Shown here one piece after another: positions 1 through 32,000 of a DNA stretch of 32,000 nt. This stretch comes from Rhodobacter capsulatus SB 1003 (lineage in GTDB: Bacteria; Pseudomonadota; Alphaproteobacteria; Rhodobacterales; Rhodobacteraceae). Positions within the stretch are counted from its first letter, which is position 1; every line of letters begins with the position of its first letter. The stretch lies in assembly GCF_000021865.1 (NCBI RefSeq), contig NC_014034.1, positions 1,590,001 through 1,622,000 of the forward strand. The letters are read 5' to 3'. A program made the position numbers and the translations under genes. The notes beneath the pieces were generated by a model. That model was given only the letters and a program-made list of their open reading frames with translations, was not told the DNA's origin and ran no database searches.

Positions 1-777
1 CGCTATGCGGGGGCGCTGCTGGACCGGCGCGCGGGCACGATCCAGCCGCTGGCCTATGTGCGCGGGCTGGCACGGGCGGCGCTGGCGGCGGGGGCGCGGA
101 TCTGCACCGAAAGCCCGGCGGCAAGCGCCAGGCCGCAGGGCGCGGGCTGGTGCGTCACCACGCCCGAGGGCCGGGTGCAGGCGGCGGCGCTGATCGTCGC
201 CACCGACGCCTATACCGGCGCGCTGTTTTCCGGGCTGCGCCGCGAGCAGGTGGGCTTGCCCTATTTCAACATGGCGACGCCGCCCTTGCCCGCGGCGATC
301 TGCGCCGGGCTGCTGCCGGGGGGCGAGGGGTGCTGGGACACGCGCGCGGTGCTCTCGTCCTTTCGCAGGGATGCGGCGGGGCGGCTGGTTTTCGGCTCGG
401 TCGGGCGGCTGGGCCGGGCCGAGGCCGCCATCCACCGCGCCTGGGCGCTGCGCGCAATGCACCGGATCTTTCCGCAACTCCGCGGCATCGGCTTTGAACG
501 CGAATGGTCCGGCCGGATCGGCATGACCGCCGACGCCCTGCCGCGCCTGCATGTGCTGGGGAAAAACGCTGTCGCCATGGCGGGTTACAACGGCCGCGGC
601 ATCGCCCCCGGCACCGTCTTCGGCAAGGCTTTGGCCGAGCATGTCCTGGGTCTTCGCCCGCTCGAGGCCATGCCCCTGCCGGTCAGCCCGATCACCCCGG
701 CGTCCTTGCGCCTGGCGCAAGAGGCCGGATACAGCCTTGGCGCGGCGGCGGCGCATCTGCTGGCCTGCCGGATCTGA
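1..777 (+). CDS. FAD-dependent oxidoreductase, DAO family (C-terminal part; 5' end lies outside the window)
   Basis: Frame 1 is open from the window edge to TGA at 775-777. The translation (RYAGALLDRRAGTIQPLAYVRGLARAA...AMAGYNGRGIAPGTVFGKALAEHV) resembles the substrate and C-terminal FAD-contact regions of glycine/D-amino-acid-oxidase-type flavoenzymes (PuuB/OrdL/pipecolate-oxidase-like). GC3 is high. The next gene starts 4 nt downstream. Confidence 0.75.
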   Translation, partial: RYAGALLDRRAGTIQPLAYVRGLARAALAAGARICTESPAASARPQGAGWCVTTPEGRVQAAALIVATDAYTGALFSGLRREQVGLPYFNMATPPLPAAICAGLLPGGEGCWDTRAVLSSFRRDAAGRLVFGSVGRLGRAEAAIHRAWALRAMHRIFPQLRGIGFEREWSGRIGMTADALPRLHVLGKNAVAMAGYNGRGIAPGTVFGKALAEHVLGLRPLEAMPLPVSPITPASLRLAQEAGYSLGAAAAHLLACRI

Positions 778-780
778 GGA

Positions 781-2220
781 ATGACGATGCCCACGACGCC
801 CCCCCGTTTCCGCCTGTCGACAAGCCCCGAAATCGCGCTTTCTGCCGCCGGAGGGCTGTCGCTTCTGCTGCTTGCCAGCCTTGTTCTGGGCAAGATCGGC
901 GCGGCCTGGCTGCCGGGGGCAGGGGCGCTGCTGACCCTTTCGGCCGCGACCGCCATCGTTCTGGCGCTGTTGCGGCTGCCGCGGGTCTCGCGCATCGCGC
1001 AGGTGTTTCTGGCGGGCGCCTTTCTGGCCACGCTGATCGTGGCGCTGGCCCTGCCCAAGGCCCTGCCCGCGATGCAGGCGGCGCTTTTGCAGGGCACCGC
1101 CTTTTCCGCCTTTCTGACCGCGCTTGGCCTGATCCGCGCCCCGGTGCGTCGCTCAAGCCTGATCGCCCGCGCCGCCGAGGGGCTTTTCGCCCATTCCGCC
1201 CGGGCGCGCGTCTTTGCCGTCTCGCTGGGCGCGCAGGGGATTTCGGTTCTCTTCAACATCGGCACGATCGGGATGATTTCCGACATCGCGCGCAACCATG
1301 ATGCGGCGCGCAAGGCGGCGGGCAAGCGCGGCATCGACAGCCGCGCGATGACTTTGGCGGCGCTGCGCGGCACGCTTCTGATGACGGTCTGGTCGCCGAT
1401 CGGGCTTGGTTTCGCCATCGTCACCAGCGCCATCCCGACGCTCGATCCGGTGCGCTTCTTCGCGCTGGCCTTCGGCATCGTCGCCGTCCTGTCGCTTGCC
1501 GCCGCGGGCCTTGATGCCGCCGCCACCCCGGTTCCGCCGGGACCGCGCCCGCAGGACCCCGCGCCCGAGGGGGCGGGCCGTGCGCTGGCGCTTGTTCTGG
1601 CCGCCATCGCCGGGCTGATCGCGCTGACCCTCGCGGCGCATCGGTTGCTGGACGTCAGCTTCCTGATTGCCGCCTGCCTGGTGCTGCCGCTGCTGGCCGC
1701 GCTTTGGCCGCGGCTGGAGCCCGGCCTGCGCAGCCCCGGCCCCGAGGGCGCGCTGACCCGGCTTTCGGCCGCCTCCGAGGGGATGGCGACGGAAAGCACG
1801 ATATTTCTGGCGGCGGCAGTGATCGGCGCGGCGGTGGCGGCAGCGGCGCAGGCGGCGGGGATCGACGCGCTGATCGCGGGCGGGCAGCTTCCGGCGCTGG
1901 GCGTGATCCTGGCCTGCCTTGTCCTGATCCCGGCCGTGGGCGCGGTGATGATCCCGCACACCATCGTGATGATCATGGCGGCCAGCCTTTTCGGTGCCGG
2001 GCCGGTCGGCACCGATCACCCCTATGCGCTGGGTCTTGCGCTGCTTTTCGCCTGGGCGCTGGCGATTGCCGCCTCGCCGATCTCGGCGATGTCGATCATC
2101 ACCGGGCGCGAACTCGGCGTCACGCCGCAGCGTGTCACCTTCGCGCTCAACCTGCGCTTCACCCTGGGACTGATGGCCGCCGCGGCGCTGGTCGTCGGCC
2201 TTGTCTATGCCCTTGACTGA
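781..2220 (+). CDS. Polytopic inner-membrane protein of unknown family (putative permease)
   Basis: 479-aa ORF made almost entirely of hydrophobic helices. It has two halves joined by a Pro-rich linker (ATPVPPGPRPQDPAPEGAG). Coding-type GC3 bias. GAGGA at 776-780 fits the second ATG at 787 better than 781, so the start may be 787. It sits between two catabolic enzymes with very small gaps. Confidence 0.7.
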   Translation: MTMPTTPPRFRLSTSPEIALSAAGGLSLLLLASLVLGKIGAAWLPGAGALLTLSAATAIVLALLRLPRVSRIAQVFLAGAFLATLIVALALPKALPAMQAALLQGTAFSAFLTALGLIRAPVRRSSLIARAAEGLFAHSARARVFAVSLGAQGISVLFNIGTIGMISDIARNHDAARKAAGKRGIDSRAMTLAALRGTLLMTVWSPIGLGFAIVTSAIPTLDPVRFFALAFGIVAVLSLAAAGLDAAATPVPPGPRPQDPAPEGAGRALALVLAAIAGLIALTLAAHRLLDVSFLIAACLVLPLLAALWPRLEPGLRSPGPEGALTRLSAASEGMATESTIFLAAAVIGAAVAAAAQAAGIDALIAGGQLPALGVILACLVLIPAVGAVMIPHTIVMIMAASLFGAGPVGTDHPYALGLALLFAWALAIAASPISAMSIITGRELGVTPQRVTFALNLRFTLGLMAAAALVVGLVYALD

Positions 2221-2236
2221 CCTGAAAGGACGCCCG

Positions 2237-3748
2237 ATGACCCTGCGCGACGAGACCCGGACCCTGCTTTCCCGCCTTGGCGTCGCCGCCGCCGCGTATC
2301 AGGGCGGAGCGATGGCCAGCTTCTCGCCGGTGACGGGCGAGCAGATCGGCGCGCTGACCCCCGAGACGCCCGGCACCGTCGCCGCCGCCATCGACCGCGC
2401 CGCCGCCGCCTTTCGCAGCTGGCGGCTGGTGCCCGCGCCGAAACGCGGCGAGCTGGTCCGGCTCTGGGCCGAGGAGCTGCGCGCCGCCAAGGCCGATCTG
2501 GGCCGTCTGGTCTCGATCGAGGCGGGCAAGACCCTTTCCGAAGGGCTGGGCGAGGTGCAGGAGATGATCGACATCTGCGATTTCGCGGTGGGGCTTTCGC
2601 GCCAGCTTTACGGGCTGACCATCGCGACCGAGCGGCCGGGGCATCGGATGATGGAAAGCTGGCATCCGCTGGGCGTCGTCGGCGTGATTTCGGCCTTCAA
2701 CTTCCCGGTTGCGGTCTGGGCCTGGAACACCGCGCTGGCGCTGGTCTGCGGCGATCCGGTGATCTGGAAACCGTCCGAAAAGACGCCGCTGACCGCGCTG
2801 GCCGCGCAGGCGGTGCTGACCCATGCGATCACCCGTTTCGGCGCCGCGCCCGAGGGGCTGGCGCAGCTCTTGATCGGCGGGCCGGAGATCGGCGCCGCGC
2901 TGGTCGAAAGCCCGAAAGTGGCGCTGATTTCCGCCACCGGCTCGACCCGGATGGGGAGGATCGTCGGCCCGAAGGTGGCGGCGCGGTTCGGCCGCTCGAT
3001 CCTGGAACTGGGGGGCAACAATGCGGGCATCGTCTGTGCCTCGGCCGATCTCGACATGACCCTGCGCGCGGTGGCCTTTGGCGCCATGGGCACGGCCGGG
3101 CAGCGCTGCACCACGCTGCGGCGCCTTTTCGTGCAGGACAGCATCTACGAGGCGCTGGTGTCGCGGCTGATGCGGGCCTATGCCTCGGTTTCGGTCGGCA
3201 ACCCCCTGGAAACGCAGGCGCTTGTCGGCCCGCTTATTGACCGCGCCGCCTTTGACGCGATGCAGGCGGCGCTGGATGCTGCCCGCGCCGCCGGGGGCGT
3301 CGTGCATGGCGGCACCCGGGTTGCCTGTGGCCCCGACACGGCCTTTTACGTCCGCCCGGCCTTGGTCGAGATGCAGGCGCAGATCGGCCCGGTGCTGGAG
3401 GAAACCTTCGCGCCGATCCTTTATGTGATGCGCTTCTCGACCCTCGAGGCGGTGATCGAGGAGCACAACGCCGTCGCGGCGGGGCTGTCCTCGTCGATCT
3501 TCACGCTGGATCTGCGCGAAATGGAGCTGTTCCTTTCGGCGGCCGGGTCGGATTGCGGCATTGCGAATGTCAACATCGGCACCTCCGGCGCCGAGATCGG
3601 CGGCGCCTTTGGCGGCGAAAAGGAGACCGGCGGCGGGCGCGAAAGCGGCTCGGACGCCTGGAAGGGCTACATGCGCCGCGCCACCAACACCATCAACTAT
3701 TCCCGCGCGCTGCCCCTGGCGCAGGGCGTGGTTTTCGACATCGCATGA
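2237..3748 (+). CDS. amaB: ALDH7-family aldehyde dehydrogenase (L-piperideine-6-carboxylate / 2-aminoadipate-semialdehyde dehydrogenase-like)
   Basis: The translation carries the antiquitin-type signature GLGEVQEMIDICDFAVGLSRQLYG, plus FNFPVAVWAWN, the EL/GGNN block (ILELGGNNAG) and the catalytic Cys context (GTAGQRCTTLRRL). I chose the ATG at 2237 (RBS AAAGGA at 2225-2230) rather than the track start 2201, which would overlap the upstream gene. Confidence 0.85.
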   Translation: MTLRDETRTLLSRLGVAAAAYQGGAMASFSPVTGEQIGALTPETPGTVAAAIDRAAAAFRSWRLVPAPKRGELVRLWAEELRAAKADLGRLVSIEAGKTLSEGLGEVQEMIDICDFAVGLSRQLYGLTIATERPGHRMMESWHPLGVVGVISAFNFPVAVWAWNTALALVCGDPVIWKPSEKTPLTALAAQAVLTHAITRFGAAPEGLAQLLIGGPEIGAALVESPKVALISATGSTRMGRIVGPKVAARFGRSILELGGNNAGIVCASADLDMTLRAVAFGAMGTAGQRCTTLRRLFVQDSIYEALVSRLMRAYASVSVGNPLETQALVGPLIDRAAFDAMQAALDAARAAGGVVHGGTRVACGPDTAFYVRPALVEMQAQIGPVLEETFAPILYVMRFSTLEAVIEEHNAVAAGLSSSIFTLDLREMELFLSAAGSDCGIANVNIGTSGAEIGGAFGGEKETGGGRESGSDAWKGYMRRATNTINYSRALPLAQGVVFDIA

Positions 3749-3755
3749 GGATCGG

Positions 3756-4991
3756 ATGACCCTGCAAGACCAGACCGCCGCCGCCTTCCGCCCGGCTGAC
3801 CGCATCGCCAGGCTTGGCGTCTCCGAAATCCTGCAGATCGGCGCCAAGGCCGCGGCGATGCAGCGCGCCGGGCGGCCGGTGATCATCCTGGGCGCGGGCG
3901 AGCCCGATTTCGACACGCCCTCGCATGTCAAACAGGCCGCCGCCGAAGCGATGGCGCGGGGCGAGACGAAATACACCGCGCTGGACGGCACCCCGGCGCT
4001 GAAAGCGGCGATTGTCGAAAAGTTCAGGCGCGAGAATGGTTTGGACTACACAGTTGCGGAAATCACCGTGGCCGCCGGGGCCAAGCAGGTGCTTTACAAT
4101 GCGATGATGGCGACGCTCGATCCGGGCGACGAGGTGATCATCCCGACCCCGTGCTGGACATCGTATTTCGACATCGTGCGCATCGCGGGCGGCGTGCCGG
4201 TCGCCGTGCCCTGCGACGGCGCGCAGGGCTTCAAGCTGTCGCCTGACGCGCTCTCTGCCGCGATCACGCCGAAGACGCGCTGGGTCATGCTCAATTCGCC
4301 CTCGAACCCGACCGGCGCGGCCTATGCAGAGGCCGATTACCGCCCGCTGCTCGACGTGCTTCTGGCCCATCCGCAGGTCTGGCTGCTGGTGGACGACATG
4401 TATGAGCACATCTGTTACGAGGGGTTTCGTTTCACCACCCCCGCCGCGCTGGAGCCGCGGCTGAAGGGGCGGATCCTGACGGTGAACGGCGTCTCGAAAG
4501 CCTATGCGATGACCGGCTGGCGGATCGGCTATGCCGGGGGCCCCGAGGCGCTGATCAAGGCGATGGCGGTGGTGCAAAGCCAGTCAACCTCTTGCCCCTC
4601 CTCGATTTCGCAGGCCGCAGCGCTGGCGGCGCTGAACGGGCCGCAGGATCTGCTGGCGGCCCGCGCCGCCGATTTCCAGCGCCGCCGCGATCTGGTGGTG
4701 GCGGGGCTGAACGCCATTCCCGGCATCACCTGCCGGGTGCCGGAAGGGGCCTTCTACACCTTTGCCGATTGTTCCGGCCTCATTGGCGCGACCACGCCCG
4801 AGGGGGGCACGATCACCACCGACCGCGAGTTCTGCGCCTGGCTGCTCGAAACCGCCGAGGTGGCGATGGTGCCCGGCGCGGCCTTTGGCCTCTCGCCCTA
4901 TTTCCGCATCTCTTACGCGACCTCCGAGGCCGAGCTGCGCGAAGCCCTGGCGCGGATCAGCGCCGCCTGTGCCCGGCTGCGCCCCGCCTAA
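3756..4991 (+). CDS. Class-I PLP-dependent aminotransferase (aspartate / aminoadipate-type)
   Basis: [33 protein letters not shown]...GEPDFDTP...[11 protein letters not shown]...[13 protein letters not shown] (PLP-lysine context SKAY). The ATG at 3756 is preceded by GAGGA at 3747-3751. The 65 codons upstream in the track ORF overlap the ALDH gene and are Arg/Pro/Ala junk. Confidence 0.85.
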
Positions 4992-5431
4992 GCCTTTGAC
5001 AGCAGCGAACAGGCCCGGCGCAGGCAGAGCTCGTAGCCCTCGGTGCCAAAGCCCGCCATCACGCCATCGGCCCGGCCCGAGACATAGCTGTGATGGCGGA
5101 AGGGCTCGCGCTTGTGCACGTTCGAGATGTGGCATTCGAACACCAGCCCGTCATAGGCGTTCAGCGCGTCAAGGATCGCGACCGAAGTATGGGTGAAGGC
5201 GCCCGGGTTGATGATGATCGCGGCGGCTTCCTCGCGGGCGCGATGGATCGTGTCGATGATCACGCCCTCATGGTTCGACTGAAAGAACGCCACCGTGACC
5301 CCAAGGCTTTCGGCCAGCGCCCGGCAACGGGCCTCGACATCGGCCAGCGTCTCGGCGCCGTAGATGTCCGGCTGGCGCTTGCCCAGAAGGTTCAGGTTCG
5401 GGCCGTTCAGGATGAAGATGGTGTGCGACAC
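4988..5431 (-). CDS. aroQ: Type II 3-dehydroquinate dehydratase
   Basis: 147 aa. [19 protein letters not shown] ... [11 protein letters not shown] ... [18 protein letters not shown] ... [18 protein letters not shown] are classic AroQ motifs. GTG start at 5429-5431 with AGGAG 7 nt upstream. Confidence 0.93.
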
Positions 5432-5502
5432 GGGCGGTCTCCTGCGATTTGCGCCAAACTAGCCCGCGGCGGGGGCAAGGGCCACCGAAAACCGGCCCGG
5501 CG

Positions 5503-6528
5503 TCAGTTCGGGGCAGGGCGGCTGGGCGCCTCGCCGGTCCAGCTGCGCCAGGCCCGCCAGAACACCGTGCCATCGGCATAGCCAAGCGCCTGCGCCACCG
5601 CCTCGACCGAAAGGCCGCGTTCGCGCAAGAGCACCTCGGCCCGGCGCTGCCGCTGCCGACGCAAAAGCCCGCTCAGGCTTTGCCCCTCCTCGGCCAGCCG
5701 CCGTTGCAGGCTGCGCGGCGCCATCCGCAACGCCGTCGCGATGGTCGGCAGATCGATCGGCCGCACGCCGAGATAGAGGTCGATCAGCGCCTCGACCTGC
5801 GTCGCAAGGCTTTCGGACCGGCCCGCATCGGCGGTCAGATCCTGCAGATGCCGCTCGATAAGCGCGATCATGTCCGGGTCCTCGGCACGATGCACCCGGT
5901 CGGCCCCGGCGGCGGAAAAGACGATGGCATTGACGGGCTGGGAATGGCGCACCGGCGCGCGAAACAGCGCCTCAAGCCGCGGCTTCTCGGCGATCGGCGG
6001 ATGGGTGAAGCGGATCTCCAGCGGCCGCCAGCGCGGATCAAAGGCGCCGCGGATCAGCCGACAGACGGCGGCCAGACTGAATTCCGTATCCTGCCGCGAG
6101 GCGATCAGCACCGGCGCCGTCAGCCGGTAGGTGAAGACCAGCTGGTCCTCCTCCTCGGTCAGGCTGGATTGGGTGGCGCTTTGCAGCGCCCCCGACCAGC
6201 GCGCAAAGGCGGTCAGCGCGCCGCGGATCGTGCCCGCCTGCACCGCGCGCAGCCCGATGGGCGCCAGATTGCCCGGCCGCATCCCGAAGCCCAAGCGTGC
6301 GCCAAAGAGCGGATCCCCTGCCAACTCCGCCGCAGCCTCGAAAATCGAGAGATAACTTTGCAAGGGAATCGCTTCGTAAGGGTCGGCCAGCACCTCGGGC
6401 GAGAGCTGTTCACGGGAAAGCAGAGTTTTCAACTTGCCCGGATCATCGGCAAAGTATTCCAGAATTGGCCCAAAAATCAGGGCCCTGACAGACAGCATTC
6501 CGGGCAGCGGGGTGCTGATCGTGGACAT
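5503..6528 (-). CDS. AraC-family transcriptional regulator (N-terminal ligand-binding domain plus C-terminal HTH)
   Basis: 341 aa. C-terminal HTH_18-like region (...IATALRMAPRSLQRRLAEEGQSLSGLLRRQRQRRAEVLLRERGLSVEAVAQALGYADGTVFWRAWRSWTGEAP). Divergent from the permease operon. ATG at 6526-6528 with a GAGGA-type RBS. Confidence 0.85.
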   Translation of the reverse strand: MSTISTPLPGMLSVRALIFGPILEYFADDPGKLKTLLSREQLSPEVLADPYEAIPLQSYLSIFEAAAELAGDPLFGARLGFGMRPGNLAPIGLRAVQAGTIRGALTAFARWSGALQSATQSSLTEEEDQLVFTYRLTAPVLIASRQDTEFSLAAVCRLIRGAFDPRWRPLEIRFTHPPIAEKPRLEALFRAPVRHSQPVNAIVFSAAGADRVHRAEDPDMIALIERHLQDLTADAGRSESLATQVEALIDLYLGVRPIDLPTIATALRMAPRSLQRRLAEEGQSLSGLLRRQRQRRAEVLLRERGLSVEAVAQALGYADGTVFWRAWRSWTGEAPSRPAPN

Positions 6529-6558
6529 TTTTCCTCATTTTCCCCCCTTGGGGGTGCA

Positions 6559-6586
6559 TTGGCGCAAACTATCGGATTTTTGGCGC
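6559..6586. promoter_or_regulatory. Candidate operator: direct repeat TTGGCGC at 6559-6565 and 6580-6586 (21-bp phasing) in the AraC/permease divergent spacer
   Basis: Read directly: cattggcgcaaactatcggatttttggcgcgtttt. Two helical turns between repeat starts is typical of AraC-family tandem half-sites. No experimental or comparative support. Confidence 0.25.
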
Positions 6587-6658
6587 GTTTTGCAATGGCC
6601 GCTCTTGTCCCGCCGCCTGCAGACCGGTTCCAAAGAAACCGAAACAGGGATCGGTAAA

Positions 6659-8089
6659 ATGGAAAACCAACCGGGCGCAAACCGCCTGCAGGCCAATTCG
6701 ATCGGGCTTGCGCATATCATCTTCTTTGTCGTCGCGGCCGCCGCGCCGATGACTGCGGTCGTGGGCGCGACGCCGCCCGCCTTTGCTTTCGGCAATGGCG
6801 CGGGGGTGCCGGGCGCCTTCATCCTGGCGGGCATTCTTTACCTGCTCTTTTCGGTCGGCTTCACCGCGATGACCCGCCACATCAGCGGCGCCGGGGCGTT
6901 TTACGCCTATATCACCCGCGGCCTTGGCAGCCCGGCGGGGATCGGCGGCGCGCTGACGGCGCTTCTGGCTTATTTCGCCATCCAGATCTCGGTCTTTGCG
7001 CTTTTCGCCGTCTTCGTCTCGGGTTTTGCCGCCTCGCTCGGCCTTGATCTGCCCTGGTGGGTCTGGGCCTTTGCGGGGCTCGCCATCGTCGTCGCTCTCG
7101 GGCGGCGTCACATCGCGGTTTCGGGGGTGATCCTGGGCCTGTGCATGATTGCCGAGCTGGTGATCCTGCTTGTCCTTGATCTCGCGATCCTCGCCCATGG
7201 CGGCGGCGCGGCCGGGATCTCGGTCTCGGGCTTCCGCCTGTCCGAGGTTTTCGGCCCCGGCCTTGGCGTTACCATGGTTTTCGTTCTCGGCTCCTATGTC
7301 GGCTTCGAAGCCACCGCGATCTTCGGCGAGGAAGCCTCGAACCCCGACCGCACCATCCCCCGCGCGACCTATATCGCCGTGATCCTGATCACCGCCTTCT
7401 ATGCCTTTTCGACCTGGGCGATCGTGCAATATTACGGCCCCGACAAGGCGCAGGCCGCCGCCTCCGCCTCGCTCGAAGGGTTCTATTTCGCCCCGATGGA
7501 GGCGCTTCTGGGCGGCTGGGTGGTGAAACTGGCCAATGTCCTCCTCATCACCAGCCTCTTTGCCTGCCTTCTGTCCTTCCACAACACGCTCAACCGCTAT
7601 TTCTACGCGCTGGGGCACGAGGGGCTGCTGTCCTCGCATGTGACGAAAGTGCATGACGATCACGGCTCGCCGCATGTGGCGGGGCTGGTGCAGGCGGCGC
7701 TGGTGGCGACGATCCTCGGTCTTTTCGCGCTGATCGGCGCCGACCCCTACGGCGTCGTCTTCTCCTGGATGTCGGCGCTTGCGGTGCTCTCCATCGTCGC
7801 GGTGCAGATCATGGTCTCGGTCGCCGTCATCGCCTTTTTCCGCCGTGACAGCTTTGGCCGCTCGCCCCTTGTCACCCTTGTCGCGCCGATCCTTGCCACG
7901 CTGGGCCTGATGACCGCTTTCGGCCTTGTCTGGTCGAACCTCTCGATGCTGACCGGGTCCGAAAGCCCGATCGTGCAGGCCTTCCCGGTGATCGTGGTCT
8001 GCGTCGCGGCCTCGGGTTCGCTTCTTGCGCTGCGGATCAAGCGCAGCCAGCCCGAGCTTTACGCCCGCCTTGGCCGCGCCTTCGACTGA
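6659..8089 (+). CDS. APC-superfamily amino-acid/polyamine permease
   Basis: MENQPGANRLQANSIGLAHIIFFVVAAAAPMTAVVG... About 12 predicted TM helices with an APC-type N-terminal motif. The ATG at 6659 is chosen because the 75 upstream codons of the track ORF run through the divergent promoter and the AraC gene start. Confidence 0.85.
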   Translation: MENQPGANRLQANSIGLAHIIFFVVAAAAPMTAVVGATPPAFAFGNGAGVPGAFILAGILYLLFSVGFTAMTRHISGAGAFYAYITRGLGSPAGIGGALTALLAYFAIQISVFALFAVFVSGFAASLGLDLPWWVWAFAGLAIVVALGRRHIAVSGVILGLCMIAELVILLVLDLAILAHGGGAAGISVSGFRLSEVFGPGLGVTMVFVLGSYVGFEATAIFGEEASNPDRTIPRATYIAVILITAFYAFSTWAIVQYYGPDKAQAAASASLEGFYFAPMEALLGGWVVKLANVLLITSLFACLLSFHNTLNRYFYALGHEGLLSSHVTKVHDDHGSPHVAGLVQAALVATILGLFALIGADPYGVVFSWMSALAVLSIVAVQIMVSVAVIAFFRRDSFGRSPLVTLVAPILATLGLMTAFGLVWSNLSMLTGSESPIVQAFPVIVVCVAASGSLLALRIKRSQPELYARLGRAFD

Positions 8090-8146
8090 GCCTTTCCCGC
8101 CCTGCCACCCGGCGGGGCATCCCTTCCCAAACCAGTGAGAAATCCC

Positions 8147-9286
8147 ATGAACGCCGAAACGCGTATCGACTTTCTGTACCTTTCCGAACCCGACATGATC
8201 AAGGCGGGCGTCACCGACATGGCCGCTTGCGTCGATTGCATGGAGGAGATGTTCGGCCTTCTGCACGCGGGCGATTACCGCATGGCCGGGCCGAACAACG
8301 ACAGCCACGGCGCGATGGTGGTCTTTCCGGCCGAAAGCCCGTTCCCGACGATGCCGAAACCCACCGCGGACCGCCGCTTCATGGCGATGCCCGCTTACTT
8401 GGGCGGCCGCTTCTGCACCACCGGGATGAAGTGGTACGGCTCGAACATTGCGAACCGGCAAAGGGGCCTGCCGCGCTCGATCCTGATGTTCACGCTCAAT
8501 GACACCGAGACCGGGGCGCCGCTCGCGCATATGTCGGCCAACCTCCTGTCCGCCTATCGCACCGGGGCGGTGCCCGGCGTGGGGGCGCGTCATCTTGCCC
8601 GGCCCGACTCGAAGATCGTCGGTATCCTGGGGCCGGGGGTGATGGCGAAGACGACTTTGGCCGCCTTCATGGTCGCCTGCCCGAAAATCGACACGCTGAA
8701 GGTCAAGGGCCGCGGCGAGAAGAGCCTGCAGAACTTCCTGGCCTGGGTGGCGGAAACCTATCCGCAGATCACCAGCGTGACGGTCGTTGACAGCATCGAA
8801 GAGGTCGTGCGCGGCTCGGATTTGTTCTCCTATTGCAACTCGGGCGAGACCGGCGACCCCTCGACTTATCCGATCGTCAAACGCGACTGGGTCAAGCCCG
8901 GCGCCTTCATGGCGATGCCCGCGGTGTGCAACATCGACGAGGGGATGCAGGCCCCCGACGTGCGAAAAGTGCTTGATAATACCGGGCTTTACGAGGCCTG
9001 GTATGAAGAGGTGCCAAAGCCCGCGCATGCCACCATCCCGGTGATCGGCGTCAAGTTCATGGACATGATCGCCGAGGGGAAACTCTCCCATGACGATCTG
9101 GAAGACCTTGGCGCCATCGTCGCGGGCGAGGCGCCGGGCCGCAAGAACGATCAGGAAATCATCATCATGTCGGTGGGCGGCATGCCGGTCGAGGATGTCG
9201 CCTGGGGCACGGTGCTTTACCGCAACGCGCTGGAACGCGGCATCGGCGTGAAGCTGAACCTTTGGGACGAACCCGTCCTGCGCTGA
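8147..9286 (+). CDS. Ornithine cyclodeaminase / mu-crystallin family protein (cyclodeaminase or ketimine/imine reductase type)
   Basis: About 379 aa. Contains LSAYRTGAVPGVGARHLARPDSKIVGILGPGVMAKT (Rossmann GxGxxA of the OCD family). The start could instead be GTG at 8135. Confidence 0.8.
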   Translation: MNAETRIDFLYLSEPDMIKAGVTDMAACVDCMEEMFGLLHAGDYRMAGPNNDSHGAMVVFPAESPFPTMPKPTADRRFMAMPAYLGGRFCTTGMKWYGSNIANRQRGLPRSILMFTLNDTETGAPLAHMSANLLSAYRTGAVPGVGARHLARPDSKIVGILGPGVMAKTTLAAFMVACPKIDTLKVKGRGEKSLQNFLAWVAETYPQITSVTVVDSIEEVVRGSDLFSYCNSGETGDPSTYPIVKRDWVKPGAFMAMPAVCNIDEGMQAPDVRKVLDNTGLYEAWYEEVPKPAHATIPVIGVKFMDMIAEGKLSHDDLEDLGAIVAGEAPGRKNDQEIIIMSVGGMPVEDVAWGTVLYRNALERGIGVKLNLWDEPVLR

Positions 9287-9343
9287 CCAACAGGGGGGCG
9301 CCATCCTGCCCGGGATCAGCCCCCCAAACCTTCAGGAAAATCC

Positions 9344-9763
9344 ATGACAAAGATCGTGAAGCTGAAATCCGGCGCGGTGCTGGAGGACCAAAGCAGCTAT
9401 TCCCGTCTGGTCGCCGTGGGCGACTGGATCCAGGTCTCGAACACCGCCGGGCGCAATCCCGACACCAAGCTGATCCCCGAGGACGTGGCCGCGCAGACCC
9501 ATCAGGTCTTCGCCAATATCGCCCGCGCTTTGGCGGCGGTCGGCTCGGGTCTGGGCGACGTGATCGCCGCCCGCGTCTTCATTCAGGAGCCCGCCGACAC
9601 ACCCGCGGTGATGGCGATCTTCGCCGAGGTCTTTCGCGGCGTCGATCCGGCGCTGACCGTGACCTGCCCGCCCTTGGGCTCGACGGTCTACAAGGTGGAG
9701 ATCGAAGTGACCGCTTTCCGCGGCGCGGCGCAGGGCGCCGAAGTGATCCGGCTGGGGGTGTAA
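9344..9763 (+). CDS. RidA/YjgF-family (reactive enamine/imine deaminase-like) protein
   Basis: 139 aa. YSRLVAVGDWIQVSNTAG...AQTHQVFANIARALAAVGSGLGDVIAARVFI...VEIEVTA matches the Rid-family fold pattern. AGGAAA RBS upstream. Confidence 0.85.
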   Translation: MTKIVKLKSGAVLEDQSSYSRLVAVGDWIQVSNTAGRNPDTKLIPEDVAAQTHQVFANIARALAAVGSGLGDVIAARVFIQEPADTPAVMAIFAEVFRGVDPALTVTCPPLGSTVYKVEIEVTAFRGAAQGAEVIRLGV

Positions 9764-9766
9764 GCC

Positions 9767-11059
9767 ATGGAACCGCTTGCCAATCTTCCGCCCTCCACCG
9801 CCGACATTCCGGCGCAAACCACCGTCGTCGTGATCGGCGCGGGCATCGTGGGCTTGTCCGCCGCGCTGACGCTGATCGAGCGCGGCATCCCGGTGACGGT
9901 CCTTGAAAAGGGCCGCATCGGCGCCGAGCAATCGGGGCGCAATCTCGGCTGGGTGCGCAAGACCTCGCGCGCGCCCGCCGATGTGCCGCTGGCGCAGGCC
10001 GCCGACCGGCTTTGGGCCGAGATGCCCGGCCGGATCGGCGCCGATTGCGGCTATCGCGCGGCCGGGATCCTGTTCGTCACCCGCTCGCAAAAGCAGATGG
10101 GGATTTACGAGGACTGGCTGAAGGCGGTTTCGGCCCTTGATCTGGGCGCGCGCCTGCTTGCGCCCAAGGACATCGACCGGCTGGTGCCGGGCGGGCAGGG
10201 CGACTGGCTGGGGGGCGTGCACACGCCTTCGGACGGGCGGGCGGAGCCCTCGCTCGCCTGTGCCGCGCTGGCCCGGGCGGTGCTGGCGAAGGGCGGCCAG
10301 ATCGTCGAAAACTGTGCCGTGCGCAGCCTGTCGACGGCGGCGGGCAAGGTCTCTGGCGTCATCACGGAGCGCGGCGAGATCGGCTGCGAAAAGGTGATCC
10401 TGGCCGCCGGGCTCTGGTCGCGGCGGTTTCTGGGCAATCTTGGCATCTTCCTGCCGACACTGCCCTTGATCTGCTCGGTCCTGCGCACGGCGCCGATGGA
10501 GGGCCCCTGCCAGACCGCCGTGGGCGGGCCGGATTTCTCCTTCCGCAAGCGTCAGGACGGCGGCTTCACCATCACCCAGCGCGGCCGGCTTGATGCGCCG
10601 CTGACGCCCGATCATCTGCGGCTGGGGCTGCGCTACCTGCCGGTTCTGCGCGCACAAAAAGGCGCGACGCAGGTCGGATTGGGGCGTACCTTCCTGCATG
10701 AACTTCTGTCGGCAAGGCATTGGAAAGACGATCAGATCACGCCCTTCGAGCGCTGCCGGATCATGGACCCGGACGTCAACCCCGCCCTGAACGCCGAGGC
10801 GATGGCGGCGCTGCGCAAGGCCTGGCCCGTCTTTGATCAGGCCCGCATCGCGGCCGCCTGGGCGGGGATGATCGACGTCACCCCCGACAGCGATCCGGTG
10901 ATCGACACCGTCGCCGCGCTGCCCGGTCTGATCCTCGCCACCGGCTTTTCCGGCCATGGTTTCGGCACCGGCCCGGCGGCGGGGCATCTGGCGGCCGATC
11001 TGGCCACGGATCACGCGCCGATCGTCGATCCCGCGCCCTATCGGCTGGCGCGGTTCTGA
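9767..11059 (+). CDS. FAD-dependent oxidoreductase, DAO family (D-amino-acid / cyclic-amine dehydrogenase-like)
   Basis: 430 aa. N-terminal dinucleotide fold TTVVVIGAGIVGLSAALTLIERGIPVTVLEKG, then EQSGRNLGWVR, and C-terminal ATGFSGHGFGTGP. Starts 4 nt after the RidA stop. Confidence 0.85.
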   Translation: MEPLANLPPSTADIPAQTTVVVIGAGIVGLSAALTLIERGIPVTVLEKGRIGAEQSGRNLGWVRKTSRAPADVPLAQAADRLWAEMPGRIGADCGYRAAGILFVTRSQKQMGIYEDWLKAVSALDLGARLLAPKDIDRLVPGGQGDWLGGVHTPSDGRAEPSLACAALARAVLAKGGQIVENCAVRSLSTAAGKVSGVITERGEIGCEKVILAAGLWSRRFLGNLGIFLPTLPLICSVLRTAPMEGPCQTAVGGPDFSFRKRQDGGFTITQRGRLDAPLTPDHLRLGLRYLPVLRAQKGATQVGLGRTFLHELLSARHWKDDQITPFERCRIMDPDVNPALNAEAMAALRKAWPVFDQARIAAAWAGMIDVTPDSDPVIDTVAALPGLILATGFSGHGFGTGPAAGHLAADLATDHAPIVDPAPYRLARF

Positions 11060-11138
11060 TCCGGGGGGCCGTGAAAACCGCTGGCCAAAGGCCGGGTTTC
11101 ATGGTCCCCTGAGAGCCTCGCAACCCTGGGGGGAGTCG

Positions 11139-11702
11139 ATGCGCAGGCCGTTATCCCTTGTCCTCCTGCTCCTGCTCGGGCTCGGGCTGGGTGTGGCCCG
11201 GCCCGCCGAGGCCGCCGATATCGTGATCGAGGATTTCACCATGCATCCCGAAACCCGCTGGCGCTTTTTCACCGATGCCGTGATGGGCGGCGTCTCGACC
11301 GGGCGGCTGGAGATGGTCACGGGGGACGGCGCCCCGCATGCGCGGATGACCGGCCGGGTCAGCACCGAAAACAACGGCGGGTTCATCCAGATGCGGCTTG
11401 ATCTGGCCGCGCCGCCGCCCGCGGGCACGACCGGGCTGCGGCTGATCGTGCGCGGCAATGGCCAGCGCTATTTCGCGCATCTGCGCAATGGCGCGACGCT
11501 GATGCCCTGGCAATATTATCAGGCGCCCTTCGAGGTCACCCCCGACTGGGCCGAGATCCGGCTGCCCTTCACCGCCTTTCGCGCCTCGGGGCGGCTGATG
11601 CCGGGCACGCCCGCGGTGAAGAGCCTGCGCTCGGTCGGCGTCGTCGCCTATGGCCGCGCGCATGAGGCCGAGATCGAGGTCCGCGAGGTCGGTTTCTACT
11701 GA
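11139..11702 (+). CDS. CIA30-domain protein with N-terminal signal peptide
   Basis: MRRPLSLVLLLLLGLGLGVARPAEA/ADIV (signal peptide), then WRFFTDAVMGGVSTG...ENNGGFIQMR...GNGQRYFAHLRN, typical of the NADH:ubiquinone complex I intermediate-associated protein 30 fold. ATG at 11139 with a GGGGGA RBS. Confidence 0.75.
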   Translation: MRRPLSLVLLLLLGLGLGVARPAEAADIVIEDFTMHPETRWRFFTDAVMGGVSTGRLEMVTGDGAPHARMTGRVSTENNGGFIQMRLDLAAPPPAGTTGLRLIVRGNGQRYFAHLRNGATLMPWQYYQAPFEVTPDWAEIRLPFTAFRASGRLMPGTPAVKSLRSVGVVAYGRAHEAEIEVREVGFY

Positions 11703-11818
11703 CCCCCGGGCCCCGCGGCGGCTTGCGCGGAAAAAGCGTCCGGGCCGGGGCGGATTAGCCTTTCCTTCAGCGCTTGGCGTCATGCTGCGCCGGACCGCGG
11801 CTTTCGCAAAGGCCCCCG

Positions 11819-12643
11819 ATGACCGTTCTTCCCCGCTTTCTTGTCGCCTTTCTCTGCGCGCTTGGCCTGTTTTGGGCCGCGGCGGGACCCGGGATCGCCG
11901 CCGATCTTCCCTATGCGGGCGCCTGCGAGCTGACGCGCGCGGGCGGCGTCTACTATCGCGGCACCTGCGCCATTCAGCGCGCGCCGATCCCGCCGGACCC
12001 CGGCTGCCGCGGCGAGCTGATCTCGCTGCAGATCCCCGGTCGCGGCGGGGCCGATCTTCTGCGCGGCACCGGGCCGGGCTGCGGCTCCGATCTTCTGGGC
12101 AGCCCCGTCACCTTCATCGCCGAGGATGTCGAGGGCTGGCTGGTGATCACCACCGAGGCGGGCAAGATCCTGCGCATCGACCCCGGCCCGGACCCGCGCC
12201 TGCCCGCGCTGGATGACACCCTGGCCGGGATGGAGCGCTGCAGCCCCGCGCCGCCGCTGCGCGCCTTTCTGGACAGCCTGCGCGCGCGTTTCCCGCAGGC
12301 GCAAGCCGCGCCCGAGGGGCCGGTGCCCTCTGACGGGCTGCCGCTGCCCTGGCCGCCGGGCGGCTGGCTCGCCCCCGAACAGATCCGCGCCGAAAGGCGC
12401 GGCCCGATCCTGCGGATCGAGGTGCAGCTGGAGGGCAGCTTTCTGGGCCTGCCGCTCTCTCTTCTGCGCGTCAGCTTCGGGCCCGACGGTGCGGTTTTGG
12501 CGCAGGAACTGGTCTTTGCCCTTCCCCGCGCCCGGCTTGGCCGCGCCCGCGATCTGCCCGAGCGGCCGGACAAGGCCACGCCCGGCAGCCCCTTTCTGGC
12601 CCCGGGAGAGCCGGGCACGCTGGTCTGCCGCGCCCGCCCCTGA
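11819..12643 (+). CDS. Hypothetical exported protein (no family recognised)
   Basis: MTVLPRFLVAFLCALGLFWAAAGPGIA/ADL signal peptide. The mature N-terminus has several Cys (AGACE..GTCAIQ..PGCRGE..PGCGSD) and the C-terminal half is Pro/Gly/Leu-rich. High GC3. The start at 11819 was preferred over the track start 11774 because it places the signal peptide at the N-terminus. Confidence 0.55.
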   Translation: MTVLPRFLVAFLCALGLFWAAAGPGIAADLPYAGACELTRAGGVYYRGTCAIQRAPIPPDPGCRGELISLQIPGRGGADLLRGTGPGCGSDLLGSPVTFIAEDVEGWLVITTEAGKILRIDPGPDPRLPALDDTLAGMERCSPAPPLRAFLDSLRARFPQAQAAPEGPVPSDGLPLPWPPGGWLAPEQIRAERRGPILRIEVQLEGSFLGLPLSLLRVSFGPDGAVLAQELVFALPRARLGRARDLPERPDKATPGSPFLAPGEPGTLVCRARP

Positions 12644-12661
12644 GGCCGCTTGCCTCTTGAC

Positions 12662-12679
12662 CCCGCCGCCCGCGGCGGG
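12662..12679 (+). terminator. GC hairpin (7-bp stem, CCCG loop) just after the hypothetical exported-protein gene
   Basis: cccgccg-cccg-cggcggg read directly. It lacks a clear U-tract, so it is weak as an intrinsic terminator. Confidence 0.3.
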
Positions 12680-12780
12680 ATACTGGGCGGGCCGGGCGCG
12701 GAAACCGTGGCGCCACAGGCTTCGCGCAATTGTCGGGACGGTCCGATTGCAAATCGGGACGCCACGGGCGTCAACCTGCC

Positions 12781-13212
12781 ATGTTCACCTTTTCTGCACC
12801 GCTGCGGCGGCTGATCTATGTCCTCACCTTCGAAGCGGGGGCGATCGCGCTCTCGACGCTGCTGCTGACCCGGCTCAGCGCCGGTCCGGCGGCGGACTCG
12901 CTTCTTGTCTCCGTCCTTGTCACCGGCATCGCGCTGATCTGGAACCTGGTCTTCAACACCGGCTTCGAGGCGGCCGAACAGCGCTTCCGGCTGCGCCGCA
13001 GCCTTGCCCTGCGCGCGCTGCATGCGCTGGGCTTCGAGGGCGGGCTTTTCCTGTTCACCGTGCCGCTTTACATGGGCTTTTACGGCGTCAGCCCGGCCGA
13101 GGCCGTCGCGATGGAGGCGGCGCTGCTGATCTGCTTCCTGATCTATACCTTCCTGTTCACCTGGGGCTTCGACCGGGTCTTTCCGCCCCCGCCGCTGCCC
13201 GCCCGGGCCTGA
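12781..13212 (+). CDS. PACE-family (AceI-like, bacterial transmembrane pair domain) efflux transporter
   Basis: 143 aa with four TM helices in two tandem repeats. Each repeat begins with the family's R-x-x-h-a-x-x-F-E-type motif (RRLIYVLTFEAGAI and LRALHALGFEGGLF). ATG at 12781. Confidence 0.75.
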   Translation: MFTFSAPLRRLIYVLTFEAGAIALSTLLLTRLSAGPAADSLLVSVLVTGIALIWNLVFNTGFEAAEQRFRLRRSLALRALHALGFEGGLFLFTVPLYMGFYGVSPAEAVAMEAALLICFLIYTFLFTWGFDRVFPPPPLPARA

Positions 13213-13273
13213 TCCGAACTGACCCCCCAAACTGACCCGCTGGGCTGCCCGGCCCTTGTTTTCAAGGCTTGCG

Positions 13274-13302
13274 TTGACGCCCGCCTGCCTTCGCCTCTAA
13301 AT
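13274..13302 (+). promoter_or_regulatory. Candidate sigma70-type promoter upstream of murE (TTGACG, 16-17 nt spacer, TCTAAAT)
   Basis: Read directly: TTGACG at 13274-13279 and tCTAAAT at 13296-13302, about 30 nt upstream of the murE ATG. Motif match only. Confidence 0.3.
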
Positions 13303-13331
13303 GGCGCAGGAACTGAACAAGGACACAAGAT

Positions 13332-14816
13332 ATGGCCCTCACGGCGAAGCCTTTGAGTGCATTGGGGCTGACGGCCCGCCCGGGAAGCGACGTTGCGGTG
13401 ACGGGCCTTTCGGTGGACAGCCGCCTCGTCAAGCCCGGGCATCTGTTCGCGGCGCTGCCCGGCACCAGGGTTCATGGCGCAACCTTCGTGACGGCGGCGC
13501 TGGAACGCGGCGCGGGCGCGGTGTTGACCGACCGCGCGGGCGAGGACACCGCCCGGCAGGCGCTGGCGGGCGGCACCGTGCCGCTGCTTGTCGTGGAGGA
13601 TGCGCGGCTGGCGCTGTCCTGCGCGGCGGCGCTGTTCTTTGGCGCCCAGCCCGCGACGATGGTGGCGGTGACTGGCACGAACGGCAAGACCTCGGTTGCG
13701 ACCTTCACCCGGATGATCTGGCAGGCGCTTGGGCTTGATGCCGCGAACATCGGCACCACCGGGGTCGAGGGCGCCTTTGCCGCGCCCTCCAGCCACACCA
13801 CGCCCGAGCCGATCACCCTGCACCGCCTGCTGGCCGAAATGGCCGCGGCGGGCGTCACCCATGCGGCGATGGAGGCCAGTTCCCACGGGCTGGCGCAGCG
13901 GCGTCTGGATGGCGTGATGCTGAAAGCCGCCGCCTTCACCAATTTCACGCAAGACCATCTCGATTATCACGCCACCTTTGACGAGTATTTCGACGCCAAG
14001 GCCGGTCTTTTCAGCCGCGTCCTGCCCGAGGAGGGGACGGCGGTGATCAACACCGACGATCCGAAAGGGGCGGTTCTGGTCGAACGGGCGCGGGCGCGGG
14101 GGCAAAAGCTGATCCGGGTCGGGCAGGGCGACACCTGCGAGATCCAGCTGCAGGGGCAGCGTTTCGACGCCGCGGGGCAGGATGTCCGCTTCCTGTGGCA
14201 GGGCGGTCCGCAGATGGTGCGCCTGCCGCTGATCGGCGGCTTTCAGGCGATGAACGTGCTGACCGCGGCGGGGCTGGTGATCGCCTGCGGCGCCGAGCCG
14301 AAAGCCGTCTTCGAGGTCCTGCCGCAACTTGCAACCGTGCGCGGCCGGATGCAGCTGGCCGCGACGCGCACGAATGGCGCCACCGTCTTCGTCGATTACG
14401 CCCATACGCCCGATGCGGTCGAAACCGCGCTCCGGGCGCTGCGCCCGCATGTTCTGGGCCGCATCATCGCCATCGTCGGCGCCGGGGGGGATCGCGACCG
14501 CACGAAACGGCCGCTGATGGGCGCGGCCGCCGCCGCCCATGCCGATGCGGTCATCGTCACCGACGACAACCCCCGCACCGAGGACCCGGCCTTGATCCGC
14601 GCCGCCGTCATGGCGGGCGCCGGACCCGAGGCGACCGAGGTGGGCGACCGCGCCGAGGCGATCTTGCGCGGTGTCGATGCGCTGGGCCCGGGCGATGCGC
14701 TGTTGATCATGGGCAAGGGGCATGAACGCGGGCAGGTCATCGGCACCGATGTCTTCCCCTTTGACGATGCCGAACAGGCCTCGATCGCCGTGGCCGCCTT
14801 GGATGGGAAGATCTGA
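13332..14816 (+). CDS. murE: UDP-N-acetylmuramoyl-L-alanyl-D-glutamate--2,6-diaminopimelate ligase
   Basis: 494 aa. Mur-ligase P-loop VTGTNGKTS, then the ...DYHAT... region, the DNPR motif (TDDNPRTEDP) diagnostic of mDAP-adding MurE, and GKGHE near the C-terminus. Confidence 0.95.
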   Translation: MALTAKPLSALGLTARPGSDVAVTGLSVDSRLVKPGHLFAALPGTRVHGATFVTAALERGAGAVLTDRAGEDTARQALAGGTVPLLVVEDARLALSCAAALFFGAQPATMVAVTGTNGKTSVATFTRMIWQALGLDAANIGTTGVEGAFAAPSSHTTPEPITLHRLLAEMAAAGVTHAAMEASSHGLAQRRLDGVMLKAAAFTNFTQDHLDYHATFDEYFDAKAGLFSRVLPEEGTAVINTDDPKGAVLVERARARGQKLIRVGQGDTCEIQLQGQRFDAAGQDVRFLWQGGPQMVRLPLIGGFQAMNVLTAAGLVIACGAEPKAVFEVLPQLATVRGRMQLAATRTNGATVFVDYAHTPDAVETALRALRPHVLGRIIAIVGAGGDRDRTKRPLMGAAAAAHADAVIVTDDNPRTEDPALIRAAVMAGAGPEATEVGDRAEAILRGVDALGPGDALLIMGKGHERGQVIGTDVFPFDDAEQASIAVAALDGKI

Positions 14817-14817
14817 C

Positions 14818-16269
14818 ATGGCTGTTTTGTGGACCTCGATCGACGCGGCCGTCGCCACCGGGGGCCGCGCGACGCGGCCGTTCATGGCGACGGGGCTTTC
14901 GATCGACACCCGCTCGATCCGCCCGGGCGAAATGTTCGTGGCGCTGAAGGACGTGCGCGACGGCCATGATTTCGTCGCCGACGCGCTGAAAAAGGGCGCC
15001 GCCTGCGCGCTTGTGAGCCGCATTCCCGAGGGCTGTTCCGAGGAAGACCCGTTGCTGCTGGTGCCGGACGTGCTGAGGGCGCTGGAAGACCTGGGCCGGG
15101 CGGGCCGGGCGCGCGCGCGCGCGCAGGTGATCGCGGTGACGGGCTCGGTCGGCAAGACCTCGACCAAGGAGATGCTGCGCGCGGTTCTGTCGGCGCAGGG
15201 CCGCGTTCACGCCGCCGAGGCGTCCTTCAACAACCACTGGGGCGTGCCGATCACGCTGGCGCGGATGCCCGCCGAGGCCGATTTCGCGGTGATCGAGGTG
15301 GGAATGAACCACCCGGGGGAGATTTCGCCCTTGGTCAAGATGGCGCGACCCCATGCCGCGATGATCACCACGGTGGCCGCGGCGCATCTGGAGGCCTTCG
15401 AAACCCTCGACGACATCGCGCGCGAAAAGGCCGCGATCTTCGACGGGCTGGAGCCCGGCGGCACCGCCGTCGTGCCCACCGGACTGGAGAGCACGCCGAT
15501 CCTTCTGGCTGCGGCAAAGGCGCGCGCCGGGCAGGTGGTGACCTTTGGTCCCGCGCCCGGATCGGACTATCGGCTGGTCAGCGCAAAGATCGCGGGGGAT
15601 GCCACGATCGTGCAGGCCGAACAGGCCGGAAAGCCCATGCTTTTCAAGGTGATGACGCCAGGAAAACACTTTGCGAACAATGCCTTGGGGGTTCTTGCCC
15701 TGGCGCGGGCGGTGGGCGCCGATCCCGCCGTTGCGGCGCTCGACATCGGGCTTTGGGCGCCCCCCGCCGGGCGCGGCACGCGCGAGCGGATCTGGCTTGA
15801 CCTGATTGACGAAGCGCAAAGCTTCGATCTCTTCGACGATGCCTTCAACGCCAATCCCGCTTCGATGGAAGCGGGGCTCGAGGTGCTGGCCGGGCAGGTT
15901 CCGCGCGACGGGGTGGGGCGGGTCAAACGCGGCCGTCGGGTGGCCATTCTGGGCGACATGCTGGAGCTGGGCGCGGGGGAGGCGCGGCTTCATGCCGCGA
16001 TTGCCGAACTGCCCGCAATGGTATCGATAGACATCGTGCATCTGGCCGGACCGCGGATGCGGGCGCTTCACGAAGCGCTGCCGCGGGAGAAGCGGGGCGA
16101 ATGGGTCGAGACCGCCAGGGATCTGGCCGCCCGCGCGCCGCATCTGGTCGATGCAGGGGATGTGGTGCTGGTAAAAGGATCGAAAGGCTCGAAGGTTTCG
16201 CTCGTGGTTGACGCGCTCAGAAAACTCGGTCAGCCCGGCGCGGCAGAGGCCTTCAAGGGAAAAGAATAA
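14818..16269 (+). CDS. murF: UDP-N-acetylmuramoyl-tripeptide--D-alanyl-D-alanine ligase
   Basis: [16 protein letters not shown]...[13 protein letters not shown]...NNHWGVP...MNHPGEI...VKGSKGSK. The ATG at 14818 lies 1 nt after the murE TGA. The track ORF start at 14722 overlaps the murE 3' end and is not needed. Confidence 0.93.
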
Positions 16270-17351
16270 TGCTTTACTGGCTTGCGAACCTTTCGGACGG
16301 GGGCGATTTCTTCAACCTCTTCCGCTACATCACCTTCCGCGCCGGTGGGGCCTTCTTCACCGCGCTGATCTTCGGCTTCCTGTTCGGGCGGCCCCTGATC
16401 GACATGCTGCGCCGCAAGCAGGGCAAGGGCCAGCCGATCCGCAACGACGGCCCCGCCACCCATTTCGCCAAGGCGGGCACGCCGACGATGGGGGGCTTGC
16501 TGATCCTCTCGGCGCTCTTGTTCGCGACGCTGCTTTGGGCGCGGCTTGACAATGGCTATGTCTGGATCGTGCTGGGCGTCACCTATGGCTATGCCGCGAT
16601 CGGCTTTGCCGATGATTACGCCAAGGTGACGAAACAGAACGTCAAGGGCGTCTCGGGGCGCACGCGCATGGCGCTGGGCCTCGCGCTGGCGGCGCTGGCG
16701 GCGGTCTTTGCCGCGCTGATGCATCCGCCGGAACTGACCAACATGCTGGCGCTGCCGGTCTTCAAGGACGTGCTGATCAACCTTGGCATCTTCTTCGTGC
16801 CCTTCGCCATGTTCGTGATCGTCGGCGCCGCCAATGCGGTGAACCTGACCGACGGGCTGGACGGTCTGGCGATCATGCCGGTGATGATCGCGGCCGGAAC
16901 GCTGGGCGGCATCGCCTATGTGGTGGGCCGGGCCGACTTCACGCAATATCTGGGCGTCAATTTCGTGCCCGGCACCGGGGAGCTGTTCGTCTTCACGGCC
17001 GCGCTGATCGGCGGGGGCCTGGGCTTTCTGTGGTACAACGCCCCCCCCGCGGCGGTGTTCATGGGCGATACCGGCAGCCTTGCCCTTGGCGGCGCCCTGG
17101 GCGCCATCGCCGTCTGCACCAAACACGAGCTTGTTCTGGGCGTCGTCGGCGGGCTTTTCGTCGTCGAGGCGCTCTCGGTCATCATTCAGGTGGCTTACTT
17201 CAAGGCCACCGGCAAACGGGTGTTCCTGATGGCACCCATCCACCACCACTTCGAGAAGAAGGGCTGGGCCGAACCGCAGATCGTGATCCGCTTCTGGATC
17301 GTCTCGCTTGTTCTTGCGCTGATAGGCCTTGCCACGCTGAAGATCCGCTGA
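16269..17351 (+). CDS. mraY: Phospho-N-acetylmuramoyl-pentapeptide transferase
   Basis: 360 aa. [52 protein letters not shown] and APIHHHFE are canonical MraY motifs. The start overlaps the murF stop (TAATG). Confidence 0.96.
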
Positions 17352-17376
17352 CCCTTGAAAAGGAAGGAAGACCCGC

Positions 17377-17730
17377 ATGATCAAGAACTTCACGGACCCG
17401 CTGAAAGTCACGGCGCTGCTGCTGCCGTTCCTCGTGTTCTTTGCCGATCTGACCGGCATGAGCAATCTGACGCTGGGCTGGGGCCCGGTCTTTGCGCTGA
17501 CCGTCGGTACGCTGGCGCTGTGCAAGTTCCTCGACGTGATCGTCGGCGCCGATACCCGCCCGATGACCGCCGAACGCGCCCGCACCTCGGTCTGGGTGTT
17601 CCTCGCCCTGCTCAACATCGTCGCGCTGATCTTCGCGATGACCCAGCCGGGCCTGGCGCCGGTCGCCTTTGCGGGCGCGGTGGTGCTCTGCTTCGTCTCG
17701 ATCGCGGGCTATGCGCTGAAGAAGCGCTGA
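17377..17730 (+). CDS. Small (117 aa) four-helix membrane protein of unknown function, embedded between mraY and murD
   Basis: Strong RBS (AAGGAAGGAAG) 6-8 nt upstream of the ATG. High GC3 codon usage matches the neighbouring genes. Four hydrophobic segments, with a C-terminal KKR. No family recognised. Confidence 0.7.
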
Positions 17731-18076
17731 GAGGCTGACATCGGCGGGGGCGCCTGCGCCCCCGATGCGGCCGCCGGGCCTTGCCGCCCGGCAACCGATC
17801 CTGCCTTGCGGGCGCCGGATCGGGGCTGACGCCGCCACGCCCGCATTGTGGCCGCCGCGCCCCAGAACGCGCGCCCCGGCCCCTCAAGGATGGCGGCGGC
17901 CCGGGGAATGCGGGCGAGACCGGGCCGGACCGGCGCCTGTCTTCCGACCTTTTCCCAGCGGATCCCGCGACGGGGTGCGACGCCTTGCGGCGCCGCCCGA
18001 AAGGGGGGCTGCGCGCCCCCCTCTTGGGCCGCGCGGCGCGGGCCCAATTCACCCCCGCAGCTTACGGAGGTCGCAG

Positions 18077-19477
18077 ATGATACCGGTTCAGGGATATGAG
18101 GGTGCGCGCGTCGCGGTGCTGGGGCTCGGGCGCTCGGGTCTGGCCACGGCGGCGGCATTGCGGGCAGGGGGCGCCGAGCCCGTGCTTTGGGACGACAGCC
18201 CCGAGGCCCGCGCCAAGGCCGAGGCCGCGGGCTACGCCTGCACCGATCTGACCCGGGCGGGCGCCTTTGAGGGCATCGCCGCCCTGATCACCTCACCCGG
18301 CATTCCGCATCTTTATCCCCGCCCCAATCCGGTCATCGCCGCGGCGATGGCGGCAGGCGTGCCGGTCGACAATGACATCGGGCTTTTCTTCCGCTCCTGG
18401 GCGACGGCGGGCTGGGATGATTTCGACGTCACGCCGCGCACCGTCTGCATCACCGGCTCGAACGGCAAATCGACGACGACGGCGCTGATCCACCATATCC
18501 TGAAACATGCGGGGCGCGCCACCCAGATGGCGGGCAATATCGGCCGCGGTGTCCTTGACCTTGATCCGCCCGAGGATGGCGAGGTGGTGGTGCTGGAACT
18601 GTCGAGCTACCAGACCGATCTGGCCCGCGCGCTGACCCCCGACATCGCGGTTTTCACCAATCTTTCGCCCGACCACATGGACCGCCATTCCGGCATGGGG
18701 GGCTATTTCGCCGCCAAGCGTCGGCTGTTTGCCGAAGGCGCACCCGACCGCGCGGTGATCGGCGTCGATGAGCCCGAGGGGGTCTATCTGGCCAATCAGA
18801 TGGCGATGGGGGCCACGGACGATCGGGTGATCCGCGTCTCTTCGGCGAAGAAACTGGGCGATTTCGGCTGGTCGGTCTTTGCGCGCAAGGGCTTTCTGGC
18901 GGAATGGCGCAAGGGGCGGCAGGTCGCCTCGATCGATCTGCGCGGCGTCAAGGCGCTGCCCGGGGCGCATAACCACCAGAACGCCTGTGCCGCCTATGCC
19001 GCCTGCCGCAGCCTCGGCCTGGCGCCGAAGCTGATCGAGGAGGCCTTTCACAGTTTCGGCGGGCTGCCGCACCGCAGCCAGACCATCGCGGAAAAGCGCG
19101 GCGTGCGCTATGTGAACGACAGCAAGGCCACCAATGTCGACAGCGCGGCCAAGGCGCTGGAGGCGTTTTCGAACATCCGCTGGATCGTCGGCGGCATGGG
19201 CAAGGAAGGTGGCGTCAGCGCGCTCAAGCCGCTTCTGGGCTCGGTGAAGAAGACCTATTTCATCGGCCATTCGGGGCGCGATTTCGCGCTGGAACTGGCG
19301 CCGCTCGAACACGAGATCTGCGAGACGATGGAACGCGCCGTGGCCCGCGCCGCAGAGGAGGCAGAGCCGGGCGATACCGTGCTTCTGGCGCCCGCGGCGG
19401 CCTCGTTCGACCAGTATCCGAATTTCGAAAAGCGCGGCGAGCATTTCACCGCGCTGGCGCAGGCGCTGCCCGACTGA
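18077..19477 (+). CDS. murD: UDP-N-acetylmuramoylalanine--D-glutamate ligase
   Basis: [28 protein letters not shown]...[10 protein letters not shown]...LELSSYQ...AHNHQNA...NDSKATN. ATG at 18077 with GGAGG at 18066-18070. The 104 upstream codons in the track ORF are Arg/Pro/Ala-rich spacer read-through. Confidence 0.95.
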
Positions 19478-19547
19478 GGCGGCGCTTGCGGGGGGGCGCG
19501 CGGGCCGCCATACTCGCCCCGATCCGGCAACAGGCGAGAGCGCAGCG

Positions 19548-20126
19548 ATGATGGTGTTTCCCCGCGAAAACCTTGTGTTCTTCGCGGTTCCCAAGACCGG
19601 CACCACTGCGATCGAGGCGGCGCTGGATGCCCGCGCCGCCATTGTCCTGCGCGATCCGCCGCAGATGAAACATATGACCGTGGCCAGCTACGCGCGCAGT
19701 CTGCAGCCGCTTCTGAAGGCCGATTACGAGATGATGGCGGTGATCCGCCATCCGCTGGACTGGCACGGCTCGCATTACCGCTATCGCAGCCGCCCGGCGC
19801 TGAAGGGCACGGCGCGTTCGACCGCCGAGCAGAGTTTTGCCGATTTCATCACCCGGATGCTGACCCCGGGCAATGCCGAGGCCGATGGCTCGCAATCGCG
19901 CTTTCTCAGCCTGAGGGACGGGTCTTGCCCGGTGCGGCATCTGTTTCGTTACGAGGCGCAGGACCGCATTCTGGCCTTTCTGGCCGAGCGTTTCGGCGGC
20001 CCGGTGGCGCTGCCCGTGGTCAATGTCTCGCCCCGCCGCGCGCTGGATCTGCCCGCGGCGCTGCGCATGGCGCATGAAACCCGGTTTGCCCGCTGCTACG
20101 AGATGTGGGAGACCGCGCAACATTGA
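19548..20126 (+). CDS. Sulfotransferase-family (P-loop-like PKTGTT 5'-PSB motif) protein
   Basis: 192 aa. The N-terminal FFAVPKTGTTAIE resembles the PAPS 5'-phosphosulfate-binding loop of sulfotransferases, and there is a later RHPLDW block. Assignment from motifs only. Confidence 0.6.
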   Translation: MMVFPRENLVFFAVPKTGTTAIEAALDARAAIVLRDPPQMKHMTVASYARSLQPLLKADYEMMAVIRHPLDWHGSHYRYRSRPALKGTARSTAEQSFADFITRMLTPGNAEADGSQSRFLSLRDGSCPVRHLFRYEAQDRILAFLAERFGGPVALPVVNVSPRRALDLPAALRMAHETRFARCYEMWETAQH

Positions 20127-20136
20127 GGAGAAGCGC

Positions 20137-20610
20137 ATGACCGAATGGACGGGCCGTTGCAGCTGCGGGCAGCTGCGCTACCACCTGACCGCGGCGCCGA
20201 TGATCACCCATGCCTGCCATTGCAGCTGGTGCCAGCGCGAGACCGGCACCGCCTTTGCGCTCAATACGCTGATCGAGACCGACCGGCTGCAGGTGACGGG
20301 GCAGGTTGACTATGTGCTGACCCCTTCGGCTTCGGGCAAGGGGCAGGAAATCGCGCGCTGCCCCAGCTGCCGCGTCGCCGTCTTCAGCCATTATGCCGGG
20401 GCAGGGCGGGCGCTGGCCTTTGTCCGCGTCGGCACGCTGGACAGCCCCGCCGCCTGTCCGCCCGATGTGCATATCTTCACCGCGACGAAACAGCCCTGGG
20501 TGGTTTTTCCCGAAGGGGCGCAGGTGTTCGAAGAATATTACAAAAGCGCCGAGGTCTGGACGCCCGAGGCGCTGGAGCGCCGCCGCGCGGCCTTGGCGCA
20601 GGCGGGCTGA
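20137..20610 (+). CDS. GFA-family (glutathione-dependent formaldehyde-activating / CENP-V-like) zinc protein
   Basis: MTEWTGRCSCGQLRY...HACHCSWCQRETG...CPSCRVAVF is the characteristic Cys pattern of the GFA domain. ATG at 20137 with GAGGAG 5 nt upstream. Confidence 0.85.
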   Translation: MTEWTGRCSCGQLRYHLTAAPMITHACHCSWCQRETGTAFALNTLIETDRLQVTGQVDYVLTPSASGKGQEIARCPSCRVAVFSHYAGAGRALAFVRVGTLDSPAACPPDVHIFTATKQPWVVFPEGAQVFEEYYKSAEVWTPEALERRRAALAQAG

Positions 20611-20688
20611 GCGGCACCCCCACGCGGTGCTTTTCAACCGGCCCCCTTTGCGCTAGGGCTTCGCACGACGAATCCGACGGAGACAGCG

Positions 20689-21735
20689 ATGACCGAGCGC
20701 AAGACTGGCCTGACCTATGCCGATGCAGGCGTGGATATCGACGCGGGCAATGCGCTCGTCGAACGGATCAAACCGGCGGCGAAACGCACGGGCCGCCCCG
20801 GCACCGTGTCCGGGCTGGGCGGCTTCGGCGCGCTGTTTGATCTGAAAGCCGCGGGCTACACTGACCCGATCCTGGTGGCCGCGACCGATGGTGTCGGCAC
20901 GAAACTGCGCATCGCCATCGACACCGGTGTGGTCGACACGATCGGCATCGACCTGGTTGCCATGTGCGTGAACGATCTGGTCTGCCAGGGCGCCGAGCCC
21001 TTGTTCTTCCTGGATTATTTCGCCACCGGCAAGCTGGAGGTCGCACAGGCCGCCACCATCATCGAAGGCATCGCCGAGGGCTGCGCGCAATCGGGCTGTG
21101 CGCTGATCGGCGGCGAGACCGCCGAGATGCCGGGCATGTACGCGAAAGAGGATTTCGATCTGGCGGGCTTTGCCGTCGGCGCGATGGAGCGCGGCGCCGA
21201 TCTGCCCGCGGGCGTGGTCGCGGGGGATGTGCTTCTGGGCCTTGGCTCGAACGGGGTGCATTCGAACGGCTACAGCTTCGTGCGCAAGGTGGTCGAGCTT
21301 TCGGGCCTTGGTTGGGACGCGGCTTCGCCCTTCAGTGACGGCACGCTTGGTCAGGCGCTGCTGGCACCGACCCGGCTTTACGTGAAACAGGCGCTGGCCG
21401 CGATCCGCGCGGGGGGCGTGCATGCGCTGGCCCATATCACCGGCGGCGGGCTGACGGAAAACCTGCCGCGCGTGCTGCCGGAGGGTCTGGGCGCGACGAT
21501 CGACCTTTCTTCCTGGCCGCTGCCGCCGGTCTTCCGCTGGCTGGCCGAGACCGCAAACATGGCCGAGCCGGAACTGCTCAAGACCTTCAACTGCGGCATC
21601 GGCATGATCTGCGTCGTCTCGGCCGACCGGGCTGCGGCGCTGCAAGCGCTTCTGGAAGCCGCGGGCGAGAGCGTCACCGTGATCGGCACCGTGACCGAGG
21701 GGCAGGGCGTCGCCTATACGGGCAAGCTGTTGTGA
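20689..21735 (+). CDS. purM: Phosphoribosylformylglycinamidine cyclo-ligase (AIR synthetase)
   Basis: 348 aa. [71 protein letters not shown] and ITGGGL are canonical PurM motifs. Confidence 0.97.
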
Positions 21736-22322
21736 CCACCCGCGTCGCGATCCTGATTTCGGGCAGCGGGTCGAACATGATCCGTCTGGTCGAGGACATG
21801 CAGGGCCTGGGCCATGCGACGCCGGTTCTGGTCGCCTCGAACGATCCCGCGGCGGCGGGGATCGACCGCGCCGCGCGGCTGGGGGTGGCGACGGCGGTGA
21901 TCGACCATCGCCCCTTCGGCAAGGATCGCGCGGCGTTTGAGGCGGAGCTGCTGAAGCCGGTCCTGGCGGCCGAGCCCGATGTTCTGTGTCTGGCGGGCTT
22001 CATGCGGGTGCTGACGCCCGATTTCGTGAGGCGGTTCGAGGGGCGGATGCTGAACATCCATCCCTCGCTTTTGCCGAAATATCCGGGGCTGCACACGCAT
22101 CAGCGCGCGATCGAGGCGGGCGATGCCGAGGCGGGTTGCACCGTGCACGAGGTGACGCCGGTTCTGGATGACGGCCCGATCCTCGGTCAGGCGCGGGTGC
22201 CGGTTGAACCCGGCGATACCGCGGAAACGCTGGCCGCCCGGGTTCTGGTGCAGGAACACAAGCTTTACCCCGCCGTGCTGCGCCGCTTCGTGACCGGCAA
22301 CCGCAGCCGTCTGGATCTGTGA
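21732..22322 (+). CDS. purN: Phosphoribosylglycinamide formyltransferase
   Basis: 196 aa. [26 protein letters not shown] and GCTVH, with the conserved Asp following, are PurN motifs. The GTG start overlaps the purM stop (GTGA). Confidence 0.95.
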
Positions 22323-22341
22323 CGGCGATCCGCTGATCTGA

Positions 22342-22549
22342 CCGAGGCCATCGCCGAGGTCACGCGACACATTGGCCCCGTGACCGCCGAGGGCCCAGAG
22401 GCCCTCGGCCTGCGCCCGCCCCGCCCATGGCGGGCGCATTCGCGCCGCCGGGGCGGGACGCAGGCCTCCCGCGCGCTTGGGGAGGCGATCTTGTCACCGG
22501 CTTGGTCGCGACGGGCGGGGAAAGGCGATGCCTTTCCTGATCCGCCCGA
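22342..22549. repeat. Copy 1 of a hairpin-rich intergenic repeat of about 207 bp (purN-rnd spacer)
   Basis: Aligns by eye along its whole length with 23850-24055 in the same orientation, at roughly 80-85% identity with one or two indels. Long identical runs include ccgaggccatcgccgagg, gccgagggccca.aggccctcggcctgcgcccgccccgcc and ggcgggcgcattcgcgccgccggggcgggacgcaggcc. Contains a 10-bp-stem hairpin at 22386-22409 and the GGAAAGGC-gat-GCCTTTCC hairpin. Confidence 0.85.
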
Positions 22550-22682
22550 TCAGACCTGTTGCCTGCCGCCCGTCTCACAACCTTTTGTGCATTCCTGCAA
22601 CGACACGCTTTCCTTTGTGCGGACAAATGCCTAAACCGAAGGGACAAGGCGGGATGACCCCGCGATCCCCGGGAAAGGCACG

Positions 22683-23837
22683 ATGCAGACGATTACCACC
22701 ACCGACGCACTAGAGCAGTTCTGCACCCGCGCCAAGGCTGCCCCCTATGTGACGGTCGATACCGAGTTCCTGCGTGAACGCACCTACTGGTCGAAGCTCT
22801 GCCTGGTGCAGATGGCGCTTCCCGGCAAGGAGGGCGAGGCGGTTCTGGTCGATCCGCTGGTCGAGGGGCTCTCGCTCGAACCGCTTTACGATCTTTTCCG
22901 CCATCAGGCGACGGTCAAGGTCTTTCACGCCGCCCGGCAGGATCTGGAGATCTTCTTCACCGAGGCCGGGGTCTTTCCGCTGCCCCTGTTCGACACCCAG
23001 GTCGCGGCGATGGTCTGCGGCTTTGGCGAGCAGGTCGGCTATGAAACGCTGGTGAAGAAAATCGCCAAGCAGTCGCTGGATAAAACCTCGCGCTTCACCG
23101 ACTGGTCGCGCCGTCCGCTGACCGATGCGCAAAAGGCCTATGCCTTGGCCGATGTCACGCATCTGCGGGTGATCTACGAATTCCTCTCGAAAGAGCTGCG
23201 CAAATCGGGCCGCGAAAAATGGGTCGAGGAGGAGGAGGCGATCCTTCTGAACCCCGAGACCTATATCACCCGTCCCGAGGACGCCTGGGAACGGGTGAAG
23301 ACGCGGACGAATTCGGGGCGGTTCATGGCGGTGGTGCGCGAACTGGCGCGCTTCCGCGAGACCTTTGCCCAGGGCAGGAACATCCCGCGCTCGCGCGTGT
23401 TCAAGGATGATGCGCTCCTGGAGCTGGCCTCGACGAAGCCGGTGTCGCTTGATGAGCTGGGCAAGTCGCGGCTTTTGCTGCGCGAGGCGCGGCGGGGCGA
23501 CATTGCCGACGGCATCATCGCGGCGGTGAAGGCCGGGCTTGAGACGAAGCCCGAGGATTTCCCGCGTGTGCCCGACGAGGACGCGCAGCTGCAGGTGAAC
23601 ACGGCCTTGGCCGATCTGTTGCGGGTGCTTTTGAAGGCGAAATCCGAAGAGGCCGGGGTGGCGGCGAAGCTGATCGCCACCGCCTCGGATCTGGACCGGA
23701 TCGCCGCGGGCAAGCGCGACGTGGCGGCGCTGAACGGCTGGCGGCTCGATGTCTTCGGCAATGACGCGCTGCGGCTGGCCAAGGGCGAGATCGCGCTGAC
23801 CGCCTCGGGCGGGGCGGTGCGGGTGGTGCAGGTCTGA
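22683..23837 (+). CDS. rnd: Ribonuclease D
   Basis: 384 aa. YVTVDTEFLRERTYWSKLCLVQM (DEDDy exo I), KVFHAARQDLEI (exo II), YALADVTHL (exo III), followed by HRDC-like repeats. Confidence 0.93.
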   Translation: MQTITTTDALEQFCTRAKAAPYVTVDTEFLRERTYWSKLCLVQMALPGKEGEAVLVDPLVEGLSLEPLYDLFRHQATVKVFHAARQDLEIFFTEAGVFPLPLFDTQVAAMVCGFGEQVGYETLVKKIAKQSLDKTSRFTDWSRRPLTDAQKAYALADVTHLRVIYEFLSKELRKSGREKWVEEEEAILLNPETYITRPEDAWERVKTRTNSGRFMAVVRELARFRETFAQGRNIPRSRVFKDDALLELASTKPVSLDELGKSRLLLREARRGDIADGIIAAVKAGLETKPEDFPRVPDEDAQLQVNTALADLLRVLLKAKSEEAGVAAKLIATASDLDRIAAGKRDVAALNGWRLDVFGNDALRLAKGEIALTASGGAVRVVQV

Positions 23838-23849
23838 CGCCCGATCGGG

Positions 23850-24055
23850 CCGAGGCCATCGCCGAGGCCCCGCGCAGCATTTCCCCCTGCCCGCCGAGGG
23901 CCCAAAGGCCCTCGGCCTGCGCCCGCCCCGCCATCGGCGGGCGCATTCGCGCCGCCGGGGCGGGACGCAGGCCTTTGTTGCGCTTGGGGAAACGGTCTTG
24001 CCGCGGCTGTTGCGATGCGGGCGGGGAAAGGCAGTGCCCTTCCTGATCCGCCCGA
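23850..24055. repeat. Copy 2 of the hairpin-rich repeat of about 207 bp (rnd-uvrD convergent spacer)
   Basis: See copy 1. The equivalent 10-bp hairpin is at 23893-23916, and the only difference there is in the loop (caga versus caaa). Confidence 0.85.
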
Positions 24056-24063
24056 ACCGGGGC

Positions 24064-26622
24064 TCAGAACGGCACGTCGTCCAGCCCGACGGCGGGTTTC
24101 AGGAACCCGGCCTTGACATGTTTCGACCCGGCCTTGTCGAATTCGATCAAGGCGGTATCGCCTTCCAGATCGATCACCTCGCCATAGCCGAATTTGACGT
24201 GGAACACCCGGTCGCCCACGCCAAAGGCGAGGCTGTCCACCGTCGTCACCGTGCGCGCCTTGGGCCGCGGCGGCGTGCTGGCGCGGCTTTCCATCCGTTT
24301 CCAGCCCGGGGAATTGTAGACATCGGCCTTGGTCGCGCGGGCTTCCAGACTGCCAAAGCCGGTCTGCGTCGCCGCGCCGAAGCCGCCGCCGTAAAGCCCG
24401 GGCGGGGTCAGCACCTCGACCCGCGTGGCGGGCAATTCGTCGATGAAGCGCGAGGGCAGCTGCGACTGCCATTGCCCGTAAACCCGCCGGTTGCCCGCGA
24501 AGGAGATGGTGCAAATCTCCTCGGCCCGGGTGATGCCGACATAAGCCAGCCGCCGCTCTTCCTCGAGCGCGCGCAGCCCGCCCTCGTCCAGAGCGCGCTG
24601 GCTGGGAAACAGCCCGTCCTCCCAGCCGGGCAGGAAGACGGCCGGAAATTCCAGCCCCTTCGCCGCATGCAGGGTCATGATCGAGACCTTGTCCTCGGAC
24701 TGGTCCTTGTCGTTGTCCATGATCAGCGCGACATGTTCGAGGAAGCCCTGCAGATTCTCGAAGCTTTCCAGCGCCTTGACCAGTTCCTTCAGGTTTTCGA
24801 GCCGCCCCGGCGCCTCGGGCGTCTTGTCGGCCAGCCACATGTCGGTATAGCCCGATTCCTCCAGAATGGTTTCGGCCAGCCGCACATGGTCGGCATTCTC
24901 CAGCACCGCCGCATGCCAGCGCCCGATTCCGTCGAGGAAAGCGCGCAGGGCCCCTGCCGCCTTGCCGCCGATCGCGCCCTGTTGCAGCGCCGCTTTCGCG
25001 CCCATCACCAGACCCGCCTCGGCCTGACGGGCACAGGTCTGAATCACCGCCTGCGCCTTGTCGCCCAGACCCCGTTTGGGCAGGTTCACCACCCGCTCGA
25101 AGGCCAGATCATCGTCGGGCGACACGGCCAGGCGGAAATAGGCCATCGCATCGCGGATTTCCTGCCGTTCATAGAACCGCGGGCCGCCGATGACGCGATA
25201 GGGCAGGCCGATGGTCAGGAACCGGTCTTCAAAGGCGCGCATCTGATGGCTGGCGCGGACAAGGATAGTGATTTCACCAAGCATAAACGATTGAAAGAGA
25301 GCTTCCACATTGGAAGAGCGATCTTCCAATCCATATTGCTTGAGCAGCAATCCTCGCGTGTGAATGTCTCCGAAAATTCGACGATCTGACAACAAAGTGT
25401 CAGGCGGAATCTCTGGCAACATGGGAGGAAGCTGGTTTTTTACGCGCCGTTCGAATTCTTGCTCGTGAGTCTTTGACCGTGTGTTCCTTCTGTTTTTCGC
25501 TAACGGATGGGAACCATTATATAATTTCTCGATCTCTTCGCCGATCCAGCGCGCTTCCTCGTCGCCGTCCCAATGGCCGATCAGCCGAACCTTTTCGCCG
25601 CCCTTGTCGGCGGTCCAGAGCGTCTTGCCCAGCCGGTCGCGGTTGGCGGCGATCAGACCGGACGCGGCGGCCAGAATATGTTCGGTCGAGCGGTAGTTCT
25701 GTTCCAGCCGCACCACCACGGCGCCCGGAAAATCCTTTTCGAAGCGCAGGATATTGCCCACCTCGGCACCGCGCCAGCCATAGATCGACTGGTCGTCATC
25801 GCCGACGCAGCAGATGTTGCGATGCCCCTGTGCCAGAAGCCGCAGCCACAGATATTGCGCGGTGTTGGTGTCCTGATATTCGTCGACAAGGATATATCTG
25901 AACCAGCGCTGATACTGCTGCAGCACGTCGGGGTGACGCTGGAAGATCGTCACCATATGCAAGAGCAGATCGCCGAAATCGACGGCGTTCAGCGTGCGCA
26001 GCCGGTCCTGATAGGCGGCGTAAAGCTCGGAGCCGCGGTTGTCGAAATGCGCGGTGTCCGCGCCGCGGACATGTTCGGGCGTCCAGGCGCGGTTCTTCCA
26101 GCTGTCGATCAGCCCGGCCAATTGCCGCGCGGGCCAGCGCTTTTCATCCATGTTCGCGGCCAGGATCAGCTGTTTCAGCAACCGGATCTGGTCGTCTGTG
26201 TCCAGAATGGTGAAGTTCGACCGCAGCCCGACCAGTTCCGCGTGACGGCGCAGAAGCTTGACGCAGACCGAGTGAAAGGTGCCCAGCCACGGCATGCCTT
26301 CGAGCGTCTGGCCCATCAGACGGCCGATGCGGTCCTTCATTTCCCGCGCGGCCTTGTTGGTGAAAGTGACGGCCAGAACCTCGTTCGGGCGGGCGCGGCC
26401 GGAATGGATCAGATGCGCGATGCGCGCGGTCAGCGCCTTGGTCTTGCCGGTGCCCGCGCCCGCCAGCATCAGCACCGGGCCATCCAGCGCCTCCACCGCC
26501 CGCCGCTGCGCGTCGTTCAGACCGTCGAGCCAGGGCGTGCCCACCGGACCCCGCGCCGCCATCATGGCGCGTTGCGACAGGCTCAGCCCGCCGAAATCGT
26601 CATCATCAAGGATACTGCTCAT
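24064..26622 (-). CDS. uvrD: UvrD/Rep/PcrA-family (SF1A) DNA helicase II, carrying an atypical insertion
   Basis: 852 aa. Motif I AGAGTGKTK, Ia TFTNKAAREM, II VDEYQDTN, III VGDDDQSIYGWRGA, then LEQNYRS, V TLHAAKGLEFP and VI RLAYVGITRA. C-terminal Tudor-like GDRVFHVKFGYGEV. Residues ~366-452 are an unrecognised, low-GC-encoded segment (see findings). Confidence 0.92.
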   Translation of the reverse strand: MSSILDDDDFGGLSLSQRAMMAARGPVGTPWLDGLNDAQRRAVEALDGPVLMLAGAGTGKTKALTARIAHLIHSGRARPNEVLAVTFTNKAAREMKDRIGRLMGQTLEGMPWLGTFHSVCVKLLRRHAELVGLRSNFTILDTDDQIRLLKQLILAANMDEKRWPARQLAGLIDSWKNRAWTPEHVRGADTAHFDNRGSELYAAYQDRLRTLNAVDFGDLLLHMVTIFQRHPDVLQQYQRWFRYILVDEYQDTNTAQYLWLRLLAQGHRNICCVGDDDQSIYGWRGAEVGNILRFEKDFPGAVVVRLEQNYRSTEHILAAASGLIAANRDRLGKTLWTADKGGEKVRLIGHWDGDEEARWIGEEIEKLYNGSHPLAKNRRNTRSKTHEQEFERRVKNQLPPMLPEIPPDTLLSDRRIFGDIHTRGLLLKQYGLEDRSSNVEALFQSFMLGEITILVRASHQMRAFEDRFLTIGLPYRVIGGPRFYERQEIRDAMAYFRLAVSPDDDLAFERVVNLPKRGLGDKAQAVIQTCARQAEAGLVMGAKAALQQGAIGGKAAGALRAFLDGIGRWHAAVLENADHVRLAETILEESGYTDMWLADKTPEAPGRLENLKELVKALESFENLQGFLEHVALIMDNDKDQSEDKVSIMTLHAAKGLEFPAVFLPGWEDGLFPSQRALDEGGLRALEEERRLAYVGITRAEEICTISFAGNRRVYGQWQSQLPSRFIDELPATRVEVLTPPGLYGGGFGAATQTGFGSLEARATKADVYNSPGWKRMESRASTPPRPKARTVTTVDSLAFGVGDRVFHVKFGYGEVIDLEGDTALIEFDKAGSKHVKAGFLKPAVGLDDVPF

Positions 26623-26662
26623 GGGGCGCCACTATAGCTTGCGTTCCGGCAAAGCCAAGTCC

Positions 26663-26677
26663 GTTCGACTTTTGTTC
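26663..26677. promoter_or_regulatory. Candidate LexA (SOS) box, GTTC-N7-GTTC direct repeat
   Basis: Read directly: GTTCgacttttGTTC, lying 41-55 nt upstream of the uvrD start codon (on the uvrD strand it reads GAAC-N7-GAAC) and 76 nt upstream of the divergent ORF. It matches the alphaproteobacterial LexA consensus exactly. A single 8-nt specification can occur by chance. Confidence 0.45.
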
Positions 26678-26752
26678 GCTTTGGCCGTGTTGATTTTGTT
26701 CCGAAAGTCGTGCAACCATAGGTAGAGCACCGGGTATTCTGGAGGAGGCGAG

Positions 26753-27274
26753 ATGATGCTGACGAACTCCGCCGCGAAGTTTTCCTTTCTGCTCCGTCGG
26801 GCCGATGCGCTTGCGTGGGAGCATCTTCCGAACCGGATGAACGGGTTTCAGCGGTTTCTGTTGATGACCTGGTTGATCTCTGCGGCGTTCTGGCCGCTGG
26901 TGCTGCCTCTGGGCGGGCCTGCGTCATCGGGGGCGGCATTGCTGGAGGTGCTGGCGTTTTTTCTTTTGCATCTGGGACTTGCGGTTGTCGTGCTGGCGGT
27001 TTGGGCGCGGTTGCGGGCAAAGCGGCGCATCCCGGTGCCGGTCGAGGCGCAGCTGGAAGATCTTGGGGAAAGTCTGGTCTGGACGATGGGCAGGCGCCCC
27101 CCGCGCCTGCTTGCGCCCGAGGCGATCCGTCAGGTGCGTCTGGGGCCGGACCATGTCTTCGTGGAAGCGCCACCAGAGCTGATCATCATCCCGAGGCCCG
27201 TCTTCGGGACGGCGCAGGCTGCGGAAGCCTTTGTGATGCGATGGGAAAAGCGTCGCAGCATGTGTTTCCTGTAA
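26753..27274 (+). CDS. Hypothetical membrane protein, YcxB-like architecture (two N-terminal TM helices plus a soluble C-terminal domain)
   Basis: GGAGGAGG RBS 4-6 nt upstream of ATGATG. Two hydrophobic helices (FLLMTWLISAAFWPLVLPL and LEVLAFFLLHLGLAVVVLAVWA), then RLRAKRR. Codon usage has noticeably more T-ending and G/T-rich codons than the neighbours. The family call is tentative. Confidence 0.55.
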   Translation: MMLTNSAAKFSFLLRRADALAWEHLPNRMNGFQRFLLMTWLISAAFWPLVLPLGGPASSGAALLEVLAFFLLHLGLAVVVLAVWARLRAKRRIPVPVEAQLEDLGESLVWTMGRRPPRLLAPEAIRQVRLGPDHVFVEAPPELIIIPRPVFGTAQAAEAFVMRWEKRRSMCFL

Positions 27275-27334
27275 AAGAAACCCCCCGGGCGATCCCCTGC
27301 GGCAAACCCGATGCCGATGGGATCCCCCGGGGGG
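27271..27334 (-). terminator. Intrinsic terminator for folE2 (possibly bidirectional with the YcxB-like ORF)
   Basis: A 16-bp stem (ccccccgggcgatccc at 27281-27296 pairs with gggatcccccgggggg at 27319-27334, one mismatch). On the minus strand it is followed by UUUCUUUUAC (27271-27280). Confidence 0.6.
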
Positions 27335-27374
27335 CGCGGGTCACGCGAAGGGAGGGGGCGCCCTCCGCAACGCG

Positions 27375-28466
27375 TCACCCGGCATGCACAAGCGATGCGA
27401 ACAGTTTCGGATCAAGGCTCGCGCTGGCGAAAGTGGGGCCTTCGGTCAGCACCGCCACCGCATCGTGGCTGTGCAGGCTTTCCTGATGGCTGGCGATGAC
27501 GCGGAAATCGCCCACCCGCGGCTCGGCCATCAGCCCCGCCGCGAAAGAGCGCACCGCATCTTCGACAAAGATCGGATTGGCGGCGTTCAGTTCCGCAAAG
27601 GCCTGTTCGTCCTCGCGCTTCACCATCACCTGGGTTTCCGTCGGCACATTCGCCCGGGCAATCTCGATCAGGTCTTCGAACCACAGCGTCTTGCCCGGCT
27701 CGATCACCGCCGAAATCCGCGCCACCGAACGCTGCGAATGCGGCGTTGCCAGACGGCCGCGGCGGATGCGGGCATCTTCCGACAGCTCCAGCGAGCAGGG
27801 GCAGGTCGAGGAATAGACGTAGTCGAGATGCACGATCTTGGTGCGCACCCCCGCCTGTTCCACCAGCTCCAGCGCGATATCGTAATATTGCCAGCCGCGC
27901 AGACCCGAGCGCAGGCTCTCCACCTGCAGGGGCAGCGAGAAGCGCATCATCAGCCGCGCGTCGAAGCTTTCCAGATGGTCGATATAATCATCCAGCGCCG
28001 CCGCCATCACCTCGAAGGAAAATTCGCTTTCCGAATGGGCATAGAAGCTGCGCAGGATGCGCGACATGTTGATGCCCTTCTTCTCGGCCTCAAGGCTGAC
28101 GGTGCCGGTGACCGAGGTTTCGAGCATCACATCGCCGCCGTCGCGCAGCTTGTAGCGGATCGGCAGGCGGAAGTTCGAGATGCCGACATGCTCGATCCGG
28201 GTTTTCGCGCCGCGGATCAGCGAGGCGGGACCGTTCTGCAGATCGGGCATCGCGGCCTTGTAGGCGTCATCGGGGCGGAATTCGGCGTCATAGACGCGGG
28301 CCAGCTCCGGATAGGGGCCGGGCACCGGGGTGAAAAGTCGGGCAATCGCCGGATCAAGCGCCGCCACCTCGGCCGGGTGCGCCTGAGCCACAAAGGCCCG
28401 CAGCAGCTCAAGCGCGGCCTTGGCTTCCGCCGTGTCGGGCGTGTCGATGCGTCCGTGGATATTCAT
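27375..28466 (-). CDS. folE2: GTP cyclohydrolase I type 2 (FolE2 / MptA family)
   Basis: 363 aa from the ATG at 28464-28466 (AGGGAG RBS). Contains HVGISNFRLPI, KGINMSRI, YSSTCPCS, ATPHSQRS and the C-terminal HQESLHSHDAVA motifs of the DUF198/FolE2 family. The 76 upstream codons in the track ORF are not needed. Confidence 0.88.
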   Translation of the reverse strand: MNIHGRIDTPDTAEAKAALELLRAFVAQAHPAEVAALDPAIARLFTPVPGPYPELARVYDAEFRPDDAYKAAMPDLQNGPASLIRGAKTRIEHVGISNFRLPIRYKLRDGGDVMLETSVTGTVSLEAEKKGINMSRILRSFYAHSESEFSFEVMAAALDDYIDHLESFDARLMMRFSLPLQVESLRSGLRGWQYYDIALELVEQAGVRTKIVHLDYVYSSTCPCSLELSEDARIRRGRLATPHSQRSVARISAVIEPGKTLWFEDLIEIARANVPTETQVMVKREDEQAFAELNAANPIFVEDAVRSFAAGLMAEPRVGDFRVIASHQESLHSHDAVAVLTEGPTFASASLDPKLFASLVHAG

Positions 28467-28675
28467 GGCGTCTCCCTTTCGCCTGTCGCGCAAGTTTCGA
28501 TATGGGAGTGAGACGCGGAAAGTCCAACCGAAGTTGCACAAGAAACGACGAAAGAGCCCCGGAAATCGTCGGACCGGCAATTTGTGCCGGGCAAGCACGG
28601 AAAAAAGAGGAAAGGCGTTCTGTTTCCCCGCTTCCGAGACCCCCGCAATTTCAGAGCCTTGCGCCGGGGCGGGGC

Positions 28676-29875
28676 TCAGCCCGCCTCGCCGCATTCGCCC
28701 AAAGCGACTTCCAGCGCCGAGCGGATATCCTCCACCAGATCGGCCGTATCCTCGATGCCGAAGGAAATCCGCACCAGCCCGGGGGTGATGCCGATCAATG
28801 CCCGGTCTTCATCGGTCAGGTTCTTGTGCGTCGTCGTTGCCGGATGCGTGGCAATCGATTTCGCATCGCCGAGGTTGTTCGAGATCGACACCACATCCAG
28901 CGCATCCAGGAAGCGGAAGGCCACCTCCTTGCCGCCTTCGAAATCGATCCCCAGCATCGTGCCGCCCGCGCCCATCTGCGCCATCGCCAGCGCGTGCTGC
29001 GGATGGCTGGGCAGGCCCGGATAGATCACCCGGTTCACATGCGGATGGCCGTCGATCGCTTCGGCGACGGCCTTGGCCGAGGCCGCCTGTGCCCGCACCC
29101 GCAGATCCAGCGTCTGCAGGCCATTGAGCAAGAGCCAGGCATGAAACGGGCTCATCGCGCCGCCGGTGTGCTTGACATAGGTTTCCAGCGGGCCGCGGAT
29201 GAAGTCGCGCGTGCCGCAGACGACCCCGCCCAGCACCCGGCCGCCGCCGTCGATGTGTTTCGTCGCCGAATAGACGATGACATCGGCGCCAAGGTCCACG
29301 GCGCGCGAAAAGATCGGGCTGGCAAAGGCGTTGTCGACGACGACGAGGGCGCCGACCGCATGGGCGATCTCGGAGACGCCCTTGATGTCGATCACCTCAA
29401 GCCCCGGATTGGACACGCTTTCAAAGAAGCAGATCTTCGTGGTCGCCTTGACCGCCCCGCGCCAGTTTTCAAGATCGGCACCGTCGATCAGCGTCACCTC
29501 GACCCCGAAACCCGCCAGCACCTTGAGCACATGCAGGCAGGACCCGAACATCTGCCGCGCCGCCACCACATGATCGCCGGTCTTCAGACCGCAGCTCAGC
29601 GCGCCGTTGATCGCCGCCATGCCCGAGGCGCAGGCAAAGGCATCCTCGGTCCCCTCGATCGCGGCCATCCGGTCTTCGAACATCCGCGTCGTCGGGTTGC
29701 CGTAGCGGGCATAGATGAATTCATCCTCACCGGCCTCGATGAAGCGGGCCTCGGCGGCCCCGGCCGAGGGGTAGATGAACCCCTGCGTCAGAAACAGCGC
29801 TTCGGCCATTTCGCCGAACTGGCTGCGCCGGATCCCCTCGTGGACCAGTTTCGTGCGTGTGCGCCACTCGCTCAT
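28676..29875 (-). CDS. metZ: O-succinylhomoserine sulfhydrylase (Cys/Met-metabolism PLP enzyme)
   Basis: MSEWRTRTKLVHEGIRRSQFGEMAEALFLTQGFIY...YARYGNPT...YSATKHIDGGGR (PLP-Lys)...SLGD/NLGDAKSIATHPATTTH...RISFGIED. The N-terminal WRxxT...RS.F.E block is typical of MetZ. ATG at 29873-29875 with a GGAG RBS. Confidence 0.85.
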   Translation of the reverse strand: MSEWRTRTKLVHEGIRRSQFGEMAEALFLTQGFIYPSAGAAEARFIEAGEDEFIYARYGNPTTRMFEDRMAAIEGTEDAFACASGMAAINGALSCGLKTGDHVVAARQMFGSCLHVLKVLAGFGVEVTLIDGADLENWRGAVKATTKICFFESVSNPGLEVIDIKGVSEIAHAVGALVVVDNAFASPIFSRAVDLGADVIVYSATKHIDGGGRVLGGVVCGTRDFIRGPLETYVKHTGGAMSPFHAWLLLNGLQTLDLRVRAQAASAKAVAEAIDGHPHVNRVIYPGLPSHPQHALAMAQMGAGGTMLGIDFEGGKEVAFRFLDALDVVSISNNLGDAKSIATHPATTTHKNLTDEDRALIGITPGLVRISFGIEDTADLVEDIRSALEVALGECGEAG

Positions 29876-30016
29876 CGTCGTCTCCCCGGGATCGTGCGGA
29901 ATTTCTTCGGATAAGCCGCTGTTTGGCATGGGTCAAGGCCGGGACCCGTTCAAACCTTTAAGAGAATCACATGCGCCCGGAAAATGACCAGCGCAACAGA
30001 CCCGAGGAGGTGCCCA

Positions 30017-31897
30017 ATGAAAGTCGTATCCATCGTAGGCCCATCGCAGGCCGGCAAGACCACGCTTGCCGAGGCGCTGGCCACGCTCGAAGGGGCCAAA
30101 CCGCGCAAACATGTGCTTTTCGGCGAGACCGCCGTAACGCGCTTCGCTTTCATGGGGGAAGACTGGGCGCTGCTGGAGGCGCCCGGGGGCGCCGACCATC
30201 TGCCGCAGCTGGGTCCGATGCTGGCCGCCTCGGATGCCGTCGTTTTGTGCGTTCCCGCCGAGACCGAGGCCGCGGTGCTCTGCGCGCCCTATCTGCGGCT
30301 GGTCGAGGCCGCGGCCCTGCCGACCTTCATCTTCATCAACAAGATCGACATCGCGCAGGACCGCACCAGTGAAATCGTGGCGGCGTTGCAGGCCTTTTGC
30401 CCGCATGGAATCGTGCTGCGGCAGATCCCGATCCGCAAGGACGGCCATGTGATCGGCGCGGTCGATCTGATTTCCGAACGCGCCTGGGAATATCACGATC
30501 ACGCCCGGTCGTCGCTGATGGAACTGCCCGAGAGCATCCGCGACCGCGAGGCCGAGGCGCGGGCGGAACTGCTCGAACATCTGGCCGATTTCGACGAGGC
30601 GCTTTTGACCGAACTGATCGAGGATCAGGCCCCGATGACCGACGAGGTCTATGAGGTCTCGACCAAGGTGCTGCAACACCACGATCTTCTGCCCGCGCTG
30701 CTGGGCTCGGCCAGCCATGGCAACGGCATGATGCGGCTGATGAAAAGCCTGCGCCATGAAGTGCCGGACGTGGCCGAGACGCGCGCACGCATCGGCGCGC
30801 TGGCGGTGGGGGCGCTCGCTGATACGGTCAAGCATCTGGGCAAGACGGTGCTGATCCGCGCGCTGGCCGAGGGGGTCGCGCCCGGGGCGAAGCTTTGCGG
30901 CGCGGCCGTGGGCTCGATTGTCGATGTCGATGGCAAGACCCAGTTGGGGGCGCTGAAGCCGGGCGAGATCGGGCTGACGGTGAAGACCGATCACCTGAGC
31001 CTGAGCGGGCCGCTTTACACCGCCGAAGGCATCGTGCCGAACCCGGACTGGATGGCGGCGCATGCGGCGAACCACCGGCTGATCCTGGAACCGGAAAACG
31101 AGCGCGACGAGACCCGGCTGGCGGCGGCGCTGCCGAAGCTTCTGGAAATCGACCCCGGGCTGAGCCTTGGCACCGATCCGGCGACGGGCAAGACCGTGCT
31201 GGGCACGCAGGGCCCGCTGCATCTGCGCCGGGTGCTGGAAAAGCTCGAGGCGGATTTCGGGCTGAAACTGGCCACGGCGCCCCTGGTCGCGGCGCTTTGC
31301 GAAACCATCACCGGCACGGCGCAAAAGCAATACCGGCACCGCAAGCAATCGGGCGGCGCGGGGCAGTTTGCCGATGTGGTGATCGAGGTCAGCCCGCTCG
31401 GCCGTGGCGAGGGCTTCCGCTTCACCGAAACGGTCAAGGGCGGCGCGGTGCCGCGCAATTACATCCCCTCGGTCGAGGCGGGCGCGCGCGAGGCTTTGGC
31501 GGCGGGGCCGAAGGGCCATCCGGTCGTTGATCTGGCGGTGAACCTGTCCGACGGCAAGCATCACGCGGTCGACAGTTCCGACCACGCCTTCCGCACCGCG
31601 GGCAAGATGGCGCTGCGCGAGGCGATGGCGGAAATCGGCACCGTCGTTTTGCAGCCGGTCAGCAAGGTGGTGATTTCGGTGCCCTCGACCTATGCGGGCG
31701 GGCTTTCGCCGCTGGTTTCGGGGCTCAAGGGGCAGGTGCTGGGCTTTTCGGCCGATCCGGCGGCGAAGGGCTGGGATCTGTTCGAGGCGCTGATGCCGGC
31801 CGCGTCCTTGCCCGAGCTCTTCCAGTCGCTTGGCGGCGCCACCCGCGGCACGGCCAGTTTCGCTGCCACGCTCGATCACTACGAAGAGCAGTATTGA
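30017..31897 (+). CDS. Elongation factor G-like translational GTPase paralogue
   Basis: About 626 aa from the ATG at 30017 (GAGGAGG at 30004-30010). P-loop GPSQAGKTT, NKID (G4), then EF-G domain II-V-like sequence (...QYRHRKQSGGAGQFADV..., ...GAVPRNYIPSVEAG..., ...DGKHHAVDSSDHAFRTAG...). Switch regions diverge from bona fide FusA. Confidence 0.85.
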   Translation: MKVVSIVGPSQAGKTTLAEALATLEGAKPRKHVLFGETAVTRFAFMGEDWALLEAPGGADHLPQLGPMLAASDAVVLCVPAETEAAVLCAPYLRLVEAAALPTFIFINKIDIAQDRTSEIVAALQAFCPHGIVLRQIPIRKDGHVIGAVDLISERAWEYHDHARSSLMELPESIRDREAEARAELLEHLADFDEALLTELIEDQAPMTDEVYEVSTKVLQHHDLLPALLGSASHGNGMMRLMKSLRHEVPDVAETRARIGALAVGALADTVKHLGKTVLIRALAEGVAPGAKLCGAAVGSIVDVDGKTQLGALKPGEIGLTVKTDHLSLSGPLYTAEGIVPNPDWMAAHAANHRLILEPENERDETRLAAALPKLLEIDPGLSLGTDPATGKTVLGTQGPLHLRRVLEKLEADFGLKLATAPLVAALCETITGTAQKQYRHRKQSGGAGQFADVVIEVSPLGRGEGFRFTETVKGGAVPRNYIPSVEAGAREALAAGPKGHPVVDLAVNLSDGKHHAVDSSDHAFRTAGKMALREAMAEIGTVVLQPVSKVVISVPSTYAGGLSPLVSGLKGQVLGFSADPAAKGWDLFEALMPAASLPELFQSLGGATRGTASFAATLDHYEEQY

Positions 31898-31917
31898 GCA
31901 CCTGACCCGAACGAAAA

Positions 31918-31939
31918 GGGCGGTCCCCCGGGACCGCCC
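31918..31939. terminator. GC-rich hairpin between the EF-G-like gene and a probable convergent gene entering from the right edge
   Basis: gggcggtc...gaccgccc, an 8-9 bp stem. On the minus strand it is followed by CUUUUCG. A TCA (minus-strand TGA) at about 31950 suggests a minus-strand gene ends just to the right, but too little of it is in the window to call. Confidence 0.45.
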
Positions 31940-32000
31940 CTTGCGATTTCCGCCCCGGTCAGCGGCTGATCGAGCGCTGCGTCTCGGCGCCGATCACCAC

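What the first reader, a model, noticed from the sequence alone, without database searches (positions are those of the whole stretch)
25267..25527. Sharply bounded low-GC block of about 260 bp that stays in frame inside the uvrD-like helicase
**Seen in the sequence**
- By hand count, 25261-25530 is about 45% G+C (121/270). The uvrD sequence on both sides, and the window as a whole, are roughly 65-68%.
- The transition on each side occurs within a few bases.
- Despite the AT-richness, the block has no stop codon in the uvrD frame.
- It encodes residues ~366-452: KLYNGSHPLAKNRRNTRSKTHEQEFERRVKNQLPPMLPEIPPDTLLSDRRIFGDIHTRGLLLKQYGLEDRSSNVEALFQSFMLGEIT.
- It uses codons that are otherwise rare here (TTA, AAA, AAT, TAT, ATA).

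**From family knowledge**
- The block lies between the conserved ...EEARWIGEEIE helix and the ILVRASHQMR strand in helicase domain 2A.
- In the UvrD/PcrA proteins I remember, these two elements are joined by only about 15-25 residues.

**Inference**
- About 60-70 extra residues of foreign-looking origin appear to have been grafted into a surface loop of an essential repair helicase and kept translatable.
- I do not recognise the inserted peptide as any known domain.
- It could be a lineage-specific interaction or regulatory module, a remnant of an in-frame insertion event, or a recombination patch from a low-GC donor.
Basis: partly seen in the sequence, partly recalled or inferred. Interest (0 to 1): 0.7.

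Follow-up and report, generated by a model that had tools for sequence, protein, structure and literature searches.

The report
AT-rich in-frame accessory cassette in UvrD
The low-GC block is real: it is a strain-specific, translated ~69-codon cassette swapped into a surface loop of the UvrD repair helicase, one of an old family found in about 1% of sampled Rhodobacterales, and it stays AT-rich in every host for reasons not yet known.

Summary
**Observation: confirmed.**
- Window 25267-25527 is 44.8% G+C; the rest of the uvrD-type gene (24064-26622, minus strand) is 65.1%.
- GC3 is 0.45 versus 0.83. This is the lowest 261-nt window in the 32 kb.
- The block is in frame and open; only 0.6% of shuffles are.

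**What it is.**
- It is the "long-loop" allele of *Rhodobacter capsulatus* uvrD.
- A 279-nt patch (25258-25536) replaces the 72-nt loop of other *R. capsulatus* strains. Flanks differ at about 1.6% of sites.
- The peptide is not an orphan. Homologous 77-100-aa cassettes occupy the same 2A loop in about 1% of sampled Rhodobacterales UvrD genes.
- Presence and type disagree with the gene's own tree (at least 15 state changes). A second long/short pair with near-identical flanks was found.
- The peptide is under purifying selection (pN 0.08-0.42 against saturated pS).
- It is predicted as a small helical module with no Pfam or PDB match.

**The surprise.**
- All 19 cassettes have GC3 of 0.42-0.59 whatever the host gene's GC3 (0.59-0.90).
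- Four-fold sites use the four bases almost evenly.
- A second cassette family, in domain 1B, behaves the same way. Unrelated insertions in this gene do not.

**Conclusion.**
- A low-GC donor is not needed to explain the block.
- Intein, intron and MITE readings are rejected.
- Biochemical function is unknown; I favour a surface interaction or regulatory module.

The parts
24064..26622 (-). uvrD/pcrA-type SF1A helicase gene (852 aa), the host of the cassette
   Evidence: It is an open ORF. Pfam gives UvrD-helicase at 1.8e-91 and UvrD_C at 8.7e-60. PDB sequence search gives E. coli UvrD at 2.7e-164. NCBIfam PcrA/UvrD equivalog models are split at about residue 371-375. The AlphaFold model matches UvrD/PcrA structures. 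The protein is 100% identical to P0001 of R. capsulatus. Synteny with the GCHY-1 and RNase D genes is the same as in short-allele strains.
25258..25536 (-). Replaced patch, the 'long-loop' allele: 279 nt in place of the 72 nt of the short R. capsulatus allele (net +207 nt, 69 codons)
   Evidence: Nucleotide alignment with short-allele strain L001: divergence starts at ...GGCGAAGA|GATCGAGAAA and ends at ...ATCCTTGT|C. The rest of the gene differs at 36 sites in about 2.3 kb. Change points at 25259/25538.
25267..25527 (-).
   Evidence: GC 44.8%, GC3 0.448. Open frame in 0.58% of shuffles; 21 of 87 codons are rare.
25435..25515 (-). Conserved basic N-terminal half of the cassette (aa 370-396, GSHPLAKNRRNTRSKTHEQEFERRVKN). 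Family motif: G-x7-R-x-N-x-R-S...Q-E-x-E-R-R-x-K
   Evidence: Invariant G, R, N, R and E columns across 16 cassettes. Net charge is positive in 18 of 19 cassettes (0 to +6; +5 in the window). Predicted helix 386-395.
25282..25434 (-). Variable, helical C-terminal half of the cassette (aa 397-447). It defines the cassette types A-E; the window is type A
   Evidence: Alignments. Predicted helices 407-418, 420-429 and 434-443, pLDDT 63-73. The local hairpin 25270-25350 (z = -3.7) is not conserved in other type-A cassettes.
25231..25257 (-). Possible co-converted 3' flank. The patch's last codons differ synonymously from the short allele at 25264, 25261 and 25258; one further difference lies in this flank at 25231. 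The next difference on the other side is at 25588
   Evidence: Assigning the 25231 site to the imported tract is uncertain, because background SNP density is about 1.6%.

Best explanation
**What it is**
- The block is an in-frame accessory cassette inside a core gene.
- In the lineage of this R. capsulatus strain, the ordinary 23-residue loop between the EEARWIGEEIE helix and the ILVRASHQMR strand of UvrD domain 2A was replaced.
- The replacement was a short-patch homologous recombination of at most about 360 nt, with crossovers in the extremely conserved flanking codons.
- The new loop has 92 residues.

**The family it belongs to**
- The incoming segment belongs to an old, diverse family of UvrD loop cassettes: 77-100 aa, at least five types.
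- The family persists in about 1% of sampled Rhodobacterales.
- It is a presence/absence and type polymorphism that is gained, lost or exchanged independently of the rest of the gene.

**The product**
- The cassette is translated as part of one continuous UvrD.
- It is kept under purifying selection as a peptide.
- It most likely folds into a small helical sub-domain with a conserved basic helix.
- By inference from RecA-fold topology, it projects from the face of 2A away from the ATP and ssDNA sites.

**The composition**
- Its low G+C is an intrinsic, equilibrium property of the cassette family in every host, not a mark of a low-GC donor.
- I favour this account: a chronically rare, often partner-less allele escapes the weak GC-raising force (biased gene conversion and/or codon selection) acting on the rest of the genome. 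It therefore sits near mutational equilibrium.
- Selection for AT-rich or rare codons is the main alternative.

**The function (speculative)**
- A surface docking or regulatory module that changes which partner (protein or nucleic acid) UvrD engages.

**Status of each step**
- Shown: allele replacement, the family, patchiness, protein-level constraint, universal AT shift.
- Inferred: recombination route, fold, surface location, cause of AT-richness, function.
For: **Allelic replacement**
- Other R. capsulatus alleles are 783 aa and 94-100% identical over the aligned part; they and sister species have the short loop.
- The patch edges are sharp at nucleotide level and the flanks are nearly identical.
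- The chromosomal locus is the same.

**A family, not an orphan**
- Homologous long loops occur in 20 of the top 120 protein hits.
- They share invariant G/R/N/R/E columns.
- 6 of 599 species genomes and 6 of 521 metagenome loci carry one.
- All 19 DNA copies are in frame.

**Mobility**
- The nearest backbone relatives of long forms are short forms. L087/L163 have 100% identical backbone residues and 99.9%/99.2% identical flank nucleotides. L085/L151 are 95% and L007/L053 94% identical in backbone.
- Two Ruegeria with 94%-identical backbones carry different cassette types.
- Fitch parsimony on an NJ tree gives at least 15 changes among 141 taxa, with a short-form root.

**Protein-level selection**
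- Between cassettes pS is 0.68-0.98 (saturated) and pN is 0.08-0.42.
- The two 86%-identical type-B pairs have pN/pS of about 0.1, against 0.15-0.16 in their flanks.
- The frame is open in 0.6% of shuffles.

**Fold**
- Helical, pLDDT 63-73 in the full-length model and 67 for the cassette alone.

**Composition**
- Cassette GC3 is 0.42-0.59; host GC3 is 0.59-0.90.
- Cassette-versus-host correlation is r = -0.21. For 135 short loops it is r = +0.82 with a GC3 difference of about 0.
- Four-fold sites: A .25, C .23, G .22, T .30 in cassettes; A .05, C .40, G .45, T .10 in flanks.
- The four type-B hosts L169-L172 are each other's closest relatives, yet their cassettes remain at GC3 0.50-0.59 with saturated pS.
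- The independent 1B cassette is also AT-shifted in two hosts.
- Unrelated insertions in the same gene are host-like.
- General background: accessory DNA tends to be AT-richer than core DNA, and gBGC is debated in bacteria (PMC6429543).
Against: - No donor was found. The nearest cassette is only 53% identical in protein and about 73% over 70 nt, so the recombination event is inferred from end points only.
The '1%' and the apparent absence of low-GC hosts are therefore sample estimates.
- Flank synonymous sites are also near saturation. Co-divergence of cassette and host in the type-B clade cannot be dated.
- The cassette (44.8% GC) is more AT-rich than any other 261-nt stretch of the window, intergenic DNA included. 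Simple 'relaxed selection' does not predict this unless the GC-raising force also acts on intergenic DNA.
- The structure models are of only moderate confidence, built from 16-34 sequences.
- No experiment or homology supports any particular function.
- The surface location was reasoned from fold topology, not measured on coordinates.
Confidence: 0.72

Rival explanations
1. Recent import from an unsampled low-GC reservoir, such as a streamlined low-GC roseobacter, a phage, a GTA or a plasmid. Each high-GC host acquired its cassette recently and it has not yet ameliorated.
For: - The R. capsulatus and L087 alleles are clearly recent within their populations.
- The cassette is more AT-rich than any intergenic DNA in the window.
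- GC1 and GC2 are also lowered.
- Cassette GC3 is independent of host GC3.
Against: - All 19 cassettes sit in hosts with GC3 of at least 0.59; none is in a compositionally matching host.
- No two cassettes are close in DNA. pS is saturated even at 86% protein identity, so no shared recent source is visible.
- The related hosts L169-L172 share type B, which fits long residence.
- There is no hit in phage, plasmid or viral-contig collections.
- The insert-only profile finds nothing outside UvrD among 1.84 billion representatives.
Confidence: 0.15
2. The AT-richness is itself the selected trait. The segment would act at nucleic-acid level, for example as a rare-codon translational pause before domain 2B, as dependence on rare tRNAs (TTA-type regulation), or as an AT-rich site for a nucleoid-associated or silencing protein. 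The peptide would be secondary.
For: - GC3 is held at about 0.47 across deeply diverged cassettes, and in a second cassette family.
- 21 of the 87 codons are rare, including two TTA.
- The 20 codons upstream are also AT-shifted, 0.655 against a host mean of 0.78.
Against: - The peptide is under clear purifying selection (pN/pS about 0.1-0.5).
- There is no conserved nucleotide motif beyond what the amino acids explain (blastn).
- No promoter-like site was found.
- Whole-cassette RNA folding is unremarkable (mean z = -0.84).
- The one local hairpin is not conserved.
- Four-fold sites look unbiased rather than enriched for particular rare codons.
Confidence: 0.2
3. A self-splicing or selfish insertion: a mini-intein, a group I/II intron, or a MITE/RPE-like palindromic element that landed in frame.
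For: - It has a patchy, site-specific distribution in a conserved DNA-metabolism gene, and it is AT-rich relative to the host. Both are typical of inteins and homing introns.
- In-frame MITE insertions are known in Rickettsia (PMC10969869).
- An imperfect 26-nt inverted repeat lies inside the block.
Against: - There is no Cys/Ser/Thr at the N-terminal junction and no His-Asn plus nucleophile at the C-terminal junction.
- At 77-100 aa it is below mini-intein size, and there is no Hint or endonuclease hit.
- No Rfam intron or RNA family matches even at E <= 10.
- All 19 copies are in frame and under amino-acid-level selection.
- There are no terminal inverted repeats or target duplications at the edges.
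- No other copies exist anywhere.
- The internal hairpin is not conserved.
Confidence: 0.03
4. The long loop is ancestral and vertically inherited. Short forms would arise by repeated precise deletion, so this strain simply retained it.
For: - Short loops resemble the two ends of long loops (G-[ST]-R-G ... F-S-L-D-E-x-A), so an interior deletion could convert long to short.
- L169-L172 look like vertical inheritance.
Against: - Short loops are homologous to each other across genera and have host-like composition.
- All other R. capsulatus strains and four sister species share the same short loop sequence. In the window allele the loop ends are replaced too, not just an interior piece.
- The parsimony root is short, with at least 15 changes.
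- Closely related Ruegeria carry different cassette types.
Confidence: 0.05

Closest known systems
Mosaic alleles made by short-patch interspecies homologous recombination (e.g. pneumococcal/neisserial penicillin-binding-protein genes; from my own knowledge)
   Same: - A sharply bounded, highly divergent block sits inside an otherwise near-identical conspecific allele, with crossovers in conserved flanks.
- The same gene shows other patches in other strains. P0015 has an N-terminal patch with 29% nt divergence; P0011 has a 1B patch.
   Different: - The block is not a diverged orthologous segment. It is an indel cassette of +69 codons.
- It has its own deep phylogeny and an unbiased synonymous composition in every host.
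Inteins and homing introns in DNA-metabolism genes
   Same: - A single, precise site in a highly conserved region of a replication/repair gene.
- Sporadic distribution that disagrees with the host phylogeny.
- Presence/absence polymorphism within populations.
- AT-shifted composition.
   Different: - No splicing motifs, no endonuclease and no RNA family match.
- It remains in the mature reading frame and is selected as a peptide.
Rickettsia palindromic elements and other in-frame MITE insertions (PMC10969869)
   Same: A short foreign segment, inserted in frame in a housekeeping protein and tolerated in the fold.
   Different: - RPEs are multi-copy palindromic repeats inserted in many unrelated genes.
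- This cassette occurs at one site of one gene, has no terminal repeats, is not unusually structured, and shows amino-acid-level rather than nucleotide-level conservation.
Conserved signature indels (CSIs) in UvrD and other repair proteins (e.g. Deinococcus, PMC5867870, listed)
   Same: A lineage-restricted insertion in a surface loop of a conserved repair protein.
   Different: - As I understand the term, CSIs are clade-defining and vertically inherited.
- This one is patchy and polymorphic within species and genera, with at least 15 state changes on the backbone tree.
AT-richness of accessory/horizontally acquired DNA relative to core genomes (PMC6429543)
   Same: A dispensable, strain-variable segment is AT-richer than the core sequence around it.
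   Different: - Here the effect is confined to about 0.25 kb inside a single core ORF.
- It is extreme (GC3 difference of about -0.3).
- It persists at synonymous saturation while the peptide is conserved.

Membership tests
UvrD/PcrA/Rep (SF1A) DNA helicase | N-terminal UvrD-helicase and C-terminal UvrD_C domains with full-length similarity to solved UvrD/PcrA | tested here: met
   Pfam PF00580 at 1.8e-91 and PF13361 at 8.7e-60. UvrD 2is1 at 2.7e-164 over residues 32-368 and 448-736. Foldseek matches to 2is6, 3lfu and 1pjr at E <= 1e-39.
UvrD/PcrA/Rep (SF1A) DNA helicase | Meets NCBIfam equivalog cut-off for UvrD or PcrA | tested here: not met
   The best score is 762 bits for the PcrA model against a cut-off of 911. 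Matches are split at about residue 371-375 by the cassette. The family assignment is secure, but the specific equivalog name is not.
Intein | Cys/Ser/Thr as first residue, His-Asn at the end followed by Cys/Ser/Thr, Hint-fold blocks, at least ~130 aa | tested here: not met
   The junctions are ...EEIE|KLYNGSH... and ...LGEIT|ILVRAS. Length is 69-92 aa. There is no Pfam hit even at E <= 10 for 16 cassettes. The predicted fold is all-helical.
Group I / group II intron or other known RNA element | Match to a covariance model; usually interrupts the frame | tested here: not met
   Rfam at E <= 10 over 24900-25900 gives only sub-threshold snoRNA/sRNA noise outside the block. All 19 copies are in frame and stop-free.
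MITE / Rickettsia-palindromic-element-like insertion | Terminal inverted repeats, target-site duplication, multiple genomic copies, strong palindromic fold | tested here: not met
   There are no TIR or TSD at the patch edges. No other copy exists in plasmid, phage or viral collections or in other proteins. Cassette folding gives z = -0.84 +/- 0.6. Whole-genome copy number in this strain was not testable.
Conserved signature indel (clade marker) | Present in all members of one clade and absent outside it | tested here: not met
   It is polymorphic within R. capsulatus and within the L087/L163 population. It is patchy within Ruegeria, Cypionkella and Tabrizicola. There are at least 15 state changes.
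Recombination-mosaic allele | Sharply bounded divergent tract in an otherwise near-identical conspecific allele at the same locus | tested here: met
   279 nt against 72 nt, with flanks differing at 36 of about 2280 sites and the same neighbouring genes. Replicated in L087/L163.
Anti-phage defence helicase (Gabija GajB, DRT-associated helicase) | UvrD-like helicase encoded next to its system partner (e.g. GajA) | tested here: not met
   The PADLOC hits are generic UvrD similarity and the cassette itself has none. The neighbours are the GCHY-1, a 173-aa ORF and RNase D genes, conserved across strains.

The most novel reading that the evidence does not exclude
**The reading**
- Rhodobacterales uvrD harbours at least two families of ancient in-frame 'accessory cassettes', one in the 2A loop and one in the 1B loop. 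They behave like independent genetic entities living inside a core gene.
- They would be kept permanently rare and diverse by balancing or negative-frequency-dependent selection. One example would be an arms race with rolling-circle plasmids, phages or other elements that dock on or inhibit UvrD.
- They would be shuttled between lineages by homologous recombination, possibly through GTAs.

**Consequence for composition**
- Because they are rare and usually lack a homologous partner, their synonymous sites escape the GC-raising force.
- They would then display the hosts' unbiased mutational equilibrium.

**Why that would be useful**
- The cassettes would be a natural, within-gene control for separating biased gene conversion from codon selection as the cause of high GC in bacteria.
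Probability: 0.22. Interest if true: 0.8.

Novelty: new variant of a known kind. Interest (0 to 1): 0.62.

Why it matters
**For UvrD biology**
- A widely used laboratory lineage of R. capsulatus carries a UvrD with an extra, selected, roughly 70-residue helical module that most conspecifics lack.
- This could alter repair, anti-recombination, or interactions with mobile elements.
- It is easy to test by allele swap.

**For genome evolution**
- A 0.25-kb segment inside one ORF keeps an almost unbiased synonymous composition (GC3 about 0.47) in hosts whose same gene has GC3 up to 0.90.
- It does so while its amino acids are conserved and its synonymous sites are saturated.
- A second cassette in the same gene does the same, and unrelated insertions do not.
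- This is an unusually clean natural contrast for asking what drives high GC3 in bacteria: recombination-linked conversion, codon selection, or effective population size of alleles.
- It also cautions against reading every low-GC island as a mark of a low-GC donor.

Tried and rejected
**Searches that found nothing or misled**
- Insert-only word-index protein search found nothing. This was a false negative of the index for a short query, because the identical full protein P0001 is in the database.
- blastn and tblastn of the block against plasmids and phages, and a viral-contig scan, found nothing.
- Pfam on the block and on 16 cassettes at E <= 10 gave only scattered single-member noise. PADLOC gave none.
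- The PDB profile search gave one hit at E = 0.8. Foldseek of the cassette model gave a best E of 3.8.
- The insert-only HMM against 1.84 billion representatives gave two eukaryote-like repeat proteins (spurious) and one UvrD fragment. Long and short UvrDs probably share 50% clusters, so this mainly excludes other protein contexts.

**Scans that failed technically**
- Genome scan with the four-sequence alignment A3: patterns matched, but tblastn confirmation failed. This was solved by adding flanks (alignment A4).

**Nucleic-acid-level readings rejected**
- Intron or RNA element: rejected by Rfam.
- Promoter inside the block: none found. One weak terminator-like hairpin matches the number expected by chance.
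- Palindromic-element idea: the 25270-25350 hairpin scores z = -3.7, but it was chosen post hoc and is not conserved. Whole cassettes are not unusually structured.

**Analyses that could not be completed**
- dN/dS proper could not be computed because pS is saturated. pN versus pS was used instead.
- Dating cassette against flank divergence failed for the same reason.


Full report
**1.

The minus-strand ORF 24064-26622 encodes an 852-aa UvrD/PcrA-type helicase.

Composition:
- The reported block 25267-25527 is exactly codons 366-452.
- It has 44.8% G+C; the rest of the gene has 65.1% and the window 67.2%.
- GC3 is 0.448 against 0.830.
- It is the lowest of all 261-nt windows in the 32 kb. The next independent minimum is 52.9%.
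- Likelihood change points fall at 25259 and 25538.

Reading frame:
- Only 0.58% of shuffles of the block stay open in this frame.
- The other five frames have 2-4 stops each.
- 21 of the 87 codons are rare in neighbouring genes.

Extra length:
- The alignment to E. coli UvrD stops at residue 368 and resumes at 448, which is UvrD 341 to 347.

**2. It is a strain-specific allele made by a short replacement**

The identical protein exists in public data:
- It is P0001 of *Rhodobacter capsulatus*, present in several assemblies and in more than 100 index blocks of the assembly collection, always at the same locus.
- The other *R. capsulatus* alleles listed are 783 aa, apart from one 816-aa allele (P0011).
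- Like *R. viridis*, *R. maris*, *R. lacus* and Rhodobacter sp. JA431, they have a 23-residue loop, GEE[VI]ESLSRGTRGLDPIPLNGQA or a close variant, where the window has 92 residues.

Nucleotide alignment with a short-allele strain (L001):
- A 279-nt patch (25258-25536) replaces 72 nt.
- The remaining ~2.3 kb differs at 36 sites.
- The neighbouring genes are the same.
- The nearest flanking differences, at 25231 and 25588, bound the imported tract at about 360 nt.

**3. The peptide is not an orphan**

- A homologous 77-100-residue loop occupies exactly this position in 20 of the 120 best protein hits. These include *Ruegeria arenilitoris*, *Neogemmobacter tilapiae*, and Cereibacter and Albidovulum MAGs.
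- The alignment shows invariant G, R, N, R and E columns. The family motif is G-x7-R-x-N-x-R-S...Q-E-x-E-R-R-x-K, followed by a variable half that defines at least five types. The window is type A.
- Scans with flank-anchored patterns found long loops in 6 of 599 species genomes and in 6 of 521 metagenome loci. All other loops are 22-24 residues.
- An insert-only profile found the module in no other protein context among 1.84 billion representatives.
- It has no Pfam, PADLOC, PDB-sequence or Foldseek match.
- It has no relative in phage, plasmid or viral-contig collections.

**4. Presence and type disagree with the gene's own history**

Using 450 backbone residues with the loop excluded, the closest relatives of nearly every long form are short forms.

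| Long form | Nearest short form | Backbone identity |
|---|---|---|
| window | L001 | 99% |
| L087 | L163 | 100% |
| L085 | L151 | 95% |
| L007 (*Cypionkella sinensis*) | L053 | 94% |

- Two Ruegeria with 94%-identical backbones carry different cassette types. *R. atlantica*, at 93%, is short.
- L087/L163 is a second within-population case. The flanks are 99.9% and 99.2% identical in nucleotides over about 2 kb, with razor-sharp edges at ...GAGATCGAGGCG | cassette | CTGGATGA....
- Fitch parsimony on an NJ backbone tree needs at least 15 state changes for 19 long forms among 141 taxa, with a short-form root.
- The four type-B hosts L169-L172 are each other's closest relatives. The cassette is therefore also inherited vertically for long periods.

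**5. It is translated and selected as a peptide**

- All 19 DNA copies are in frame and stop-free.
- Between cassettes of the same type, synonymous differences are saturated (pS 0.68-0.98) while pN is 0.08-0.42.
- The two pairs that are 86% identical in protein have pN/pS of about 0.1. The helicase core around them has 0.15-0.16.
- AlphaFold predicts helices at 373-376, 386-395, 407-418, 420-429 and 434-443. pLDDT is 63-73 in the full-length model and 67 for the cassette alone. This is moderate confidence from shallow alignments.
- The conserved N-terminal half has positive net charge in 18 of 19 cassettes (0 to +6; +5 in the window). The variable half is mostly neutral or acidic.
- The loop precedes the strand that leads to the ILVRASHQMR segment. 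RecA-fold topology therefore places it on the face of 2A away from the ATP and ssDNA sites. This is an inference; I could not measure it on coordinates.

**6. The unexpected part: composition**

The data point elsewhere.

| Measure | Cassettes | Comparison |
|---|---|---|
| GC3 | 0.42-0.59 (19 copies) | host gene 0.59-0.90 |
| Correlation of loop GC3 with host GC3 | r = -0.21 | 135 short loops: r = +0.82, GC3 difference about 0 |
| Four-fold sites | A .25, C .23, G .22, T .30 | flanks: A .05, C .40, G .45, T .10 |

- Because synonymous sites are saturated, this composition is an equilibrium, not a transient state.
- The vertically related type-B cassettes still sit at GC3 0.50-0.59, in genes at 0.80-0.86.
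- An independent cassette in domain 1B (+33 aa) behaves the same way. It occurs in another *R. capsulatus* strain (P0011/L165) and, homologously, in a Silicimonas MAG (L079). GC3 is 0.43-0.50 against 0.73-0.82.
- Control insertions in the same gene are host-like. The Rhodomicrobiaceae loop in L021 has 0.81 against 0.76. The 2B insertion in L004 has 0.61 against 0.67.
- An ordinary no-indel recombination patch in a third strain (P0015) is only mildly shifted, 0.72 against 0.88.

**7. Explanations for the AT-richness**

(a) Escape from the GC-raising force.
- A chronically rare allele that usually lacks a homologous partner would escape the weak force that raises GC elsewhere, whether biased gene conversion or weak codon selection. 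It would then rest at mutational equilibrium.
- This fits the general AT-richness of accessory DNA (PMC6429543).
- It also fits the flat base usage at four-fold sites.

(b) Selection for AT-rich or rare codons, or for an AT-rich DNA site.
- No conserved nucleotide motif, promoter or RNA structure supports this.
- It is not excluded.

(c) An unsampled low-GC reservoir.
- No compositionally matching host was seen.
- No closely related cassette pair was seen.
- No phage or plasmid copy was seen.
- However, the scans were limited.

I rank (a) above (b) above (c), none with high confidence.

**8. Rejected readings**

- Intein: wrong junction residues, too small, predicted all-helical.
- Intron or other RNA element: Rfam is negative, and every copy is in frame and under amino-acid selection.
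- MITE or Rickettsia-palindromic-element type: no terminal repeats, no target duplication and no other copies. The one hairpin (z = -3.7, chosen post hoc) is not conserved.
- Conserved signature indel: not clade-specific.
- Defence-system helicase: housekeeping synteny, and the PADLOC similarity is generic.

**9. Verdict**

It is a foreign in-frame graft in a 2A surface loop, brought in by recombination.
- The block is a member of a recurrent, selected cassette family whose AT-richness is intrinsic.
- Mechanistically it is a new variant of mosaic-gene and indel polymorphism. Its distribution resembles that of an intein, but without any splicing machinery.
- Its biochemical role is unknown. My working hypothesis is a surface docking or regulatory module. 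Allele swaps and pull-downs are the direct tests.

Noticed in passing
L165 1501-3951 (P0011, R. capsulatus GCA_000506425.2), cds 450-696; L079 1937-2086: Another R. capsulatus strain has an independent in-frame replaced patch with a +33-aa insertion in UvrD domain 1B. Its GC3 is 0.43-0.48 against 0.81-0.82. A homologous 1B insertion (46% identity, E = 6e-10) occurs in a Silicimonas MAG, also AT-shifted (0.50 against 0.73). This is a second cassette family in the same gene.
   Followed up: partly
L173 301-2652 (P0015, R. capsulatus GCA_052363175.1), cds 49-399: A third R. capsulatus allele has a no-indel N-terminal patch with 29% nt divergence, against 8.6% in the rest of the gene. Its GC3 is 0.72 against 0.88. 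This is an ordinary interspecies recombination patch, so uvrD is a mosaic gene in this species.
   Followed up: partly
L021 2501-2803 (Rhodomicrobiaceae MAG): An unrelated 39-residue loop occupies the same 2A position, with host-like GC3 (0.81 against 0.76). The site tolerates insertions in other alphaproteobacteria.
   Followed up: partly
loci L003-L010, L085-L090, L169-L172: the 20 codons 5' of the cassette: In long alleles the 20 codons upstream of the loop have mean GC3 of 0.655 against a host mean of 0.78. In short alleles the figures are 0.767 and 0.747. Downstream there is no shift (0.82). This may be a co-transferred flank or a local gradient. It was not tested for significance.
   Followed up: no
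window 25270-25350 (-): A local RNA hairpin has MFE -27.1 kcal/mol and z = -3.7 (0 of 200 shuffles). It overlaps the weak terminator-like site at 25302-25316. It is not conserved in other type-A cassettes, so it is probably chance.
   Followed up: yes
window ~28590-28670 vs L001: Upstream of, or at the 5' end of, the GCHY-1-family gene the window lacks about 130 nt that strain L001 has. The surrounding ~80 nt are highly divergent. This is a second strain-variable spot about 3 kb from uvrD.
   Followed up: no
window 26631-26891 and 6337-6597: These are the next-lowest G+C stretches of the window, at 54.4% and 52.9%. The first covers the uvrD upstream intergenic region. Both are far less extreme than the cassette.
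   Followed up: no
L004 (Ruegeria arenilitoris) uvrD; P0031 (Paenirhodobacter populi): Further lineage-specific insertions exist elsewhere in UvrD. One is a 23-aa insertion in 2B in L004, with host-like GC3. The other is an 18-aa insertion after HAEL in P0031. The helicase surface is indel-rich in this order.
   Followed up: partly
tool behaviour, vs 13: The word-index protein search returned 'no homologue' for the 87-aa block even though the database holds the identical full-length protein. Negative results of that tool for short queries are unreliable.
   Followed up: yes
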